This document shows positions 1 to 58,765 of a stretch of DNA of 58,765 bases, one piece after another. The notes below the pieces were generated by a model, which saw nothing but the letters and a program-made list of their open reading frames with translations, did no database searches and had not been told where the DNA came from. The stretch is from a virus (Duplodnaviria > Caudoviricetes). The stretch is taken from positions 1 through 58,765 of the IMG/VR virus record IMGVR_UViG_3300049828_000243; one strand, written 5' to 3'. Numbering within the stretch: the first letter of the stretch is position 1; the number at the start of each line of letters is the position of its first letter. The position numbers were made by a program, and so were the translations under genes.

Positions 1-174
1 GTCTATATCCGCAGCGGCGATGCGCGGCTGCGCCGCGGCGTCAGGCGCGTTCATAGGGTCGAACCACGGCGTCTGGCGCGCGCCTTGCGGCGACACGGCG
101 AGTGCGCGACGGCGTGCTTCGGCGCGAGCGCCAGCGTTCGGAGTCGGCGTGTACGGGTCTTCGGTACGGATCAT
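1..174 (-). CDS. Partial virion/ejection protein (runs off the left edge)
   Basis: ATG at 174 with AGGTG upstream, just after the stop of the previous gene; frame open to the edge (MIRTEDPYTPTPNAG...). Confidence 0.6.
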   Translation of the reverse strand, partial: MIRTEDPYTPTPNAGARAEARRRALAVSPQGARQTPWFDPMNAPDAAAQPRIAAADID

Positions 175-185
175 TGCGACACCTA

Positions 186-2069
186 TCAGGTTGCGATTTC
201 GCCGTTGTAGTTGAACGACGTGTTGCACGAAGCAGAGTTGCTGTCGCTCTGCGACGAGCTGACGCCTGCGGAGAAGTTTACAGCAGACATTGCCGAAGCG
301 GCGAGCTGCGCAGCCGCAGCGGCAGCGCCTTTCTTGGCCTCAAGCAGCAATGCGGCCATCTGGTTGATCGCCGTGATGTTCAGTTCTGCGTTCTTGATCT
401 GAATCTCCGTCTCGGAGCGCGCCGCTTCTACGGCAGCTTGGAACTGGCGCGCGCCTGCTTCGGCTGCTGCACCGGCTATGCTGCCAGCCGCTGCGTACAC
501 ACGCGCATTTGCGTCGCCGACCGAGACAACCGCCTGTGCATACGAAGCGCTTGCGCGCACCTTTTCGGCTTGCGCAGCAATCTTGGCCTTGTACGCCTCG
601 ACTTCGCCAAGCTTGATGGCCGTGCGCGCGCGGTTCTCTTCGATCTTGAGGTTGTTCTGGCTGGCCCAAGCCTGCACGCGGGTGGCGTACGCGCCGACAG
701 CGATCTCGTACACACGCGCGCGGCCGACGTTCGCATCGACTTGCGAGCGGAAACCTTCCCACTCCAACGCATGCGCACGAACCTGTTCGGAGTATGCCTG
801 CACCTGCGTGCGGTAGCCGTCGTAGATAGCGTTGTTGCCTTCCACGCGAGCTTTCGCCGCGTCGACACGCGCCTTGAACACTTCTACTTCGGCGAGCGTC
901 GCACGAACCATCTCGGCGTACATGCGCACGCGCTGCTCGTTGATTTCGCCGCGCAGACGTTCGGCGTCGATCTGCGCCTTGAACACTTCGACCTTGGCGA
1001 GTTCGGCTTCGATCAGGCCTCGGTACACCTGAGCGTACACGTTGTACGACTGCACTTCGGCGTTGTGCAGCGTGACGCGGGCGTTGAAGATGTTGATGGA
1101 CGCTTCGAGCGTGTACTTGTTGGCTTCGAGCGTCAGCTCCTGCTCGCGCATGTGTTCGCCGATGAGCACCTGCGTGAGAGCGATACCCTGCGAGATAGCG
1201 AAGCGGAAGTTCTCGCGTTCGACTTCGTCCTCGCGGATGTAAATCTCGCGGTTGAGCTTGTTGCGCTCGGCAGCCGCGTTGAAGCGCACTTCGGCGAGGC
1301 GGTCACTCAAGATGCCGTTCGGTTCAGAGAAGCCGCGAGCAGCGAACTCGTCGACCGCGGTACGCACTTGCCGCTGCTCTTCGCGGTCGACTTGCGCGAA
1401 CGCGCGGGCGCGAATCGCAGACACGACAGCTTCCGGGAAGCCAGTCCCGCCGGCGAGGAAGTCCTCGATCTTTGAACGCACGCTGGTGAGCAACGAGTCG
1501 CTGTACGGCTGGTACTCGAATCCGAACGTGTTGGCCGGCGGAGTGAAGTTGACGACCGGACGCGTAGCGTCGAACGTCGGCATCGTGATCGTCGGCACTT
1601 CCGGAATAGTAAGCTCTTCCAGAGTAGGCAGCGCGACGGCCGTAATGGTCGGCGCTTCCGGGAACTCGACATCGTCGACATCGGGCGGGCCTTCCGGCGG
1701 TTCGAGCGTGAACGCTTCCGGCGGATCGATGTTGGTGAGCGTAGGCGGGTTACCGACGTTGTACGTCGGTGGGTTGGTCGTCGTGACACCTACAAACGCC
1801 GTATTAAGTCCGGGATCGTTGATCGCGAAATCGGCGCTCGGCATCGACAGATACCCGGGCATGGCCGGAGACGAAAACGCCTCAAGCTGCCCGCTGTACC
1901 CGAACGTGATCTGGTGGTTGGACGTAGACAGTTCGAAGTCAGCGAGAGCGCCGATTTGCGCTACAGCCATAGCGAACGCGCTGTTTGCGTAGTTCTGGAA
2001 CACGTTCCAGCCGCCAGACACCAGCGAGTACGCTGCGTTGCCGCTGACTACAGTAGGACACGAAGACAT
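186..2069 (-). CDS. Virion structural protein with Pro-rich linker and long coiled-coil C-terminus (tail/ejection)
   Basis: 627 aa, AGGAG RBS, Ala/Gln/Glu heptad-rich C-terminal half, in the tail block. Confidence 0.65.
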   Translation of the reverse strand: MSSCPTVVSGNAAYSLVSGGWNVFQNYANSAFAMAVAQIGALADFELSTSNHQITFGYSGQLEAFSSPAMPGYLSMPSADFAINDPGLNTAFVGVTTTNPPTYNVGNPPTLTNIDPPEAFTLEPPEGPPDVDDVEFPEAPTITAVALPTLEELTIPEVPTITMPTFDATRPVVNFTPPANTFGFEYQPYSDSLLTSVRSKIEDFLAGGTGFPEAVVSAIRARAFAQVDREEQRQVRTAVDEFAARGFSEPNGILSDRLAEVRFNAAAERNKLNREIYIREDEVERENFRFAISQGIALTQVLIGEHMREQELTLEANKYTLEASINIFNARVTLHNAEVQSYNVYAQVYRGLIEAELAKVEVFKAQIDAERLRGEINEQRVRMYAEMVRATLAEVEVFKARVDAAKARVEGNNAIYDGYRTQVQAYSEQVRAHALEWEGFRSQVDANVGRARVYEIAVGAYATRVQAWASQNNLKIEENRARTAIKLGEVEAYKAKIAAQAEKVRASASYAQAVVSVGDANARVYAAAGSIAGAAAEAGARQFQAAVEAARSETEIQIKNAELNITAINQMAALLLEAKKGAAAAAAQLAASAMSAVNFSAGVSSSQSDSNSASCNTSFNYNGEIAT

Positions 2070-2084
2070 GTCAGTTGGCTCCTA

Positions 2085-3203
2085 TCAAATACGCCGCGAC
2101 AGCGGTACAAAGTAGAGTTGCACGTTCTCAAGCTCGAAGTCTGCGCCAGCTTTGTTCACGAGTTCGAACTCCCAGTACACGGACTTCAAGCCCTTACCGA
2201 CCTTGACGCGACCTTCGCGCGGAGCGTCGGCGTTCTGCGGCTTCATCTCGTACCAGTACTCTTCCTTGGCGCCCTGCTCGCTCGTTACCACTACCTTGAG
2301 TACGACGGTGCCGTCGCTCGTGTAGCCGACGTACGCCGACGGCACGCGCGCCATCTTGCCACGAAGAAGGTTGATAACGGCTGTGCGTACACGCGCTTCG
2401 ATTGGGTCGCCGTCGTCGTCGTCGCCTTCAAGGATGTAGATACCTTCCGGCGAAGCGCCGTAGTAACTACCGCCCATTTCTCCGAAGCTGTTGAACGGGT
2501 AGTTCGAGTACTCAGACACAGCGCGGTTCTCGGTGTTCATGACGAACCCGGAGAACACATCGTCTACTACCTGCAACGTGGCGAACAGCGGGACGCTGTC
2601 GCGCAGCGCCTCAACGAGCGTGGCGGAAGCAGACACTTCGTCAGAGAACGAGACGGTCTCCGACACGATGCCGACCACACTCATAGACGTAGTTACAGTG
2701 TCGCCGGCACCTACGCTGTCGACAATATGGTCAAACGCGACGAGCAACGTAGCAACTGCGTCGGCGCCGCCGAACACTTCTTCGACAATCGCGTTCACGA
2801 CAGGCGCTAGGCGGTCGTCAAACGCTGCGGCTTCCGCCAACTGAATTAGGGCGTCAAGCGTGGACGTAGCCTGCCCGGAAACAATCATCGTCTCGACAAG
2901 CTCGACAACAGCTACGCGAGATGCTGCTAGCGTGTCCGCAGTGCCGATAACGTCCGCCAACGCTTCGCGGAAAATCGAGATCAACGCGTCCGCGAGTCCG
3001 ACGGACTCCGACAGCGCGTTGAACGCCGTGAGCGAGCTGGAGGATACGTCCGCCGTACCGATGCGCTCGATGATGCGCATGACCCAGTCTGGCGTGGCGG
3101 TGTCGTTCATGGACATAGTGTCCGACACGTTGACGAACACGTCTCCGCTCGACGCCATTGCGCCGAGTGGCGATGCACCGAGTGGAGAGGCGCCGAGGAT
3201 CAT
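2085..3203 (-). CDS. Tail-associated structural protein with repetitive acidic beta-rich N-terminal half
   Basis: 372 aa, repeated E/D-x-V-x-x-x-D units, start overlaps the stop of the fibre gene. Confidence 0.6.
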   Translation of the reverse strand: MILGASPLGASPLGAMASSGDVFVNVSDTMSMNDTATPDWVMRIIERIGTADVSSSSLTAFNALSESVGLADALISIFREALADVIGTADTLAASRVAVVELVETMIVSGQATSTLDALIQLAEAAAFDDRLAPVVNAIVEEVFGGADAVATLLVAFDHIVDSVGAGDTVTTSMSVVGIVSETVSFSDEVSASATLVEALRDSVPLFATLQVVDDVFSGFVMNTENRAVSEYSNYPFNSFGEMGGSYYGASPEGIYILEGDDDDGDPIEARVRTAVINLLRGKMARVPSAYVGYTSDGTVVLKVVVTSEQGAKEEYWYEMKPQNADAPREGRVKVGKGLKSVYWEFELVNKAGADFELENVQLYFVPLSRRI

Positions 3204-4561
3204 CAGTAGAAATACTCAGTGATGGTGTTGAAGCGGCCGGTCCAGTTGATCGTCGTCGCGGCGGCGCCGGTCACGTCGAAGCGCAGTGACTGAGTTCCGA
3301 CGTTGACGGATACCGCGAGCGCCCACGTCGTAGCGCCAGCGTCTTCGCCGATCTCGGTCACGGTTGGCGTACCGACAAGGGCGATGTTGCCGCCGGTGTT
3401 CCGCTTCACCATGCCCTCAACCTTCCACGACTTGGCATCTGTCGCAGAGCGCGCAGACACGATGCCGGTGAACGTGTACGAATATCCCTCAATGATGTCG
3501 AGTTCTCCGTACGTCACTGCGTCGCGGTAGAACTGCAGGTAGGTCGGCGTAGCATCCGTCGTCTGTGCGTACTGCAGAAAGTGCCCGCAGTCGGCGCCGA
3601 ACGATACGCCGTCGTCCCAGCTATGCATGATCGAGTTGGGCAGCCCAGCCCATCCGCCGCTTCCGAGCGCTACAGCTCCGCGCGCCGTAGCGTATGCAGC
3701 GAACCCCACAGCAGTTGCGAACGCGAAGCCGACGCCGGCGCCCCGGCCGATAACCGTCGCGCCTTCCGAATCGATATTCGTGGTTGCTTGGTAGCCGACC
3801 AGTACGCAGGACGGGCTGTTGGTCCCGGTCTGTGCTGCCGGTCCGACCACGACAGAATTTTCGCTCGTCGCTTGCACAATCGCCCCTAAGCCTACGGCCA
3901 CGCTGTGATCGCCAGCGCACGTAGCGCTGGCGATCGCTGCTGAGTTGGCACCGGACGCGGATGCGCTACTGCCGACCGATGTAGAACCGTACCCCGTAGC
4001 AGACGCAGAGTGGCCGAACGCGACAGTATAACCGTCTGTCGCGGCGGCCCCGATGCCGACGGCGAGCGCGCCTGTATTTGTTCCGAGGTTGACCAAAACT
4101 TCCTTCCATGCCGCTGCGCCAACAGTTTCAGTCGTGCACACCCACTCCCGCGCGCCGTATATCCAGCGCGAACCGACGTGGTAGCCGTCGTCGGAGTCGT
4201 CGTTGACCGTAGGTGCTGCACCGGCTGCAAGGTTGTGCTTCATGCGTACGAGGTCTGCGCGACTGGCAACTACGCCACACGCAAGCGTCTTGTTTCCGGG
4301 AGCCCAGCTCACAGCTAGGTTGCTGTTACTAGATTTCAGGATCGTCGTGCGCGCAAGCGTGCTCGGTGACGTGTACGTGCCGACGAACAACTCGTATCCG
4401 CCTTCGCCGTCTTCGACGTAGAAGATGCCAGTTTCGCCGTTAGCGAAACCGGAAGTTACGGACAAGAAGCCAGTGGCCGGCAAAGCGCCGACGGTGTAAC
4501 TGCCGGTCCCCTCCGTAGTCACAGTTTCTTTGACGCGATCAACCAAACGTGGAGCTGCCAT
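3203..4561 (-). CDS. Tail fibre / receptor-binding protein with YadA-head-like repeats
   Basis: N-terminal DRVKET tail-attachment-like segment; about 14-aa repeats such as AVGIGAAA, VAFGHSASA, AVGLGA, AVGFAAYA; likely start at MAAPR. Confidence 0.75.
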   Translation of the reverse strand: MAAPRLVDRVKETVTTEGTGSYTVGALPATGFLSVTSGFANGETGIFYVEDGEGGYELFVGTYTSPSTLARTTILKSSNSNLAVSWAPGNKTLACGVVASRADLVRMKHNLAAGAAPTVNDDSDDGYHVGSRWIYGAREWVCTTETVGAAAWKEVLVNLGTNTGALAVGIGAAATDGYTVAFGHSASATGYGSTSVGSSASASGANSAAIASATCAGDHSVAVGLGAIVQATSENSVVVGPAAQTGTNSPSCVLVGYQATTNIDSEGATVIGRGAGVGFAFATAVGFAAYATARGAVALGSGGWAGLPNSIMHSWDDGVSFGADCGHFLQYAQTTDATPTYLQFYRDAVTYGELDIIEGYSYTFTGIVSARSATDAKSWKVEGMVKRNTGGNIALVGTPTVTEIGEDAGATTWALAVSVNVGTQSLRFDVTGAAATTINWTGRFNTITEYFY

Positions 4562-4562
4562 G

Positions 4563-7253
4563 TCATGCCCACCCAATGAAAGAGAAAAGTTCGTCAGTCT
4601 TAGCCGCGTACCCGCTCACCTGTGTGATCGGCTCCAGTTCGCCGGTGCGACGGACGGAAGTGTACCGCGCGAAGTCACCGCCGTCGCTCTGCCACACCTT
4701 AGCGTTGATTCCAGAGTACGGAGTATCGTCGATGAACTGGTAGTACTGTACGGAGTTCGTGTAGTAGATGCGCAACGGAGAGGTCGGCACATACGCCGCC
4801 GGACTCCAGTGTACGTTGCACGACGGGTGGTCAGGCGAACCTGAACTTGTGGACGTAGCTGCGACTAGGTCGTCAAGCTGAACCGACGTGCCGCGTGCGA
4901 CGAACCACGAATCGAGCCGCGACTCGTAACCAGAGTACGAAGCGCTCGAGGACGTGTCCACGTCGTAGCCGACGAAGCCGCCGTACGGAGGAGAGTCGTT
5001 CGCGCACCAGTTCACGATGACGTCTGACGAGCACGATACACTGGTTAGCAGGTAGGCCGTGTGCCCGGGCGGGCACGTACCTCCGAAGTCGAAGTAGCCG
5101 TCGCCGGTTGCGGTGCGCACAGTCCGGTACGGTTCTTCGAACGTCGCGTCTACAGCGCTGTTGTTACCGGTCTTGACAGACTCAGTGTTTACGCGGAAGT
5201 ACGCTGACGACGCGTCGAACTGCGGCACGTTCATGATGTGCCGCTGTACGTTTTCCCCGTCAAACGTACCTGTCTGCTTAGTGCGGATACGCTTGCGATA
5301 CTCTTCTACGTGCTCCGCGTAGCCGGATGCGCACACGGTATCGCCGTCCACGTTCGGGTCCGGAATACACACTGTAGTTGTGCCGGTGTCCGAGCACGCA
5401 GAGCCAGTGATCGTAGGCGGGAAGCAATTTGTAACGGCGTCGTACGTTCCGTAGCACCCCTCGGACGGGTTGTTGTCTGCAGTCTGTACGTCGTCATCTA
5501 GGAAAACGCGATACTTTGAGTTGTGGTTACGTGCTTCATCGCCGAGACCGGTCTGTCCGTCAGACTCGTAGTCTTCGTCCCAAAACGGGTAGCGGTTAGA
5601 AAGCGACACGTCGCTGTAATACGAAGTGTAGAAACCGTCGCGCACGACGCGAATCCAAGCGTTGTTGGAGTTGTCGCAAGTGACGCCTTCGCCACAAAGC
5701 GCTGTGGCGCACGGGCACGTGTCGCTGTCGCCGCCGTGCGACTGCCGCACGTCGAACGAACGCGGGCTAGTGGCGCAGTCGCCGTCTACTAGGTCGGAAG
5801 AAGCGTCGACAGAGGCGAACTCGTGGCGGACGAGCACGAGTGTGTCGTCTTCGTACCAGCAGTACACAGGCGCGTCGTAGTCGTACACCGGAGTGACGAG
5901 CCCGAAAGTATTGAAATCGGAATTCGCAGAAGTAGCGAAGAACGTAGCGTCCAACCCAGTCGAAATGCCGACGCGCTTGAATGCAGGCCATGCGTAGTAT
6001 ATGCCGGGGTGCGCGTAAAACTGGTCAATCCATCCTTCCACTGGCTCAGACGACGTGATGCTGATGTCCGGCAAACCGTCAGTCGTGATGAACGCCATAG
6101 TGCGCACGATCCACTCTCCGCTGCGCACCATGCCAGTGTGTGTGAACCCGTTGACGGTAATGTCCTGCGGGTCTTCTGGCGTGAGCGTGACGACAGCCGC
6201 TGCCGTGCCAGAGCCGTTGAACTTCCAACCGTACGGGCCTACTGCCGGCAGGTACTCTTCCGGGATAGCGCGCTCGACGGCAACGTCGTTCTCCGGCATT
6301 AGCTGCGACATTAGGAACGTCGACAGTTTCTGGTAGTCAGGGTGGCCGCGACCTACTTGCAGCAAGTATCCGCGAAGCAGCTTGCCACAGTCCGTCAGGT
6401 TCGCCTTGCGAAACTCCACCTTCTGACCAGACGAAGCGTGAGGCCAGATAGTCGCGAACCAGAAGTCTAGCTGCCGGGTTGGATCAACGATGCCGCACAC
6501 GTGGTAGCTGCGGAAATCCAGATTGATCGAACCGTATTCCGTGTTGCCATCTTCGTCCTTCTGCGCAGTCATAACCTGCAACTTCGGGACGGTGACCGTA
6601 GGAACGGTGCCACCGAATGGGTATTCGATCCAGTATCCGGGTACGGTTCCGTACACAGCGCTTGAAGTGCCGTACAGTGCCTGCACCCAGCGGCGCATTA
6701 GACCAGTGAAGCACGAAGCTGGGACGAGGAACTGCGCGGTTTTCTTTGCGGCGACAGTCGCGATTACATTGTCGTCAGCGTCGCGAACTTCGTCGCAAGC
6801 GTGCGATTCGCCGTCTGCAGGCGCGCTTGCGCCGGTCTGTACGGCGTACGAGTCTCCGTAGCGGGATACGTTGACAGTGCCGTTGAAGCGTGCGTTGTGC
6901 GCGGTGCGAGTGTTGAACGTCAGCTCTGGCGCAACGCCGCTGTCCGACAAGCTTGCGACTGACGGGCCGAGCGACAGTTGCCCGCTCTCCATGAAGATAG
7001 AGCACGAATCGAGAGGGACACGCGCGACTACTTCGTCAGCAGCGTAAATCTCCGCAATCGGAACACTGCCGTCGGCAATTACGCGGATGACAGTGCCGTC
7101 GTCGAGCTTGACCGTACGCGCGCCGTGCTTTAGCCCGCCACGCAACACGCGCTCTACTACCTCGCCGACGAGTTTGCGCCCGCGCTCAAAATAGCGCTTG
7201 GCGGCCTCAGAAGAGAGCCGCCAGCGAACCTCGCCGTTGTGGCGAGCCATCAC
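4563..7253 (-). CDS. Large tail/virion protein with Cys-rich C-terminal half
   Basis: 896 aa ORF coupled to both neighbours in the tail block. Confidence 0.6.
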   Translation of the reverse strand: MMARHNGEVRWRLSSEAAKRYFERGRKLVGEVVERVLRGGLKHGARTVKLDDGTVIRVIADGSVPIAEIYAADEVVARVPLDSCSIFMESGQLSLGPSVASLSDSGVAPELTFNTRTAHNARFNGTVNVSRYGDSYAVQTGASAPADGESHACDEVRDADDNVIATVAAKKTAQFLVPASCFTGLMRRWVQALYGTSSAVYGTVPGYWIEYPFGGTVPTVTVPKLQVMTAQKDEDGNTEYGSINLDFRSYHVCGIVDPTRQLDFWFATIWPHASSGQKVEFRKANLTDCGKLLRGYLLQVGRGHPDYQKLSTFLMSQLMPENDVAVERAIPEEYLPAVGPYGWKFNGSGTAAAVVTLTPEDPQDITVNGFTHTGMVRSGEWIVRTMAFITTDGLPDISITSSEPVEGWIDQFYAHPGIYYAWPAFKRVGISTGLDATFFATSANSDFNTFGLVTPVYDYDAPVYCWYEDDTLVLVRHEFASVDASSDLVDGDCATSPRSFDVRQSHGGDSDTCPCATALCGEGVTCDNSNNAWIRVVRDGFYTSYYSDVSLSNRYPFWDEDYESDGQTGLGDEARNHNSKYRVFLDDDVQTADNNPSEGCYGTYDAVTNCFPPTITGSACSDTGTTTVCIPDPNVDGDTVCASGYAEHVEEYRKRIRTKQTGTFDGENVQRHIMNVPQFDASSAYFRVNTESVKTGNNSAVDATFEEPYRTVRTATGDGYFDFGGTCPPGHTAYLLTSVSCSSDVIVNWCANDSPPYGGFVGYDVDTSSSASYSGYESRLDSWFVARGTSVQLDDLVAATSTSSGSPDHPSCNVHWSPAAYVPTSPLRIYYTNSVQYYQFIDDTPYSGINAKVWQSDGGDFARYTSVRRTGELEPITQVSGYAAKTDELFSFIGWA

Positions 7254-7894
7254 ACATCCTGTGCGCTGATCGAGTACTGCAGACGCAGGATGTCTCCGGC
7301 GCTCATGACGCGATCAGAGCTGAACTTCGAAGCACTGAACAGCGTGCCGGAGTCCGAACTCTTGGCCGAAGACGAAATGAGCGCAGCGCCGCGAACAGTT
7401 CCGCCGCCAGTGCTGATGGTGAACGCCGCCGGCGTCACGTCGTTCTCGATGGTCTGTGTGTCTTCGGCTTCCTGCTCCCATTCGGGGCGGGTGGCTTCGT
7501 CATAGTTGACGAACTCGTTCATTTCGAGCGAGCCCGGGTACGTAGCGGCCGTGAGCGCGGCTACCGGGGTAGTGTTCGCGATGAACGGCGACACGTACCA
7601 CGTGCTGATCTGCGTGAAGCCAGCGAAGATAGCTTTGAGCGCGTACGACAGGCCTTCGTTCACGACGATGTTCGGGTCGACAGCATGCTCACCGAACTCT
7701 TCGCAGCCGCGCCGACGAACGCAGCTCAGCCAGTTGCCACCTACGAACAGGCCCGCGGTAGGGAACAGAACCCCACCTTGGCCGATTTCGAAGCGGCCGT
7801 TTTCCAGCGCGCGTGCAAGCTCGGAACGGGCCGCACGGGACAGACGATTGATATTGTTCATGTGTGGCTCCGTTACCATTTGCCGATAGGACAT
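7250..7894 (-). CDS. Virion structural protein (tail collar/fibre adaptor-like)
   Basis: NIVVNEG...TVRGAAL...GTLFSASKF...GDILRLQY pattern typical of small phage structural proteins. Confidence 0.6.
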   Translation of the reverse strand: MSYRQMVTEPHMNNINRLSRAARSELARALENGRFEIGQGGVLFPTAGLFVGGNWLSCVRRRGCEEFGEHAVDPNIVVNEGLSYALKAIFAGFTQISTWYVSPFIANTTPVAALTAATYPGSLEMNEFVNYDEATRPEWEQEAEDTQTIENDVTPAAFTISTGGGTVRGAALISSSAKSSDSGTLFSASKFSSDRVMSAGDILRLQYSISAQDV

Positions 7895-8148
7895 TTCTCA
7901 CCGGGTAGGTGAGTCTTAAGTGCGGCGATGCAGCCGCATTTCTTACACCGCCCGTTCTGTAGGAACGGACACTTCAAACACACGCCGTAGCGCATCTGCT
8001 GCAGAACAGCGTTGCGTTTTGACGCCTCGCTGTTGCGCTTCGCAAGCGCCCGGGCTTTGCCGGCGACTTTCGTAGCGATGTTACTGATCGACAACAACAC
8101 CGTTGCGTACCACCGTTGCAACCACGCTATCACGCGCACGGAAACCAT
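7873..8148 (-). CDS. Small Cys-rich protein (DUF6171-like); start uncertain
   Basis: CxxC...CxxCGC...K...CPxxKW C-terminus; fills the gap between two structural genes. Confidence 0.6.
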   Translation of the reverse strand: MVSVRVIAWLQRWYATVLLSISNIATKVAGKARALAKRNSEASKRNAVLQQMRYGVCLKCPFLQNGRCKKCGCIAALKTHLPGEKCPIGKW

Positions 8149-9406
8149 CTACGCCTCGCCCTTTGAGATTGACCATGATGTGCCGCTGGCCCATGTACTC
8201 GCGAAGAATAGACGCGCCGCGCGACGAACTTGGCGCAGTGTAGCTTGCTTCGGTGAGCGGCGTTACCGAACCACTCGCGCTACCGGCGCAGAACACGCCG
8301 TTCGATGCTACCCACACTGGCATGCGCGAAGCTTGTTCTCCGCCGAAAATGGTGCCGCGCGCGAACACCTGCGAGCCGACGACTGCGCCATGCGGGTACA
8401 CGATGGTGCGGCGCATCTTCTTCGGATCATCGCCTTCCATGTAGTACGTGCGCTTTCCAGCGGCGATGAACAGTCCGCCGGATGACCCTTCACTAGACGG
8501 TGCGAGCAGCGAAACGTCGTCGTCGAACCGGATGTAGTTGCGAGTCGGATCGTAGTAACCGTAGCGGAGCGCGTCAGACCAGTAGAGCATGCGCCCGCTG
8601 GCGACCCACAAACGCCCGTTATAATACGCGACGATGTGGCCCGGCGGCAGCGGTTTGAGCCACAGCGTGTCGAGCGTGCGCGTAGTGTGGCCCGCAGCAC
8701 CGATGACCACTTGCGACGACCCGTTCACGACAGACCGTTTAAGGAACAGCGTCTCGCCGTTGCAGTCAGTGACGTACACGCCGACGCTCGTCACAGTAGG
8801 GTCTGCAGACTGCGACATACTGCCGACCATGATGCCTTGGCCTTCCGCAACATCTACGACGGCAGGCTGGCAAGCGCCGGACTCTTCGCCGTTCGACGCG
8901 ATGTACGTCGTGGCGACGATGTATGAACCTTCGTGCAGCCCGCCTACGCTGTGCGCAGATACGTTCGGAGTGCCCGGGGCTTCGATGCCGAGCGGCAGCG
9001 CCTCGAGAGCCGCTGTGATGCGACCAGAGCGCTGCCGATTTGACCAGTAGACCGTGCGGTCCACGACCTCGTACGACACAGGCACAACGTGCCCGACACC
9101 GGTTACGAGCGGGGTAGTGTTGTAGTCGGAGTCGATGGCGACAAGCGCACTGTCGATGACTGCAAGCATGTACGGGAAGTCGGGCGCCGACCACAACGAG
9201 TGCGCAGAGCCAGCGATAACGCGGCTGTACCCGGCGCGGCGCTTAACGCGACCGTCGCGGTCAAAGTCGACGTTCTCAGCTTGGCGCACGCGGTACGGCG
9301 GCACCGATTGTTCGCGGTTTACGTTGTCGATGCCTTGAGCTGCGTCGCTACCGGGAGGCGGAGCGACGGGCAGCACAGTGCGAAGCTGGCCGTTCTCGAC
9401 AGTCAT
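8081..9406 (-). CDS. Tail nozzle/stabilisation-type protein
   Basis: GIDN...AENVD...G...RRAGY N-terminus and beta-propeller-like strands, after the adaptor gene. Confidence 0.6.
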   Translation of the reverse strand: MTVENGQLRTVLPVAPPPGSDAAQGIDNVNREQSVPPYRVRQAENVDFDRDGRVKRRAGYSRVIAGSAHSLWSAPDFPYMLAVIDSALVAIDSDYNTTPLVTGVGHVVPVSYEVVDRTVYWSNRQRSGRITAALEALPLGIEAPGTPNVSAHSVGGLHEGSYIVATTYIASNGEESGACQPAVVDVAEGQGIMVGSMSQSADPTVTSVGVYVTDCNGETLFLKRSVVNGSSQVVIGAAGHTTRTLDTLWLKPLPPGHIVAYYNGRLWVASGRMLYWSDALRYGYYDPTRNYIRFDDDVSLLAPSSEGSSGGLFIAAGKRTYYMEGDDPKKMRRTIVYPHGAVVGSQVFARGTIFGGEQASRMPVWVASNGVFCAGSASGSVTPLTEASYTAPSSSRGASILREYMGQRHIMVNLKGRGVDGFRARDSVVATVVRNGVVVDQ

Positions 9407-9409
9407 GTG

Positions 9410-10111
9410 TCACCAGTCCATCTTGATTCCGCCGCCGCCGCGACGCCGCTGGCGGCGCAGTGCGAGCTGGCGGTCAAGCGCTTGCGACTTGAACATGCCG
9501 TAGTACCCGACGCTGCGCGACAGGTCTTGCGCTTCCGCGTCATGCTTCTGGTAAGCGCGGTACTTCATGTACATGACGAGCAAGTTCTGGTCAGTCGGAT
9601 GCAAGAACGGCACCGGTGCGCCAGAAGCCATTGGCGCGATGCTGTCTACTACGACCTGTAGCTCGAGGACGTCGTCGTCCGTCGGGGTCGGCACGAGGCG
9701 CAGAGCATTCTTGGCGAAATCGCGAACGTATTGACGCGGAAGCCCAGTCGTGTTCGTCAGCGTCACGCCGGTGAGGCCGTAATCGGTCGACGGCGTGGTT
9801 GGGAATTGGTTTGCAGTGCTCGGCTGTACCTGAGTGTCAGTGCCGACAATGCGCGCTTCGCGCACGTCCATGACAGAGCACGGCAGACGCACGTCTGATT
9901 CACCAGCCACGATTGGGCGGGTGAGCACGCGGTACAGGCCGCGCGTCTCTTCGGACAACGCGGCGCACGCTTCGGTCATGTAACCGTAAATCTCGGCGTC
10001 CTTCCACAGACAGTCGCCATCGTCCGTCTCGGTCAACGATCCGCCGGCTGGCAGATCGTCGACTTCCTGACGGAAGACTGTGAGCAGCTCGTCCGCAGTC
10101 GAGACGGTCAT
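9410..10111 (-). CDS. Head-tail adaptor protein
   Basis: W-x-D-x-E-I-x-x-Y N-terminal helix and L-x-x-Y-x-x-Y-x-AY-x-K-x-D C-terminal motif of podovirus adaptors; position after the capsid genes. Confidence 0.65.
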   Translation of the reverse strand: MTVSTADELLTVFRQEVDDLPAGGSLTETDDGDCLWKDAEIYGYMTEACAALSEETRGLYRVLTRPIVAGESDVRLPCSVMDVREARIVGTDTQVQPSTANQFPTTPSTDYGLTGVTLTNTTGLPRQYVRDFAKNALRLVPTPTDDDVLELQVVVDSIAPMASGAPVPFLHPTDQNLLVMYMKYRAYQKHDAEAQDLSRSVGYYGMFKSQALDRQLALRRQRRRGGGGIKMDW

Positions 10112-10113
10112 GG

Positions 10114-10686
10114 TTACGCAGCCACGCCCGACAACCGGACAAGCAGAGTCTTGCGAAGAGCCTTGGCGTCGAGACCAGTGTAGTTGGCCTTGTTAGCCTC
10201 GAAGTCAGTGACGAACTCGGCTGCGAGGTCCAGCAAGTCGCGCTTGCCTTCCGCACGAACGATCTTGAGGATGTTCGCTGCTGCAGGGTGCAGTACGTAT
10301 TCGCGGCCTTCCGACTTGAACGCATGGTACTCGCGGAACACGTTGACGACTTCTTCCTTCGTCACGTCGAAGCCGACGCGTTTTTCGACGGCCGTAACAG
10401 ACGGCGAGCCGCTGCCGTCGAACTCCTTGATGTTGTTCTCAGCGACGATCTCGGAGATCGCAAGGTGCAGAATCGAACGACGAGCGTCGCCGGCGAAATC
10501 GACCTTGGCGCGGCCTTGTTCCTCGAAGAACGGAAGCTCGTCTGCGTTGACCGGTGCGGCGCCGTTCTTCATCGCTTCCTGCACAGCGGCGTCAGGTACG
10601 AAGGTTGGCTTTCCTGCTGAAAAAACGACGACGTGGCCCGACGTAGACGCCAGACGGAAATTGCGGAGAGAGTGCATGAGCGGCAT
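10114..10686 (-). CDS. Hypothetical protein (head-completion region)
   Basis: AAGGA RBS before ATG at 10686; phage-like codon usage. Confidence 0.6.
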   Translation of the reverse strand: MPLMHSLRNFRLASTSGHVVVFSAGKPTFVPDAAVQEAMKNGAAPVNADELPFFEEQGRAKVDFAGDARRSILHLAISEIVAENNIKEFDGSGSPSVTAVEKRVGFDVTKEEVVNVFREYHAFKSEGREYVLHPAAANILKIVRAEGKRDLLDLAAEFVTDFEANKANYTGLDAKALRKTLLVRLSGVAA

Positions 10687-10707
10687 GACATTTTCCTTGT
10701 AGTAGAT

Positions 10708-10741
10708 AAAAAAGCGCCGCAGGGTTTGGTCCCTGCGGCGC
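10708..10741 (-). terminator. Intrinsic terminator after the capsid/decoration genes
   Basis: GCGCCGCAGGG-accaaa-CCCTGCGGCGC followed by TTTTTT on the minus strand. Confidence 0.85.
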
Positions 10742-10773
10742 ATAATGTACCGCACCGCGCGGCACCGCCCAAA

Positions 10774-11151
10774 TCAAAAGACGACTTCGTCAGTCCGGTT
10801 CAAGTTGAGGAACTCCGGAACGACGATGGCGCGTCCAGCGGTCGCGGCAGCGCCGGTTTCAGCCATGCTGATCGTGAGCGTGCCACCCGTCGGGTAGAAC
10901 TTGCACACGGTGGCATCGTAGCGAGTATTCGCGGCGGCCTTGGCGTCAACGGCGCTGAGGAACGTGGTAGTGCCATCGCTGACAGTCAGCGTGGTGGTGG
11001 TGGCACTGTTGAACGCCGTGACGATGAAGCCGACGACGCCCATGAGCAAAGTGCCCGGAAGGATCGGAATGGTGATGTCCGTAGCGATGTTTTCGATGCC
11101 GAGATCGGCAACCGCGTCGCGCGGATACTGGACAGCGTTGAGTTCAGACAT
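10774..11151 (-). CDS. Capsid decoration/cement protein
   Basis: 125 aa beta-rich, Thr/Ala-rich, directly after the MCP, GGAG RBS. Confidence 0.65.
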   Translation of the reverse strand: MSELNAVQYPRDAVADLGIENIATDITIPILPGTLLMGVVGFIVTAFNSATTTTLTVSDGTTTFLSAVDAKAAANTRYDATVCKFYPTGGTLTISMAETGAAATAGRAIVVPEFLNLNRTDEVVF

Positions 11152-11178
11152 TGTCTTGTCTCCGAAAGTGGTAGCCGA

Positions 11179-12303
11179 TTAGATCGCGGTATCGCAGGCG
11201 ATCACGCCGAAATCCTGATCCGAACCAGCAGCGGTCGAGTACAGAACCGGCTTGAGCAGACCGAAAATCTTGGCAATCGAGATGCCGTTCTGGTTGCCGT
11301 AGTCCTCTTCTTCCTCTTCCCACATCGCGTTACCGATGTCGGCAAAGGCGAGGGCCTGTGCGCCGCAGAGCAGGACACGCTGGCCGTCGACGGTACCGCC
11401 GCCCCACTTCGAGCCGCTGTCGGCGCCGAGCGTGTTGAAGACGTTGCGGTATTCCAAGATGTTCAGGCCGTCGATGTAGATGCCGCGCTTGCCGCCGTGC
11501 GAGGTGCCCTTGAAGATCGGGTTGTCCTCACCACGCTTCTGCGCATGCTGCCAAGCGGCGAGGAAGTCCGGGTCTTTCTTGAGCTTCGCGATACCGCGCG
11601 GAGTCATGAAGACGTTGTACATCTCGATGCCATCTTCCGAACGGATCGGACGGATGAAGCGCTCGACAGCGTGAGCCTTGAGGTCGACCAACATGCCCCA
11701 AGTCGGCGTGTCCGCCGCCACGAGATCAGCGTTGGATGCAGACGTGGTGATCAGACCGTTGGTTGCGTCCCAGCGGCAGTAGCGCTTGCTGGAAGGCGCC
11801 GACACGTCGCTCGCGTACTGCAGCAACGGGAGCTGCGAGCCGCTGCGCGAAGCGCCGTCGGTCTTGTAGGTGTACGCGATGCCGGACAGCGTGAGGAAGG
11901 CCAGCTCGTCCATGACGCGCGAGGCGGTGTACGCCAGCTTGTCGCGGGCTTCCTTGCGGAAGTTGACGATGGTCTTCTGGTCAGCCATGCGGCCGGTGTT
12001 GGCATGCGCCTGACGCCACTGGTCGAGCTGGATGACATCTTCGGTCGAGCGCAGCGCTTCTTCGTTGCCCTTCAAGCGGTTGTCACCGACCACGCCGTCG
12101 CCGACTGCGTCGTTGACGAGGGTAATGACCGCGCGGGCGCCGTCGACGCTCTTCTTCAACTCGGTGACGCGTTGCACCATCGAATTGCTGGAAGCGCCGG
12201 CGAAGGCCATGATGAAAGTGTGGTTGCGCGCTTCACGCCAGAAATCCATCGACCAGATGGTCTTCTGCTCTGCAGTAAGCAGTGCGAAATTGGTATTTGC
12301 CAT
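11179..12303 (-). CDS. Major capsid protein (N4-gp56/DUF4043-like)
   Basis: MANTNFA...W; GDGVVGDNRLKGNEE, IQLDQWRQA, LLCGAQAL and DFGVI motifs; strong codon bias; follows the scaffold. Confidence 0.9.
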   Translation of the reverse strand: MANTNFALLTAEQKTIWSMDFWREARNHTFIMAFAGASSNSMVQRVTELKKSVDGARAVITLVNDAVGDGVVGDNRLKGNEEALRSTEDVIQLDQWRQAHANTGRMADQKTIVNFRKEARDKLAYTASRVMDELAFLTLSGIAYTYKTDGASRSGSQLPLLQYASDVSAPSSKRYCRWDATNGLITTSASNADLVAADTPTWGMLVDLKAHAVERFIRPIRSEDGIEMYNVFMTPRGIAKLKKDPDFLAAWQHAQKRGEDNPIFKGTSHGGKRGIYIDGLNILEYRNVFNTLGADSGSKWGGGTVDGQRVLLCGAQALAFADIGNAMWEEEEEDYGNQNGISIAKIFGLLKPVLYSTAAGSDQDFGVIACDTAI

Positions 12304-12448
12304 GACTTTGACTCCGAAAGTTTGACGGACGGGTTAGCAGAAACGATGTTGCTGTTCTGATTAACGCCCGGAACTGGCGGTAGTTCGCGCACGACTTTGT
12401 CCGGTCTGCGAGCGGGCCTAGATGACGGTCAGGCGGCCGATGTGGCGC

Positions 12449-12488
12449 AATATACACCGGGAGTTGCGAAATGCAACCCCCGGCGTAC
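12449..12488 (-). promoter_or_regulatory. Candidate sigma70-like promoter for the MCP, embedded in an inverted repeat
   Basis: Minus strand TTGCAT-N16-TATATT inside the imperfect hairpin GTACGCCGGGGGTTGC...GCAACTCCCGGTGTAT. Confidence 0.4.
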
Positions 12489-12496
12489 ATTTTGTG

Positions 12497-13495
12497 TTAT
12501 GCGAAGTCGCCGCGGAGTTCTGCGCGCTTCGAGTCCGGCAATTTGGCGATGTCTTCTTCCGACAAGGTGTTGATGTCGATGCCGCTGACATCGGCCGCCG
12601 GGCCGCGATCACCAGACGCAGGCGGCTGCTTGCGAACGGTCTCTGCCGCCTTCTCGATGTCGGCTGGTTTGGGCTGCGGCTTGGGCTCTTCCTTCGGCGC
12701 AGGCTTTGCGGGCTCTTGGCGCTTCGCCTCAAGGCCGAAGCCAAACAGCAGCTCTGCCGCGTACACCGCAGCGGCAGCCGGCTTCATGCCAGCGCTTTCG
12801 TACGCGTTGACGTGGAACTCGAACGCTTGCACAGCCTTTGCGCTGAACTTGTCAGAGTTCGGGTTCATCACCGGAACCGCAGCTTCGATGCGGTCCAGCG
12901 TCGCGTCGTACAAGCGGTCCTGCAGCGCGCTATCAGTGATTTCAGAAGCAACGGTACGCGCCTTCGAGTTCGCAAGCTCGATGTTGATGTCGTCGATCTG
13001 GCGCTGCAGTGCCGCAGAAGTCTTCGCGTCGGCCTCTGCGCGCGCTTCCTCGACCTTCAAGTACAGCTCGTCGCGCTTGGCGAGCAGCTCCTTGTCAGGG
13101 TCTTCCGCCTTTGCGGGCTTTGGAGATGCGCTTTCGAGTTCTTCGACACGCTCCTTGAACTTGTTGCGCTGGTCGATGACCTCGCGGAAGCGCGCGTACG
13201 GAACGGTTTCCGGCTCTTTGCGAGCGCCGCCTTCTTCTGCCTTCTTGGCAGCGGCTTCTTCCTCTGCCTTCTTGGCAGCGGCTTCTTCCTCTGCCTTCTT
13301 GGCAGCGGCTTCTTCCTCTGCCTTCTTGGCAGCAGCTTCGTCGCTTTCTGCGGCCTTGTCGATAAGCGCTTTCGCGTCGGCCTCGGCCTTGTCGGTATCG
13401 GCGTTGCTTTCCGGCTTTGCAGCAGAAGCGCGATCACCGCGGTCAAGCTTGCTCAAGTCAGCTTCGTCGTCGAGGAAATCTACATCGATTGGCAT
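12497..13495 (-). CDS. Capsid scaffolding protein
   Basis: Acidic coiled-coil protein with VPYARFREV motif and LRGD terminus, between portal and MCP. Confidence 0.8.
   Translation of the reverse strand: MPIDVDFLDDEADLSKLDRGDRASAAKPESNADTDKAEADAKALIDKAAESDEAAAKKAEEEAAAKKAEEEAAAKKAEEEAAAKKAEEGGARKEPETVPYARFREVIDQRNKFKERVEELESASPKPAKAEDPDKELLAKRDELYLKVEEARAEADAKTSAALQRQIDDINIELANSKARTVASEITDSALQDRLYDATLDRIEAAVPVMNPNSDKFSAKAVQAFEFHVNAYESAGMKPAAAAVYAAELLFGFGLEAKRQEPAKPAPKEEPKPQPKPADIEKAAETVRKQPPASGDRGPAADVSGIDINTLSEEDIAKLPDSKRAELRGDFA
13231..13338. repeat. 27-bp tandem repeat x4 encoding (AAAKKAEEE)n in the scaffold
   Basis: Unit CTTCTTCCTCTGCCTTCTTGGCAGCGG read directly. Confidence 0.95.
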
Positions 13496-13497
13496 GA

Positions 13498-15606
13498 TTA
13501 CTTTCCTTTGTTGGGCGATTTGTTGCCGGGCTTATTCGCGCCCGGTTTGCCTTGGCTACGGCGAGCCGCCGCAGCCTCGGTGCGACGCGCGGCGAGGTCA
13601 GCGACCTTCACCGCGAGTTCTTTTTCAGCAAGTTCACGGTTGTCGTCAACCTGCTTTTCCTTGATGCGCAGCTCTTCGGCGCGGGAGATGGCGTCCGTCT
13701 CGATGCGCGCGGTCTCGATGCGTTCGTACGAGGCGTCCGGATCGCGAGTCGCTTCACCTTCCGCTTTCGCTGCACGAGCGTCGTTGAGGCGGGCAGCGGC
13801 GACTTCTTTCGCGGTCTTGGCGGCGGCGAGCTTGGCTTCCTCGTCCAGACGCTTCTGCTCGGCGGCGGCTGCGGCCTGCTGCACGGCGTTCGAGTCCTGC
13901 GACAGCTTCTGGATGATCTGAGCCTTGTTCGCGGCGGGCGACAGCTCGATGAGCATGGCGTCCGGGATGGCGATGCCGATATCGCGGCGCAGGCTGAGGA
14001 TCGTCTCGAAGTCTTCGGCGCTGATGGTCGTGCGCACCGGTGCAGGCACGAGCGTAGTCGTGTACCGGCCGCGAGTCACGTCGTTGAGCGTGCGCCCTTC
14101 TGCGGTCGGCTCGTTGAGGCTTATCGTCTGCATGTCAGGAACAAGCGACGTGCCGCGGTTGATCATGATAGCCCGCGTCTCAGTGTAGTGGGCCTGCACG
14201 CAATCGCGCACGCGCTCAGCTACAAGCTGCTTCGAGCGGTGCAGATTGGACAGCCAGCCGGCGAAATTGACGTCCTGCGCCGCTTGGTTGGCGAGAATGG
14301 CTTCACCAGCCACGTCCTCGCGTGCGAAGCCGCGCGACCCTTCGGACACGCCGGCCAGTGAACGCATGATCTTGTCTGCCTTGAACGACAGGCGGTCGTG
14401 CCCTTGCGGAGTCTGACTCGGCTGCAGTTTCTCAAGATCGTCCACGTTCTCGAGTTCCGCAACGAAGCCGGGCTTGGCGCCTAGGTTCTCAAGGTCTTCG
14501 ACGGACATGTTCTTCAACGAGCCGGCCTTGAGCTTGTACCCGCTGTTGGCGACAGTGTTGATGATCGCAAGCTCTTGCGACGTGATCTTGTTGAACAGCT
14601 CCTGCGCGCCGAGCAGGTGCTCGACCACGCCAGACGGAACGCCGTCGATGAACGACGGGAAGTACGGCACGATGGTGAACCACCGGTACGGGCTGTCCTC
14701 ATTGTGCAGAACGTAGTCTTCGCACGTGACGACCCAGCGCACCGTGTTGACGTTCTTGTACGTCGTGCTGAGTCCCGGCACTTTGCGGAGCACGTCAGCT
14801 ATGCGGTTGCGATCCCACGTCTCCGGCACTTCCGACATGTCGCCAGTGCGTAGATCGACGAACACAAGCTTGCGCTTGACCTCGCGGTACTGGCGCTCGA
14901 CAAGCAAGTGGCCGCGCACCTTGGACTCGTCAGCCATGGGCGAGCCACGGTAATACGGCATGCGCCCCATCTGCTGCGCCATGAGCTGGTCTTCATAGTC
15001 GTACCAGCTCGGCACGGACGACGCGCCGATAGCGTTTGCCGCAGCGTCGCCATACAAAGAACGGATGTCGTTCTGGCTCACCCAGCGGCGTTGGATAACT
15101 TGCGGCCATTCGTCCGGGTCGTACGTCTCGATGGTAGGGTCGAGCAGCACGTCTTGGCTGCGCGGAGAGCGGATGATGACGTTGCCTTGGAATGAGTCGT
15201 CGTACGACACGCGAACGTCGTAGTACGCGCGGCCGAAAATGAGGCCCTTCTCGAACACGTCTGTTTCGAGGAACTCGAAGCGATTCGCGTTCTGGATATG
15301 CATCCAGATCGCGTCGTGCACTGCGGCGTCTTCCGAAGTGGCGTCCTTGAACGGTGTGAAGCGCACGTCGTTGCGCAGTGCGCGCTGCACGCCTTTCATC
15401 GAGCGCGTCAGCGACTCGATAATGTTGAACGTCAGCGCCGGGCGCTTGGCGTTCTCCAGCTTGCGCCGGGTAGACGCGTCCCACTGGTTGCCTTTCCAGA
15501 ACTCGAACGCGCGATGTGCTCCGACAACCCAGTCCTCGTGACCGTTGTCGTAGCAGTACCGATAGTTGTCGTACTGCGTGCGGGAGATGTCGCTGTCGGT
15601 CGCCAT
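13498..15606 (-). CDS. Portal protein (P22/N4-like)
   Basis: 702 aa; GNQW...RPALTFN, AQELFNK and SG motifs; coiled-coil C-terminus; follows TerL. Confidence 0.9.
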   Translation of the reverse strand: MATDSDISRTQYDNYRYCYDNGHEDWVVGAHRAFEFWKGNQWDASTRRKLENAKRPALTFNIIESLTRSMKGVQRALRNDVRFTPFKDATSEDAAVHDAIWMHIQNANRFEFLETDVFEKGLIFGRAYYDVRVSYDDSFQGNVIIRSPRSQDVLLDPTIETYDPDEWPQVIQRRWVSQNDIRSLYGDAAANAIGASSVPSWYDYEDQLMAQQMGRMPYYRGSPMADESKVRGHLLVERQYREVKRKLVFVDLRTGDMSEVPETWDRNRIADVLRKVPGLSTTYKNVNTVRWVVTCEDYVLHNEDSPYRWFTIVPYFPSFIDGVPSGVVEHLLGAQELFNKITSQELAIINTVANSGYKLKAGSLKNMSVEDLENLGAKPGFVAELENVDDLEKLQPSQTPQGHDRLSFKADKIMRSLAGVSEGSRGFAREDVAGEAILANQAAQDVNFAGWLSNLHRSKQLVAERVRDCVQAHYTETRAIMINRGTSLVPDMQTISLNEPTAEGRTLNDVTRGRYTTTLVPAPVRTTISAEDFETILSLRRDIGIAIPDAMLIELSPAANKAQIIQKLSQDSNAVQQAAAAAEQKRLDEEAKLAAAKTAKEVAAARLNDARAAKAEGEATRDPDASYERIETARIETDAISRAEELRIKEKQVDDNRELAEKELAVKVADLAARRTEAAAARRSQGKPGANKPGNKSPNKGK

Positions 15607-15609
15607 GTT

Positions 15610-17511
15610 TTACGCTGCCATGTGGTCGCTGCGCGCGGCAGCCAATGTTTTGAGCTGGTCTTTCCAGCTTGAATGTTTTTTGGGCGGTGCTTGCGCGCGG
15701 GGTAGAGCGATATTCAGAGCCAGACGAGACCCCCAAGCCAGCGCGTCGACGATGTCATCGTGCGCGCCGTCCGGGAAGCGGAGCATTTCGCGTTCGGCCG
15801 CATCATACACGTCCGGGCGAGTGTCGCCATCATACGAGAAAAACAGCTTGTGACGCTGCGTGCGGATTTGCAGCGGGCGGGCGCGCACCGACTTGTCCGT
15901 AATAGGCACGAGCGTGTCGTTCACCGACACGAACGTACGCGAAGTAGCCGGGTTTGCGAGCAGGGCCGCCTTGATCGCCGGCCACACCGCTTCGTGGATC
16001 GCGCCTTGCTCGCCGGCGTAGATTTCCGGCTTGTGGCGCTCAACCATGGCTACGACGTTCGCAGCTATGTCGAAAGTCGACCACCGGCCGCGGCGAATCT
16101 CCAGCACGTACAGGTTGTCCTCGGCGTCGAGCGCGAACGCTGCAAGCACAGTGAAGTCGTTGCGCTGTTTCGTGCCGATGGCGTAGTCCGCCGTGATGAA
16201 CACGCGGCACAGCGGCCGGTACGCCGGGTCGAGCCAGCGATACTTCAAGTCATCTTTCTTGAAGTAGTCGCCGTCGTCTGGCGTTGGCGACTGCTGGTAC
16301 AGCGCGTTCCAGATGGACGAAGACGACGAGTTGCGAATCTTTTTCAGCTCGTTGAGCGGGTAGCGCTCCGGGTGAAGCGCCTCGCCGCGGCGCCGCAGCA
16401 GGCGCACGGAATCCTCCGGCGTGTCATGGCCGATTGTGCCGTCGCGCATCAGATACTCGTCGTGCTCCGCAATTGCGGGGTACGACACGATCTCCCAGTT
16501 CTCGCGCTCGTACTCGGGCACGCCGGCCTTGATCTGTTCGACCTCTTGATCGATCAGCCGGCCAGACGGATCGGCGTAGTGCCAGCGGGTGTTGATGACG
16601 AGGATGCCGCCGCCCGGCGCGACGCGCGTGCGGAACACGGACTGGTACCACTTGAACGTGTTGTCGCGGATCAGCTCGGAGTCCGCAGCCTCTTGGTCCT
16701 TAATCGGGTCGTCCATGATCAAGCAGTGACCGCCGAAGCCGGTAAGGCCTACGCCTACACCGGCTGCCTTGTATCCGCCGCCTTTGACAGTCTCCCACTC
16801 CTCGACGCCCTGCGCGTCCTTGCGGATGCGCGTGTCGGGGAAGATTGCTTGGTACTCGGCGGAGCGCAGGCGGTCGCGGATGCTGCGGCTGAAATCGATT
16901 GGCAGCGACTGGGCGTAGCTCGAAGCGATCACCTTCCACTCGGGATGGTGACCGAGCAGCCACGACGGGAACATGTCGGACGCAAGCTGCGACTTGCCGG
17001 CGCGCGGCGGCAAGAACAGCATGAGACGCGGTGACTCGCCCTTCTCGATGCGCTCCATGAACCGTTCGAGCCGGCGGCAGATGTCTTGGTGCACCCATCC
17101 AGCCTTGTAGTCCGGCATCATCAACTGGGTGAAGTAGATAAGGCGACGACGAGCAATCTCGCGGCGCGCGATCTCGCGCTGGACAACCTCTTCGCGCGTC
17201 TCCGGAATGATGACGCTGGCCGGCTCTACGAGCAGCAGTTTCTGCACGGGCGAGCGACGCGCCTCCGGCACTCGGCCTGCCGCGAACACGGCATCGGCGA
17301 TCTCCGGCGTGCCGTACGCGCCGTAGCGGCGGTACAGCGCCAGCGTGCCGTCGCGGTTCTCGCAGTCGACGCAGAAGTCCATGTACAGCGTCTCGGGCGC
17401 CGTCGCGTAGACGCGGAACATGTTGAGCGCGCAGTTGCGGCCGCATGCGCGGCAGTCTGCCGCCGTCAGTTCACCGAGCGACGGGCGTTTCAGCGTCTTT
17501 TTTGACGACAT
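15610..17511 (-). CDS. terL: Terminase large subunit
   Basis: Walker A PPRAGKS, Walker B LIMDDP, TRWH, YQQ-x-P, nuclease motif FPDGAHDDIVDA. Confidence 0.95.
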   Translation of the reverse strand: MSSKKTLKRPSLGELTAADCRACGRNCALNMFRVYATAPETLYMDFCVDCENRDGTLALYRRYGAYGTPEIADAVFAAGRVPEARRSPVQKLLLVEPASVIIPETREEVVQREIARREIARRRLIYFTQLMMPDYKAGWVHQDICRRLERFMERIEKGESPRLMLFLPPRAGKSQLASDMFPSWLLGHHPEWKVIASSYAQSLPIDFSRSIRDRLRSAEYQAIFPDTRIRKDAQGVEEWETVKGGGYKAAGVGVGLTGFGGHCLIMDDPIKDQEAADSELIRDNTFKWYQSVFRTRVAPGGGILVINTRWHYADPSGRLIDQEVEQIKAGVPEYERENWEIVSYPAIAEHDEYLMRDGTIGHDTPEDSVRLLRRRGEALHPERYPLNELKKIRNSSSSSIWNALYQQSPTPDDGDYFKKDDLKYRWLDPAYRPLCRVFITADYAIGTKQRNDFTVLAAFALDAEDNLYVLEIRRGRWSTFDIAANVVAMVERHKPEIYAGEQGAIHEAVWPAIKAALLANPATSRTFVSVNDTLVPITDKSVRARPLQIRTQRHKLFFSYDGDTRPDVYDAAEREMLRFPDGAHDDIVDALAWGSRLALNIALPRAQAPPKKHSSWKDQLKTLAAARSDHMAA

Positions 17512-17962
17512 AGAAGTCTCCGTCGATTACGTTGGCGTCGCCTACGAGGCGCGCAAGCTCTTCGTCTGACATGCCGCGCGCACGGTCGCGAATCACCTCG
17601 ATGGTAGCCGTGATGTTGACGTTCGTCTTTTCCGCTTCGGCGAAGCCGAGCAGTTTTGCGACTTTCTCCAACCCGACAAGCTCAGTCATTGGCTCCGAGA
17701 TGATGCGCGCGCGATCCACGGCATCCATCATCTTCTGGACGATGTCTGCCTTGGTGAGCCCCTGCGTGTCGTTGAACGCCTGCCGCGCCTTGCGGCGTGC
17801 TTCCATGACGTGTGGCGCTGTGATCGAGCCGAGCGGTATGCCGGTTACGCCCGCCGCAGCGCGCGCAGGCATGTTCAGAACTTCGACGTGGTAGACGAAG
17901 TCGATCTCTTCACGGGTAAGGCCGCTTGGAACGGCCAGCATGGTCGGATCAGTGATTGCCAT
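17471..17962 (-). CDS. Terminase small subunit (putative)
   Basis: Helical 163 aa protein immediately upstream of TerL; AKLLG and MSDEEL motifs. Confidence 0.7.
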   Translation of the reverse strand: MAITDPTMLAVPSGLTREEIDFVYHVEVLNMPARAAAGVTGIPLGSITAPHVMEARRKARQAFNDTQGLTKADIVQKMMDAVDRARIISEPMTELVGLEKVAKLLGFAEAEKTNVNITATIEVIRDRARGMSDEELARLVGDANVIDGDFYVVKKDAETPVAR

Positions 17963-18602
17963 CGTCCATTTTCCGAATCGTGCCGATCCATCGCTTCGGC
18001 ACGCCTTCGTTCGGGATAGGCGTAGCCGTGACCTCTACGCGCAGGACGGCGCCGTCAGCGCGGATCATGTCGTGAACAATGACGTACTGACGACGTTCCT
18101 CGCGACACGCCTCCCACTCGTCGCGCACACGCTCGCGGTCGTACGGGGCCACGAAAGTCAGAAAACCCCACCCAAGCAACTCTTCTTCCGTGCGCTGCAA
18201 CCACCGGCAGTAGGTCTTGTTCACCCACACGTTCATGCCGGTCTCGTCGCAGTCGAACAGCGCCCGATTTGGGTCGGTGTCGTTGTCCACGCGGCGCGTC
18301 TCGGAGAGAAGAAGCACCTCAGACATCAAGTCGTCAAGCTTACGCTCGCTGCGCGACACGGAATCGCGAAGGCTTGTACCGCCGTTGGGCATGACCTCTT
18401 TGGCGATTAGGCTGAGCGTCTTCTGCATGCTCTCGACGTTCTGTGACGACGCTAGCATGTGAGGTACCGAAGACAGCGACCGTATACCGTCCAAATAAGG
18501 CACGACATGCGGACGCACGAACCGAATGCCGGCGACGACAGCGCTGATAAGCGCAATCCATTTGAGCGTCGGCTCGAGCCACAGCGGGGCAGAGTGCATC
18601 AC
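17949..18602 (-). CDS. Membrane-anchored PAS-domain protein in the lysis cassette
   Basis: N-terminal TM, PNGGTSLRD linker, then PAS/PAC pattern LFDCDETG..VWVN..YCRWLQRTEEELLG..FL..VAPYDRERV..W...RADG..V..TATP..WIG. Confidence 0.8.
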   Translation of the reverse strand: MMHSAPLWLEPTLKWIALISAVVAGIRFVRPHVVPYLDGIRSLSSVPHMLASSQNVESMQKTLSLIAKEVMPNGGTSLRDSVSRSERKLDDLMSEVLLLSETRRVDNDTDPNRALFDCDETGMNVWVNKTYCRWLQRTEEELLGWGFLTFVAPYDRERVRDEWEACREERRQYVIVHDMIRADGAVLRVEVTATPIPNEGVPKRWIGTIRKMDDGNH

Positions 18603-18898
18603 TGCGTCACCCCTTCGTTCGACAAGCGGTCAAGGCACATGTGGCAGGCGGCGCGACGGCGTTCACACTCACGCACCTTGTCGGCGAGCGTCACAGTGAC
18701 ACCTTCGGACAATGCGTCCCATGTCTCGGACGCATAAGCGTCGCCAACCCAGCGGAGGCCTGTGTCGCCGTCTTTCTCGACGCACGGCGTGAAGCACAGC
18801 GAGCTGCACCCGTTCGCCGGCGGTTCTGGTTTGGCAGCTTGCTCTTTGCAAGCTGCGAGTAGAAGTACGACCAATACCGCCGCGATACGCATGCTCAA
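18599..18898 (-). CDS. o-spanin (Rz1-like lipoprotein)
   Basis: Lipobox LAAC, Pro/Cys-rich periplasmic part, directly downstream of the i-spanin. Confidence 0.8.
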   Translation of the reverse strand: MSMRIAAVLVVLLLAACKEQAAKPEPPANGCSSLCFTPCVEKDGDTGLRWVGDAYASETWDALSEGVTVTLADKVRECERRRAACHMCLDRLSNEGVTQ

Positions 18899-19263
18899 TC
18901 TCCGGTAGCAGGCCCAAGGTGGGCGTTCACGGCGTCCATGCGCGCCGTACCGGGGCCGCAGTCTACCGGAAGAGGCGCCGCAACGGCTGCGTCCCTGTAG
19001 ACGACGCGGGTTTTGCGGGAGCGCTCAGCGATAAGCGCCAAGTCGCCAAGCAGCGCCTCGTGGTCTTCGCGACCGCCTGCGACAAGCTTGCTGGACGTTT
19101 CAAGTGCGAGACGTTGCGCTTCGATGGTCGCCTCGTCCTTTGCAGTTTGCACCGCCGACGCGGCCTTAGCGTCCGTGCGACCCATAAAGTACAGCGCTGC
19201 CGCGTTGCCGATGAGAGATAGCGCGAGCGCGACAATAAGCGCCGGGATAAGCTGGATTTTCAC
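18895..19263 (-). CDS. i-spanin (Rz-like)
   Basis: N-terminal TM, coiled coil and C-terminal Cys; follows the endolysin. Confidence 0.8.
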   Translation of the reverse strand: MKIQLIPALIVALALSLIGNAAALYFMGRTDAKAASAVQTAKDEATIEAQRLALETSSKLVAGGREDHEALLGDLALIAERSRKTRVVYRDAAVAAPLPVDCGPGTARMDAVNAHLGPATGD

Positions 19264-20048
19264 TGGAACTCCTTCGCCACGCGGGCTTCATCTTTGCGGC
19301 GGTTGCACAAGCCGGGCACGTCGGGCCATATACGGCACATGGCGATCAGCTCACGAGCGATGCAGTGAGCGTCCGCTGCCGGCACGCACTCGTCGCGGAT
19401 CGTGCGCATTTCGCGGCGACGGTCGCCGGACATGGCGCCGCCGCGGTTGTAGACGAGGCTTACCAGCGCAGCATGGGCGCCGTCCGGCAGCTTGTCGAAT
19501 GACGGGCCAAACGCCCGCCTTGCAGCGAGCGTGTAGTCGGGCACGGTACGGCGCAGGAACACGTCGTACGCGTAGTCGTAGCTCGTGACAACGTCGCGCC
19601 ACTCGGCGATGCGCCGCTTGGCCTCTGACCCGACAACGCCGGACGTGGTCTCTAAGCGCTCGACAGCGATGTGCTCCGCCCACACGTCGGCGATGTATCC
19701 GCGCGTCTGCATGCCGCCGTCGAAACCGATGGCCCACGTCGGGCCGCTGGTGCCGCCGGGGTATACGACGCCGGAGTAGCGGCGCGTGTACGTCGACGCG
19801 CTGGTCACTTCCCAACGAACGATCAGTTCGGCTGCGAGTTCATCGCGGCGCGAGCTGCTGCGAGGCTCGGGAACACCAGATACCGCGGCGGGCTCGGCAA
19901 GCTCGCGGGCGGCAACAATGACAGGGACAGCGGAGGTTGCGACGGCAATGCGAGCCGAATCGCCTGCGTCAGCGATGTCAGTTTGTTCACAGCCGCCTCC
20001 GGTCAGCGCGAGAAGAACGCAAGCAACGACAAGAACGTAGCGAGCCAT
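19260..20048 (-). CDS. Endolysin (lysozyme-fold muramidase) with N-terminal signal/anchor
   Basis: LIVRWE...SGPTWAIGFD...ALVSLVYNRG...GLCNRRKDEA lysozyme-like motifs; hydrophobic N-terminus. Confidence 0.85.
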   Translation of the reverse strand: MARYVLVVACVLLALTGGGCEQTDIADAGDSARIAVATSAVPVIVAARELAEPAAVSGVPEPRSSSRRDELAAELIVRWEVTSASTYTRRYSGVVYPGGTSGPTWAIGFDGGMQTRGYIADVWAEHIAVERLETTSGVVGSEAKRRIAEWRDVVTSYDYAYDVFLRRTVPDYTLAARRAFGPSFDKLPDGAHAALVSLVYNRGGAMSGDRRREMRTIRDECVPAADAHCIARELIAMCRIWPDVPGLCNRRKDEARVAKEFQ

Positions 20049-20356
20049 AGGATTGAGTCCGTGATGTAGACGATGAGAGGGCCTTTCCAGCCAGTCGTCA
20101 CTTTATGCCAGTAGTCCTCTTTTTGTGCGTCCGTCATCTTGTGGCGCTGCCGACGGCGGACAAGGAACGCAATGGCAAGCGCTACGACGGCGTAAGCGCT
20201 ACGGATTGGCAGCTCGACAAGCTGCGACAGCATGTCAGTGCCTGCGGTGCGGTCGAGCGCGCCGAGCACGATCCATGACGCGACGGCGATGCCGACGACG
20301 ATAGGCAGCCACAGGAAATGCTCCTGCCAGCGGACCAGATATGCCTTGATGCCCAT
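20003..20356 (-). CDS. Holin (putative, about 3 TM)
   Basis: 117 aa with three hydrophobic segments and a basic loop; overlaps the endolysin start. Confidence 0.65.
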   Translation of the reverse strand: MGIKAYLVRWQEHFLWLPIVVGIAVASWIVLGALDRTAGTDMLSQLVELPIRSAYAVVALAIAFLVRRRQRHKMTDAQKEDYWHKVTTGWKGPLIVYITDSILWLATFLSLLAFFSR

Positions 20357-20385
20357 GACAATGTCCTCTGTTTGGTTGGATCAGG

Positions 20386-20865
20386 TTACCAGAGCCGGCA
20401 ACCGTTGGTAGCGGCGCGCAGATTGAGCGCTCCAGCGCCGAAGAACACGCCTGCGTACTTGGCATCGCCGGCGTGGCTGAAACCGTCCGGCGACTGCGCC
20501 GCGGCATCGCGCCACCAAGCGAGCCATAGGCCTTTAAACAGCAGCACGGCGACTGGGTTACGCATTGCGGCGTTTGTCTCGGCGCAGCCGGCGTTGCGCA
20601 TGGCGCCTGTGCTAATTGCGTCGGCGACGTTGCCCCACAGAAGCAGGCGGAACGCCTTGCGCTCGCCGTCGTCGTAACTCGGTTCGAACCATTTCTTACG
20701 CAGAATAGCCGTACGCTTCGGGTCCAAGTGTTGCTCGTTGACGATAGCGACACGCTTGTCGCTCCACACGATTACGTCGCCGTTGTCGTGATACTCGGCA
20801 GTGATCGGCTTACTGCTGGCGCACGCGCCCAACAGTAGGCATGCGAGCGTCGTACGAACCGTCAT
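20386..20865 (-). CDS. Lipoprotein of unknown function
   Basis: MTVRTTLACLLLGAC lipobox; ATGA-coupled to the upstream gene. Confidence 0.6.
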   Translation of the reverse strand: MTVRTTLACLLLGACASSKPITAEYHDNGDVIVWSDKRVAIVNEQHLDPKRTAILRKKWFEPSYDDGERKAFRLLLWGNVADAISTGAMRNAGCAETNAAMRNPVAVLLFKGLWLAWWRDAAAQSPDGFSHAGDAKYAGVFFGAGALNLRAATNGCRLW

Positions 20866-21650
20866 TCCAGTTCTCCTAGTGAACGGATCGAGCCGCCATC
20901 GTACAGCCACGATACCTCGCCGGCAGTTAGGCGCTTGCTGACAATGAGCAGCTCGTTGAACGTGTGCTGGATTGTGCCCGCGCCCATGAACGAGTAGAAC
21001 TCAACCCTGTGGTCCACGTCTCCTGCCACAGATGGCGCGAACGTATACGCAGACACGTCTATTGTCGCTTCAAGGTACGCGTCGATGTACACCTCGACGA
21101 CAGTCGGTGTTTTGACCACTGTGATGTAAGGCTGGATGCCGCCGTTGCCGATGGTTTTGCTGAACGTAGCCGCTACAGCGCCGGCTGCGTCGTACACGTT
21201 GATCGTTACCGCCCGCCCGATGAATGAAAGCGCTCCGCGGCTCGCAGTAGACAGTACCTCGATAAGCGGCGACACGGCGGTAGCGTCGCGGTAGTACCGC
21301 AGCGCCGGCTTATTGGTATAGCTAGTACTCGTACCTTGGCTACCTTCAACAGTCAACGAGAAAGACACGGCTACCTCGTCGGTGCCAAAATTGTCGACGC
21401 CGGGGGCGTACGGCCACGTGCCTTGGTACGCCGCGCACATGCCGTCTGCCGTCGCCGTCGCGCCGTTCGCGCTCGGTTCAAACGTGGCGCTGAACGGAAT
21501 TGGTCCGTCGTATTCAGACGGCCAGTTGCCGAACTCGTCCTGAACGTCGAAAGTCCACGTGCTTTGCGTGAAGTAGCGGATGGACTCGGCGTAGTCCGCC
21601 TCGCTGCGCGTCGCAACCGCGATGTCTACGCCGTGCCCAAGCCGCGACAT
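20862..21650 (-). CDS. Head-spike fibre-like protein with concanavalin A/LamG-like domain
   Basis: MSRLGHGVDI N-terminus; VYIDA...FNELLIVSKRLTAGEV..LY LamG-type C-terminus. Confidence 0.55.
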   Translation of the reverse strand: MSRLGHGVDIAVATRSEADYAESIRYFTQSTWTFDVQDEFGNWPSEYDGPIPFSATFEPSANGATATADGMCAAYQGTWPYAPGVDNFGTDEVAVSFSLTVEGSQGTSTSYTNKPALRYYRDATAVSPLIEVLSTASRGALSFIGRAVTINVYDAAGAVAATFSKTIGNGGIQPYITVVKTPTVVEVYIDAYLEATIDVSAYTFAPSVAGDVDHRVEFYSFMGAGTIQHTFNELLIVSKRLTAGEVSWLYDGGSIRSLGELE

Positions 21651-21651
21651 A

Positions 21652-21903
21652 TCAGCGGCTTCCGATGATCGCTGCCGAGGCGGTTGTTTCGTACACCATG
21701 TCGACGAGGAAAGGCACAGTGAACGCCGCTGGTGCGGTGAACGACACGTCGTTGCCACTCGCCGACCGGCACTCGATGAAGCCGCCGTCGATAGACGTGA
21801 CGTGGATCGGCGGATCGTAGACGGTAGTGTTGCTGGGGGTCAGGTTAAAGCCGTCGAGCGGCATCGACGTGATGGCCGAGCCGCTTGGGGAACGATTGGA
21901 CAT
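21652..21903 (-). CDS. Spike base protein-like (RcGTA Rcc01079-like)
   Basis: 83 aa; F-x-LTPSNTT...G..V.F....VP..V..VY.T pattern recalls the GTA spike base. Confidence 0.55.
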   Translation of the reverse strand: MSNRSPSGSAITSMPLDGFNLTPSNTTVYDPPIHVTSIDGGFIECRSASGNDVSFTAPAAFTVPFLVDMVYETTASAAIIGSR

Positions 21904-21909
21904 GGCGAT

Positions 21910-21958
21910 ATGCTCCGGGTTGGCCGGAGCATTATGACCAATCGCGAGCTGCGCGCAA
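21910..21958 (-). promoter_or_regulatory. Candidate promoter overlapping an RBS-sequestering hairpin
   Basis: TTGCGC-N16-CATAAT; 9-bp stem ATGCTCCGG/CCGGAGCAT contains the GGAG RBS of the gene starting at 21903. Confidence 0.5.
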
Positions 21959-21972
21959 CTTATAGCGCGCCG

Positions 21973-22233
21973 TCAACACTCGCACGCATCTACGTCAACT
22001 ACGGTGCTCACGGCTGTAACCGTAGTAGCGCCGGCGTTTGGTGAGACAGACACGCTCGCAGCGGCGCGGTTAACGACGACCGACGAAGCTGCACGGTTAA
22101 CGACTACTGCACCTGCAACAGTTACTGGCGCGACTGACAGTACAGGCGTAGTTACGTCGACGGAGTCGGCGCATCCTGACGCTGCGGACGCAGAGCTTAG
22201 CAGGCCGTCTGTCACGACCGCCAAGCTGTTCAT
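21973..22233 (-). CDS. Small Val/Ala/Ser-rich structural protein
   Basis: 86 aa, coupled to the upstream gene, internal VVVNRAA duplication. Confidence 0.55.
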   Translation of the reverse strand: MNSLAVVTDGLLSSASAASGCADSVDVTTPVLSVAPVTVAGAVVVNRAASSVVVNRAAASVSVSPNAGATTVTAVSTVVDVDACEC

Positions 22234-23309
22234 GGCGCGCGAGTCACTGTGCTGCTGGTCACTCCGTTCCCAGTGACCGCCAAGTCTATCTCGGGTGAGC
22301 CGCTGTCGCCGACGTAGATACGGCTAGCCGTGGCAGTCAGCGGCGCAGTAGCGTCGAGCCCGGCGCGCTGCCACAGCTCGCGAAGCATAGCTACTTGGTC
22401 TGGCGACAATCCGCCTGCGCCGGCCGTGTTAAGCAGCTCGCCCATTGTACCGGCGTCTGCAAACGCTGACGCCAACGCGCCCCATACCGCCTGAGCGACG
22501 TTACTTGTGTCGAGCACGTCGCCACTTGAGCTGATGTCTGCATTGAGCGCGCCTTTTGCCGTTGCTGCGGCCGTGACTGCGCCGCTGGCAGTGATCGCCG
22601 CGACGATGTTGCCGAGCGATACAAGTGACGCGGACACTGCGCCCGATCCGGTCAACCCGGCCTGCATCGGCCAAGTCGCGAGCATGTCGCCGGATGCGCC
22701 GCCACCGCCAGTCAGATCGGCCGTGATTGCCCCGAGTGCGCTGACCGCGCCAATGAGGTCGCCACTGCCAGCAAGCCCTGCGGCGGCTTCAAGCGCGCCC
22801 GCAAGTGACGCCGCGAGGTCTCCGTTGGCGGCAATCGTAGCCGCGATGTCCACGACCGCGTTCAGCGTGCCAGACACGTTGGCGCTGCCGGTCAGTCCGG
22901 CGACCGCTTCGAGTTTTCCGGTGATACCGGCGGTGATCGTGCCGGCGCCTGCGAGCGCAGCAGTCGCGACGATGATCCACGCAATTGCCGCCGTGCTGAT
23001 GCCGCCACTACCGGTCAAGTCGGCTTCGGCGTTGAGACCGCCAGCAAGGTTTCCGTACGTAACGTCGCCTGTGCCGTATGTCGACGTGTACGTCGCCATG
23101 CCTCCGGGCTTGGTCGGCAGTATCCACGCGCTCGGGTGCAAGTGCCCGTTCGGAATCGCCGACGTTGCCGAAACGCTCGCTTCGCCAGCGTAGAAGTTGC
23201 GCAGCGCGCCGGACAGCAGCCAGCGCGCGCGCTCTTGGCTACCCGCGCTAGCGCCACCCATGGTCCGCATGGGCTGGCCTCCGAACCGCATGCCGTTGCC
23301 GACGAGCAT
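22230..23309 (-). CDS. Gly/Ala-rich repeat virion fibre protein
   Basis: Repeated A-x-LTGSG / LAGAG units at about 20-aa periodicity. Confidence 0.65.
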   Translation of the reverse strand: MLVGNGMRFGGQPMRTMGGASAGSQERARWLLSGALRNFYAGEASVSATSAIPNGHLHPSAWILPTKPGGMATYTSTYGTGDVTYGNLAGGLNAEADLTGSGGISTAAIAWIIVATAALAGAGTITAGITGKLEAVAGLTGSANVSGTLNAVVDIAATIAANGDLAASLAGALEAAAGLAGSGDLIGAVSALGAITADLTGGGGASGDMLATWPMQAGLTGSGAVSASLVSLGNIVAAITASGAVTAAATAKGALNADISSSGDVLDTSNVAQAVWGALASAFADAGTMGELLNTAGAGGLSPDQVAMLRELWQRAGLDATAPLTATASRIYVGDSGSPEIDLAVTGNGVTSSTVTRAP

Positions 23310-23312
23310 GGA

Positions 23313-24479
23313 TTAACTCCCGCCCCACCCGAAGTCGAGCGCAGCGTTGAACGGGCTGGCCGTGGTCGTCGCGCCAGTGCCGAACAGCATCCACGCAAGG
23401 CACGCGCCATCCTGTACACGCGGCAGGCTCGGAAGCTGATTCAGCAGATCGCGTTCCGACCACATGCCGGTGACTGGCAACGAAATGTCGAGCAGCGGGC
23501 GGGCAATGCAGAGCGCCACGACACCTGAGCCGGTGTACGCCGTGCCGCCCGACCAAGTGAACGACTCGATGCTTTTGATGCCCGTGTCGCCACCTTGCTT
23601 CGGCAGGAACGGGCCATATCGTCCAGCCGCGTTGCCAGAGTGCAGGATGCGTGTCGCATAAGCATCAGCCGCTGCGCCCATCGTCACTGAACCTTGGAAC
23701 GCACGCCCTGCCGTACCTGCCGTGTTCGTGTAGCTGCTCGCGCTCAGTGTCGGGCCGCCGGCAGTCGGTGCAGTCTGCGCAACGAAGAATGCCTCGCACC
23801 CGACGCCATCCTGATAGCGCGGCATCTGCATCGTCATCGTATGCGTGCCGGTGCCAGCGTCTGTGTACGCGATGACCGTTCCTGCGATGGCGTTGTCGAG
23901 GCTGGTCGCGACGCGTGCAGTCGTGGCGCTGACGCGCACCAGCCAGTAGTCCGTCGCGAGACTGAGCCCTGTCGGCAGCGTCGTCGTCGTCGTGAATCGC
24001 ACCTTGCTGTAGGTGTTGAAGTCGTTGGTGAACGTCAGCAGCAGTCCGGACGAACTCGACGCGGTGAACGTGTTGCTGTTGATCAGCGTGCGTGATCCGG
24101 TTCCGGTGACGTTTGTCGTCGCCATGCGGTAGTAGCCCTGCAGGTCGACCAGCTTTGCCTGCCAAGGCGCGCCGGCTGCGGCCACCATGATCGCGCCGAC
24201 GTTGAGGATGTGCTTCGTCGCTGGACTCACGTTCCCGCCGTGCTGAATGCCGAGCAGCGTCGCGCTCGCGGCGTCGCCGCCAAGCTCAGAGCACGACTGG
24301 AACACCAAGTCCTGCGCGCTCGGGTACGTCGTCGCGTTCGGGTTGCCGTTCAATCCGGCGAGGCTGTGCCATCCGCCTGCCGTGTGCACCGGGCTTGTCA
24401 GCTTCGCGTGGTCGCGGCGCAGATACTTGCCGTTGCTGCTGATCTGGTTGATCAGGTCGTCTTGCGATGTCCAGCCCAT
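23313..24479 (-). CDS. Virion structural protein, paralog A
   Basis: 388 aa, colinear similarity to 24481-25338, with an extra internal insertion. Confidence 0.7.
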   Translation of the reverse strand: MGWTSQDDLINQISSNGKYLRRDHAKLTSPVHTAGGWHSLAGLNGNPNATTYPSAQDLVFQSCSELGGDAASATLLGIQHGGNVSPATKHILNVGAIMVAAAGAPWQAKLVDLQGYYRMATTNVTGTGSRTLINSNTFTASSSSGLLLTFTNDFNTYSKVRFTTTTTLPTGLSLATDYWLVRVSATTARVATSLDNAIAGTVIAYTDAGTGTHTMTMQMPRYQDGVGCEAFFVAQTAPTAGGPTLSASSYTNTAGTAGRAFQGSVTMGAAADAYATRILHSGNAAGRYGPFLPKQGGDTGIKSIESFTWSGGTAYTGSGVVALCIARPLLDISLPVTGMWSERDLLNQLPSLPRVQDGACLAWMLFGTGATTTASPFNAALDFGWGGS

Positions 24480-24480
24480 A

Positions 24481-25338
24481 TCATGTACTCCACGCGAATT
24501 TTAAGTGTCCGGCGAGCTGCCCGGCGGCGACGGTCGCTGCGCAGTTCATTATGAAACCGAGGTACGCGCCGTCGTAGATGCGCGGTGCCCCGACTCGTTG
24601 GTTGACGTAGCTCACTTCGCAAGCCGTGTTGATCTCGCGGATCACAGACTGCGCAATTGGCTTGGCGAGCACTAGCGCGAGCAGTCCTCCGTTGGGCACG
24701 GAAAAGGTAACGCTAACAATGCTGCGGACGCCGCGGTCTCCGTTGGCAAGCGCGAGGAAAGGCCCGGGCGCTGCGTTCGCCACTGCCGGCTGACTGGTCA
24801 CGATGCTGGCGATGTTTGCCGCTGTCGTCGAGCAGCCCTGCACGGGTGACGTGCGCTCGATTCCGTCTTGGTTGATGTAGTTGAACGTGAACGTGCCGCT
24901 GCCCGTAGTCGGCGCCACCGCGACAGCCATTACCATGACGCCCTCGCCATCATCGTAACGAGGCAGCGAAACGGTGTTGTCCATCGCCTGTACGTCGGTG
25001 TCGTCGCCGTCTATGAACGGGTAGTACAGCAAGTAGTCCAGCAGTGTGTAAGCGCCGACCAATCCGGCCGTAGGCGTAACGAGCCCCCATTCTGTCAGGT
25101 GCATCGACGCAGGCGCCTTGTCGGCGCCGTGGAATACACCGCGGTTGCCGTCGAGCACCGCAGCCGTAGCGGGGCTCGTGGCGTAGTAGTTCGGCAACGG
25201 ATTGCCCGCCGCCATGCTCAGGTCAATCCACCAGTTTGCGACGCTGGCTTGGCCCGGCACCTTTCGAAACGCGCAGAAATGGGTCCGCCCGTCGTCGAAC
25301 GCGGCAGCGTACTCGCGTACGGAACGGAACCCGGCCAT
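24481..25338 (-). CDS. Virion structural protein, paralog B
   Basis: Start MAGFRS (TGATG overlap); shares PRYxDG, GPFL...GD.G..SI and PR..DGA.L with paralog A. Confidence 0.7.
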   Translation of the reverse strand: MAGFRSVREYAAAFDDGRTHFCAFRKVPGQASVANWWIDLSMAAGNPLPNYYATSPATAAVLDGNRGVFHGADKAPASMHLTEWGLVTPTAGLVGAYTLLDYLLYYPFIDGDDTDVQAMDNTVSLPRYDDGEGVMVMAVAVAPTTGSGTFTFNYINQDGIERTSPVQGCSTTAANIASIVTSQPAVANAAPGPFLALANGDRGVRSIVSVTFSVPNGGLLALVLAKPIAQSVIREINTACEVSYVNQRVGAPRIYDGAYLGFIMNCAATVAAGQLAGHLKFAWST

Positions 25339-25499
25339 CAGCGCGTACTCACACGGCCCGACGCGGTCACATGCGCGGACATGTCGACGACGACTCCGGC
25401 GCCGTCGTGCCCGCATGCACGAGCGATTTCGCGGTCCGGCGACACGATCACTACGACGCCGCACTCTGTGCACCGATAAACAGGAGCCTCGGCGCCCAT
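25338..25499 (-). CDS. Small zinc-ribbon protein
   Basis: 53 aa MGAEAPVYRCTECG...ACGH, coupled on both sides. Confidence 0.55.
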   Translation of the reverse strand: MGAEAPVYRCTECGVVVIVSPDREIARACGHDGAGVVVDMSAHVTASGRVSTR

Positions 25500-25501
25500 G
25501 C

Positions 25502-25933
25502 TCAGGTCTCCGTCGCCGTCAGCGCACCAATCGAAAACTGTGGCTGGATCAAGTTGGCGACCGCGAGGCTCGAATTGAGTGCGCCGGCGTAGAGCACCTT
25601 GCCTGCGCCGCTCGCCGCCGTTCCGATAGCAACGTGCGTAATCGTCGCGCCGGTCACGCCGCACTGCGCAAACTGCGCCAAGGCGGCGTTGCTCGCAGCG
25701 CCTGCGGCAACGGTCCAACCGCCTGCCGTGCGGGCGACTGCGATGCGCGCGTAGTTGGTGTAGCTCGTTTCGTTTGTGAGCTGCGAGCCGCCGATGCCCG
25801 GGTCTGCAGTGTGCAGGGACAGGTACAGGCTGGTCGCCGGAGAACTCGAGTCGTTTTCAGCGATGTCAGCGATGGCGACTGCGTTGAAGACCAGCAACAT
25901 CAGGTCGTTCGCGAAGGTGGTTGATTTTGGCAT
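25502..25933 (-). CDS. Small virion structural protein (fibre adaptor-like)
   Basis: LYLSLHTADPG...E..YTNYAR...ITHVAI..GKVLY motif; GGAG RBS. Confidence 0.7.
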   Translation of the reverse strand: MPKSTTFANDLMLLVFNAVAIADIAENDSSSPATSLYLSLHTADPGIGGSQLTNETSYTNYARIAVARTAGGWTVAAGAASNAALAQFAQCGVTGATITHVAIGTAASGAGKVLYAGALNSSLAVANLIQPQFSIGALTATET

Positions 25934-25958
25934 GGCGGTGGCTCCGATTGTCCGCGCA

Positions 25959-25986
25959 AACATACAGCATAGCTGCGATTTTTCAA
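25959..25986 (-). promoter_or_regulatory. Candidate sigma70-like promoter
   Basis: TTGAAA-N16-TATGTT in the short intergenic gap. Confidence 0.35.
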
Positions 25987-25997
25987 GCAACGCAGCG

Positions 25998-26858
25998 TTA
26001 TTTGCGGCGCCCCATCAGGTAAGCAGGCACGAACGGCGTCACTTCGACTGGGGCATCCGGCTGCGGCGGGTTGGTGACGCTGTTGTCGGTGTCGGTGCTG
26101 TTGTCGTTGTAGCTGTCGTTCGGCGAACTCATGCGATTACCGGTGCCGATCTGCGAATTGGCAATAGACACATCGATCTCGGTGGTCGTGGTGGTCGTGG
26201 TAGTCGTCTCGGTGTCGGTGGTCGTGAAATTACCGCCGATGTAGTCGCCGCCGATGTTGTACGTCGGGATCGGCGCTGCCTGTGGAGGCGGAGGCATCGT
26301 GATCGCGTTTGATAGGGCCTGCACAGTCGCAGTCTCGCGGTTTGCGCTGATGCCGGCGACGGCGACAGTAGTCGCATTGTCGGACTTGCGCATCTTGTAA
26401 GAGGCGAACGCGCCGATTGCCGGGTTCACGAGACCGGACACCGCCCCAACTCCGGTGGCGAATTGCTCAACCGGAGTTGGGGGGCGCTGGTAGGCGGGCA
26501 TCACAGGGGCTTGGGCGGCACCGTTGGAGTTTGAGGTGGCATTGCCCGCCAATTTCAACGCAACTGCGCCAAGGAAACAGACTGCGCGATCCGCATCATT
26601 TGTCGGTGCCGCGCATTTGTCAAGCGTCTTCTGGTCGTTGAGCGCATGCTGAGCTTCTAGTTCGCGCTGCTGGACGTGGTTGCGCTCCTGTTGGCGTTCG
26701 ATGCTCTGCGTAAGCGTGGTGAGATTCGGATCGACCGGCATGGTCTTGCAACCGGTTAGGCTGACGATCAGCGCGAGCAGCAGCAGCGCGAGCACGACGG
26801 CCAGCGTAGTGCGGAAAATGTCTTCGATGGGTCCGATCTTGCGGTCTTCGTCGATCAC
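25998..26858 (-). CDS. Lipoprotein with poly-Thr tract
   Basis: GTG start overlapping the upstream stop; signal peptide ending LTGC; low-complexity Thr/Asn/Pro C-terminus. Confidence 0.7.
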   Translation of the reverse strand: MIDEDRKIGPIEDIFRTTLAVVLALLLLALIVSLTGCKTMPVDPNLTTLTQSIERQQERNHVQQRELEAQHALNDQKTLDKCAAPTNDADRAVCFLGAVALKLAGNATSNSNGAAQAPVMPAYQRPPTPVEQFATGVGAVSGLVNPAIGAFASYKMRKSDNATTVAVAGISANRETATVQALSNAITMPPPPQAAPIPTYNIGGDYIGGNFTTTDTETTTTTTTTTEIDVSIANSQIGTGNRMSSPNDSYNDNSTDTDNSVTNPPQPDAPVEVTPFVPAYLMGRRK

Positions 26859-27232
26859 GGCCGGGTTACTCCGTAGTAGGCGTACACACAACCCTGAATT
26901 TTGCGCTCAACAACGTCCGGGTTGGGCGACGTGTTGGTGAGGAGAATGTCGTAGTACCAGATTTCGTGGTCCGGATCGACTTCAATGTCGGTCGACGTCG
27001 CTGGCAAGGTACCTACGATGTTGCTTGTGCTGCTTCCTAGCGTGATTGTAGACGCGGCGGTGCTTAACGTTAGCACCGGAGTCTCGTCGTCTTTTTCACG
27101 GCGCACGTGCATCAACGCCGTGTAGCCTGTCAGGTCGACAGGGTCGCCATTTGCGTCGTTCAACGTCACTGAGAACGTGAACGTGCAGTTCGGGTAGAAC
27201 AGATGGTTGACTGTTGCAGCAGCAGAAGTCAT
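26855..27232 (-). CDS. Virion Ig-like/adaptor protein
   Basis: PVDLTGYTA.M.VR...YYDI.L pattern common in phage structural beta-sandwich proteins. Confidence 0.65.
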   Translation of the reverse strand: MTSAAATVNHLFYPNCTFTFSVTLNDANGDPVDLTGYTALMHVRREKDDETPVLTLSTAASTITLGSSTSNIVGTLPATSTDIEVDPDHEIWYYDILLTNTSPNPDVVERKIQGCVYAYYGVTRP

Positions 27233-27465
27233 TGGTCTTTGCTCTTCAAAGGCGTGAAAGTGCCCGTCGGGCCATCAAAGGGTATCGCGTCCCAGTAACG
27301 CCGTCCATTGATCGTGCGGACAGCCACTTTTCCTTCTTTCTGCAGCGCTTCAAGCGCTTCGCGCACGCTTGCGACGTCGTAGTAGCGCACATCACGGTTC
27401 AACTCTGACTCTGTGCTCTCTCCGTTCTCGACCAGTGCTTGTTGGATCAGCTCTTTCAGGTTCAT
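27229..27465 (-). CDS. Winged helix-turn-helix DNA-binding protein
   Basis: 78 aa from ATG 27465: three helices, then L..LQKEGKV and a beta-hairpin wing ending RYW. Confidence 0.65.
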   Translation of the reverse strand: MNLKELIQQALVENGESTESELNRDVRYYDVASVREALEALQKEGKVAVRTINGRRYWDAIPFDGPTGTFTPLKSKDQ

Positions 27466-27469
27466 TTTT

Positions 27470-27769
27470 GAGTCCCTTCGGGGAGTGGTCGGAGTCCCAA
27501 GGGTGCCGTGTGCTGAATTTTTTGTCGAGAGCAATTTAGGAGTCCCGTTGCTTGGAATTTGAGAAATTTCTGGCTGAGAAATTTTGGTACCAAGGTGTGT
27601 AGAGGACAAGAAACTTAGAGACCAAGAGGCTAAGAAATTTTGAGACCAAGAGGCTGAGTGGTCTAAAGGGAGGTTCTACGCTGGTTGGATGCTCGGTTCT
27701 ACCCCTACCTCGCCGCTTACCCCCCTCCCACTTCGGATTCACCCTCGTAGAACAAAGCGTCGGAGTCCC
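27470..27769. promoter_or_regulatory. Four (G)GAGTCCC boxes in the divergent control region
   Basis: Copies at 27470, 27491, 27539 and 27762; the first overlaps the RBS of the wHTH gene. Confidence 0.55.
27608..27655. repeat. 24-bp imperfect tandem repeat x2 (with degenerate upstream copies)
   Basis: AAGAAACTTAGAGACCAAGAGGCT / AAGAAATTTTGAGACCAAGAGGCT. Confidence 0.85.
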
Positions 27770-27802
27770 ATACCCCGGGTGCTTCCCAAACTCTAAAGCT
27801 TG

Positions 27803-27855
27803 CTCACTTCGTTCGCTGTGTGGATTTGTCGGTGTGCATCATCCCGATGCTCTCA
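27803..27855 (+). promoter_or_regulatory. Early 34-bp motif copy 1 plus GCATC-atccc-GATGC hairpin
   Basis: CTCACTTCGTTCGCTGTGTGGATTTGTCGGTGTG, ungapped match to copies 2 and 3. Confidence 0.65.
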
Positions 27856-27872
27856 CACATACGAGGTGTACC

Positions 27873-27968
27873 GTGACGACTTACGACGAACTGCAACGCT
27901 TCCTGCTCTCGCATGACCTTGACCTTGTCTTCGAAGTTGTTCAGATCATGGAGGCTGACTATGAGTAA
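27873..27968 (+). CDS. Small acidic early protein (31 aa; not in the ORF track)
   Basis: GAGGT RBS, GTG start, MTTYDELQRFLLSHDLDLVFEVVQIMEADYE, overlaps the next ATG. Confidence 0.55.
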   Translation: MTTYDELQRFLLSHDLDLVFEVVQIMEADYE

Positions 27969-28239
27969 GCCCACTCTGCAAGTACAGGTCGACATGCTCA
28001 AGGCACAGGTCGCTGCTCTCGAAATGCGTGTACGTGATCTCACCGCACTGGAGAAGCGCATCGCTCGAATCGAGCAACCCGGTCTTCCCGGTCTCGGCGA
28101 ATACACCGGCAAGGTCGACTACCGCGCTCAGATGTCCATCCGCGCCAAGCTCGTGCAACGCTTCCTCGCTGCGCACCCGCAACGTCGTGCTCTGCCCACC
28201 AAGCAAGAACTCGAAGACTTCGCTGCGTCGCTTGCCTGA
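27961..28239 (+). CDS. Early coiled-coil protein
   Basis: GGAGG RBS before ATG 27961; heptad N-terminus; strong codon bias. Confidence 0.75.
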   Translation: MSKPTLQVQVDMLKAQVAALEMRVRDLTALEKRIARIEQPGLPGLGEYTGKVDYRAQMSIRAKLVQRFLAAHPQRRALPTKQELEDFAASLA

Positions 28240-28246
28240 CTACGAT

Positions 28247-28293
28247 ACTCACTGTGTGAAGTGCAGCTCGCTGCGCTCGCACAGTGGGTTTTT
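28247..28293 (+). terminator. Long hairpin plus U-tract (terminator or processing stem), overlapping motif copy 2
   Basis: ACTCACTGTGTGA...TCGCACAGTGGGT with inner GTGCAGC/GCTGCGC, then a T-tract. Confidence 0.6.
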
Positions 28294-28319
28294 CGTCGTG
28301 CATCATCCCGATGCTCTCA
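28267..28319 (+). promoter_or_regulatory. Early 34-bp motif copy 2 plus identical hairpin
   Basis: CTCGCTGCGCTCGCACAGTGGGTTTTTCGTCGTG then CATCATCCCGATGCTCTCA as in copy 1. Confidence 0.65.
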
Positions 28320-28335
28320 ACTCCGGAGAACTACC

Positions 28336-28554
28336 ATGGTTCGCAAGACTGAAACTGCTGCTGTCGCTTCCCCCGTCGCTGGCGAAGTCGTCGATACCTC
28401 GCCCTCGTTCCTCGACCGCGTCAACGCCGTCAAGGATCAGCACCCCATCGCATTCAAGGCCGCCAAGGCTGTCGGCATCGCGGCTGGTGTCGGTGTGCTC
28501 GCCGGCATCGCCATCGGCATCGCGAAGGGTACGAGCAACATCCTGACCTCGTGA
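28336..28554 (+). CDS. Early small membrane protein
   Basis: GGAG RBS; Gly-rich (GxxxG) TM segment; strong codon bias. Confidence 0.75.
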   Translation: MVRKTETAAVASPVAGEVVDTSPSFLDRVNAVKDQHPIAFKAAKAVGIAAGVGVLAGIAIGIAKGTSNILTS

Positions 28555-28561
28555 GGGTCGC

Positions 28562-28586
28562 GCCCCACGCCCGCAGGGCGTGGGGC
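28562..28586 (+). terminator. GC-rich hairpin after the gene (weak U-tract)
   Basis: GCCCCACGCCC-gca-GGGCGTGGGGC. Confidence 0.55.
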
Positions 28587-28759
28587 TTACTCACTGCCCC
28601 GGAACGGTGGCGGTGGAGCTGCGACACGTACGGGAGATGCGCTACCACGCACTAAGTCACGTTGCAACTGCGAAGCGCCGAAGCTAAATGCGCGCTGACT
28701 AAGCATTTGACAACGTAATTCTTCTATGCTTGGAAGCTGTGCTGGTGTTGCATCACACT

Positions 28760-29040
28760 AACGTGCCAAACGTGCCAACAAAATATAGAGCGCGACATGT
28801 CGCGGACCTCGGCGAAATTTCACCGGATTTTCCGCTCAGTTTCTTGGCACGTTTATGCATGAACGCTAATATACCTACCCCCTTGACAGCCTACAACTGG
28901 CGTCCTGCTTACGTTTCAGAGCCCTCACCACTCTATTGCTCTTCTCAAACGCTTGTTTCATACCCCTAGTTCTTATGCCACTTTTTACCGTCCTATCTAT
29001 CTATTTATGAATAGAAAGAAATGCGACGCCTAGAAACAAG
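28760..29040. other. Candidate replication origin
   Basis: AACGTGCCAA x2 plus an inverted copy, 14-bp palindrome CGCGACATGTCGCG, AT-rich CTAT tract. Confidence 0.4.
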
Positions 29041-29179
29041 CACTTACGACACAACTCTGGAACATTTGTCGCTCCAACTTCTGCCCTGTTGAGCGCTTTT
29101 CATACGAGTGTTCGAGAGGCCTGACGGCCTGTCGCTCTCATGTTGCCTCGCTCCAAAACCTGTTCAGGTACCCGGTATC

Positions 29180-29491
29180 ATGTCCAAGCGCAAAAAACAA
29201 CCTCGTCATCACGTCGTCTACGACGACAAATTGGACTGGCGTAACCCCTACATTCGTGCCGCTGCAGTGCACGCTTCCGCGTTCATTCGCGACGTTGTAG
29301 TGCCATCTCTGACAGCACTGCCCCTTCGTGCAAACGCTGCGTCCACATACGCAGACCTACTCGAAGACCGCGCCACAAACTACATGCGCATGCGCGCATC
29401 ACCCCCAACCTACCTGCTCTTGTCAGCACGTGACGGTTGGGACACCGCGCGCAAAGCCGCGCACAACTACATCTTCGGAGAAACATCGTAA
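29180..29491 (+). CDS. Hypothetical early protein
   Basis: ATG 29180 after AGGT; 103 aa. Confidence 0.55.
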   Translation: MSKRKKQPRHHVVYDDKLDWRNPYIRAAAVHASAFIRDVVVPSLTALPLRANAASTYADLLEDRATNYMRMRASPPTYLLLSARDGWDTARKAAHNYIFGETS

Positions 29492-29508
29492 CCGCGGTAA
29501 AGAACAAA

Positions 29509-29542
29509 CTCGCTTCGCTCGTTGAGTGGATTTATCGTCGTG
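29509..29542 (+). promoter_or_regulatory. Early 34-bp motif copy 3
   Basis: CTCGCTTCGCTCGTTGAGTGGATTTATCGTCGTG immediately before an AGGAG RBS. Confidence 0.65.
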
Positions 29543-29558
29543 TCGACAGGAGACTGAC

Positions 29559-29744
29559 ATGGCTGGCGTCGTAGACGAAAACGGTACGCAGTGGGAACAC
29601 TGCAACCAGTGCGGACAACACGTGCGATACGCAGAACTGCGCTACGCAACTGTTCGCGCTGATCTGACACCAACATGGCCTGAATACGGCCATCACACCA
29701 AACTCGACTTATGCAGTACTTGCGCTGCACCTGAAAAACTCTGA
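29559..29744 (+). CDS. Small zinc-finger early protein
   Basis: AGGAG RBS; CNQC...CSTC. Confidence 0.7.
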   Translation: MAGVVDENGTQWEHCNQCGQHVRYAELRYATVRADLTPTWPEYGHHTKLDLCSTCAAPEKL

Positions 29745-29993
29745 CACAAGAGGCACATCCCATGCACTGGCCGTAGCAACCGCACACACGCCAACCGTGA
29801 TCAACCCAGCTCTCGGTCTTCACGTGTACTTGAAGAGCAGCCGTCAAACAGGACGCCGCGTACGGTGCGCAGGGCGCAAGCCCAGTCCAAAGACACTACG
29901 ATGCAAGATAGATCGTCAGCCGTAGCCACATCCGAGCCAAACGGCCGCTGGACGCTGTAACCAGCACCTCTACTTACCAACTGGAGAACGCAG

Positions 29994-30278
29994 ATGCTCA
30001 CTGCTGCATTCGTTTCATTCGCGTCATTCGCCCTGCTGCTGACCCACATGTCACCCCAAACGCTGCGCCGCATCGTTGGATACAAAGGCTACGTCGACGT
30101 CATTCTGCACGGCACCATCCTGTGGATGTTCTTCGGCACTTCAACCATGGGTCTGCTGCAGGCAGAAGCTGCGGGCATCTGCTTCTCCCTCTACCTCCGC
30201 TTCTATTCGTGGGCCTTCGGCTACGAACGTCTTAACCAGCACCTGTCATGGGTGCGTTACTCAGGAGCTTTCACATGA
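29994..30278 (+). CDS. Small membrane protein
   Basis: GGAG RBS; hydrophobic segments. Confidence 0.7.
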   Translation: MLTAAFVSFASFALLLTHMSPQTLRRIVGYKGYVDVILHGTILWMFFGTSTMGLLQAEAAGICFSLYLRFYSWAFGYERLNQHLSWVRYSGAFT

Positions 30279-30499
30279 TCAAACCGTCCATCAAGCCCAT
30301 GTTTCGAGTCGGACCGGACTCGCTGCTTGTACGAGTACACGTGTACGACCCGATCACGATGAAGTCCGTGACCAACTACATCATGGACATCAACGACAAG
30401 GCACAACGTGCCGCGTTCGCTGCTCGCGCACACGACGCCTACAGCGTCGGTCAGACGATCAGTACCCAAGGGATCAAGCACGCGCCGATGCAAGGGTGA
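30275..30499 (+). CDS. Hypothetical protein
   Basis: AGGAG RBS, ATGA coupling at 30275. Confidence 0.7.
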   Translation: MIKPSIKPMFRVGPDSLLVRVHVYDPITMKSVTNYIMDINDKAQRAAFAARAHDAYSVGQTISTQGIKHAPMQG

Positions 30500-30502
30500 G
30501 CC

Positions 30503-31459
30503 ATGGTTACGCTCACCCGTCAGAACGCACGCGCTCTCGCCGAAGAGCGTATTACGAATAACGATCAGTTCGAAGGCGCGGATTACGAAGTAGCCCGTGA
30601 CCCGCTCGAAGAGCTGATCGCCGAAGAGGACGAAGCAGAGGCCGAACGTATGCCTCTGTCTGCAACTGCGGCACGGAACGCTGCCACTACCAACCCACCC
30701 AAATGTCACACATTCAGGAACCCAGCCATGAGCACTCAACGCAAACTCTCCCTGTCTCCCTACGGCAAGGCCCTCCTCGGTGCCAGCATCGATAGCTTCA
30801 TCAAGATGCAGCAGATGCCCGACACCGGGCAGTACGAGAACAAGAACCCCAACCGCGACAAGTTCTACACCATGCTGCTCGAACGCCACGGCACCGACCT
30901 CAAGCCGACGTTCCAAGCCCTGTGCGACTCGCTGCCGGCGCGCAGCTCCAGCAAGTACCTGATCACCTTGAGCGAGCTGCTGCTCAAGAACGCGATGTTC
31001 AGCGCCATGATCGACCGCCAGTTGGCCATCCGCGCCGATGAAGGCGTCGTCAGCGACGAGGTGTTCGCGCACCTCACCGACAATCGCGCTGCCGACGAGA
31101 CCGCACCTCCGGGCTTGGAGAAGACGGACATCGAGCTGCGCGGCGTCAACTTCCCGCTGCACGACCAGACGCACCTCGTGTGCGAGCGTGTCGAGCAGGA
31201 GCTGGAAGACTTGCGCATCTACCTCGAAGAGCTGTGCACGGCCTACGGCGCGAGCCTCAAGAACCGCGGCGGCGAATCAATCCGCATGGCGTTCTTCACT
31301 GGTGACGAGTCGACGGCGTACCATCGTTACAACAACAGCGCTGCGGCCGCCATCGACGCCTTCAAGGTCATTCAGGACCGCAAGAGCATGAAGCGCAAGG
31401 CCGAGGACGAAGCCGCTCTCGCCAACGCTGCCGAGAAGCTCAAGGCAGCGCTCGCATAA
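30503..31459 (+). CDS. Hypothetical protein with a probable internal in-frame start at 30728
   Basis: 318 aa frame; A/C-rich leader and AGGA before MSTQRK; codon bias increases after 30728. Confidence 0.7.
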   Translation: MVTLTRQNARALAEERITNNDQFEGADYEVARDPLEELIAEEDEAEAERMPLSATAARNAATTNPPKCHTFRNPAMSTQRKLSLSPYGKALLGASIDSFIKMQQMPDTGQYENKNPNRDKFYTMLLERHGTDLKPTFQALCDSLPARSSSKYLITLSELLLKNAMFSAMIDRQLAIRADEGVVSDEVFAHLTDNRAADETAPPGLEKTDIELRGVNFPLHDQTHLVCERVEQELEDLRIYLEELCTAYGASLKNRGGESIRMAFFTGDESTAYHRYNNSAAAAIDAFKVIQDRKSMKRKAEDEAALANAAEKLKAALA

Positions 31460-31473
31460 CCAACCCCCAGCTT

Positions 31474-31511
31474 GCCCGGTGCTACCCGAGAGGGTGGCAC
31501 CGGGCTTTTTT
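31474..31511 (+). terminator. Intrinsic terminator
   Basis: GCCCGGTGCTACCC-gaga-GGGTGGCACCGGGC-TTTTTT. Confidence 0.9.
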
Positions 31512-31554
31512 ATTGCCGGTGACTTTGGTTACCAGCAGACACGAGGAGCAAAAA

Positions 31555-31980
31555 ATGTCCCTGTTCGACAAACTCACAACCCTCGGCCTCAAAAAACTGT
31601 ACGCCAGCTCGACGTACATGCTGTACGAGCCTCCGACAGCACTCGTGTTCGAGCTTGAAGAAGGCGAAGACATTAACCTCGAAGAACATGTGTGCGAAAC
31701 GCTTGAAAAGGCGCTGGAAGAAAACTTCAAAAGCAAACTCAGCGACTACAAAGCGTGGTTCCCACATTTCGTTTACGACAGGGAAAAGTTCGACAAAAAT
31801 TCAGAAGGCCACGCGCTCAAGAAGCTTACGTTGCATCTGTTCAAGGTAGCGCCTGAAAGCACGCACGAAGAGGCGAAAAGAGACAACCCGACATCCGAGC
31901 CAAAGATGCGCCCTGTAATGATCTCACTGCTGTACGTGACCTTCTCAAGCGTCGCATTCGACATCGGAGACAGCAAGTGA
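31555..31980 (+). CDS. Acidic hypothetical protein, tandem paralog 1
   Basis: GAGGAG RBS; shares motifs with the next three genes. Confidence 0.75.
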   Translation: MSLFDKLTTLGLKKLYASSTYMLYEPPTALVFELEEGEDINLEEHVCETLEKALEENFKSKLSDYKAWFPHFVYDREKFDKNSEGHALKKLTLHLFKVAPESTHEEAKRDNPTSEPKMRPVMISLLYVTFSSVAFDIGDSK

Positions 31981-32396
31981 ATGTGCGCGGCCTACTAATG
32001 CAGAAAGGTGCGCAGTTGTTGGAGCCATTCTCGATGTACACACTGTACGACCCGTACGCCGAACTGGTGTTCGAAAACGACGACAACGTGCACGACTTCG
32101 AAACCGTCGTCAGCAACATGCTTGCAGACACGATCAAGAAAGAAACGACACTGACGATCAACGACGTCAAAGCGTTCTTCTGCTCGTGCGAATACGACCC
32201 GGACGAGGAAGACGTGATTGTAAAAATCAGGTTGTGGCTGTTCTGGCATCCGCTTACCGATCACTACGCCACGTTGGCAGGCGAGACTACGCTCAAAAAC
32301 GCAACAGTAGCAAACGTAGTGCGATCCAAAAACTATCGCGTGTTCATCACCCGCGACAACGAAGGTTACGTATACAAGGAGATCGACAATGAGTGA
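31977..32396 (+). CDS. Acidic hypothetical protein, tandem paralog 2
   Basis: GTGA coupling; SMYTLYDPYAELVFE resembles STYMLYEPPTALVFE. Confidence 0.75.
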   Translation: MNVRGLLMQKGAQLLEPFSMYTLYDPYAELVFENDDNVHDFETVVSNMLADTIKKETTLTINDVKAFFCSCEYDPDEEDVIVKIRLWLFWHPLTDHYATLAGETTLKNATVANVVRSKNYRVFITRDNEGYVYKEIDNE

Positions 32397-32772
32397 CCAA
32401 GCTTTGTTGTACGACAAGATCAAATGTCTCGAAAAAAGCAGCGTCTACATCGCTAAACGAGAGCCAGTTGTCGTGCGGCTTGAAAGCCTCTCAGACACAG
32501 ACGACGGTAGCTACAAGGCCTTCTGCGAAGCGTACGAATATGCCGGACACAACATCAATGCATGCGAAGCGTACTTCGCCGTAGCGCACTACAACAGCTG
32601 CAACAATATCGTATACACCACAATCTACGCGTTCGATCACGTGCCGGAAAACTTCATTGAGCAAACGCTCGCGCTCAACGACACGCTGCAAGCAGCGACT
32701 GTACGCGTCATCGACGAAATCATGTTCGGCACCGGATCATCCGAAGCCGACTTTCTGGAAGACCCGGAATGA
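32389..32772 (+). CDS. Acidic hypothetical protein, tandem paralog 3
   Basis: AAGGAG RBS; YAFDHVP motif. Confidence 0.75.
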   Translation: MSDQALLYDKIKCLEKSSVYIAKREPVVVRLESLSDTDDGSYKAFCEAYEYAGHNINACEAYFAVAHYNSCNNIVYTTIYAFDHVPENFIEQTLALNDTLQAATVRVIDEIMFGTGSSEADFLEDPE

Positions 32773-33161
32773 ACGACATATTCACTGCGGCCGAAAAAGA
32801 CGAGTTCACGATACTCGGCGACGAGCGCGTGTACGTAGTCAAAGGACAGCCGCTTAAATTTGACATCGTAGATTTCGACTTGGTCGGCAAAAACAGCGCT
32901 GACAGATTCTACGAAGTACTCGAAGAAAACGGCATGGCTCGACATGCACTCAAAGCACTGTACTACGTGCGTCACTACGTTGGGACACAGCTAGCGTACG
33001 TCATGTTCTACGCGTTTGACTACGTACCGTATGCGCTAAGCGAGCACGTAGATGAGCTTGAAAGAGCGAGCGTGCTGAAAGTAACCAGCGAGCTGCTGTT
33101 TGTGCTGCAAGAAGACAACGAAGTCCACCACCACAACAACCCCGAGGATGACGACGAATGA
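32769..33161 (+). CDS. Acidic hypothetical protein, tandem paralog 4
   Basis: ATGA coupling; YAFDYVP motif. Confidence 0.75.
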   Translation: MNDIFTAAEKDEFTILGDERVYVVKGQPLKFDIVDFDLVGKNSADRFYEVLEENGMARHALKALYYVRHYVGTQLAYVMFYAFDYVPYALSEHVDELERASVLKVTSELLFVLQEDNEVHHHNNPEDDDE

Positions 33162-33370
33162 ACGTTCGAAACGGCAAAACCTACCGTGACCGCAAGTCCG
33201 GTGCACACGCCCGCCGCTTCTCCAACCGCGCTATGCGCGACGCGTACTGTGGTTGGGCAGCCTCTTCCGAAAGCGCCGCAGTGACGACTGTCGTTGCTGC
33301 CGCCAAGTTCCCTCTTGCCGTGTGCAACGGCAAGGCCTCTCGCGCACTCAAGCGCAAAACCAAGAAGTAA
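33158..33370 (+). CDS. Small basic protein
   Basis: GAGG RBS, ATGA coupling, Arg/Lys-rich 70 aa. Confidence 0.6.
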   Translation: MNVRNGKTYRDRKSGAHARRFSNRAMRDAYCGWAASSESAAVTTVVAAAKFPLAVCNGKASRALKRKTKK

Positions 33371-33383
33371 GGAGTAAGACACG

Positions 33384-34844
33384 ATGGCCGTTATCAAAGT
33401 TGGGTCGCAAGACAAGCCCGCAACGCAAGCCAAGCCGAACAAGACTGTCGGCGAGGCCGCAGCCAAGCAGATCAAGATCGTCGAGATCATCAACCAAGGC
33501 GACAAGCTGCTGTTGCCGGAAGACATGTCGTTGGAAGAAGCAGTCCAGTCGCTGCAACGTCAGATCAAGGCGAACGAGGAAATGATCCTCGCTGCCGCGA
33601 ACTTCGACTACCATCCGTACGACACTGCGAACGCAATCATGCGCGTGCTCGAAGCCGAATACGGCTACATCCAGCAGGAGAAGACGCCCGGTATCTTCGG
33701 CCCGACTCCGCCGGTCATGGTCGATGTCGAAAACGGCGTGAATTCGTCGGTCAAGGTGCCGTGGGGCTCGTTGTCGCTGCCCGGCGTCAACGGCACGCTG
33801 CAGATCACTTACGCACACTCCGCCACTGGCGTACAGGGTTCGCTGACCGGCAAAATCACCAAGGGCTCATCGCCGGTGTTCGACAAGATCGTGCAGAAGG
33901 TCCGCGATTACCTCAAGGACAACTCGCTGTACATGCACAAAGCGATTCGCGTCACGTTCTCGGACTACGACAACAACGAACTGGAGCTGCCGATCATCAA
34001 GTTCATCGACACGCAAATCGACCGCAGCGCGCTGGTGTACTCCGATGACGTGACGCAGGCGCTCGAAACCAACCTGTTCACGCCGATCCGTCGCCGTCAA
34101 GACTTGGCTGCCAACGGCATCCCATTCAAGCGCGGTGTATTGCTTGGCGGGCCATTCGGCACCGGCAAAACATTGGCTGCCCGCTATGCCGGCGCGCTGT
34201 CACAAGCCCACGGCATGACCTTCATGTACGTTACCAAGGCTGTTGATCTGCCGTTCGCATTGCGCTTCGCTTCACGTAACAGCTCCAACGGCGTCGTGAT
34301 GTTCTGCGAAGACATCGACCGCACAACCAATGGCAACCGCACCGCCGACATTGATTCCGTGCTCAACACACTGGACGGTGTCGACACGAAAAGCATGGAC
34401 GTGCTGCTGGTGCTGACCACAAACGACATCGAGAGCATCAACAAGGCCATGCTGCGCCCGGGCCGCCTCGACGCCGTTATCAACGTACAACCGCCAGATG
34501 CCAAGGCAGTCGAATCACTGGTGCGCCTGTATGCAGGCCACACTGTGCGCCACGATCAGGACTTGAGCGCCGTCGGCATGACACTCGCCGGCAACATCCC
34601 GGCGACCATTGCCGAGGTGGTCAAACGCGCCAAGCTTGCTCAGTTGAGCATGAACCAGCCGGGCGAACTCGTCGAGCATCTCAGCAACGATGCGCTGATC
34701 GCCGCATCGCGCTCGATGAAGCACCAATTGGAGCTGCTGCACGGCGTTACTGTCGAAGTGACCGTGCCCACCATCGAGCAACGTCTGGAAATCGCCATCG
34801 AGGGCATCGAGAAGATCAAGTCGAAGGTCGCCGAGCTGGAGTAA
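33384..34844 (+). CDS. AAA+ ATPase (classic clade) with a large N-terminal domain
   Basis: KRGVLLGGPFGTGKT, Walker B-like FCEDID, LNTLDG, TTN and LRPGRLD second region of homology. Confidence 0.9.
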   Translation: MAVIKVGSQDKPATQAKPNKTVGEAAAKQIKIVEIINQGDKLLLPEDMSLEEAVQSLQRQIKANEEMILAAANFDYHPYDTANAIMRVLEAEYGYIQQEKTPGIFGPTPPVMVDVENGVNSSVKVPWGSLSLPGVNGTLQITYAHSATGVQGSLTGKITKGSSPVFDKIVQKVRDYLKDNSLYMHKAIRVTFSDYDNNELELPIIKFIDTQIDRSALVYSDDVTQALETNLFTPIRRRQDLAANGIPFKRGVLLGGPFGTGKTLAARYAGALSQAHGMTFMYVTKAVDLPFALRFASRNSSNGVVMFCEDIDRTTNGNRTADIDSVLNTLDGVDTKSMDVLLVLTTNDIESINKAMLRPGRLDAVINVQPPDAKAVESLVRLYAGHTVRHDQDLSAVGMTLAGNIPATIAEVVKRAKLAQLSMNQPGELVEHLSNDALIAASRSMKHQLELLHGVTVEVTVPTIEQRLEIAIEGIEKIKSKVAELE

Positions 34845-34858
34845 TCCAACCTACCAAC

Positions 34859-34888
34859 AACCCGTGCAGCACAAGCTGCACGGGTTTT
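34859..34888 (+). terminator. Intrinsic terminator
   Basis: AACCCGTGCAGC-acaa-GCTGCACGGGTTTT. Confidence 0.8.
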
Positions 34889-34904
34889 ACTTGCGAGGCA
34901 CAAC

Positions 34905-35438
34905 ATGCGCATTGACGAGATGCAAATAGAACACTCTGATCTGTTCATGCACGAAGGTTTGTACAAAGCCAACGCGTTTGAGCTTTTTGTATGGCCGAAA
35001 GACCACGACGTTAAGTCGTTCTTCGACCCCACGACTCGAAATTTCAAAAAGTCAAACCCGTACAACATCGACAGCTCTACGCTGCTCGCGTACAACCCGG
35101 CAGCTGAACGACTGTACGTGAGTCGCGGGCCAGTTGTGCGAATCATGAAGCTCAACGTGTCAAGAGTCGTAGTTGCAAAACTCGACATTGGCGGGCAGAT
35201 TCTTGCCGCTCCGTGGAAATCTACATCACGGATGATCAAGCACGCTCCACACTACGTCGGAATTAACGGGCAAGGAGGCGTGCACATTCAAACCCCTAGC
35301 GGCGTCGAGTTCATGCTAAACAACGTCGATGACCCCGAACGAACTCCGAGCATCGAAATGCTCAACGATTCTCGTACCGTCGAAATTTCACGCGACGTAG
35401 CCCGAACGCTTCGTTTCGCTATCGAGCTGGCGCGATGA
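34905..35438 (+). CDS. Hypothetical protein
   Basis: GAGG RBS, 177 aa. Confidence 0.65.
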   Translation: MRIDEMQIEHSDLFMHEGLYKANAFELFVWPKDHDVKSFFDPTTRNFKKSNPYNIDSSTLLAYNPAAERLYVSRGPVVRIMKLNVSRVVVAKLDIGGQILAAPWKSTSRMIKHAPHYVGINGQGGVHIQTPSGVEFMLNNVDDPERTPSIEMLNDSRTVEISRDVARTLRFAIELAR

Positions 35439-35707
35439 ACATCAAACACGTGATCGTAGCGCTCGCGTGCGTGGTATTAGGCGTAGCAGCAGGACTGCTC
35501 GTTAACACACTGATTAAGGTAACCAACGTCGCTACTTCACCGGCGACAATGTACCTGCGCTGCGGAGAAGAAGAGTGGCGCAACGTCAGACACGTGGCGG
35601 CCATGGACCGCATGGCAGTCCTCAAAGACGGCCGCACCATCTTCTTCCCTCAAAACGTTTCATGCGAATACGGAGAACTCAATGATAATCCTTCCGAAAC
35701 ACCTTGA
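35435..35707 (+). CDS. Small membrane-anchored protein
   Basis: N-terminal TM; ATGA coupling. Confidence 0.6.
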   Translation: MNIKHVIVALACVVLGVAAGLLVNTLIKVTNVATSPATMYLRCGEEEWRNVRHVAAMDRMAVLKDGRTIFFPQNVSCEYGELNDNPSETP

Positions 35708-36758
35708 AATCTACAGCGTTGACCTGCTGTTGCAAACGCAGAAACTGCTGCGAGTATCAGCGACGGCATTTCACGACGAAATACTGCACGTCTCGAACAC
35801 CGAACCTGACAAACTGCAGCAACTTTTTGACGACTCAACGCAAGCTTCCAGCAACACTGTGCCCGTGCCTTTACTGTGGAATACGTACTCGATGTCGTCG
35901 ATACCGGCCATTCTGCAGGGCCTCGAAAAGCAACAAGGTGCGCGGACGATGTGGTACTGCGTAGCCGCTGTGTTGTACGCCGACGGAAAGTTGAGCTTGC
36001 CGTACTACTGCACAACCGCCAAAGACACGGTCGCGTGGCCTGCACACTTGCCGTACAACAAAGTGCACATGGGCAAACTGCAAGAGCTCCTCAAGGAAAA
36101 AGCGCCGAGCGTTTTGCGAGCCATCAGTGCGTTGGACTGCAAAGACGTCGCATCGTACGTTAGCAACTGCGCACCAGCGTGTTCTGCAGCACTGCCACAA
36201 AACGTGCAGCTCGTAGCAAATGCTTGGAGCTATGCACAAAAACAATTCGAAAGCGTACGCTCAGCAGGCGAGAGAGCCACAGGTACTGCAACGTACTTGT
36301 GGCAGATCGTCGCAGCCGGCGCTCTGCACAGCGGCGTGCTGCTTCCGCCGACCAACCAGAATTCTCCCAGCGCGGACGCCGCTGCGGAGTGCAACACCCA
36401 AGCGTCTGACCAACCAACCGTTCAAAAGGAAACTGAAATGTCCAAGCTCAACCACACCTTCGCCATCGCTGCGGCGTTCTTCATCTCCTGCCCGGGCATC
36501 GGCACCAACGTGCGTGTCGACCAGCTCTCCGACGAAGCCCTCGTCGAAGGCATCACCTCCGTCAGCAAGAAGATCGAGGAACTGCAGAAGCTCGGCTTCA
36601 CCAGCAGCAAGGTCGCCAGCGCCATCGCCAATCTGTCCAAGGGCCGTGACGAACTGATCAAGCTGCTCGACTCGCGCACCAAGGACAACCCGAACGGTCA
36701 CCTGACCGGCAACGTCGTGATCAGCGACGACACCGGCAGCACCGGCGACGCGGCTTAA
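35682..36758 (+). CDS. Hypothetical protein with a probable internal in-frame start at 36438
   Basis: 358 aa frame; AAGGA RBS before MSKLNH; abrupt switch to high-expression codons. Confidence 0.65.
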   Translation: MIILPKHLEIYSVDLLLQTQKLLRVSATAFHDEILHVSNTEPDKLQQLFDDSTQASSNTVPVPLLWNTYSMSSIPAILQGLEKQQGARTMWYCVAAVLYADGKLSLPYYCTTAKDTVAWPAHLPYNKVHMGKLQELLKEKAPSVLRAISALDCKDVASYVSNCAPACSAALPQNVQLVANAWSYAQKQFESVRSAGERATGTATYLWQIVAAGALHSGVLLPPTNQNSPSADAAAECNTQASDQPTVQKETEMSKLNHTFAIAAAFFISCPGIGTNVRVDQLSDEALVEGITSVSKKIEELQKLGFTSSKVASAIANLSKGRDELIKLLDSRTKDNPNGHLTGNVVISDDTGSTGDAA

Positions 36759-36781
36759 ACCGAGTCGGCAATTGCGCAACC

Positions 36782-36812
36782 AAGAGCCCCGCTTCGGCGG
36801 GGCTCTTTCTTT
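36782..36812 (+). terminator. Intrinsic terminator
   Basis: AAGAGCCCCGC-ttcg-GCGGGGCTCTTT-CTTT. Confidence 0.85.
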
Positions 36813-36822
36813 GGAGCAAGAC

Positions 36823-37341
36823 ATGGAAAACGGCATGGTCCATCTTGAGATGCTCCTTCATTCGAAGCTGAGCAACTACATCGTCCCCGGCCTCGATAGC
36901 TACATGCTCGGCCGCGCACGGCTGTTTGAAAATACGCGCGTGCAACCCACAACAATCACACCGCACAGCCACCGTTTCGACTTTGCGTGCTGCGTACTAC
37001 GCGGCGCAGTCGTCAACACGCTGTGGTTACCGACAGACAACCCGTTGAGAGGCGACAAATTCGCCAAGACGACGCTGCAGTACAAGGGCACGCCCGGCGA
37101 ATACTCAAGGCTTTCGCCAGACGTCGGTACGTACATGCCAGTGTCAACGACGTACGAAGCCGGATCGTGGTACTCGATGCGGCACGACGAAATTCACGCA
37201 ATCGTGTTCTCGAAAGACGCCATCGTGCTGTTCTTGGAAGGGCAGGAAAAGACGAAAGACACGTGCATCCTTGAACCGTACGTCAACGGCAAACACGTTC
37301 CGACGTTTTCGGTGCAACCGTGGATGTTCGAGAAGGAGTGA
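36823..37341 (+). CDS. Cupin/double-stranded beta-helix metal-binding protein (putative)
   Basis: PHSHRFDF...VLRG.V.N and G..Y.M...EIHAI motifs; GGAG RBS. Confidence 0.55.
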   Translation: MENGMVHLEMLLHSKLSNYIVPGLDSYMLGRARLFENTRVQPTTITPHSHRFDFACCVLRGAVVNTLWLPTDNPLRGDKFAKTTLQYKGTPGEYSRLSPDVGTYMPVSTTYEAGSWYSMRHDEIHAIVFSKDAIVLFLEGQEKTKDTCILEPYVNGKHVPTFSVQPWMFEKE

Positions 37342-37345
37342 CACT

Positions 37346-37645
37346 GTGCGAATCAACAAGTACGTCATGTACGCAACAAGCTACCCACCGTGGGGACTGC
37401 TTCTCATGCCGTTCGGCATCGCAGCTCAAGTAACAGGCGTAGTCGTACAGGTGCTCGTTTTCTGGTTGTGGTACAGATCAGTGACTGCCAAACCAAAATG
37501 CAGCACATGCAACGACAAAGGCCACACTGGCGACGCAAGCGCACAGCCATTGAGCGACGCCTACGGTTACTGCGACAACTGCGAACGCGGCGCAATGCTG
37601 CTTAGGCGCCACGTTCGCAACGTGCGGCGCTTCCAAAAGTACTAG
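37346..37645 (+). CDS. Membrane protein with Cys motifs
   Basis: AAGGAG RBS, GTG start, TM then CSTC..G / CDNC..G. Confidence 0.6.
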   Translation: MRINKYVMYATSYPPWGLLLMPFGIAAQVTGVVVQVLVFWLWYRSVTAKPKCSTCNDKGHTGDASAQPLSDAYGYCDNCERGAMLLRRHVRNVRRFQKY

Positions 37646-37652
37646 GTGACCT

Positions 37653-37949
37653 ATGGGTGACACGGCAGACATGGCGGTATCCGAAACGTTCGACATGGAC
37701 GAGTACAGAAGCGCGTACCGTGCCGGCAAAATTCCGCAGCAACTGGCGTACGACCTCGGCATCGTAGACGAGCAGGGCAACGAACTTCGCGCACGAAGTG
37801 CTACGTACAAGACGTGCAAGTACTGTGGTACGCACGGCTTTGTATGGAAACAGGACAAGTACACTGGATGGCGCCTCGCGCATCCAAACGGCCAATTACA
37901 CATGTGCGCTAAGTTCTACGAACGGCGTGCACAAGTCAGCATAAGCTAG
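37653..37949 (+). CDS. Small zinc-binding protein
   Basis: AGGTG RBS; CKYCG...W...W...HMC. Confidence 0.7.
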   Translation: MGDTADMAVSETFDMDEYRSAYRAGKIPQQLAYDLGIVDEQGNELRARSATYKTCKYCGTHGFVWKQDKYTGWRLAHPNGQLHMCAKFYERRAQVSIS

Positions 37950-37956
37950 GAGCCTC

Positions 37957-38445
37957 GTGATGAAGATCATAAGAGTGTTCGAAGCAATGGCGATCATGAT
38001 TTTACTGATGTTCGCAGCTATCACACTGATTATTGCGCAGCACGAAACGCTAGCCATTTTGCTCGTCAGCGTTTCTCCACGCCTAGCGTACCTAGCGCTC
38101 GAACATGGCGCTAAACAAGAAGTCAAGCGTGCGCATCCGACGCCAACATACTTCAAGTGCCACGTCACACTAGACCCTGTCGAACACGGCTCAAGTAGAC
38201 GCGCTCTGCTTGAAAATATATGCGTGCAGCACAAATTTAACTTAGCGAATCTGTGGCTGTCGCACACAGAGCGCAGCAACAAGGACGCTTTTTGCACGTC
38301 ACGCGACTCCAGTTATGACGAGATGAAGTATCGCATGATTGTGTTCATGCACGCGCTGAGTATGCATGGCTTCTACGTGCGCCGCGAAAAGATCGAAGCA
38401 GTCGTGTACGACCACCGGTTTGCACCAAGCTCACCTCGGAGCTAA
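37957..38445 (+). CDS. Membrane-anchored hypothetical protein
   Basis: AGGAG RBS; N-terminal TM; VRREKIEAVVYD motif. Confidence 0.6.
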   Translation: MMKIIRVFEAMAIMILLMFAAITLIIAQHETLAILLVSVSPRLAYLALEHGAKQEVKRAHPTPTYFKCHVTLDPVEHGSSRRALLENICVQHKFNLANLWLSHTERSNKDAFCTSRDSSYDEMKYRMIVFMHALSMHGFYVRREKIEAVVYDHRFAPSSPRS

Positions 38446-38479
38446 GCTACGTTCGCCCGCCAACTAGACTTTGAGGAAC

Positions 38480-40888
38480 ATGAACATGGAGCTTGTGTTC
38501 ATGGGAGCGTCTGTCGCCATGACTAAGACGTTCCTGATGCAAAAGGGACTGTTCACTGCCACGCCGTACCCGTACGTGTCGCGCGTGACCAGCTACCACG
38601 AACAATGCGAGACACTGCAAGAGTTCTATGACTTGCTGGTCAAGCACGCTGCGCAAGGCCATTGCCTGTTCGGCGGACAGTTGACGAAACCACTGGTGCG
38701 GGAATCGCGGGCGGGCAAAACCTCAAAGTCCCCGCGCCAGTGGATCGTCTTCGACTTCGACAAGGTCGAAGGTAAGGACCACGCCGAGATCGTGCGCCGG
38801 TACCTGCCGCCTGAGTGCCAGAACGTCAGCTACATCGCGCAGCTCTCTGCATCGATGTTCAAGCCCGAAGTGGTCAAGTGGTCCGGGCACATTTTCATGC
38901 TGCTCAAGGAGCCGATGTCCGAGCAGCAACAGCGCGCATGGATAGAGCAAATCAATTTCCGCAACGCGGACCTTGAGCGCCAGATCACGCTGTCGGATTC
39001 GCTGCAAGCGCTCCACTGGCCTCTTGACCGCACTGGCGCATACACCAGCAAGATCGTCTACATCGCGCCGCCAGTCACTCGCGGGTACACGCCCGACGTG
39101 AAGAACCCAATCCAGTTGGTGAAGAAAAAGCAGTCGCACCTCACCGTTGCGCAGTTCACGCAAGTAGACCACATCGACGTGCGCCAGAAGATCAACCGCC
39201 TACGTCGTGATGTTGGTGAAGGCGAGATCGAGTACGCCGTAGCGCAGTTTGAAGGGCATGAAATCCTGCTCAAGTCAGGACCGTGCATGATCAGCGACAT
39301 CCGCGCGTCCGGTGACCACTACATCCGGTTCAACGTCAACGGCGGCGACAGCCTCGCGTACTTCATCGACCTTCGTAACCCGGAGATCGTCAAGAACTTC
39401 AAGGGCGAGCCGTACCTAAAGACCCAAGAGGTCGCAGAAGACTTGTATAAGGCGCTTCGCAAGATTGCGCCTAAAGCTATTAGCAAGCCGCCACTCGAAG
39501 AAGGCACAGAAGTGTTGGCGTTCTACGCCACAAATCGCGGGGCCTCTATTAAGACCGGCTTGTACCAGCCGACTACGCGTGAACTACGCGTAGACGACTC
39601 CACTGAACGCGCTGCCAAAGCTTGGCTCGCAGAATACGGCATCGTTCAGTACACGATGCTGCCCCATGTTGACATGATCTTCGATCCGACTGACGACACG
39701 CAGTACGTCTACGGAGCGACACAGCTCAACACTTTCCGCCCAACGGTGTACATGATGCGCCCCAAATCTTCCGCTGTACCGTCGTCTGTTGAGGACATTC
39801 CGCCAACGATCAAGATGCTGATCACGCACTTGCTAGGCAACCCTGAGCCGCACGTTGTGTCGCACTTCATTAACTGGCTCGCGTACATCTTCCAAACGCG
39901 CACCAAGACAGGCACTGCGTGGGTGTGGCACGGCGTCGAAGGCACCGGCAAGTCGTCCTTCATCAAGTACGTGCTAGCTCCGATCTTCGGTCCTGAACAC
40001 ATTCGCGTCATGCAGTTCAACATGATCGAAGGGCAGTTCAACGCCTTCTTGGAGAACGCGCTGTTCGTCGTGTTTGAAGAGGCAGACACGCGCTCCGTGA
40101 GTAACAGCTCTGCGCTCACGTCGAAGCTGCGTCACTGGATCACTGACTCACCTATCGAAATCAACCAGAAAGGCGTCAAGACATACAACGCGCCGAACTT
40201 TTCGAACTTCATCTTCAACTCCAACGAGCGCACGCCAGTCGTGATCTCAGGAACTGACCGCCGCTTCAACATGGGCGAGTACCAGAACCAGAAAATTTCG
40301 CTCTCACCAAACGCTCTGCGCACGCTACTCAGCGGCTCGGAACTTGACGGCTTCACAGACGTGCTGCAACGTTGGGTGGTGGATAGTAACCTCGTCACCA
40401 AGCCAGTCGAGACCGAAGCCCGCGCAATGGTCCACGAGGCTACGACTTCCATCAACCAGTTGCTCGCAGAAGCGATCCAGCGCGGCGATCTCAAGTACAT
40501 TTTGGACCGTATGCCGACGGATACGGAAGCGCTTGCCGACTTCCACAATCGGTTCAACCCGCTGTCGATCCTCAAGACGCTGATCGACCGCTACGTCGAA
40601 GAAGCGCGCACAACGAAACAGTCTCTGATGACCGAAGAGGACGCGTTCCTAGTGTTCCGCACGCTGATCCCGGACACTCGGTTCTTCCAAGATAGCAAAA
40701 CGTGGCGCAAGCGGCACTTTAAGTCGCTAGGTCTCGACTTCGACAAGCGTGTACGCGACCCGTCTGACTGGAAGCGCACTGCACGTGGCGTGCTTATCAA
40801 CTGGCAACCAGTTGAGTTCGTGCGCAAAGACTCCGCAACCTCACCGACTCCGATAACCGTAGTCGAACAACGGAAGAAAACAAAATGA
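38480..40888 (+). CDS. Primase-helicase (primase-like N-terminus with SF3/DUF5906-type NTPase)
   Basis: FDFD and SGHIF primase-like motifs; GVEGTGKS Walker A, VFEE Walker B, DRRF arginine finger. Confidence 0.8.
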   Translation: MNMELVFMGASVAMTKTFLMQKGLFTATPYPYVSRVTSYHEQCETLQEFYDLLVKHAAQGHCLFGGQLTKPLVRESRAGKTSKSPRQWIVFDFDKVEGKDHAEIVRRYLPPECQNVSYIAQLSASMFKPEVVKWSGHIFMLLKEPMSEQQQRAWIEQINFRNADLERQITLSDSLQALHWPLDRTGAYTSKIVYIAPPVTRGYTPDVKNPIQLVKKKQSHLTVAQFTQVDHIDVRQKINRLRRDVGEGEIEYAVAQFEGHEILLKSGPCMISDIRASGDHYIRFNVNGGDSLAYFIDLRNPEIVKNFKGEPYLKTQEVAEDLYKALRKIAPKAISKPPLEEGTEVLAFYATNRGASIKTGLYQPTTRELRVDDSTERAAKAWLAEYGIVQYTMLPHVDMIFDPTDDTQYVYGATQLNTFRPTVYMMRPKSSAVPSSVEDIPPTIKMLITHLLGNPEPHVVSHFINWLAYIFQTRTKTGTAWVWHGVEGTGKSSFIKYVLAPIFGPEHIRVMQFNMIEGQFNAFLENALFVVFEEADTRSVSNSSALTSKLRHWITDSPIEINQKGVKTYNAPNFSNFIFNSNERTPVVISGTDRRFNMGEYQNQKISLSPNALRTLLSGSELDGFTDVLQRWVVDSNLVTKPVETEARAMVHEATTSINQLLAEAIQRGDLKYILDRMPTDTEALADFHNRFNPLSILKTLIDRYVEEARTTKQSLMTEEDAFLVFRTLIPDTRFFQDSKTWRKRHFKSLGLDFDKRVRDPSDWKRTARGVLINWQPVEFVRKDSATSPTPITVVEQRKKTK

Positions 40889-41262
40889 GCGACGAACTTG
40901 AAAACGCAGCGGCGATGGAAGCACTGAAATCGTACAAGATAAAGAGCAACGAGTACTACGTGCTAAACCTGAGTAGCATCATTCGCTTCGACGCTACTGA
41001 ACTGATCTCTTCGATCACGCGTGAGCAGATGCTTACCATCGTCGTAAGCCAAATAATCCAAGCACTGGCATCAGGGCGCATGAACTCGTTCGACGCAACT
41101 GTCACTCGCCAGTGCCCGAACTGCCAAGTCGCTGAATCTGCGTGCACGCATAATCCGCCCGAATTTGTGGACACCTCTCCTGCGTCTGTGAAAGCCGCTA
41201 CAGACTTCGCCATGGCGATCGTGCAAGCTAACAGCGAAAAAGAAAAAGGCGCGCTGCAATGA
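40885..41262 (+). CDS. Hypothetical protein
   Basis: ATGA-coupled on both sides; CPNC. Confidence 0.65.
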   Translation: MSDELENAAAMEALKSYKIKSNEYYVLNLSSIIRFDATELISSITREQMLTIVVSQIIQALASGRMNSFDATVTRQCPNCQVAESACTHNPPEFVDTSPASVKAATDFAMAIVQANSEKEKGALQ

Positions 41263-41954
41263 CGCAGTTCACAGGTCACTGGTCCTTCTCAGCACTAATG
41301 GTGTACGAGACTTGCCCGGGCCGGGCAAAGCTTCGGTACATCGAAAAACTGCCAGAGCCGCCACGCAAAGAAAACGATCCTCTGGCACGCGGCTCAGCAA
41401 TTCACAAGAACCTTGAGCTGTACGTGCAGGGCAAAGAAGCACTGAGCAACCAAGCCAAGGAACTGAAAGCGTTCGAGCCCGCACTCAACTATATGTGCGA
41501 GCTGTACATCGCTGGGCAAGTCATCACCGAAGAACCGTGGTGGTTCGACGAAAACTGGCAACCGACAAAAGACCGTAGCCGCATTTGGCTGTGGTCGTCG
41601 CTCGACTTCTGCGTAGACGACGACAAACGCGTTGTCGTCGGCGATTACAAAAGCGGCAAGTCGGTGTACAAAGCAGTTGAACATGTGCAGCAGTTGCAAC
41701 TTTACAGCGCACTTGCCGCAATCAAGTACCCCGACGCAGACACGATTGTGTCTGAGCTTTGGTACATGGATGAAGGTCACGTCAAGCCGCTGGTGTTCAA
41801 CCGCGACGACGCGCTGCGCTACGTCAATCGCTTCGATCAGCGTGCACAGCGCATGTACGACGACAAGTTCTTCCGCTTCAACCCTACGGCCCACAACTGC
41901 AAGTGGTGCCCGTATTCGCCACGCGGTACCGGCGCTTGTCCGGTCGGCGTGTAA
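41259..41954 (+). CDS. PD-(D/E)XK Cas4/RecB-like exonuclease
   Basis: WSFS...CP; D..DYKSGK; QLQLY; C-terminal CKWC...CP (1+3 Cys arrangement). Confidence 0.85.
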   Translation: MTQFTGHWSFSALMVYETCPGRAKLRYIEKLPEPPRKENDPLARGSAIHKNLELYVQGKEALSNQAKELKAFEPALNYMCELYIAGQVITEEPWWFDENWQPTKDRSRIWLWSSLDFCVDDDKRVVVGDYKSGKSVYKAVEHVQQLQLYSALAAIKYPDADTIVSELWYMDEGHVKPLVFNRDDALRYVNRFDQRAQRMYDDKFFRFNPTAHNCKWCPYSPRGTGACPVGV

Positions 41955-41982
41955 CTACTTAATTAGCTACTTGGAGGTAGCA

Positions 41983-43455
41983 ATGGCTATGAAAAGTTCA
42001 ATTTTTGACTACGATACGCTGCGACGCGGCGGACGCAACGTATACGAAAAGCGCATCGCAGAACTTGAAAGCTTGCTCAAGCAGCAGAATGCAGAGCTTG
42101 AAAAGCAAACAAAGGTGCTCGAAAAAGTCGCAAAAGCACCGCACCAGTTTGGTGTAATTTTGCGTATCGACACGGATCGCGTCGTACTCAGTAACGGCGG
42201 CATCGTCAGCGTGCCGAAAGAGTGCTTGCAGGTTGACGTGAAGGTCGGCGATCAAGTGCGCATCGACCCACAAACCAATATGGTCGTGGCGAAGGACAGC
42301 GCACCGCAGTACGGCGGTGTCGCGCGCGTCACTGACGTGCTCGCCGACAACCGTCTGCTTGTAGACGACAACGGCACGCAGAACGACATCGTCGCCACTG
42401 ACGGTGTCGAGTTCAAAGTCGGCGACACTGTACGACTGGACAGTACGCGCAACGTGGCGCTTGGCGTCGTGCCGCGCACGAAAACCAGCTTAGAGCAGTC
42501 ACGTACCACTGGCATCACGTGGGACGACATCGGCGGCAACGACGGCGCCAAGCTCGAGATGATCGAGGCCATCGAACACCCACGACTGTACAGCAACGTG
42601 TTCGCTGCGTACGGCAAAAAGCCGGTAAAAGGTATCGTGCTGTACGGCCCTGCCGGCTGCGGCAAGACAATGCTCGCCAAAGCTGCAGCAACTGCGGTCA
42701 ACAACGGCGCTGGTAACGGCTTCATCTACGTGAAAGGCCCGGAAGTGCTCAGCAAGTGGGTAGGCGAAGCCGAAGCCACCATCCGCAGCCTGTTCCAAGC
42801 AGCACGTGCATACAAGGCCGAGCACAACACTCCAGCCGTCATCTTCATTGACGAAGCCGAAGCGCTGCTCAGCCACCGCACAGGCCGTCAGGCTATGATG
42901 GAAAAGACCATCGTGCCTACGTTCTTGGCAGAGATGGACGGTCTCGACGATACTGGCGCACTCGTCATCCTCGCTACGAACTATGTCGAGAACCTCGACC
43001 CTGCTGTCGTTCGCGAAGGGCGCATGGACCGCAAGATCAAGGTGTCGCGCCCGACGCACGCAGACGCGCTCGACATCCTCCAGCGCGGGCTGTCCAAGAC
43101 CGTGCTTGCGAAGAGCTTGAGCGCTGCCGACGCCGCGAAGATCGCGGCCGACGCGTTCTACTCGCCGCAGCTGACCATGTACCACGTCGAGACTGACGAA
43201 GCCGTCGTTGCCGTGACCATTAGCAACATCGCGTCCGGCGCCATGCTCGCCGGCATTGTCGAGCAATCTGCCACGCACGCAATGCGACGCGACTTCGCTT
43301 CCAAGGCCAAAAAGCCAACTGGCGTCTGCAAGGTAGACATCGAGTACGCGGTGAAAGCCGTGTTCGACATGAACAAGGACGTGAGCCACACCGAAGCGCT
43401 CGCAGAGTTGCTGCGCGGCGCCGACATCAAGGGGATCAAGCGTTATGCTCAATGA
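41983..43455 (+). CDS. ARC/Mpa-like proteasomal AAA+ ATPase
   Basis: GGAGG RBS; coiled coil, two OB-like segments, WDDIGG, GPAGCGKT, KGPEVLSKWVGE, FIDE, TIVPTFLAEMDG, GRMDRKIK, SGAM. Confidence 0.85.
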   Translation: MAMKSSIFDYDTLRRGGRNVYEKRIAELESLLKQQNAELEKQTKVLEKVAKAPHQFGVILRIDTDRVVLSNGGIVSVPKECLQVDVKVGDQVRIDPQTNMVVAKDSAPQYGGVARVTDVLADNRLLVDDNGTQNDIVATDGVEFKVGDTVRLDSTRNVALGVVPRTKTSLEQSRTTGITWDDIGGNDGAKLEMIEAIEHPRLYSNVFAAYGKKPVKGIVLYGPAGCGKTMLAKAAATAVNNGAGNGFIYVKGPEVLSKWVGEAEATIRSLFQAARAYKAEHNTPAVIFIDEAEALLSHRTGRQAMMEKTIVPTFLAEMDGLDDTGALVILATNYVENLDPAVVREGRMDRKIKVSRPTHADALDILQRGLSKTVLAKSLSAADAAKIAADAFYSPQLTMYHVETDEAVVAVTISNIASGAMLAGIVEQSATHAMRRDFASKAKKPTGVCKVDIEYAVKAVFDMNKDVSHTEALAELLRGADIKGIKRYAQ

Positions 43456-43768
43456 CCTTCGCAACAAAACATCGTCGTGGTTCAAGCCTGCGAAGCAAGA
43501 TCAAGCTGCGAAAGAAGAACCTCAGAAGGAAGAAGCGCCTGCGAATAGCAGGCGCGAAACGCCTCCAGAGGTAGTAACTGTGCTCCGAATTATCGGCAGG
43601 CAGACCATCGACACGAAGGGTGACGAGTTTCGATGTGGTTGCGGCGCATGCAAATACTGCTGCGACGGTGGCAACCAGTCTGATCCGCGTAACTTGGGTC
43701 GCGACACGTGTTTCAACTGCGGGATGCCTCGTTTGAGGTTTGTCGTCGATGCTGAAAGACGCGCGTAA
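43445..43768 (+). CDS. Cys-rich protein, paralog 1
   Basis: MLNDLRNKTSSWFKP; CGACKYCC; CFNC. Confidence 0.7.
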   Translation: MLNDLRNKTSSWFKPAKQDQAAKEEPQKEEAPANSRRETPPEVVTVLRIIGRQTIDTKGDEFRCGCGACKYCCDGGNQSDPRNLGRDTCFNCGMPRLRFVVDAERRA

Positions 43769-44063
43769 GAATCGCCAGTGGTTTAAGCCCACTGCACCCG
43801 TAGTCGACAAAAAACTCACAGCCGAAGTCATCGAGAAGCAAGACGTCGCGCCACCAAAGTACGACAAGGCTTGTCACATCTGCGGCGGCTGCAACGACTG
43901 CTGCAGCATCGCGCTTGTGTTTACCGGTAAAATTTACAACCGTACGTACGTGGTTGAGCTGTTGCGCTCAGGCAAGTGCAAGTCATGCAACAGGCCTCTA
44001 AGCGCTGACAGATCACATTGGGTAGGCAAAGAGTATAAAAAGGCACATGGGCATGGACTATGA
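43749..44063 (+). CDS. Cys-rich protein, paralog 2
   Basis: GAGG RBS; MLKDARKNRQWFKP; CGGCNDCC; CKSC. Confidence 0.7.
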   Translation: MLKDARKNRQWFKPTAPVVDKKLTAEVIEKQDVAPPKYDKACHICGGCNDCCSIALVFTGKIYNRTYVVELLRSGKCKSCNRPLSADRSHWVGKEYKKAHGHGL

Positions 44064-44769
44064 ACTGCTTGCCGCATTGAAAGGCCTCGCGATCTGTTCG
44101 GCACGACCAGACGAACACCACGTGCAGCTCGCAAAGAAAGGGTACTGCGTGATCGAAACAGGCCGCTTCGGCAAACACGTTTCGATAACGTCTTCTGGCA
44201 AAAAACTGCTGGCTTCACTGTCCGAAGAGCAAAACATCGCGCTGACAGGCGCTGCTATTGCGCGAACAATCCGTCGCCCTTACAGTAAGGCTGTGGACCA
44301 GCCAGTAGGTGACGCTGGCCCGGCTAAAAGCCGGCACTCCTCACGTGGTTCGGTGCCACGTACAGTCACCGCCACCGAGACCCAAGCGACTGCCGCTAAA
44401 CCGGCAGCCAAACCCAGCGAGATCGCCGCTGGATCGCTGAAAGGCATCAAGACGGGCTCGACGGTCATCGAGTCTCCTGCCAAAGCAACATCGCCCCCCG
44501 TTGGTCCGTCGAAGGTGGGGGCTCCTTCAAAGCATGCTGGGCTGAGCCGCGGGGAAGCCGCGACGACCGCGGGTCGGCGCGAGCAGCCAAAGGCAAACGC
44601 CAGCAGCCCAGCCCCCAACGCTGTCCGTGTCGCTACCGGACCGCTTGTGACGTACTACCCCGTCTCCTACGCATCAAAGGTGTCCAATGGCACGTGCGTC
44701 GTCACGCAAAACAAACTCTTCCGAGCCTTCCCTCTGGCCGCATCAAGTAGCGACGTGGTCGTTTCTTAA
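44047..44769 (+). CDS. Hypothetical protein: wHTH-like N-terminal ~70 aa, low-complexity tail running through the structured region
   Basis: L.KKGY...ITSSGKKLL wing-like motif; tail is atypical and overlaps the helicase gene by 83 nt. Confidence 0.45.
   Translation: MGMDYELLAALKGLAICSARPDEHHVQLAKKGYCVIETGRFGKHVSITSSGKKLLASLSEEQNIALTGAAIARTIRRPYSKAVDQPVGDAGPAKSRHSSRGSVPRTVTATETQATAAKPAAKPSEIAAGSLKGIKTGSTVIESPAKATSPPVGPSKVGAPSKHAGLSRGEAATTAGRREQPKANASSPAPNAVRVATGPLVTYYPVSYASKVSNGTCVVTQNKLFRAFPLAASSSDVVVS
44237..44645 (+). ncRNA. Candidate large structured RNA
   Basis: More than ten nested stems with A-rich loops and multibranch junctions (see findings). Confidence 0.5.
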
Positions 44770-46078
44770 ATCGACGTGCATCGGGTTCGACAACAGCGAC
44801 CCCGGCACTGGCAAGACCGCAGCGCAAGTGGTGCATTACGCCACGCGGAAAGACCGCAAGCGATGCTTGGTCGTCAGTCCTAAGACGCTTATGGTGCCCG
44901 CATGGGGCACAGACTTTGCAAAATTCGCGCCTACAGTAAGCGTGGCATTTGCACACGCCGGCTCTCGCGAAGCTGCGTTCGATAGTAAAGCCGATGTCGT
45001 CGTCATCAACACTGACGGCGTCAAATGGCTCGCGGACAACCTGCACTACTTACGTGATTTCGATCACTTGATCATCGACGAATACACGTGCTTCAAGCAT
45101 GCGAGCAGTCAACGCTCCAAAGCGATGCTAAAGCTGAGCAGGATGTTCAAGCACAAGTACATGATGTCCGGCACGCCGAATCCAAACTCGGTCATGGAGC
45201 TGTGGCATCCGTGTTTGTTACTGGATGACGGTAAGCGGCTCGGCAAAAGCTACGTGCGCATGCGCAACGTGATGCAAGCGTCCAAGCCACGCCCCGGCGC
45301 TCCGGACTTCGTCGAATGGACAGACAAACCCGGCGCTAACCAAGCAATCCACGCAATTCTGGCGGACATTACCATACGCCACGAATTCGAGCGCGTGATG
45401 AAGCATGTCCCGCCCAACCACAAGCACCACATGCCGTTCGAACTCGGCGCCAAGGCTAAGAAAGCCTACGACGAAATGGAACGCTCGTGCCTGTTGGAAC
45501 TGGACAATGGCGACGTAAGCGCCGTGCACGCCGCTTCGTTGCGTACCAAGCTGCTGCAGATCGCGTCTGGTGCCGTGTACACCGGCGGCGAAGACGGCAA
45601 GTACGTCGTCATCGACAAGTCGCGCTACGAGCTTGTAGTCGATCTGATCGAAGCGCGCAAGCATAGTGTCGTGTTCTTCAACTGGCGCCACCAACGCGAT
45701 CAAATCATGGAGATGTGTGCAGAACGCAACATCTCATGCGCGCTAATCGACGGCTCTGTGTCGCAAGAAAACCGCGACCAGATCATCGCTGACTACCAAG
45801 CCGGTAAGTACCAGACGATTCTGCTGCATCCGCGTACTGGCGCACACGGTCTTACGCTGACAGCCGGCGACACCACGATCTTCGTGTCTCCGCTGTACGA
45901 AGCCGATTTGATGAAGCAAGGCATTGCACGTATCTACCGCGGCGTGCAAGACAAAGTCACCAACACTATCTTCATCGAAGCGATGGGCACAGTCGAGCAC
46001 GCGGTTTACGAGCGTCTTAACGGTAAGTACGAGCGCATGGCGGACTTGCTTGACCTTATGAGACACCACGGAGAGTGA
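44687..46078 (+). CDS. SNF2-family helicase
   Basis: PHQ, DPGTGKT, IIDE, SGTP, KLLQIASG, GAHGLTL, ARIYR motifs. Confidence 0.9.
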   Translation: MARASSRKTNSSEPSLWPHQVATWSFLKSTCIGFDNSDPGTGKTAAQVVHYATRKDRKRCLVVSPKTLMVPAWGTDFAKFAPTVSVAFAHAGSREAAFDSKADVVVINTDGVKWLADNLHYLRDFDHLIIDEYTCFKHASSQRSKAMLKLSRMFKHKYMMSGTPNPNSVMELWHPCLLLDDGKRLGKSYVRMRNVMQASKPRPGAPDFVEWTDKPGANQAIHAILADITIRHEFERVMKHVPPNHKHHMPFELGAKAKKAYDEMERSCLLELDNGDVSAVHAASLRTKLLQIASGAVYTGGEDGKYVVIDKSRYELVVDLIEARKHSVVFFNWRHQRDQIMEMCAERNISCALIDGSVSQENRDQIIADYQAGKYQTILLHPRTGAHGLTLTAGDTTIFVSPLYEADLMKQGIARIYRGVQDKVTNTIFIEAMGTVEHAVYERLNGKYERMADLLDLMRHHGE

Positions 46079-46452
46079 AAATGGAACAGACAAACGAAAC
46101 AATCGAAGTGCTGATGGCACGCAGCGAGTTCGACAAGATCACGGACAAAAACGTGCTCGGAGGGCTCAACAATCGCCTCAACGACGTACTCACGTATTTG
46201 CGCGAACTGCTCGGAAGAGACCCGTCGATTGCAGAAATTACCACGCACATGAAACATGTCGGTCTGCATACGACGATCAACACTGCAGGCGTGTGTGCAG
46301 CGATTTCCGAAAGCGGCATGGTCGCTGCAGACATGCGGTCAGCTTTCGAGATCGCGAAAACGGGGCTCGTAGCCGACAGTGCGTTCTCCGCAGCGATAGT
46401 CGTCAAGTACTACGAGTTCAAGCTGAAAAAGGAGCGCGGCAATGTCCACTGA
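46075..46452 (+). CDS. Hypothetical protein
   Basis: Coupled to the helicase stop; GGAG RBS. Confidence 0.65.
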   Translation: MKMEQTNETIEVLMARSEFDKITDKNVLGGLNNRLNDVLTYLRELLGRDPSIAEITTHMKHVGLHTTINTAGVCAAISESGMVAADMRSAFEIAKTGLVADSAFSAAIVVKYYEFKLKKERGNVH

Positions 46453-46765
46453 GAAACTCGCGGAAGAAGTTCTTCAAGGAACAATTAACGACGCATCGGC
46501 ACGTGTAGTCTCGCACGTGCAAGAAGCCATTACTGCTATCAAAGCAGCAAAATCAGACGCCGAAGCTGCTGACGTACTATCCATGATGATGCTTGGTAAC
46601 ACGAGCGCAGCGCTTCTCGCCATGCAGGTTGCAGTGCGTGACCGTGGCATGAACTCGTACAGCGACTTCAATGAGTTGTTGATGAAGTCGCTGCTTGGCG
46701 CGCGTGTGCTGCATGAGATGGTGCTCGACGCGTACGCCAAAAAAGACGATAAAAAGGTGCACTAA
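46442..46765 (+). CDS. Hypothetical helical protein
   Basis: AAGGAG RBS. Confidence 0.7.
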   Translation: MSTEKLAEEVLQGTINDASARVVSHVQEAITAIKAAKSDAEAADVLSMMMLGNTSAALLAMQVAVRDRGMNSYSDFNELLMKSLLGARVLHEMVLDAYAKKDDKKVH

Positions 46766-46938
46766 TGACTGATACTGAGCGCGACATCGCGTTGACAAAA
46801 GCTATCGTGCGTAGCATCGAGCACTGCACAGGTTATCCGCCACGCAAGCGCAGCATGTGGCCGTTCGTCACCGGCCTCGCGTTGTACCTAGTCGTTGCGA
46901 CGTGCGTCGTCGCTGCATCATTGGAGAAAGTTCTGTGA
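46765..46938 (+). CDS. Small membrane protein (57 aa; not in the ORF track)
   Basis: TAATG coupling upstream, GTGA coupling downstream, C-terminal TM. Confidence 0.6.
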   Translation: MTDTERDIALTKAIVRSIEHCTGYPPRKRSMWPFVTGLALYLVVATCVVAASLEKVL

Positions 46939-47492
46939 GCACGAACCACGTCATGGTCGACATCGAAACGTTGTCCTTGCAGCCGAATGCCGTAGTACTC
47001 TCGATTGGTGCTGTGCGGTTTGACCCGCACAGCGATATTGTTGCGTCGCATTTCAACGCCAACGTCAACGCGCAACCGCAGATTGCTGCAAAACGCGACG
47101 TTGACGCTAGCACAGTCGGATGGTGGCTGTCTCAGTCTGAGCAAGCACGCAACGCCGTGTCCTCTTCATTGCTAGGGTTAGCTCCAGACCCTGAGACTGT
47201 GTTGCGCTTGCTCAACGATTTTGTCTGCGAAGAGCCAGACACACGCTTGTGGGGGTACGGCGCTACGTTCGACAACGCAGCGTTGCGGTCGTTGTACAAC
47301 GACTTCAACGTCAAGCCGGCTTGGTCGTACAAACACGACCGATGCGCTCGCACTATCGCAAATCTCGAAGCCGCAACGACGGTACCAAAACTCGAATTTG
47401 CGGGCGTAAAACACAACGCTTACCACGACGCACTGAACCAAGCGCGCTACGTGCAGCACATCCTCAAACATACATGCGTCCGCGTGTCATGA
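46935..47492 (+). CDS. DEDDh 3'-5' exonuclease
   Basis: MVDIETL, WGYGATFD, HNAYHDA; GTG start with GGAG RBS. Confidence 0.85.
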   Translation: MSTNHVMVDIETLSLQPNAVVLSIGAVRFDPHSDIVASHFNANVNAQPQIAAKRDVDASTVGWWLSQSEQARNAVSSSLLGLAPDPETVLRLLNDFVCEEPDTRLWGYGATFDNAALRSLYNDFNVKPAWSYKHDRCARTIANLEAATTVPKLEFAGVKHNAYHDALNQARYVQHILKHTCVRVS

Positions 47493-47534
47493 CGCTAGAA
47501 CCCGACGTAGTCAAGAAACTTTTGGAGGAAGACA

Positions 47535-49025
47535 ATGACGCTCGCGTACGAAGCGTACAAGAAAGCGCTGAACGCCCGCCCACGACAAAACACGATGGCG
47601 TCGCGGGAGCGCGCCCAAGTAGTTGAAGAAGGCCGCGCAATAATGCGCGGAATACTACAGCGCGGCGGCATGTCTACGTCTGACCGGCAAATGCGTACTA
47701 TGTCGCTGTGGTGCGCAGGCGTCAATGCTTTTCGCCCTATCGCCGCACACGGCACGCCCCAATGGACGTCCGACATGCAAACACTTGCGACGTTGGAACT
47801 GGCGTCAGAAAGCGTTTCAACAGTTCTCGCAACGTGCCCGGCTAATACCAACCTGTCGGACGCCATAAGCGCAGGGCTGATAGCTCGCGCAGTCGACAAC
47901 AAAACCGGAAACGTGTTGTACGTCGCTCCTGAACGCACATACCGTGATTGCGTGACTGGAGATACACATCTACGCCCGACCGACGCAAGCTCGCTGCATG
48001 AGTGTTTCTACGTGGATTACAGCACCGACGGCGCGAAAGCTAGTGGTGTTACGACACAACTGCGTGATACGCAGGTGTGCGCAATAACCTCCGAACGATG
48101 GTCCAAAATCCACATGGTGAAAGCGGTACTGCAAGGCGGCGACGTTGCTCTACCAGTACTTGTGTCGCCGTTTAGCGGCGTAACCAGCGACCAGTACCGC
48201 ACGCTCAACGGAGTTGCGTATCACGTGTCAGTTACGCTTAACCGTCGGCTGTTCGTCGACCGCGGTTCGAACACAAACGACCCTGACATTCCGCGGTATC
48301 ACCACGCATCACGTCCGTGGAACGACGAAACACGCATGCACAAAGTGGTTCACGCAAACGCCGTGCACGTCGGTATTGAACTTGAAGTCGACTTCGTCAC
48401 TTTCTTGGAGCGTCGCGTGTTCTACCGCGATTTTACGCGCTTGGCAGGAGCAAACGCATCTGCGGAGCACGACGGCTCGCTTCGAGCCGGCACTGGACTC
48501 GAAATCATCACGCGCCCGCTGGCACTTAGCGAGTGCCGCGAAAAAGATGGCTTTCTCTACAGCATGCTGGACCTCCTGCGCAAGAAAGAAGCCGACGCAC
48601 CGGACGACAAACACGGACTGCATGTGACAATAAACGCGGCAAACCGCTACTCAATCACAGACGTACATCGCGCACGCGACTTCGTCCGCGATATTCGCAA
48701 GTACCTCCCAGCGCTGACTGGTCGTGTACCGAACGGTTACTGCGACATACACGCTAGTTCAGGGCACCATTCAGCAATAAGCTTGCGCAGTTCGCAGGCT
48801 GTAGAAGTGCGTCTGGCTCGCGCTACTGTCGACTTCAAGACGCTCAACGAGCGCATCGACTTTTCTGTAGCGCTTCTCGAATATGGTCGCGCACTTGGAT
48901 GCGACGAGTTCTCATACACGTTCGAGTCTTTCAAAAACTGGCTTCGCGACAAAAAAGACAGCCTTCCATTTTTGCATAACAAACTGTTCAAGTTCGCTCA
49001 GGAGGCGGCATGTGCATCGCAATAG
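47535..49025 (+). CDS. Putative amidoligase (COOH-NH2 ligase, glutamine synthetase-like fold)
   Basis: GIELEV, HDGSL, GLEIITRP, GLHV, VEVR motifs in the C-terminal half; GGAGG RBS. Confidence 0.8.
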   Translation: MTLAYEAYKKALNARPRQNTMASRERAQVVEEGRAIMRGILQRGGMSTSDRQMRTMSLWCAGVNAFRPIAAHGTPQWTSDMQTLATLELASESVSTVLATCPANTNLSDAISAGLIARAVDNKTGNVLYVAPERTYRDCVTGDTHLRPTDASSLHECFYVDYSTDGAKASGVTTQLRDTQVCAITSERWSKIHMVKAVLQGGDVALPVLVSPFSGVTSDQYRTLNGVAYHVSVTLNRRLFVDRGSNTNDPDIPRYHHASRPWNDETRMHKVVHANAVHVGIELEVDFVTFLERRVFYRDFTRLAGANASAEHDGSLRAGTGLEIITRPLALSECREKDGFLYSMLDLLRKKEADAPDDKHGLHVTINAANRYSITDVHRARDFVRDIRKYLPALTGRVPNGYCDIHASSGHHSAISLRSSQAVEVRLARATVDFKTLNERIDFSVALLEYGRALGCDEFSYTFESFKNWLRDKKDSLPFLHNKLFKFAQEAACASQ

Positions 49026-50161
49026 CAAAACCGGAGTTCGCCAAGTTGAGCGAAGAGACACTTCGCACGTGTTTCACCAACAACCCTGACGGTGCCGGTT
49101 TCGCGTACCACGACGGATCGTCCGTTGTCGTCTTCAAAGGCTTCTTCAAGTTCGAGGACTTCTACGAAGCCTACAAGAAGCACGACATCAATTCAAAGCG
49201 CGCACTCGTGCACTTCCGCATTACTACGCGCGGTGACACGTCGGCCGACAACTGCCATCCGTTTAAGCTCAACGAAGGCGCACTGGTGCACAACGGAACA
49301 ATCTACAGCATCGGCGCGCAGAGCACAGGAATGAGCGACACGGCCATGCTCGCACAGATGCTGTACGACGTGCCAAAGAAGCTGTTCCTCAACCTTCGCA
49401 TGATGATCGACAGCTTCGTAGCCGGCAGCCGAGTTGCGATCCTTACGAACGACAACGAGTTTTTGCTGTTCAACGAGAAGCAGTGGCACGTTGAAAACGG
49501 CGTCATGTACAGCAACACTACGTTCAAGCCGCGTGTTGTGTACGTACCACCGAAATACACGCCGTCGGTAACGCCGCCGAGTCCGTATCAGCATTCACGC
49601 ACTGTACTTGGCACAGCTCCATCGGCGGCCACGTACGGACCAAACAAAGCAACGTACAACTCACGCGAAGAACATTTCGCCAAGCTGCGCGCCAAGTACG
49701 GCAAGAAAGCGAAGAAGCAGCAGAAAGCCCAAGAACAACGCATGCGCGAAGAGCTGTCGTTGGAGAGCAACGTATACAGCTTGGGCCTCGATCTGTTCGA
49801 GATGTTCGGCGCGGACAGCGACAAGCACGACCCGAAACCGTTCATCTGGTACCAGAACGGACTTTTCACGCGTGATCGGCCGACGCTGCCGTACAAATCA
49901 AATCTGCGCCTCGAAATGAAAGTGGTTCGTTACTTTCGCGAAGCGTATGGCCGCGCCCCGGAGTTCGCTGTGGACTGGGAAGCGCTTACGTTGATCACAG
50001 CGTCAATCATTGACGAGGAAGAAACATGTCCGGAAACACCCAGCAAGACGACATCTCCAATCTCAGCACAGTTGGTGGTTTCGAGTTCACCGTGCTCAGC
50101 ACCAACCTCCCCGGCGACCTCCCTGTCGCCATCTACGTCAACGGTACCATTGTTCGACTGA
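49010..50161 (+). CDS. Class II (Ntn) glutamine amidotransferase with C-terminal extension
   Basis: N-terminal MC, NPDGAG, HFRITT, NCHPF, HNG, SDT. Confidence 0.9.
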   Translation: MCIAIAKPEFAKLSEETLRTCFTNNPDGAGFAYHDGSSVVVFKGFFKFEDFYEAYKKHDINSKRALVHFRITTRGDTSADNCHPFKLNEGALVHNGTIYSIGAQSTGMSDTAMLAQMLYDVPKKLFLNLRMMIDSFVAGSRVAILTNDNEFLLFNEKQWHVENGVMYSNTTFKPRVVYVPPKYTPSVTPPSPYQHSRTVLGTAPSAATYGPNKATYNSREEHFAKLRAKYGKKAKKQQKAQEQRMREELSLESNVYSLGLDLFEMFGADSDKHDPKPFIWYQNGLFTRDRPTLPYKSNLRLEMKVVRYFREAYGRAPEFAVDWEALTLITASIIDEEETCPETPSKTTSPISAQLVVSSSPCSAPTSPATSLSPSTSTVPLFD

Positions 50162-50403
50162 CAGACGAATACAAGTGCCCGGACAACAACAACTACAGCC
50201 TTGTGCGCGCCCCGTCCACGGAAGTTCGCTTCTTCAACGTGTATCGCACACGCGACGGCGGATTCACGTTCGGCAAGCGCTCGTTCAAGAGCATGGGCGA
50301 ACGTTCCCGCGCTCGTGACAGCCAGCGCGCGCTCGCGTGTGTCCGCATCGAGTTCACCGACTCCATGCTTGGATCGTCCATCGAGTCGCGCCTGATCTCC
50401 TAA
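50026..50403 (+). CDS. Hypothetical protein overlapping the GATase 3' end
   Basis: GAGG RBS; biased codons; followed by a terminator. Confidence 0.6.
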   Translation: MSGNTQQDDISNLSTVGGFEFTVLSTNLPGDLPVAIYVNGTIVRLTDEYKCPDNNNYSLVRAPSTEVRFFNVYRTRDGGFTFGKRSFKSMGERSRARDSQRALACVRIEFTDSMLGSSIESRLIS

Positions 50404-50420
50404 ACTTGGTGTAGCATTCC

Positions 50421-50456
50421 GAGACCGCTGCTGCAAAGCCGCGGTCTTTTTTATTT
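50421..50456 (+). terminator. Intrinsic terminator
   Basis: AGACCGC...GCGGTCT followed by TTTTTATTT. Confidence 0.7.
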
Positions 50457-50471
50457 GACAGGAGTGCTGGT

Positions 50472-52349
50472 ATGAACACAACACTGCGCGCTGCTGTGCG
50501 GCGGGCTTGCGGGGTCGGCGCTATTTATGGCGTAGACTTTGAAACGCACTGGTCGACATCGTACACGCTAAGAAAGATACCGACGACCGAGTACGTTAAC
50601 GACCCTCGTTTTGAGATGCACCTTGCCGCTGTGCAAAAAGACACGTGGGCCGCCCCTCGTGTCATGGACTTGGCGGAATTCCGCAAGTTCGTTAAGACTG
50701 TAGACTGGCAACGCTCCGGCATGCTGTGCCACAACACAGCGTTTGACGGGTACATTATGCGCCGCCATTTTGGCATCGAAGCGGGGTGGTACTTCGACAC
50801 TATGTCGATGGCTAGAGCGATCATGCCTGTCACGCAACGGCTAAGCCTTGACGCGCTGTGCAGGGCGTTCAAACTGCCCGGTAAGCGCAACGGCGCTGCA
50901 CTATCCAGCACCCAAGGCAAGCGGTGGAAAGATTTTACAGCCGCAGAGAAGAAAAACCTGCGCGTGTACGCCGGTGACGACATTTGGCAAACGTGGGAGC
51001 TGTTCGACAAGTTCGGACCGTTCATTCCGGTGGACGAACTGCACATCATCGACGCCACTATCGGCATGTACGCGCGTCCGCGCCTGTACATCGATGCCGA
51101 GAAAACGTCTGCGCTGCACAAGGCAGAGCAAACCAAGAAACAAAACGCACTGGACAAAGTGCAAGCTGCCAAGAAAGACCTGACATCTCGTGAGTCGTTC
51201 GCTGACCGCTTGCGCGCACTTGGCGTAGAACCGCCAGTTAAGATCAACAAAAAAGGCCTACTCAGCTACGCGTTCTCCAAACAAGACTACGCGTTCAAGC
51301 AACTCTTGGCGCACGCCAACGAAAAGGTGCGTGATCTTGTTCGCGCCCGGCTTACTGTCAGCTCGTCGATATTGGAAACGCGCGCGCTGCGCATGACCAA
51401 CCGCTCGTCGATAGGCGCGCAGCCGTTGTTCCTAAATTACTGGGGCGCCAAGACCGGCCGGTGGTCTGGCGGGGATAAGGCCAACTGGCAAAACCTTACT
51501 CGCGGCTCTGACCTCCGCACCGCGCTATATGCGCCGAAAGGTCACAAGCTGCTGATCGCCGACTTGTCGCAGATCGAAGCCCGCCTGACTGCGTGGTTAG
51601 CGAAGCAGACGGACCTCGTCAACGTGTTCGCGACAGGCGGCGATCCGTACAAGCTCGCTGCATCTCGCATCTACGGCAAACCAATCAGCGAGATCAGTAA
51701 GGACGAACGCTTCATTGGCAAGATCGCAGTGCTCATGCTCGGATACGGCGCTGGTTGGGAGCGTTACGCAAACACGCTGCGTGTAGGCGCCATGGGACCA
51801 GCAGTCGACATCAGTGACGCCGACGCACAGCGCATCGTTAAAACACATCGCGCGTCTATCCCGTACGTTGTCGCGATGTGGAAAGCGCTAGAGAACTCCA
51901 TGCGTATTGCGTACGCGCGGCAAACACGCGTCGAATACGGGCCAATCGTGTTCGCAGCATCGCCTAACCGCATGGTTATCGAGTTACCCGGTGGCATGTG
52001 CATCCGGTACGACGAGTTCACCATGGACGAGCACGGCATGTCGTACACGAGCGAGGTCAAGGGGTCTACGCACGTTCGCACGCGTCTGTACGGCGGGCTG
52101 ATCACTGAGAACGTCATCCAAGCGCTCGCGCGCCGCGTGATCGCAGAAGCGTTCATCGCCATCCGCAAGGAAATGCCGTACGCGCACATCGCACTGACGG
52201 TGCACGACGAAATCGTGAGTCTGATCAAGAACGCGATGTCAAAGCGCGCGTTGAAGCACGTAACTGACATCATGACGCGTACGCCAGCATGGTGCCCCGG
52301 CGCACCTATCGGCGTAGACGCCCACATCAGCGAGCGGTACGACAAATGA
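50472..52349 (+). CDS. DNA polymerase, family A, with 3'-5' exonuclease
   Basis: DFET, HN..FD, YAGDD exonuclease motifs; TGRWSG; motif A DLSQIEAR; motif B R..GK...L..GYG; motif C VHDE. Confidence 0.95.
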   Translation: MNTTLRAAVRRACGVGAIYGVDFETHWSTSYTLRKIPTTEYVNDPRFEMHLAAVQKDTWAAPRVMDLAEFRKFVKTVDWQRSGMLCHNTAFDGYIMRRHFGIEAGWYFDTMSMARAIMPVTQRLSLDALCRAFKLPGKRNGAALSSTQGKRWKDFTAAEKKNLRVYAGDDIWQTWELFDKFGPFIPVDELHIIDATIGMYARPRLYIDAEKTSALHKAEQTKKQNALDKVQAAKKDLTSRESFADRLRALGVEPPVKINKKGLLSYAFSKQDYAFKQLLAHANEKVRDLVRARLTVSSSILETRALRMTNRSSIGAQPLFLNYWGAKTGRWSGGDKANWQNLTRGSDLRTALYAPKGHKLLIADLSQIEARLTAWLAKQTDLVNVFATGGDPYKLAASRIYGKPISEISKDERFIGKIAVLMLGYGAGWERYANTLRVGAMGPAVDISDADAQRIVKTHRASIPYVVAMWKALENSMRIAYARQTRVEYGPIVFAASPNRMVIELPGGMCIRYDEFTMDEHGMSYTSEVKGSTHVRTRLYGGLITENVIQALARRVIAEAFIAIRKEMPYAHIALTVHDEIVSLIKNAMSKRALKHVTDIMTRTPAWCPGAPIGVDAHISERYDK

Positions 52350-52528
52350 CGCCCAAAGAGACAGCGTTCGTGTACTCGCTACTGGAAGAGGTAGCGAAAT
52401 GGGCCTACAACAACGGCTACGACGATTGCAAGGAGAAAAGAGTCAAAAGAGAAAAATTCGTTATGTCTAGCGCAGACAAATTGCGCCTGCAAGCAGAATT
52501 GTTGAAAGCGACGACGAAACGCGCTTGA
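52346..52528 (+). CDS. Hypothetical protein
   Basis: ATGA coupling to the polymerase; 60 aa. Confidence 0.55.
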   Translation: MTPKETAFVYSLLEEVAKWAYNNGYDDCKEKRVKREKFVMSSADKLRLQAELLKATTKRA

Positions 52529-52550
52529 CTTCAACAAAGAGAGGAATACC

Positions 52551-52928
52551 ATGAGCAAACCCCTCGGCGACCTCTGCGACGAGCTATACAGGCTCAACAC
52601 GCAGATCACGGCCGCTAACAAAGTTGTATCCGATTTGCAGAAGACGAAGACGGAACTGGAAGGCACGATCTTGGCAGCGCTTGACGAGCAGAAGACAACT
52701 GCCGCGCGCGGAAAGATGGCGAACGTCGTCATCAAGTCGTCGATCAAGCCCGGCATTGCCGACTTCGAAGCACTTGCCACTTTCATCTTGCGCAAGAAAG
52801 CTGTGCACCTTCTGCAACGTCGTATTTCGAGCGAGGCTTACGCCGAACTCAAAGGCACATCCGTCAAGCCGCTACCCGGATGTAGTGAATTCCTCCAGCG
52901 GACCCTCTCAGTCACCAAGGTCTCCTAA
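52551..52928 (+). CDS. Conserved phage replication-region coiled-coil protein
   Basis: GAGG RBS; LLQRRIS motif; coupled to the SSB-like gene. Confidence 0.7.
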   Translation: MSKPLGDLCDELYRLNTQITAANKVVSDLQKTKTELEGTILAALDEQKTTAARGKMANVVIKSSIKPGIADFEALATFILRKKAVHLLQRRISSEAYAELKGTSVKPLPGCSEFLQRTLSVTKVS

Positions 52929-53728
52929 TGGCTACTCGCAAAACTTCCAAGTCCGCTGAAACCGCATCGCCGGGCACCGGCATTGCCTTGATCGACAGCC
53001 AGCTCTCCGCCGAAGCCGCTATGCTCAAGTCGCAGCTCGGCGCTCCGGGCGGCAACAAGATCAAGATCGAACCGTCGGGCAACATCAAGCTCCCGGACGG
53101 CACTGACGCAGGAAACGAAATCCAGTTTGTCGTCGTTGACTTCATGTCGGCGAACCGTTTCTATTCCGGCGTGTACAACTCGCAAAACCCGGCTCCACCG
53201 GACTGCTACGCAATTGGTCGCGTGCTGGCCGACATGGCACCGGAAGACGACTCGCCGCAGAAGCAGCATGACGGCAACTGCGCAGGGTGTCCGATGAACG
53301 CGTTCGGCTCCGGCCCCAACGGCGCCAAGGCGTGCAAGAACACTCGCGAGTTGGCAGTGCTTTTGATCGACCCGGATAACCCGGATGCACACAACGCTCC
53401 GGATGCTCCGCTGTACTCGCTGTCGGTACCGCCGACTTCGCTTCGTTCGTTTGACTCTGCAGCTTCGATGGTCGGCCGCACGCTTGGCTCGCTCATCAAG
53501 GCTGTGATCACCATGACGGCGACTCCGAAGGGTACGTACGCTTCGCTCACGTTCTCCTCGCCTGTCGCAAACCCTGACTACGCTGTGCATTTCCAGCGTC
53601 GCGCAGAGTGCGAAGCGCTGCTCGTGCGCAAGCCGAACTACGACGAGTACAACGCACGTGCTGCTGCCGCCCCCGGCCGCGGTAACGCGCGCGGTCGTGC
53701 ATCACCGCCGGCGCGTCCGCGTCGCTAA
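52928..53728 (+). CDS. Putative ssDNA-binding/annealing protein with Zn motif
   Basis: PDCYA...CAGCPMNAFGSG..KACKN..L.VPPTS; high codon bias; near the polymerase. Confidence 0.6.
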   Translation: MATRKTSKSAETASPGTGIALIDSQLSAEAAMLKSQLGAPGGNKIKIEPSGNIKLPDGTDAGNEIQFVVVDFMSANRFYSGVYNSQNPAPPDCYAIGRVLADMAPEDDSPQKQHDGNCAGCPMNAFGSGPNGAKACKNTRELAVLLIDPDNPDAHNAPDAPLYSLSVPPTSLRSFDSAASMVGRTLGSLIKAVITMTATPKGTYASLTFSSPVANPDYAVHFQRRAECEALLVRKPNYDEYNARAAAAPGRGNARGRASPPARPRR

Positions 53729-53792
53729 GGCGGAAATCGGGGCGGCGCTCGTCGCCCCGAACTTACAACACCACCCAAAAAGGAAAGTCACC

Positions 53793-54275
53793 ATGTCTGT
53801 GCAAACTGCAGTTACGTCCGTTCCGGTTCGCGCCAAGGGCAAACCACCGGTCATGCTCAAGAACGGCGTCAAGCTCTCCGACGCTCGCAAAACTGCTGAT
53901 GAAGCTGTGAAGGCGAGCAACGCCATCGTCAAGGACGCTGCCAAGGCGAACGCTAACGCCAACGCTGTGCTGGTAAAGGCAGACGCTTCGCTTGCCAAGG
54001 CAACAGCCAAGCACGCGGCTGCGTATGAAGCGCACGCAGCGGCCAAGACGGCGCTCGCGGCTGACCGCAAGAACGGAAAGCTCAAGGCGAAGCTCGACAA
54101 GGCGGTCGAAGACAAGACCGGTACCGTCAACGCGCTCGCCGCGGCCAAGGAAGCCCGCAAGACCGCGTTCGCTGCCACGAAGGAAACTTCGGCGCGGCTC
54201 AAGGCGGTCATGGCGGACGCTGCGAAGGCGACCGCCAATCGTGAGAAGGTCGAGAAGACGCCTCGCCTGAACTGA
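53793..54275 (+). CDS. Ala/Lys-rich histone H1-like or coiled-coil protein
   Basis: AAGGA RBS before ATG 53793; extreme A/K composition. Confidence 0.7.
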   Translation: MSVQTAVTSVPVRAKGKPPVMLKNGVKLSDARKTADEAVKASNAIVKDAAKANANANAVLVKADASLAKATAKHAAAYEAHAAAKTALAADRKNGKLKAKLDKAVEDKTGTVNALAAAKEARKTAFAATKETSARLKAVMADAAKATANREKVEKTPRLN

Positions 54276-54286
54276 GCGTCGTAAAC

Positions 54287-54312
54287 CAGAAGCCCCCGAA
54301 AGGGGGCTTCTG
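54287..54312 (+). terminator. Stable GAAA-tetraloop hairpin (no U-tract)
   Basis: CAGAAGCCCCC-gaaa-GGGGGCTTCTG. Confidence 0.55.
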
Positions 54313-54327
54313 CGTCTGGAGGTACTG

Positions 54328-54750
54328 ATGAGCGAGCGCTCACTGATCGACGCAATTCATAGACGCATCAAGGTTCCTCTGCACAAGCAGAGCATGACCA
54401 AAGCGTCTCTTACTACCGCAGGCACGCCGGATTACTACTACGACGGCGCGTTCAAAGACCTGTGGGTAGAGTACAAATTCGTCTCTTCGACACCGCGCGA
54501 TCGCATCGTTGGCCGCGTTGACGATAAGAAGCGCGGCTGCTACTCGACGCTTCAACATCGGTGGATGACAAGGCGCTGGACCACTGGTCGCAACGTCATC
54601 GGCGTCATCGGGCTTCCCGACAAGAAGCGCGCGTGCATGCAGTTCTCACCCTGTGAATGGGTGAACGGCACGCGCATCGAAACCGCAGTTTCGTTGTCGG
54701 AGGTAGCTGATTGGATAGTCGCATACTGTGGGCAATTACCCGAGCGGTAG
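54328..54750 (+). CDS. VRR-NUC/resolvase-like PD-(D/E)XK nuclease
   Basis: E...GTPD...WVEYK...S.LQ..W motif. Confidence 0.75.
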   Translation: MSERSLIDAIHRRIKVPLHKQSMTKASLTTAGTPDYYYDGAFKDLWVEYKFVSSTPRDRIVGRVDDKKRGCYSTLQHRWMTRRWTTGRNVIGVIGLPDKKRACMQFSPCEWVNGTRIETAVSLSEVADWIVAYCGQLPER

Positions 54751-54820
54751 GAATGTTGCTGATTAGCGCAGCATCCGTAGCCGCAGCCTTTCACAAGTCA
54801 CAAAAACGGAGTTACCGCAA

Positions 54821-55039
54821 ATGAAGCTGTACAAAGTACATGGAGTAGTGCGTACCGCGACCGACGCGTCGACGTTCTGCCAATGGGTCGGATCGCAGGC
54901 CGAGTGTGCGGCCGCACGCAAAGAGTTCATCGCTCGCGGCGGCAAGCGTGTCGACGCGCAGACCGACGAGGTCGTCGTGCCGACAGACAAGGTCGGGCTG
55001 CTGAAATTCCTCAATGAAATGAGCGGAGGCGCAGAATGA
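54821..55039 (+). CDS. Hypothetical protein
   Basis: GGAG RBS; coupled to the next gene. Confidence 0.7.
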   Translation: MKLYKVHGVVRTATDASTFCQWVGSQAECAAARKEFIARGGKRVDAQTDEVVVPTDKVGLLKFLNEMSGGAE

Positions 55040-55362
55040 GCGAGCAAACTCCGTTCGAGCGTACGTTTCCCGACGCCGTCAAAGTCCTGAACATCGCAGC
55101 GTCCGCCATCGGCGAACGCGCGGCCGAGCGCGATATGGACAAAGAGCGCTCCATGGCTACTGCCGTCGCTATGTTCAACGCATGGCGCGAAGACCGTTTC
55201 AACACGAACAACAAAACGTGCACGGCGAGCGAAGCGCTCACAGAGCGCGACGGCTGGATGTTCATGGTGTGCTTGAAGATGGCGCGTTCTCGCTTTGGCG
55301 GAAAGCTCGACGACTACATCGACGGCGCTGCGTACTTCGCGCTCGCGGCTGAGACGATCTAA
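55036..55362 (+). CDS. DUF6378-like all-alpha nucleotide hydrolase-related protein
   Basis: ER...GWMFMVCLKMAR...DDYIDGAAY. Confidence 0.75.
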   Translation: MSEQTPFERTFPDAVKVLNIAASAIGERAAERDMDKERSMATAVAMFNAWREDRFNTNNKTCTASEALTERDGWMFMVCLKMARSRFGGKLDDYIDGAAYFALAAETI

Positions 55363-55577
55363 TGTCGTCGCGCTCAACTCACATGCACACGTACAGTCGC
55401 TCTGACGTGTCGTCGAAGAACCAAGAGTCGAAGGAAATTGAGGAGGCGCTCGCGCGCTTCCTCAAGTCCGGAGGCAAAATCAAACATCTGCCCGGCCCGG
55501 GGCAAGGCACAGACATCTCTGTGCGCAAAGCGTCTATCCCAGCACCTATTCACCGTATGGCAAAAGGAGCTGTATGA
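55362..55577 (+). CDS. SutA RNAP-binding-domain-like protein
   Basis: EIEEALARFLKSGGKIKHLP recalls the SutA FLxxGGK(I/V) signature. Confidence 0.6.
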   Translation: MSSRSTHMHTYSRSDVSSKNQESKEIEEALARFLKSGGKIKHLPGPGQGTDISVRKASIPAPIHRMAKGAV

Positions 55578-56134
55578 GCGCCATCGTCGACAACTACCAA
55601 GAACGTGCCCACACCACGGCAATCTATCCAGAAGAACGCGGCGTCGAGTACACGGTGCTCGGACTCTGCAGTGAAATCGGCGAGATCGCCGGCAAGATCA
55701 AGAAGCAGATTCGCGACGGCTCGAAATGGAACGGCGAGCAACTTGAGGATTACCGCAAGGCTGTCCTGCACGAGGTCGGCGACGTACTGTGGTACGTCGC
55801 AGAGCTGTGCACGACAATGGGCATCAAGTTCAATACGGTCGTGTACGCCGCGCGCTCGTTCGAAGTTCCTCCTGTTACAAACGTCGGCCTATCGTTACGT
55901 CTGATCCTTACGTGCAGCATGCTTGCGTCGGTAGCGCTCGCACACGCCGAAAATGGCACGAGCGACGAGCTGAAAGAAGCCGTAACGCAGATGCTTATCC
56001 CTGTCGTGGCCGGTGTGCGTCGCATGTGCGAAATGTACAACGCCGACATCGAAATCGTTATGACGCTGAATTTGGGCAAGCTCGAAGCTCGCGCGCAAGC
56101 AGGCACGCTCGGAGGCAACGGTGATAATCGCTGA
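55574..56134 (+). CDS. MazG-like nucleotide pyrophosphohydrolase
   Basis: YQ..A..TAIYP, LGL.SEIGE...KIKK..RD, EVGDVLWY, N..KL..R...GTL.G.GDNR. Confidence 0.85.
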   Translation: MSAIVDNYQERAHTTAIYPEERGVEYTVLGLCSEIGEIAGKIKKQIRDGSKWNGEQLEDYRKAVLHEVGDVLWYVAELCTTMGIKFNTVVYAARSFEVPPVTNVGLSLRLILTCSMLASVALAHAENGTSDELKEAVTQMLIPVVAGVRRMCEMYNADIEIVMTLNLGKLEARAQAGTLGGNGDNR

Positions 56135-56351
56135 TGTGCTGCGCTGGATCGCGCATATGCTCGATCCGCGCCCGCCCGTAATGCTGCACGTTACGCACGA
56201 CAACGGCACGATCAACGTAATGTTGTTCTCGCCAATGACCGTGCAAGTACACGTAGACGGCGCAGACGAGGACAACACCGCACGTGAAGTTCCGGGCGGC
56301 GTGTGCATGTGCCATTCGTTCCACCTAGAAGTAAGGACGCCAGAGCAATGA
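56121..56351 (+). CDS. Hypothetical protein
   Basis: GGAGG RBS, GTG start. Confidence 0.55.
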   Translation: MIIADVLRWIAHMLDPRPPVMLHVTHDNGTINVMLFSPMTVQVHVDGADEDNTAREVPGGVCMCHSFHLEVRTPEQ

Positions 56352-56443
56352 GAAAGATACCGCTCAAAGTTTCGGAAGTGCTTGTGGACTTCGACATCGC
56401 CGCCGTGTGTTTTGCTGTTCTCAGCTTTTTGGTGAGCCAATGA
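56348..56443 (+). CDS. Tiny hydrophobic protein (31 aa; not in the ORF track)
   Basis: ATGA-coupled at both ends. Confidence 0.45.
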   Translation: MRKIPLKVSEVLVDFDIAAVCFAVLSFLVSQ

Positions 56444-56679
56444 TCGCAACAGTGTGCCTTGGCGTATCCCTTGCGTTTCTTGTGGCAGCCACATCCGCCA
56501 TGCTCAGTATCAACACCCAGTACCCGCAAGAGCCATCCGGGTCTGCGTTTGTAGACGCTATGATGGCGGTGGCTCGCGCTCGTGCGTTTCGCGCGTACGA
56601 AGTCACCGCGTTACTGGCTGGTGCTGCTGTCGTCGTGTCGTTCTACGCCGTGTTTTTCGGAGTAAGCCATGCAAGGTGA
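56440..56679 (+). CDS. Small two-TM membrane protein
   Basis: ATG 56440; two hydrophobic segments. Confidence 0.55.
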   Translation: MIATVCLGVSLAFLVAATSAMLSINTQYPQEPSGSAFVDAMMAVARARAFRAYEVTALLAGAAVVVSFYAVFFGVSHAR

Positions 56680-56959
56680 CGACGAATCGCTGCGTATGAC
56701 CGCAGGCATGTTGCAAGAGCAAGCGCACAGAATCCACGACTCGATTGAAGAACTCGTCGCTAAGCGCGTAGGAACGCCGTCAGAGGCAGCCGACTTAACG
56801 CGCGCACTTATCTTGGTAGAGCGCGCCATGGCGCTCGTTTCCAGTCTGGAGCCGATGGCAGCAAAAGACAGACTTGGCAACGAAATGACAGCTTCGCTCC
56901 ACGAGACAAAAGGCGTGCTTCTGAGCGCGCGCAACACACTGTTGAGGGTGCTAACTTGA
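56669..56959 (+). CDS. Hypothetical helical protein
   Basis: GGAG RBS. Confidence 0.6.
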   Translation: MQGDDESLRMTAGMLQEQAHRIHDSIEELVAKRVGTPSEAADLTRALILVERAMALVSSLEPMAAKDRLGNEMTASLHETKGVLLSARNTLLRVLT

Positions 56960-57375
56960 GCATCGACTGCCAGTACTGCGGCAAGCCCGCAGAGAAACGC
57001 ACAGGCAAGCAGGTGTACCCGCGTCGACCAGAGCTGTCGCACCGCTTTTATTGGGTCTGCGACGGATGCGAAGCGTACGTCGGCTGCTACGGCAAGACCG
57101 ACAAACCTATGGGTATCCTTGCCAACGCAGCGCTGCGTGCTGAAAAGCAAATTGCGCACGCCGCTTTTGACCCGATCTGGAAACGCGGATACGCCACTCG
57201 CGAGCAAGCGTACGCATGGCTAGCGCTCAAGCTAGGCCTCCCGCAAGGCGAATGCCATATCGGCACGATGCAGATGGACATGTGCGAAAAAGTCGTCGCC
57301 GTGTCCCGCAAGAAACTGCGCGAACTTGAAGACCGCCGCAACAATCCGAAACCAAAAACAGGAGCGCCGGCATGA
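56956..57375 (+). CDS. DUF3268-like zinc-finger protein
   Basis: CQYCG...WVC..CEAYVGC...G.LAN..LR...AH..FD..WK...AY.WLA..LG...CHIG. Confidence 0.85.
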   Translation: MSIDCQYCGKPAEKRTGKQVYPRRPELSHRFYWVCDGCEAYVGCYGKTDKPMGILANAALRAEKQIAHAAFDPIWKRGYATREQAYAWLALKLGLPQGECHIGTMQMDMCEKVVAVSRKKLRELEDRRNNPKPKTGAPA

Positions 57376-58019
57376 GCATGCCAACCGTAGGCCGCATCGT
57401 CCACTACTACCCTGTCACAAACGACATGTACTTGCAGCAAGACCGCAAGTCCGACACGCCGCTCGCCGCAGTGGTAGTCGGCCTCAATGGCACGTCGTTG
57501 AATCTAACCGTGTTCTCTCAACGCGGTGCTGCGCAAGCACGTTGTGGCATTCCGTTCGTTGAAGACGAGCCTACGCAAGCGCAAAAAATGAACGGCGGTT
57601 TCTGCGTCTGGCCGCCGATGGCAGTATCTGACGTGGCACCGCTGCGCACGGAAGCGCCGCGCCCGGTAACTACCATTACGCTGCCTGTTCCCGATGCGTC
57701 GCCTGACACTCCTGCGCCGCGTGTTACGCCAGCAGACATCGACAACGCGATTCTTCACGAAATCTACTTCTCGGCCGCAGACGGCGCGCTTGCCGTTGGC
57801 ATTCCGAGAGACAATCCGATGTCAGGTAGTTTGAAGCTCGTAACGTTCTGCGTGCTCATGCTGCGCAACGGTTACAAGGTCGTCGGCACGTCAGCGTGCG
57901 TCAGCGCCGCTAACTACGACGCCGTCAAGGGGCGGACACTCGCTCGCGAAGACGCTGTCGACAAGATGTGGTCGCTGCTCGGCTACGCACTCGCTGAGAA
58001 GCTTGCAAGCAAGCTCTGA
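57372..58019 (+). CDS. Two-domain protein: PTVGRIVHY domain plus N4 Gp49/Sf6 Gp66-family domain
   Basis: C-terminal TFCVL.LRNGY.V.G.SACVS..NYD...G...A..DA..K.W.L.GY; Pro-rich linker. Confidence 0.8.
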   Translation: MSMPTVGRIVHYYPVTNDMYLQQDRKSDTPLAAVVVGLNGTSLNLTVFSQRGAAQARCGIPFVEDEPTQAQKMNGGFCVWPPMAVSDVAPLRTEAPRPVTTITLPVPDASPDTPAPRVTPADIDNAILHEIYFSAADGALAVGIPRDNPMSGSLKLVTFCVLMLRNGYKVVGTSACVSAANYDAVKGRTLAREDAVDKMWSLLGYALAEKLASKL

Positions 58020-58021
58020 TC

Positions 58022-58189
58022 GTGTCCAAGAAACCGCAGCACAAAGACAAGGTAACCGGCGTGCACGCGTTCGGTGACTGGAAAATCATCAACTACTCGT
58101 ACTGCGCCAAGTGCGGTTTGATCTTGCTGCGCAACAAACAAACTGAGAAAGCTCGGGACAAGAAGTGCCCGGGCAGGGAGAGTGAGTAA
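58022..58189 (+). CDS. Small Cys/His protein (55 aa; not in the ORF track)
   Basis: GTG start; H.F...YCAKCGL..LRN..T...C; TAATG coupling to the next gene. Confidence 0.6.
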   Translation: MSKKPQHKDKVTGVHAFGDWKIINYSYCAKCGLILLRNKQTEKARDKKCPGRESE

Positions 58190-58548
58190 TGGCATGGATC
58201 GGTGTTGACTTGGATGGCACGCTGGCCGAATACGGCGGTTGGCGCGGGAAAGACCACATCGGAGCGCCAATCGCACCGATGGTTGCGCGTATCAAGAACT
58301 GGCTCGCGCAAGGTACAGAGGTGCGCGTCTTCACAGCGCGTGTGGCGGCCCCGCACGACGACGTGTTCGTCAAAGAATCTGTTGCGTTGATCCAAGCGTG
58401 GTGCTTGGAGCACATCGGCGTGGCGCTTCCAGTGACGTGCGAAAAAGACTTTGGAATGATCGAGCTGTGGGACGACCGCGCTGTGCGCGTTGTCTTCAAT
58501 ACAGGCGAAGCATGCTGCCATCATCACAAGGAGTTGCGCAATGGGTAA
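58189..58548 (+). CDS. HAD-superfamily phosphatase
   Basis: VDLDGTL motif I, FTAR, K, WDDRA. Confidence 0.85.
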   Translation: MAWIGVDLDGTLAEYGGWRGKDHIGAPIAPMVARIKNWLAQGTEVRVFTARVAAPHDDVFVKESVALIQAWCLEHIGVALPVTCEKDFGMIELWDDRAVRVVFNTGEACCHHHKELRNG

Positions 58549-58765
58549 GTTTGTAGAACCGCACGTGTTCATCGTCGCTGAGACGATGACGCACAAGCTC
58601 GCCATCGACGAAGCGCTGTCGCACCTTGGCGCAAGGCCTTGGGACTCCGACGCCGAGACGGACGCCGAGCTGCTCACGGAGTTCGCCGGTAAGTTGTGCT
58701 ACATGTCGTTCGACACGGCGCTCAACCAGAACCTAACCAGAGTAGGCGGCCGCAGTAACCACGAC
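58541..58765 (+). CDS. thyX: Flavin-dependent thymidylate synthase, N-terminal part (runs off the right edge)
   Basis: AAGGAG RBS; ELLTEFAGKLCYMSF matches the ThyX N-terminal motif; catalytic RHR motif not within the window. Confidence 0.7.
   Translation, partial: MGKFVEPHVFIVAETMTHKLAIDEALSHLGARPWDSDAETDAELLTEFAGKLCYMSFDTALNQNLTRVGGRSNHD

Follow-up and report, generated by a model that had tools for sequence, protein, structure and literature searches.

We found that a gene at the end of the lysis gene cluster of a tailed phage (Duplodnaviria; Caudoviricetes) encodes a small, membrane-anchored protein whose C-terminal part, predicted to be cytoplasmic, is a PAS domain. The protein belongs to a large unstudied phage family that repeatedly sits beside cell-wall-cutting enzymes; hence, by inference from sequence alone, it may let a phage tune when it bursts its host. 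The gene lies in IMG/VR record IMGVR_UViG_3300049828_000243, of which the whole 58,765-nucleotide stretch was analyzed (hereafter, the window). The initial annotation described holin, endolysin, i-spanin, and o-spanin genes followed, with 4-nt stop/start coupling, by a 217-aa protein with one N-terminal TM, a linker containing PNGGTSLRD, and a PAS domain without an output domain, the 3' end of its gene overlapping TerS; this observation was confirmed at the sequence level, although the names of the neighbors are less secure. Its interpretation, that a holin/antiholin-like protein has acquired a sensor through which lysis timing or packaging-lysis coupling responds to host physiology, was only partly supported.

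The gene occupies 17949-18602 on the minus strand and follows, on the same strand, ORFs at 20003-20356 (117 aa), 19260-20048 (262 aa), 18895-19263 (122 aa), and 18599-18898 (99 aa); it is itself followed by ORFs at 17471-17962 (163 aa) and 15610-17511 (TerL; phrog_38, E 5.7e-104). With the longest-ORF starts, the endolysin/i-spanin, i-spanin/o-spanin, and o-spanin/TM-PAS junctions each overlap by 4 nt. At the last of these the DNA reads GTGATG, so that the start is either the GTG at 18602 (217 aa, 4-nt overlap with the TGA stop) or the next ATG at 18599 (216 aa, 1-nt overlap), with GAAGGGG 8-11 nt upstream; the database copy, P0001, starts at the ATG. The 3' end overlaps the next ORF by 14 nt. 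A scan of positions 17000-22500 gave no promoter-like site and no terminator-like site on the coding (minus) strand, while the six sites on the plus strand compare with 4.4 expected, which is uninformative though compatible with one operon.

The 99-aa o-spanin candidate has a lipobox (LAAC, Cys17) and matches phrog_11951 'Rz-like spanin' (E 2.8e-5) over residues 1-28 only. The 122-aa i-spanin candidate is assigned by an N-terminal TMD (residues 1-17) and its position between the endolysin and the o-spanin, without a Pfam or PHROG family match. The 262-aa endolysin candidate has a hydrophobic N-terminal signal or anchor (residues 1-17) and only a weak Phage_lysozyme match (E 0.021, below the cut-off), helped by a homologue at E 9e-4 (6092-6751 of L028, one of the loci carrying family members, which are numbered here with the prefix L); a PDB sequence search with it gave no hit at E ≤ 1. 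The 117-aa holin candidate is assigned by three hydrophobic segments (residues 13-29, 46-62, and 93-109) and its position upstream of the endolysin, and it has no family match and no charged C-tail. The putative small terminase (17471-17962) is assigned by position only, with no Pfam hit and a match to phrog_29190 'unknown' (E 0.0017).

The TM-PAS protein contains a single N-terminal hydrophobic segment (a 17-mer at residues 12-28, KD 1.56; the anchor at about residues 13-30 corresponds to 18513-18566), which lies within helix 5-43 of the AF2 model (mean pLDDT 89.8). The PNGGTSLRD motif (residues 72-80; 18363-18389) forms the turn of a helical hairpin between helices 46-70 and 76-107; in 30 sequences Pro72, Asn73, Gly74, Gly75, and Ser77 are nearly invariant and Asp80 is invariant. 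The PAS domain (residues 113-211; 17970-18266) is supported by PAS_3 (PF08447) at E 1.9e-11 and 44.5 bits against a cut-off of 25.6 over residues 125-209, with PAS_9, PAS_4, and PAS also above their cut-offs. Profile and structure prediction had been named beforehand as checks on the PAS assignment, and the model agrees: residues 113-211 adopt a predicted PAS fold, a five-stranded antiparallel sheet with flanking helices, at a pLDDT of about 97, and Foldseek gives at least 500 PAS-type PDB hits at E ≤ 1e-3, for example 3lyx at TMt 0.83 and rmsd 2.1. No other domain follows, so there is no output domain. The predicted topology is N-out/C-in: among the 124 of the 150 top representatives that are 150-270 aa, 120 have an N-terminal hydrophobic 17-mer with KD ≥ 1.2, the mean K+R is 0.56 before it and 3.3 in the 15 residues after, and 113 of the 124 have more K+R after the segment.

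The first ~100 residues are homologous to a very abundant family of ~100-aa phage proteins. The profile of the PAS form against that of the PAS-less short form gave an hhalign probability of 99.2% (E 3.5e-19) covering the whole short form, and the window's protein matches phrog_9869 'unknown' over residues 43-93 (E 1.4e-4). The short family, in which an N-terminal TMD is followed by a helix, a nearly invariant PNGG(S/T)S(L/M)xD turn, and a second helix, has at least 2008 clusters at E ≤ 1e-3 among 8000 scored, and none of the 120 listed has a Pfam domain. The PAS domain looks like an add-on to this older module; the PAS form is kept across hundreds of clusters (470 hits at E ≤ 1e-10), and the hairpin-PAS unit is duplicated in tandem in the proteins P0026, P0064, and P0065. 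Database homologues share the same architecture. Megablast of the cassette and tblastn of the protein against 50,697 phage records gave no match, a second short form likewise gave none, and of the cultured phages only the Thermobifida phage P1312 was found. A single-protein scan of viral contigs found nothing, so that alignment-based scans were needed there, and an ESM Atlas search with residues 1-110 gave no usable hit. A word-index search for short relatives with the same residues gave none, whereas the short-form profile then succeeded.

The initial annotation also stated that TM plus PNGG(S/T)S(L/M)xD proteins recur beside phage lysins, and a survey of gene neighborhoods bears this out. 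Both forms sit beside endolysins of at least six Pfam/PHROG-verified types. An endolysin lies directly beside the gene in many loci, and the enzyme family differs between them: GH24 SAR type (Pfam E 3.6e-11 and phrog_7); the window-type lysozyme in L028 and L091; Peptidase_M15_3 in L014, L015, L029, and L106; GH108 in L037; GH25 in L065; amidase types in L064 and L066; the phrog_6523 endolysin in L047; and the annotated amidase of P1312. Of 75 evaluable 90%-identity clusters, 24 have a seed-type endolysin within 1.2 kb and none has one between 1.2 kb and the locus end, although the seeds were found near the gene, which is an ascertainment bias, and 51 have none nearby. Unbiased Pfam tallies agree: 150 sampled near neighbors (within two genes) gave 10 Phage_lysozyme, one GH25, and one M15_3, and 150 far neighbors (four or more genes away) gave none of these among the 25 families listed, but the near signal is dominated by one lineage (10 of 12 hits), so the events are not independent. 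Small ORFs with at least two TMDs are enriched at +1 (14 of 95, against 16 of 621 at offsets of four or more; odds ratio for near versus far 3.3, p 2e-4), though our gene and TM calls are crude. DUF5675 (L042 and L049), Peptidase_M23 (L056 and L058), and the 'c47' family were observed as other candidate wall enzymes but were not counted. Nor was the ~308-aa neighbor of group B, whose fold model is of low confidence (pLDDT 54); its papain-like matches at TM 0.4-0.5 agree with its sequence motifs but do not show that it is an endolysin.

Linkage is strong in the window's subfamily but is not universal. Many distant members lie beside an integrase (L033), a helicase (L044), an HNH endonuclease (L049), a DNA polymerase exonuclease (L039 and L056), a neck or structural protein (L069 and L032), sigma-like proteins, or T4-like replication genes, and L018 has the gene between structural genes with no endolysin. 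In related podophages, the gene moves with the lysis cassette. Relatives with 46% TerL and 50% capsid identity carry it inside the head-gene block, directly upstream of a SAR endolysin and spanins, whereas the window has an empty site there (9406-9410, minus strand, from the synteny of L024 and L022 with window ORFs 10114-10755 and 9410-10111) and keeps the gene with its own, different lysis cassette. In nine closely examined relatives (L002, L017, L021, L024, L025, L026, L019, L004, and L022) the order is TM-PAS, SAR endolysin, then i-/o-spanin, with no other small multi-TM ORF. The window's nearest cultured relatives by TerL are KPP25-like podophages at 41%, and the KPP25 region around TerL has no equivalent gene.

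The closest analogue is the Mu releasin gp25 (DUF2730/PF10805; Chamblee et al., mBio 2022, PMC9239132), rather than the holin or antiholin proposed initially. Mu gp25 has one N-terminal TMD in an N-out/C-in topology, with basic residues at the membrane junction and a helical cytoplasmic domain, and occupies the same slot: endolysin, i-spanin, o-spanin, then this gene, then TerS, TerL, and portal. DUF2730 proteins are found within a few genes of endolysins of several enzymatic classes, with or without secretion signals. In the window the TM-PAS gene is the third gene after the endolysin, within the five genes downstream expected of a releasin, but in relatives it is usually immediately upstream of the endolysin instead. 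The SAR endolysins of the holin-less relatives have N-terminal tails of 8-27 residues with 1-9 K/R, and in Mu gp22 basic tail residues are what made release gp25-dependent. However, no homology is detectable: hhalign of the PAS-form profile against gp25 gave 0.8%, no DUF2730 hit appeared even at E ≤ 1, and the precomputed Pfam domains of relatives list only PAS families or none, so that membership is rejected and only the analogy is kept. The PNGG(S/T)SLRD turn is absent from gp25, the hairpin is not anionic as in gp25 (K+R 11.7 against D+E 9.4), gp25 lacks the PAS domain, and the present family is not confined to Mu-like transposable phages. A complex prediction for the L024 TM-PAS protein with its SAR endolysin returned no answer (score 0.00, without controls) and is no evidence either way.

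In the case of the antiholins (T4 RI and RIII, lambda S107), accessory proteins of the lysis cassette likewise set lysis time, and T4 RI couples lysis to superinfection, a precedent for signal-dependent control. However, RI has a releasable N-terminal anchor and a periplasmic domain that binds the holin, opposite to the topology predicted here; S107 is an alternative start product of the holin gene; none is known to have a PAS domain; and the Pfam and PHROG scans, the only homology tests applied, name no antiholin family. A PAS-based phage sensor controlling the decision to lyse already exists in VqmA of vibriophage VP882 (PMC8284805), which ties the killing of the host to a small-molecule cue, but it is a soluble PAS-HTH transcription factor acting on the lysis-lysogeny decision, without the PNGG module. 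The PAS fold is also shared with membrane-anchored bacterial sensors, as Foldseek matches include the NifL FAD-PAS (2gj3), Aer (8dik), and FixL (2vv6/1d06) at TMt 0.7-0.8; those proteins have kinase, HAMP, or signaling outputs and known cofactors, whereas here the PAS is the C-terminus, no cofactor residue pattern was identified, and the presumed output is the N-terminal TM-hairpin module. We found no paper describing a PAS protein inside a lysis cassette.

Our preferred reading, to which we give a probability of about 0.5, is that the gene encodes a bitopic inner-membrane protein, with a few residues outside and the hairpin and PAS domain in the cytoplasm, in which a common, unnamed phage module works as an accessory component of the lysis cassette at the cytoplasmic face of the membrane. 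In this view, the module would resemble Mu gp25, helping a membrane-tethered or exported endolysin to get free, or would regulate the holin from the cytoplasmic side, and the PAS domain would be a switch, by ligand, redox state, or dimerization, that sets when the module acts, making lysis timing depend on the state of the host cytoplasm. The architecture, the PAS fold, the homology of the two forms, and the linkage to endolysins are established by the analysis, whereas the topology, a role in lysis or endolysin release, any effect on lysis timing, cofactor binding, and sensing are inferred from sequence and structure prediction alone. The window has its own holin candidate, so the gene is not needed to explain lysis here, and packaging-lysis coupling was set aside because it rests only on the 14-nt overlap.

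Other explanations appear less likely. The protein may be a late-expressed, membrane-tethered PAS protein with a role other than lysis, such as superinfection exclusion, host takeover, or signaling, that merely tends to be inserted at lysis-cassette borders, which are frequent insertion sites for accessory 'moron' genes; the 51 clusters without a recognized lysis gene nearby, the varied other neighbors, the gene of L018, and the window's gene being last in its cassette at the border with the packaging genes fit this view. It is at odds with the tight coupling on both sides, with the position in relatives between structural genes and the SAR endolysin, where the gene overlaps the endolysin start and is thus inside the cassette and not at its outer border, with the adjacency to at least six unrelated endolysin families in phages with GC from 0.5 to 0.7 and in a cultured actinophage, and with the 12 against 0 near-versus-far tallies; we regard it as unlikely but the strongest of the alternatives.

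Less likely still, the protein may act in lysis while the PAS domain only dimerizes or scaffolds without carrying a physiological signal. The PAS is a generic PAS_3, its best PDB sequence matches are ARNT-type and 'sensory box' PAS domains at E 1e-6 to 1e-4, no cofactor motif stands out, and PAS-less forms occupy the same slot, so the module works without PAS; however, the PAS domain is the best conserved part, and its retention and tandem duplication are weak evidence for more than a spacer role. Least likely, the protein may itself be the hole-forming or depolarizing protein, a holin or pinholin substitute with PAS-controlled oligomerization, in cassettes lacking another holin, since in the nine relatives it sits where the holin usually is. 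Yet it has one weakly hydrophobic segment and a ~190-aa cytoplasmic domain with a predicted folded PAS C-terminus, whereas known holins are small membrane proteins with one or more TMDs and short charged C-tails that form lethal membrane lesions; no holin family appears for it in Pfam or PHROGs; the window and L028, L029, L090, L091, and L106 have separate multi-TM holin-like ORFs beside it; and Mu shows that a holin-less SAR cassette can instead use a non-lethal releasin.

A wider reading, which we hold to be doubtful, is that the TM-PNGG module is a new, very widespread class of lysis-control factor, a non-homologous counterpart of the Mu releasin or a cytoplasmic-side holin regulator, used by phages of Proteobacteria and Actinobacteria alike. 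In the PAS-fused branch, which includes this phage, the moment of lysis would then be gated by a cytoplasmic cue such as redox or energy state, oxygen, or a metabolite, a post-translational, sensor-driven lysis clock that has not been described. Lysis timing sets phage fitness and is thought to be fixed by holin accumulation, with T4-type lysis inhibition as the main signal-dependent exception; a sensor domain fused to a lysis-cassette membrane protein would be a direct route for host physiology to change burst time, and would offer practical handles such as ligand- or redox-tunable lysis modules for synthetic biology. As the PAS-less module is one of the more abundant unnamed small phage proteins, assigning it a role would improve the annotation of many phage genomes, would widen the releasin idea beyond Mu-like phages, and would give a testable explanation for SAR-endolysin cassettes that have no holin.

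The window is a whole IMG/VR virus record of 58,765 b, which is estimated to be 92% complete and in which no tRNA was found, and by TerL its nearest cultured relatives are the Pseudomonas podophages phiR18 and KPP25, at 41% identity. A run of tightly packed ORFs lies on the minus strand, in which tail-like genes are followed by a 174-aa predicted lipoprotein (20386-20910), a 117-aa protein with three hydrophobic segments (20003-20356), a 262-aa protein with a hydrophobic N-terminus (19260-20048), a 122-aa protein with an N-terminal TMD (18895-19263), a 99-aa lipoprotein (18599-18898), the 217-aa ORF under study (17949-18602), a 163-aa ORF (17471-17962), TerL (15610-17511), and the portal (13498-15606). 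The three junctions from the endolysin candidate to the 217-aa ORF each overlap by 4 nt; at the last one the DNA reads GTGATG, with GAAGGGG upstream, and the last 14 nt of the 217-aa ORF overlap the start of the next ORF.

The names of the neighbors rest on uneven evidence. TerL is solid (phrog_38, E 5.7e-104), and the o-spanin candidate (18599-18898) has a lipobox and a PHROG "Rz-like spanin" hit to its first 28 residues. The endolysin candidate (19260-20048) has only a sub-threshold Phage_lysozyme hit (E 0.021), although a homologue in L028 (L-numbers designate loci that carry a member of the family) scores E 9e-4, and a sequence search of the PDB gave no relative. It belongs to a poorly characterized lysozyme-like family, and its strongly hydrophobic N-terminus, which ends in GGGC, may be a signal peptide, a lipoprotein signal, or a releasable anchor. 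In contrast, the holin (20003-20356), i-spanin (18895-19263), and TerS (17471-17962) are positional names supported by hydrophobic segments only. The 174-aa predicted lipoprotein just upstream of the holin candidate has a lipobox LGAC at Cys30 and matches no Pfam or PHROG family.

The initial annotation described the 217-aa product as a protein with one N-terminal TM, a linker containing PNGGTSLRD, and a complete PAS pattern, and this observation is confirmed. Pfam gives PAS_3 at E 1.9e-11 (44.5 bits against a cut-off of 25.6) over residues 125-209, and three further PAS models are above their cut-offs. An AlphaFold2 model built on 30 relatives, with a mean pLDDT of 89.8, shows helix 5-43, helix 46-70, a turn at 71-75, helix 76-107, and then a PAS fold at 113-211 with a pLDDT of about 97. 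Foldseek finds PAS domains throughout the PDB, such as 3lyx at TMt 0.83, the NifL FAD-PAS, Aer, FixL, and LOV proteins, as well as two full-length "PAS domain [uncultured Caudovirales phage]" proteins in BFVD. A profile search of PDB sequences gave only generic ARNT-type and "sensory box" PAS matches at E 1e-6 to 1e-4, and nothing points to a particular cofactor. The PNGGTSLRD motif comprises residues 72-80 at the hairpin turn, where P72, N73, G74, G75, and S77 are nearly invariant and D80 is invariant across 30 relatives. The single hydrophobic segment is located at residues 12-28, and the positive-inside rule is clear across the family. Of the 150 best representatives, 124 are 150-270 aa, and among those, 120 have an N-terminal hydrophobic 17-mer; the mean K+R is 0.56 before it and 3.3 in the 15 residues after, and 113 of 124 have more K+R after. 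The predicted topology is therefore N-out/C-in, with the hairpin and the PAS domain in the cytoplasm, as inferred from the charge distribution alone.

We found 7 relatives of 190-235 aa with the same build by a word-index search, whereas an exhaustive search returned 3956 proteins at E <= 1e-3, 470 at E <= 1e-10, and 14 at E <= 1e-30, many of the weaker ones being ordinary multi-PAS kinases. Of the 124 short proteins, 91 carry a PNGG-like motif as defined by a regular expression, and three proteins of 365-396 aa from the exhaustive search (P0026, P0064, and P0065) carry one N-terminal anchor followed by two tandem copies of the PNGG-hairpin plus PAS unit. A pattern scan of viral contigs also brought in proteins of about 85-150 aa that stop after the hairpin, and others like them lie in actinobacterial genomes. 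A profile of seven such short forms matches the N-terminal 95 residues of the PAS forms at an hhalign probability of 99.2% (E 3.5e-19), and this profile finds 2008 clusters at E <= 1e-3 among 8000 scored candidates. None of the 120 listed clusters has a Pfam domain, and the source names are "hypothetical protein" or evident misnomers. Hence, the anchor plus hairpin is an abundant, unnamed phage module, and the PAS domain is a C-terminal addition in one part of the family.

The initial annotation had itself proposed that homologues not linked to lysis genes would refute its reading, and the neighborhoods were examined as that test. The close relatives share about 40% identity with the window protein, 50% in the capsid protein, and 46% in TerL. 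In these relatives, the gene lies directly upstream of, and overlapping, a GH24 endolysin, followed by an i-spanin with an embedded o-spanin. The endolysin scores Phage_lysozyme E 3.6e-11 and phrog_7, and it has a basic N-tail and a Gly/Ala-rich hydrophobic segment, which are SAR features. In nine loci inspected ORF by ORF, there is no other small multi-TM ORF in the cassette. That cassette sits inside the head-gene block of these related podophages (L024:4842-6563 and L022:4977-6816), whereas the window has the flanking homologues directly abutting at 9406-9410 and keeps its copy with a different cassette ahead of the packaging genes, the endolysin and spanin architectures also differing (embedded versus separate). 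The gene therefore travels with the lysis genes, whatever they are.

In other loci, the adjacent enzyme varies. The window's lysozyme type, with a holin-like ORF between, was observed in L028 and L091; Peptidase_M15_3 in L014, L015, L029, and the L106 group; GH108 in L037; GH25 in L065, a short form; amidases in L064 and L066, also short forms; and a phrog_6523 endolysin in L047. In the cultured Thermobifida phage P1312 (KT021004; L082), gene P1312_040 at 3767-4210 is annotated as "sensory protein kinase CreC", but it is in fact a 147-aa TM + PNGG short form that ends 4 nt inside the start of the N-acetylmuramoyl-L-alanine amidase gene, and the annotation is probably wrong. In four loci (L071:4102-4827, L074:1471-2217, L073:5480-5926, and L078:104-622), a ~145-250-aa family with an N-terminal SDGTIGDxAHxxRxSDHN motif lies directly beside the TM-PNGG gene; it has no Pfam hit and only phrog_32486 "unknown", and it may be an unrecognized cell-wall peptidase. 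In addition, DUF5675 proteins lie 1-1.8 kb from the family gene in L042 (6466-7011) and L049 (2584-3084), and one of them shows an H...S-x-G-C-I pattern, the L,D-transpeptidase (YkuD) catalytic motif; they may be another lysin type.

Of 193 metagenome matches, 80 were kept. Our rough gene calls found the family ORF in 131 loci, which form 102 clusters at 90% identity, and 75 of these were evaluable, meaning at least 1.2 kb on both sides or a hit. Among the evaluable clusters, 24 have an endolysin of one of the verified seed types within 1.2 kb (GH24 15, M15_3 4, window-type 2, GH108 1, GH25 1, and amidase 1), and none has one between 1.2 kb and the locus end. Some loci were dropped because the gene calls missed the family ORF, including L017, L019, L021, L047, and L064, which do have adjacent endolysins; the count is biased because the seeds were found next to the gene. 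As an unbiased check, we sampled 150 of 226 neighbors within two genes and 150 of 398 neighbors four or more genes away and scanned both sets against Pfam. The near set gives Phage_lysozyme 10, GH25 1, and Peptidase_M15_3 1, but the far set has none of these among its 25 most frequent families; only the first 25 of 53 and 66 families were listed, and singletons may therefore be hidden. Small ORFs with two or more hydrophobic segments are also enriched just downstream, with 14 of 95 at +1 against 16 of 621 at offsets of four or more; for near versus far, the odds ratio is 3.3 (p 2e-4).

However, several results run against the reading of a role in lysis. No seed-type endolysin was seen in 51 of the 75 evaluable clusters, and ten of the twelve near-set hydrolases belong to one lineage, so the events are far from independent. 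Distant members lie beside an integrase (L033), a helicase (L044), an HNH endonuclease (L049), DNA polymerase exonucleases (L039 and L056), a neck protein (L069), a virion protein (L032), sigma-like genes, and T4-type replication genes, and L018 has the gene between structural genes with no endolysin. In a ten-locus marine-like group with a GC of about 0.4 (L043, L050-L055, L061, and L063 among them), the gene is followed by a 70-75-aa holin-like protein with two weak TMDs and a charged tail, and then by a ~308-aa protein, such as L051:5464-5676 and L051:5679-6608, respectively. The larger protein has papain-type Q/C/H/NSWG motifs, a low-confidence predicted papain-like fold, and no recognized lysin domain; hence, the group was not counted as lysis-linked. 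L060 has a Peptidase_S8 subtilase in the same slot, and these proteins may be peptidase-type lysins.

The closest analogue is the Mu releasin gp25, a 99-aa N-out/C-in protein with a 73-residue cytoplasmic domain, which is encoded after the SAR endolysin and spanins and before TerS, TerL, and portal, the same order as in the window (Mu record and PMC9239132). In Mu, which has no holin, gp25 is needed to free a SAR endolysin whose N-tail carries basic residues, and DUF2730 proteins pair with diverse endolysins, with or without secretion signals (PMC9239132). All of these features have parallels here. Membership, however, fails: there is no DUF2730 hit even at E <= 1, hhalign against gp25 gives 0.8%, and the cytoplasmic part of the present protein is not anionic. 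It would work like a releasin at best; it is not one. A complex prediction for one TM-PAS and SAR-endolysin pair returned no answer and carries no weight. Compared with holins, the protein has one TMD but also a large folded cytoplasmic domain, whereas the T4 RI-type antiholin has the topology opposite to the one predicted here. VqmA of VP882 shows that phages do use PAS receptors to decide on killing (PMC8284805), but that protein is a soluble transcription factor. Full-text searches on PAS domains in connection with holins, endolysins, antiholins, lysis cassettes, lysis timing, and phage-encoded sensors, which do not cover subscription journals, found nothing describing a PAS protein in a lysis cassette.

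The proposal in the initial annotation that a holin/antiholin-like protein has acquired a sensor that lets lysis timing respond to host physiology is partly supported. The fusion of a sensor-type domain to this module, and the genuine though not universal association of the module with lysis genes, are established by the sequence analysis, whereas the mechanism, including any sensing, endolysin release, or holin regulation, is inferred from anatomy and neighborhood only. In this view, to which we assign a probability of about 0.5, the protein would be a lysis accessory factor at the cytoplasmic face of the membrane, releasin-like or holin-regulating, whose action would be gated by the PAS domain.

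Follow-up and report, generated by a model that had tools for sequence, protein, structure and literature searches.

The AAA+ ATPases known as ARC or Mpa are understood almost entirely as gatekeepers of the Pup-proteasome system in Actinobacteria and a few other phyla, and the presence of a gene of this type in a phage raises the question of what such a machine does during viral infection. The gene considered here, P0001, lies in a stretch of 58,765 nucleotides (IMG/VR virus record IMGVR_UViG_3300049828_000243; Duplodnaviria; Caudoviricetes), referred to below as the window, which represents a virus record of an estimated 92% completeness. The record carries genes for a large terminase, a portal, a major head protein, a head closure protein and a DNA polymerase. 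An initial annotation, made from the letters of the DNA, assigned the gene to the ARC/Mpa lineage and proposed a repurposed unfoldase; the analysis described here follows that proposal through protein architecture, phylogeny, proteasome components and genomic neighbourhood.

Architecture and catalytic motifs

The gene product has an ARC/Mpa-type architecture with intact catalytic motifs, and this assignment is confirmed by several approaches. The ARC/Mpa domain order is kept, from a coiled coil through tandem OB domains and one AAA module to a C-terminal domain, and an AlphaFold model (pLDDT 88.6, pTM 0.70) resolves two beta-barrels, the AAA module and the C-terminal domain at the positions given in Table 1. 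Pfam places the AAA family (PF00004) at residues 218-355 with 118.4 bits, and the OB domain of proteasomal ATPases (PF16450) in two stretches, the best of which covers residues 113-164 with 34.4 bits against a cut-off of 23. The N-terminal helix aligns to the N-terminal part of the TIGR03689 model. The coiled coil, the two OB segments and the AAA module read from the letters in the initial annotation are thus seen by Pfam and in the model, and the motifs that it quoted (VKGPEVLSKWVGE, TIVPTFLAEMDG, GRMDRKIKVSRP and SGAM) are all found in the translation.

Table 1. Features of the ATPase gene, its product and the adjoining genes (positions in the window)
Feature	Position	Strand	Basis or remark
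PD-(D/E)XK / RecB-family exonuclease, backbone gene	41259..41954	+	PF12705 89.9 bits, phrog_69
Ribosome-binding site GGAGGT	41974..41979	+	3 nt 5' of ATG; direct sequence reading
ARC/Mpa-like AAA+ ATPase gene, P0001	41983..43455	+	ORF, 490 aa; intact, start ATG at 41983, stop ending at 43455
N-terminal long helix (residues 11-50), predicted coiled-coil arm	42013..42132	+	DSSP, AlphaFold model
Two tandem OB barrels (residues 55-104, 110-162)	42145..42468	+	PF16450, AlphaFold model
Single classic AAA module (about residues 180-375)	42520..43107	+	Pfam AAA
C-terminal helix/strand domain (residues 381-487), end KRYAQ	43123..43443	+	AlphaFold model, Foldseek, C-terminus survey
Two overlapping 107-aa Cys-rich ORFs	43445-43768, 43740-44063	+	Directly 3' of ATPase
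240-aa ORF, last gene of block	44047..44769	+	No family match
SNF2-type helicase, backbone gene	44687..46078	+	PF00176, PF00271; phrog_62 320.5 bits

The features of the classic AAA clade (Walker A and B, an aromatic-hydrophobic-Gly pore loop, a sensor-1 Asn and arginine fingers) are all present in the module, with Walker A as GPAGCGKT (222-229), Walker B as DE (290-291), the pore loop as W259-V260-G261, and N333 and R344/R347. Among 36 aligned homologues G222, P223, G225-T229, V260, G261, D290, E291, N333, R344 and R347 are invariant, and the aromatic position 259 is occupied by Y, W or F. Position 224, where proline is nearly invariant in this alignment, is alanine in the window ATPase.

Relationship to ARC/Mpa, PAN and Cdc48

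The best family model for the ATPase is TIGR03689 (proteasome ATPase), which matches residues 23-471 over model positions 15-489 of 512, near end to end, with 270.9 bits; at E = 2.1e-80 the match lies far beyond chance, and the score is about 100 bits higher than those of the PAN or CDC48 models. It nevertheless falls below the curated cut-off of this equivalog model (pup_AAA, 504.75 bits), so that the same function as ARC cannot be assumed. Among the controls, proteins from Corynebacterium (730.6) and Nocardioides (829.6) clear the cut-off. Three other controls miss it as well, from Nitrospira (438.8), Akkermansia (428.1) and a Nanoarchaeota MAG (406.9), and members of the viral clade described in the following section range from 205.6 to 356.8 bits.

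Comparison of structures leads to the same family. In a Foldseek search of the PDB with the AlphaFold model, ranks 1-30 are all Mpa chains, the alignments to Mycobacterium tuberculosis Mpa extending over 470-484 columns with TM scores of 0.63-0.68, and Rpt subunits form the next structural tier from rank 31. The likeness to Mpa/ARC (TIGR03689; PDB 5KWA, 5KZF, 7PXC) is one of domain order over the whole length, at about 26% identity to Mpa and 30-33% to cellular ARCs. The window ATPase differs from these proteins in being phage-borne and in having neither GQYL nor a penultimate aromatic at its tail, and its genome differs in having no genes for Pup, PafA/Dop or 20S.

The coiled coil, OB ring and classic AAA module are also common to PAN and the Rpt subunits (TIGR01242), but PAN has one OB domain where the window ATPase has two barrels, the PAN models TIGR01242 and NF003069 score 156.0 and 167.0 bits against a cut-off of 500, and the PANs in the set end mostly in MFG or FFG rather than KRYAQ. 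An identity as Cdc48/p97 (TIGR01243) was rejected, the score being 166.4 bits where 802.65 are required and the match being confined to the second AAA (D2) region; in Cdc48/p97 an N domain is followed by two AAA modules in tandem, whereas the window ATPase has one AAA module, and the high totals that Cdc48 reaches against the PDB arise from two Cdc48 stretches that both match the single AAA domain of the query.

A mostly viral sister clade of ARC

Phylogenetic position was examined in a tree of 98 rows (LG+G4) and in a 36-row subset (LG+C20) composed of the window ATPase, 10 of 33 full-length viral proteins, 4 of 19 with a short N-terminus, 4 of 9 MAG proteins, 8 of 20 ARC, 3 of 6 PAN, 3 of 5 Cdc48 and 3 of 5 FtsH. 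ARC and the viral clade group together with an SH-aLRT support of 100 in both trees, and PAN (a separate clade, support 99-100), Cdc48-D2 and FtsH lie outside this group in both. The window ATPase falls outside the cellular ARC clade and within the sister clade, with the same topology under LG+C20. In the 98-row and 36-row trees, respectively, canonical ARC is supported at 96 and 88, and the viral clade at 93 and 88; with 88-93, the viral proteins are moderately supported as a branch of their own. In the 98-row tree this sister clade comprises 57 rows, of which 52 are viral and four come from MAGs labelled as bacteria, the remaining one being the window ATPase. The ARC/Mpa assignment of the initial annotation is upheld by the best family model, the top 30 Foldseek matches and the trees alike; since the protein has OB domains and is placed beside ARC, apart from PAN, Cdc48 and FtsH, the generic Cdc48/FtsH fragment that had been named as the contrary outcome is not what was found.

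The window ATPase is not a singular oddity. An alignment-based scan found at least 224 relatives on IMG/VR viral contigs, drawn from 596 pattern-matched stretches, whereas a scan with a single protein found none on viral contigs, and the phages that carry members of the clade differ widely in size, the smallest having about 40 kb and the largest more than 600 kb. Copies also occur in two cultured phages of the Gram-negative genus Brevundimonas, vB_BpoS-Strzyga and vB_BpoS-Polewnik, where the gene bears the GenBank annotation 'proteasome-associated ATPase', this label being an annotation only. The paper describing these two phages does not mention the gene (neither 'proteasome' nor 'ATPase' is in its text), and a full-text search of the literature covered returned no title or abstract on a phage ARC/Mpa-like ATPase. 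Phage ARC/Mpa-like genes seem to be a large and unstudied group.

The link to the proteasome

The ATPase ends in KRYAQ rather than GQYL, as had been noted at the outset, with its tyrosine at -3 and no aromatic residue in the penultimate position. A penultimate Tyr, Phe or Trp is found in 0 of 66 viral-clade proteins versus 43 of 74 canonical ARC loci, 35 of these 43 ending in GQYL. The earlier impression that neither a 20S subunit nor Pup is visible in the window also stands: PF00227 (20S), PF03136 (PafA/Dop) and PF05639 (Pup) are all without a match in the 58,765-bp record. Searches of whole records, which covered 50 of the 80 viral loci (25 of the 50 records being at least 90% complete), found neither 20S (0/50) nor PafA/Dop (0/50), and the Pup search covered the window genome. 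Because there is no docking tail, and no proteasome core or PafA/Dop ligase in the phage or the clade-mates searched, the ATPase is most likely proteasome-independent.

A precedent for an ARC-type unfoldase without a proteasome is offered by Corynebacterium, a genus that keeps pupylation and ARC though it is not known to have a 20S proteasome. Both Corynebacterium sequences in the set are likewise without GQYL, ending in LPGN and RRSA. Unlike the window ATPase, however, Corynebacterium ARC is a full TIGR03689 member inside the actinobacterial clade, and it still works with Pup, whereas nothing Pup-like was found in the window genome.

It is possible, but unlikely, that the phage supplies an activator that docks on a host peptidase, whether 20S, HslV or ClpP, and feeds it substrates for degradation. 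The ARC lineage itself invites this idea, all cellular relatives tested being partners of a protease or descendants of such partners, and a few tails in the viral clade are hydrophobic, such as the RVI of loci L010 and L013, which resembles the II, VI and IV tails of an ARC subclade from Nitrospira and Verrucomicrobia. The uniform lack of a penultimate aromatic across the viral clade, including the KRYAQ of the window ATPase, argues against it, as does the variation of C-terminal tails across the 36-sequence alignment. A further difficulty lies in the hosts of its nearest cultured relatives, Pseudomonas and Aeromonas, in which HslUV and ClpP are present and a 20S is not known.

A probable stand-alone unfoldase

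The most plausible explanation, and one that we consider probable, is that the product of the gene is an ARC/Mpa-lineage AAA+ unfoldase, active as a hexamer, that stands alone and dismantles or inactivates particular targets. By homology, six subunits would assemble into a ring, the tandem OB domains would form its entry collar, and the N-terminal helices, joined in pairs as coiled-coil arms, would catch hold of a substrate or an adaptor; the W-V-G pore loops, driven by ATP, would then pull the polypeptide through the ring. We infer that hexamers form, that they unfold proteins and that they do so independently of a protease, and above all it is the identity of the target that is conjectural. 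Working without a proteasome in the early or middle phase of infection, such an unfoldase would leave particular proteins dismantled or inactivated, and host defence complexes may be among those stripped or inactivated through phage adaptors, as the initial annotation suggested. In this phage no adaptor was identified, and neither a partner nor a conserved neighbour provides a clue to the target.

Genomic neighbourhood

The phage is distantly related to KPP25, a phage of Pseudomonas, with which it has in common, in the same order and at 30-45% identity, a second AAA ATPase, a primase, an exonuclease, a helicase and a polymerase; megablast of 38-50 kb against cultured phages returned no match. 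It is from its nearest cultured relatives only, phages of Pseudomonas and Aeromonas, that a Gram-negative host is suggested: the Gram-negative lysis genes of the initial annotation were not recovered, four family scans of 40 other ORFs yielding no endolysin, holin or spanin family. The exonuclease flanking the ATPase upstream and the SNF2 helicase flanking the block downstream are each 32% identical to their KPP25 counterparts (ORF061 and ORF063, respectively), and KPP25 has no ARC-like gene and only the 100-aa ORF062 at the position of the 240-aa ORF. Within this KPP25-like replication module the ATPase gene is thus an accessory one, accompanied by three small orphan ORFs. Two of these, the Cys-rich ORFs, have a common N-terminal motif around WFKP that precedes an apparently unstructured stretch, their pairwise similarity being weak (E = 0.01); neither has a family match, and a homologue search with the first returned only itself. 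They belong to the same accessory block as the ATPase, any functional link to it being conjectural. Promoter and terminator scans around the ATPase gene gave chance-level results, and no tRNAs were found.

Placement in a replication module could be taken to mean that the ATPase remodels replisome proteins, loading, unloading or recycling the primase-helicase, the SNF2 helicase or the exonuclease. The gene does lie between the RecB-type exonuclease and the SNF2 helicase in one plus-strand string, without an above-chance promoter or terminator signal separating it from its neighbours, the primase gene is 1.1 kb upstream, and in locus L005 the ATPase comes after a primase and a second AAA ATPase. 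We nonetheless regard a function in replication or recombination as improbable, given that KPP25 runs the same module without an ARC-like gene and that the double-OB collar and pore loops are features of protein translocases. The neighbourhood, whose conservation had been proposed as a check, is moreover not conserved across the 80 viral ARC loci: cross-matches aside, the ATPase alone is common to more than three of them, and none of the 61 other window proteins exceeds that number except the second AAA ATPase, with 38 matches that are mostly cross-matches to the ARC gene.

There is a recurrent neighbour elsewhere in the clade. In 21 of the 80 viral loci the ATPase gene is followed, on its own strand and at a distance of no more than about 800 bp, by a gene for a DUF1360-like protein with the motif CPYC.SHW. 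These pairs are spread over the full-length viral clade, and PF07098 matches all three such proteins tested (25.5-36.9 bits, cut-off 21). Among 80 cellular loci such a gene adjoins two, both of them MAG copies within the viral clade, and none of the other 78; the ATPase and DUF1360 are all that the neighbourhoods of the four MAG copies have in common with viral loci. An ancestral role tied to the membrane, in which the ATPase works with or on this small membrane protein, for example in its extraction or control, is conceivable on these grounds and would have as its corollary that the window phage lost or replaced the partner. It remains a doubtful proposition: no DUF1360 protein is found in any frame of the window genome (best E = 0.23), and adjacency of genes is by itself no proof of interaction. 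We know of no function for DUF1360, and in the literature searched no title or abstract concerns one.

More speculative still, and quite unlikely, is that the viral ARC-like clade provides the motor of a proteasome-independent system of targeted unfolding that phages use to take host complexes apart, defence or regulatory machines for instance, with a tag or adaptor of the phage's own replacing Pup. Elsewhere in the clade the partner would be the DUF1360 membrane protein, and in this phage the candidate replacements for Pup are the two tandem Cys-rich proteins. Another candidate for tagging is an amidoligase-like gene paired with a class-II amidotransferase 4 kb downstream of the ATPase, amidoligase chemistry being of the same kind as that of PafA/Dop. 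The amidoligase-like gene (47535-49025) has no Pfam match and no tblastn match among phages, and its structural neighbours in the Atlas are viral Amidoligase_2 clusters with TM scores of 0.45-0.57. It was rejected as a regular Pup-ligase-like partner, with PF12224 in only 4 of 50 ARC-bearing records.

That a cellular gene reached the viral contig through misassembly or host contamination, as might be thought from the four closest 'cellular' copies sitting in MAGs, is effectively refuted by the phage structural genes and DNA polymerase of the record, by the packing of the gene with frame overlaps among same-strand phage replication genes, by a G+C content close to that of the flanking DNA, and by the 224 relatives on viral contigs.

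Significance and experimental access

An ARC/Mpa-type machine that is catalytically intact, as judged from its sequence, forms a broad phage-borne sister clade without the docking tail. If the stand-alone unfoldase is active, infecting phages would have a dedicated unfoldase at their disposal, and with it a way of dismantling host proteins that differs from the small inhibitor proteins usually employed. The clade also bears on the spread of the ARC family between phyla, and should the system of targeted unfolding prove real, phages would have served both as a store of ARC-type ATPases and as the means of their transfer from one phylum to another.

Concrete experimental handles are available in the recurrent DUF1360 partner and in the copies of the cultured Brevundimonas phages. 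The Strzyga and Polewnik ATPase belongs to the same viral clade and is 35% identical to the window ATPase over residues 182-476. Part of the viral clade has a different N-terminus, and because of this the clade bears on how AAA+ proteins choose substrates through exchangeable N-domains. The Brevundimonas phage protein is homologous to the window ATPase in the AAA and C-terminal domains only; its N-terminal 140 or so residues give no alignment to the coiled-coil/OB region, and its match to TIGR03689 runs from model position 173.

Domain architecture and catalytic residues

The window comprises the entire IMG/VR virus record of 58,765 bp, with an estimated completeness of 92%, and all of the motifs named in the initial annotation of its ARC-like gene, the C-terminal KRYAQ included, are found in the translated product (P0001). 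Pfam assigns to P0001 a single AAA module (residues 218-355, 118.4 bits) and two stretches of the proteasomal-ATPase OB domain PF16450 (34.4 bits against a cut-off of 23). The top NCBIfam model is the proteasome ATPase TIGR03689 (270.9 bits), aligned over residues 23-471 to model positions 15-489 of 512, followed by the PAN and CDC48 models at about 166-167 bits; PHROGs matches are to generic AAA families only. An AlphaFold model built from 36 homologues is confident (pLDDT 88.6, pTM 0.70); in it an N-terminal helix of 40 residues leads into two beta barrels (residues 55-104 and 110-162), after which come the AAA module and a domain of helices and strands at the C-terminus. Compared with PDB structures, this model matches M. 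tuberculosis Mpa chains at all of ranks 1-30 (470-484 aligned columns, TM 0.63-0.68, 26% identity), with proteasomal Rpt subunits ranking after them. Cdc48 entries head the PDB list by sequence solely because both of their AAA modules align to the single module of P0001, and in the same search Mpa (5KWA) spans the OB and AAA regions as one stretch, residues 53-397. Together the family, model and structure matches bear out the ARC/Mpa-like architecture proposed earlier.

Nothing in the aligned catalytic residues suggests a dead enzyme. Across the 36 homologues (38-44% identity) the Walker A residues G222, P223 and G225-T229, the Walker B pair D290-E291, pore-loop residues V260-G261, N333 and two arginines (R344, R347) are invariant; the residue preceding V260 is Y, W or F, and the nearly invariant P224 is Ala in P0001. 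The extreme C-termini vary without conservation.

Relatives and phylogeny

A word-indexed search returned 1,467 matches to P0001 within 8,000 scored candidates, the best non-self matches showing 40-45% identity across more than 90% of its length and several bearing the JGI name 'proteasome-associated ATPase', and an exhaustive search of representatives found 3,011 clusters at E ≤ 1e-30. Relatives are encoded by 224 of 596 pattern-matched IMG/VR stretches, the best 80 of which form the viral locus set (contigs of 7 kb to >1 Mb), and by 556 of 600 stretches from species-representative genomes. The top four cellular matches are MAGs labelled Gammaproteobacteria, Saccharibacteria, Patescibacteria and Rikenellaceae (37-42% identity), and a Nanoarchaeota MAG is fifth (36%); the true ARCs of Nitrospirota, Actinomycetota, Verrucomicrobiota and Poribacteria rank after the MAGs, at 29-35% over the full length. 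Bit scores against P0001 drop stepwise from full-length viral proteins (~190-350) through cellular ARCs (170-220) to single Cdc48 modules (116-137), PAN (108-123) and FtsH (82-107). No record from a cultured phage covers 80% or more of P0001, the best being the Brevundimonas phages Strzyga and Polewnik (35% identity over residues 182-476), whose homologues are already annotated 'proteasome-associated ATPase'.

In a 98-row tree (LG+G4, SH-aLRT supports), with PAN, Cdc48 and FtsH outgroups from archaeal and bacterial genomes, ARC and the viral clade group together with support of 100. Canonical ARC (support 96) holds 25 rows, two of them from DPANN archaeal MAGs; the viral clade (support 93) holds 57, made up of 33 full-length viral proteins, 19 viral proteins with a different N-terminus, four MAG proteins and the window protein, which is placed beside L012. 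A 36-row subset under LG+C20 kept this topology, with supports of 100, 88 and 88, respectively. Both trees and the OB domains thus place P0001 as a relative of ARC, and not as a Cdc48/FtsH fragment without OB domains.

The ARC-type ATPases of the DPANN MAGs (L088, L112) are basal to the canonical ARCs of bacteria (support 96 and 88), and one of these genomes has Cdc48 and no PAN over cut-off. In a viral-clade subgroup (L003, L019, L022, L029, L033, L035, L042-L047, L052-L067 and L076) that includes the Brevundimonas phages, the AAA and C-terminal domains are retained and the N-terminal ~120-180 aa are different, giving no alignment to the coiled-coil/OB part, which suggests swapped substrate-recognition domains. 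An insert of ~290 aa near Walker A splits some homologues (P0076, 755 aa; L053:8396-10834; P0173; P0174); for P0076 an intein splicing domain is among the precomputed Pfam matches, as is an HNH endonuclease, and inteins seem to have invaded the ARC-like gene in some phages.

Relation to the proteasome

TIGR03689 scores set the protein groups apart. Against a cut-off of 504.75 bits, the ARCs of Nocardioides and Corynebacterium reach 829.6 and 730.6, those of Nitrospira and Akkermansia 438.8 and 428.1, the Nanoarchaeota MAG protein 406.9 and viral-clade members 205.6-356.8, and the window protein itself falls under it. A penultimate aromatic residue occurs in 43 of 74 canonical ARC loci and a GQYL end in 35; neither was found in any of 66 viral-clade proteins, so that the missing GQYL noted for P0001 extends across the clade. 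Models for 20S, PafA/Dop and Pup found no match in the window genome, in agreement, for 20S and Pup, with the initial annotation, and PF00227 (20S) and PF03136 (PafA/Dop) are each absent from 50 ARC-bearing virus records searched among the 80 viral loci (25 of them at least 90% complete). Given the sub-cut-off scores, the missing tail and the absent proteasome genes, P0001 is predicted to work as an ARC-type motor but is, strictly speaking, no member of the ARC family of the Pup-proteasome.

Like its homologues Mpa and PAN, P0001 would form a hexameric ring whose coiled-coil arms capture substrates, which would then be threaded through its OB collar and past its pore loops. Since the viral-clade records searched have neither docking tail nor proteasome genes, the most economical reading, and a moderately probable one, is that P0001 acts as a stand-alone unfoldase dismantling specific proteins during infection; defence proteins, reached via phage adaptors as the initial annotation suggested, would be possible targets. 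Corynebacterium, which has ARC and is not known to have 20S, is a precedent for a proteasome-free ARC. The Corynebacterium ARCs in our set, like P0001, are without the GQYL tail. Coupling of P0001 to a host peptidase is the less probable course.

Neighbouring genes in other loci

Apart from a second AAA ATPase, whose matches are mostly cross-matches, none of the 61 other window proteins recurs in more than three of the 80 viral loci. When the genes lying up to 5 kb from the ATPase were clustered without bias, across 67 viral loci and the window, one recurrent neighbour emerged: a small membrane protein bearing the motif CPYC.SHW, invariably encoded just 3' of the ARC-like gene and on its strand, and identified as Pfam DUF1360 in all three cases tested. 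Profile searches place it in 21 of the 80 viral loci (within L004-L070; for example L018:3039-3458 and L010:11661-12197) and in two of 80 cellular loci, L084 and L085, both viral-clade MAG copies; the other 78 had none. The pairs occur across the full-length viral clade, and the window genome has no such protein; a membrane-linked role with DUF1360, proposed as ancestral in the clade, is rated less likely than stand-alone unfolding.

The kind of machine is already known, and phage copies are already auto-annotated in databases. What appears to be undescribed so far is the broad sister clade of ARC, mostly viral, that has neither docking tail nor proteasome genes, along with its recurrent DUF1360 partner and exchangeable N-terminus: in full-text literature searches no title or abstract dealt with an ARC/Mpa-like ATPase of phages, and the gene went unmentioned in the searched passages of the paper describing the Brevundimonas phages.

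The gene in its phage genome

The minus-strand arm of the window encodes large terminase, portal, major head and head-closure proteins, and the plus-strand arm the DNA polymerase. Among cultured phages, the Pseudomonas phages KPP25 and phiR18 and the Aeromonas phage phiA008 are the most closely related (terminase 38-41%, primase 25-30% identity). Shared with KPP25, in the same order, are the second AAA ATPase (45%; KPP25 ORF048), primase (30%), RecB-type exonuclease (32%), SNF2 helicase (32%) and polymerase (33%). In the window, the exonuclease-helicase gap holds three orphan ORFs besides the ARC-like gene; it holds one 100-aa ORF in KPP25, where a search for an ARC-like gene gave a sole match of 25.6 bits, to its other ATPase. 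As judged by this comparison, the ARC-like gene is an accessory acquisition; remodelling of the replisome by P0001 is again rated below the stand-alone unfoldase. No promoter or terminator signals above chance set the gene apart.

Features of the window genome
Feature	Position	Strand	Remarks
Structural arm	1-27600	-	G+C 59-65%; last bin (26-28 kb) 56.5%
Early/replication arm	28000-58765	+	G+C 54-59%; positive AT skew
Second AAA ATPase	33384-34844	+	unrelated to P0001; phrog_10440, 535.4 bits
ARC-like gene (P0001)	41983-43455	+	490 aa; single open frame after GGAGGT ribosome-binding site
Three orphan ORFs (the two Cys-rich ORFs below and one more)	43445-44769		
Cys-rich ORF	43445-43768	+	107 aa
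Cys-rich ORF	43740-44063	+	107 aa; overlaps the preceding ORF
Rv2179c-like 3'-5' exoribonuclease domain protein	46857-47492	+	147.1 bits
Orphan	47535-49025	+	496 aa
Class-II glutamine amidotransferase domain protein	49010-50161	+	follows the 496-aa orphan
MazG-like pyrophosphatase	55574-56134	+	among plus-strand genes

In locus L005 the second AAA ATPase lies directly upstream of the ARC-like gene. The two Cys-rich ORFs, for which family and homologue searches gave nothing, carry the same N-terminal motif, around WFKP, and the same C.CG.C..CC cluster, and are probably a tandem duplication. The Atlas model of the 496-aa orphan resembles viral Amidoligase_2 clusters (TM 0.45-0.57), and with the gene after it the orphan appears to make up an amidoligase/amidotransferase pair of the phage; PF12224 is present in just four of 50 other ARC-bearing virus records. 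From their G+C and AT-skew values, the two arms of the window differ in composition.
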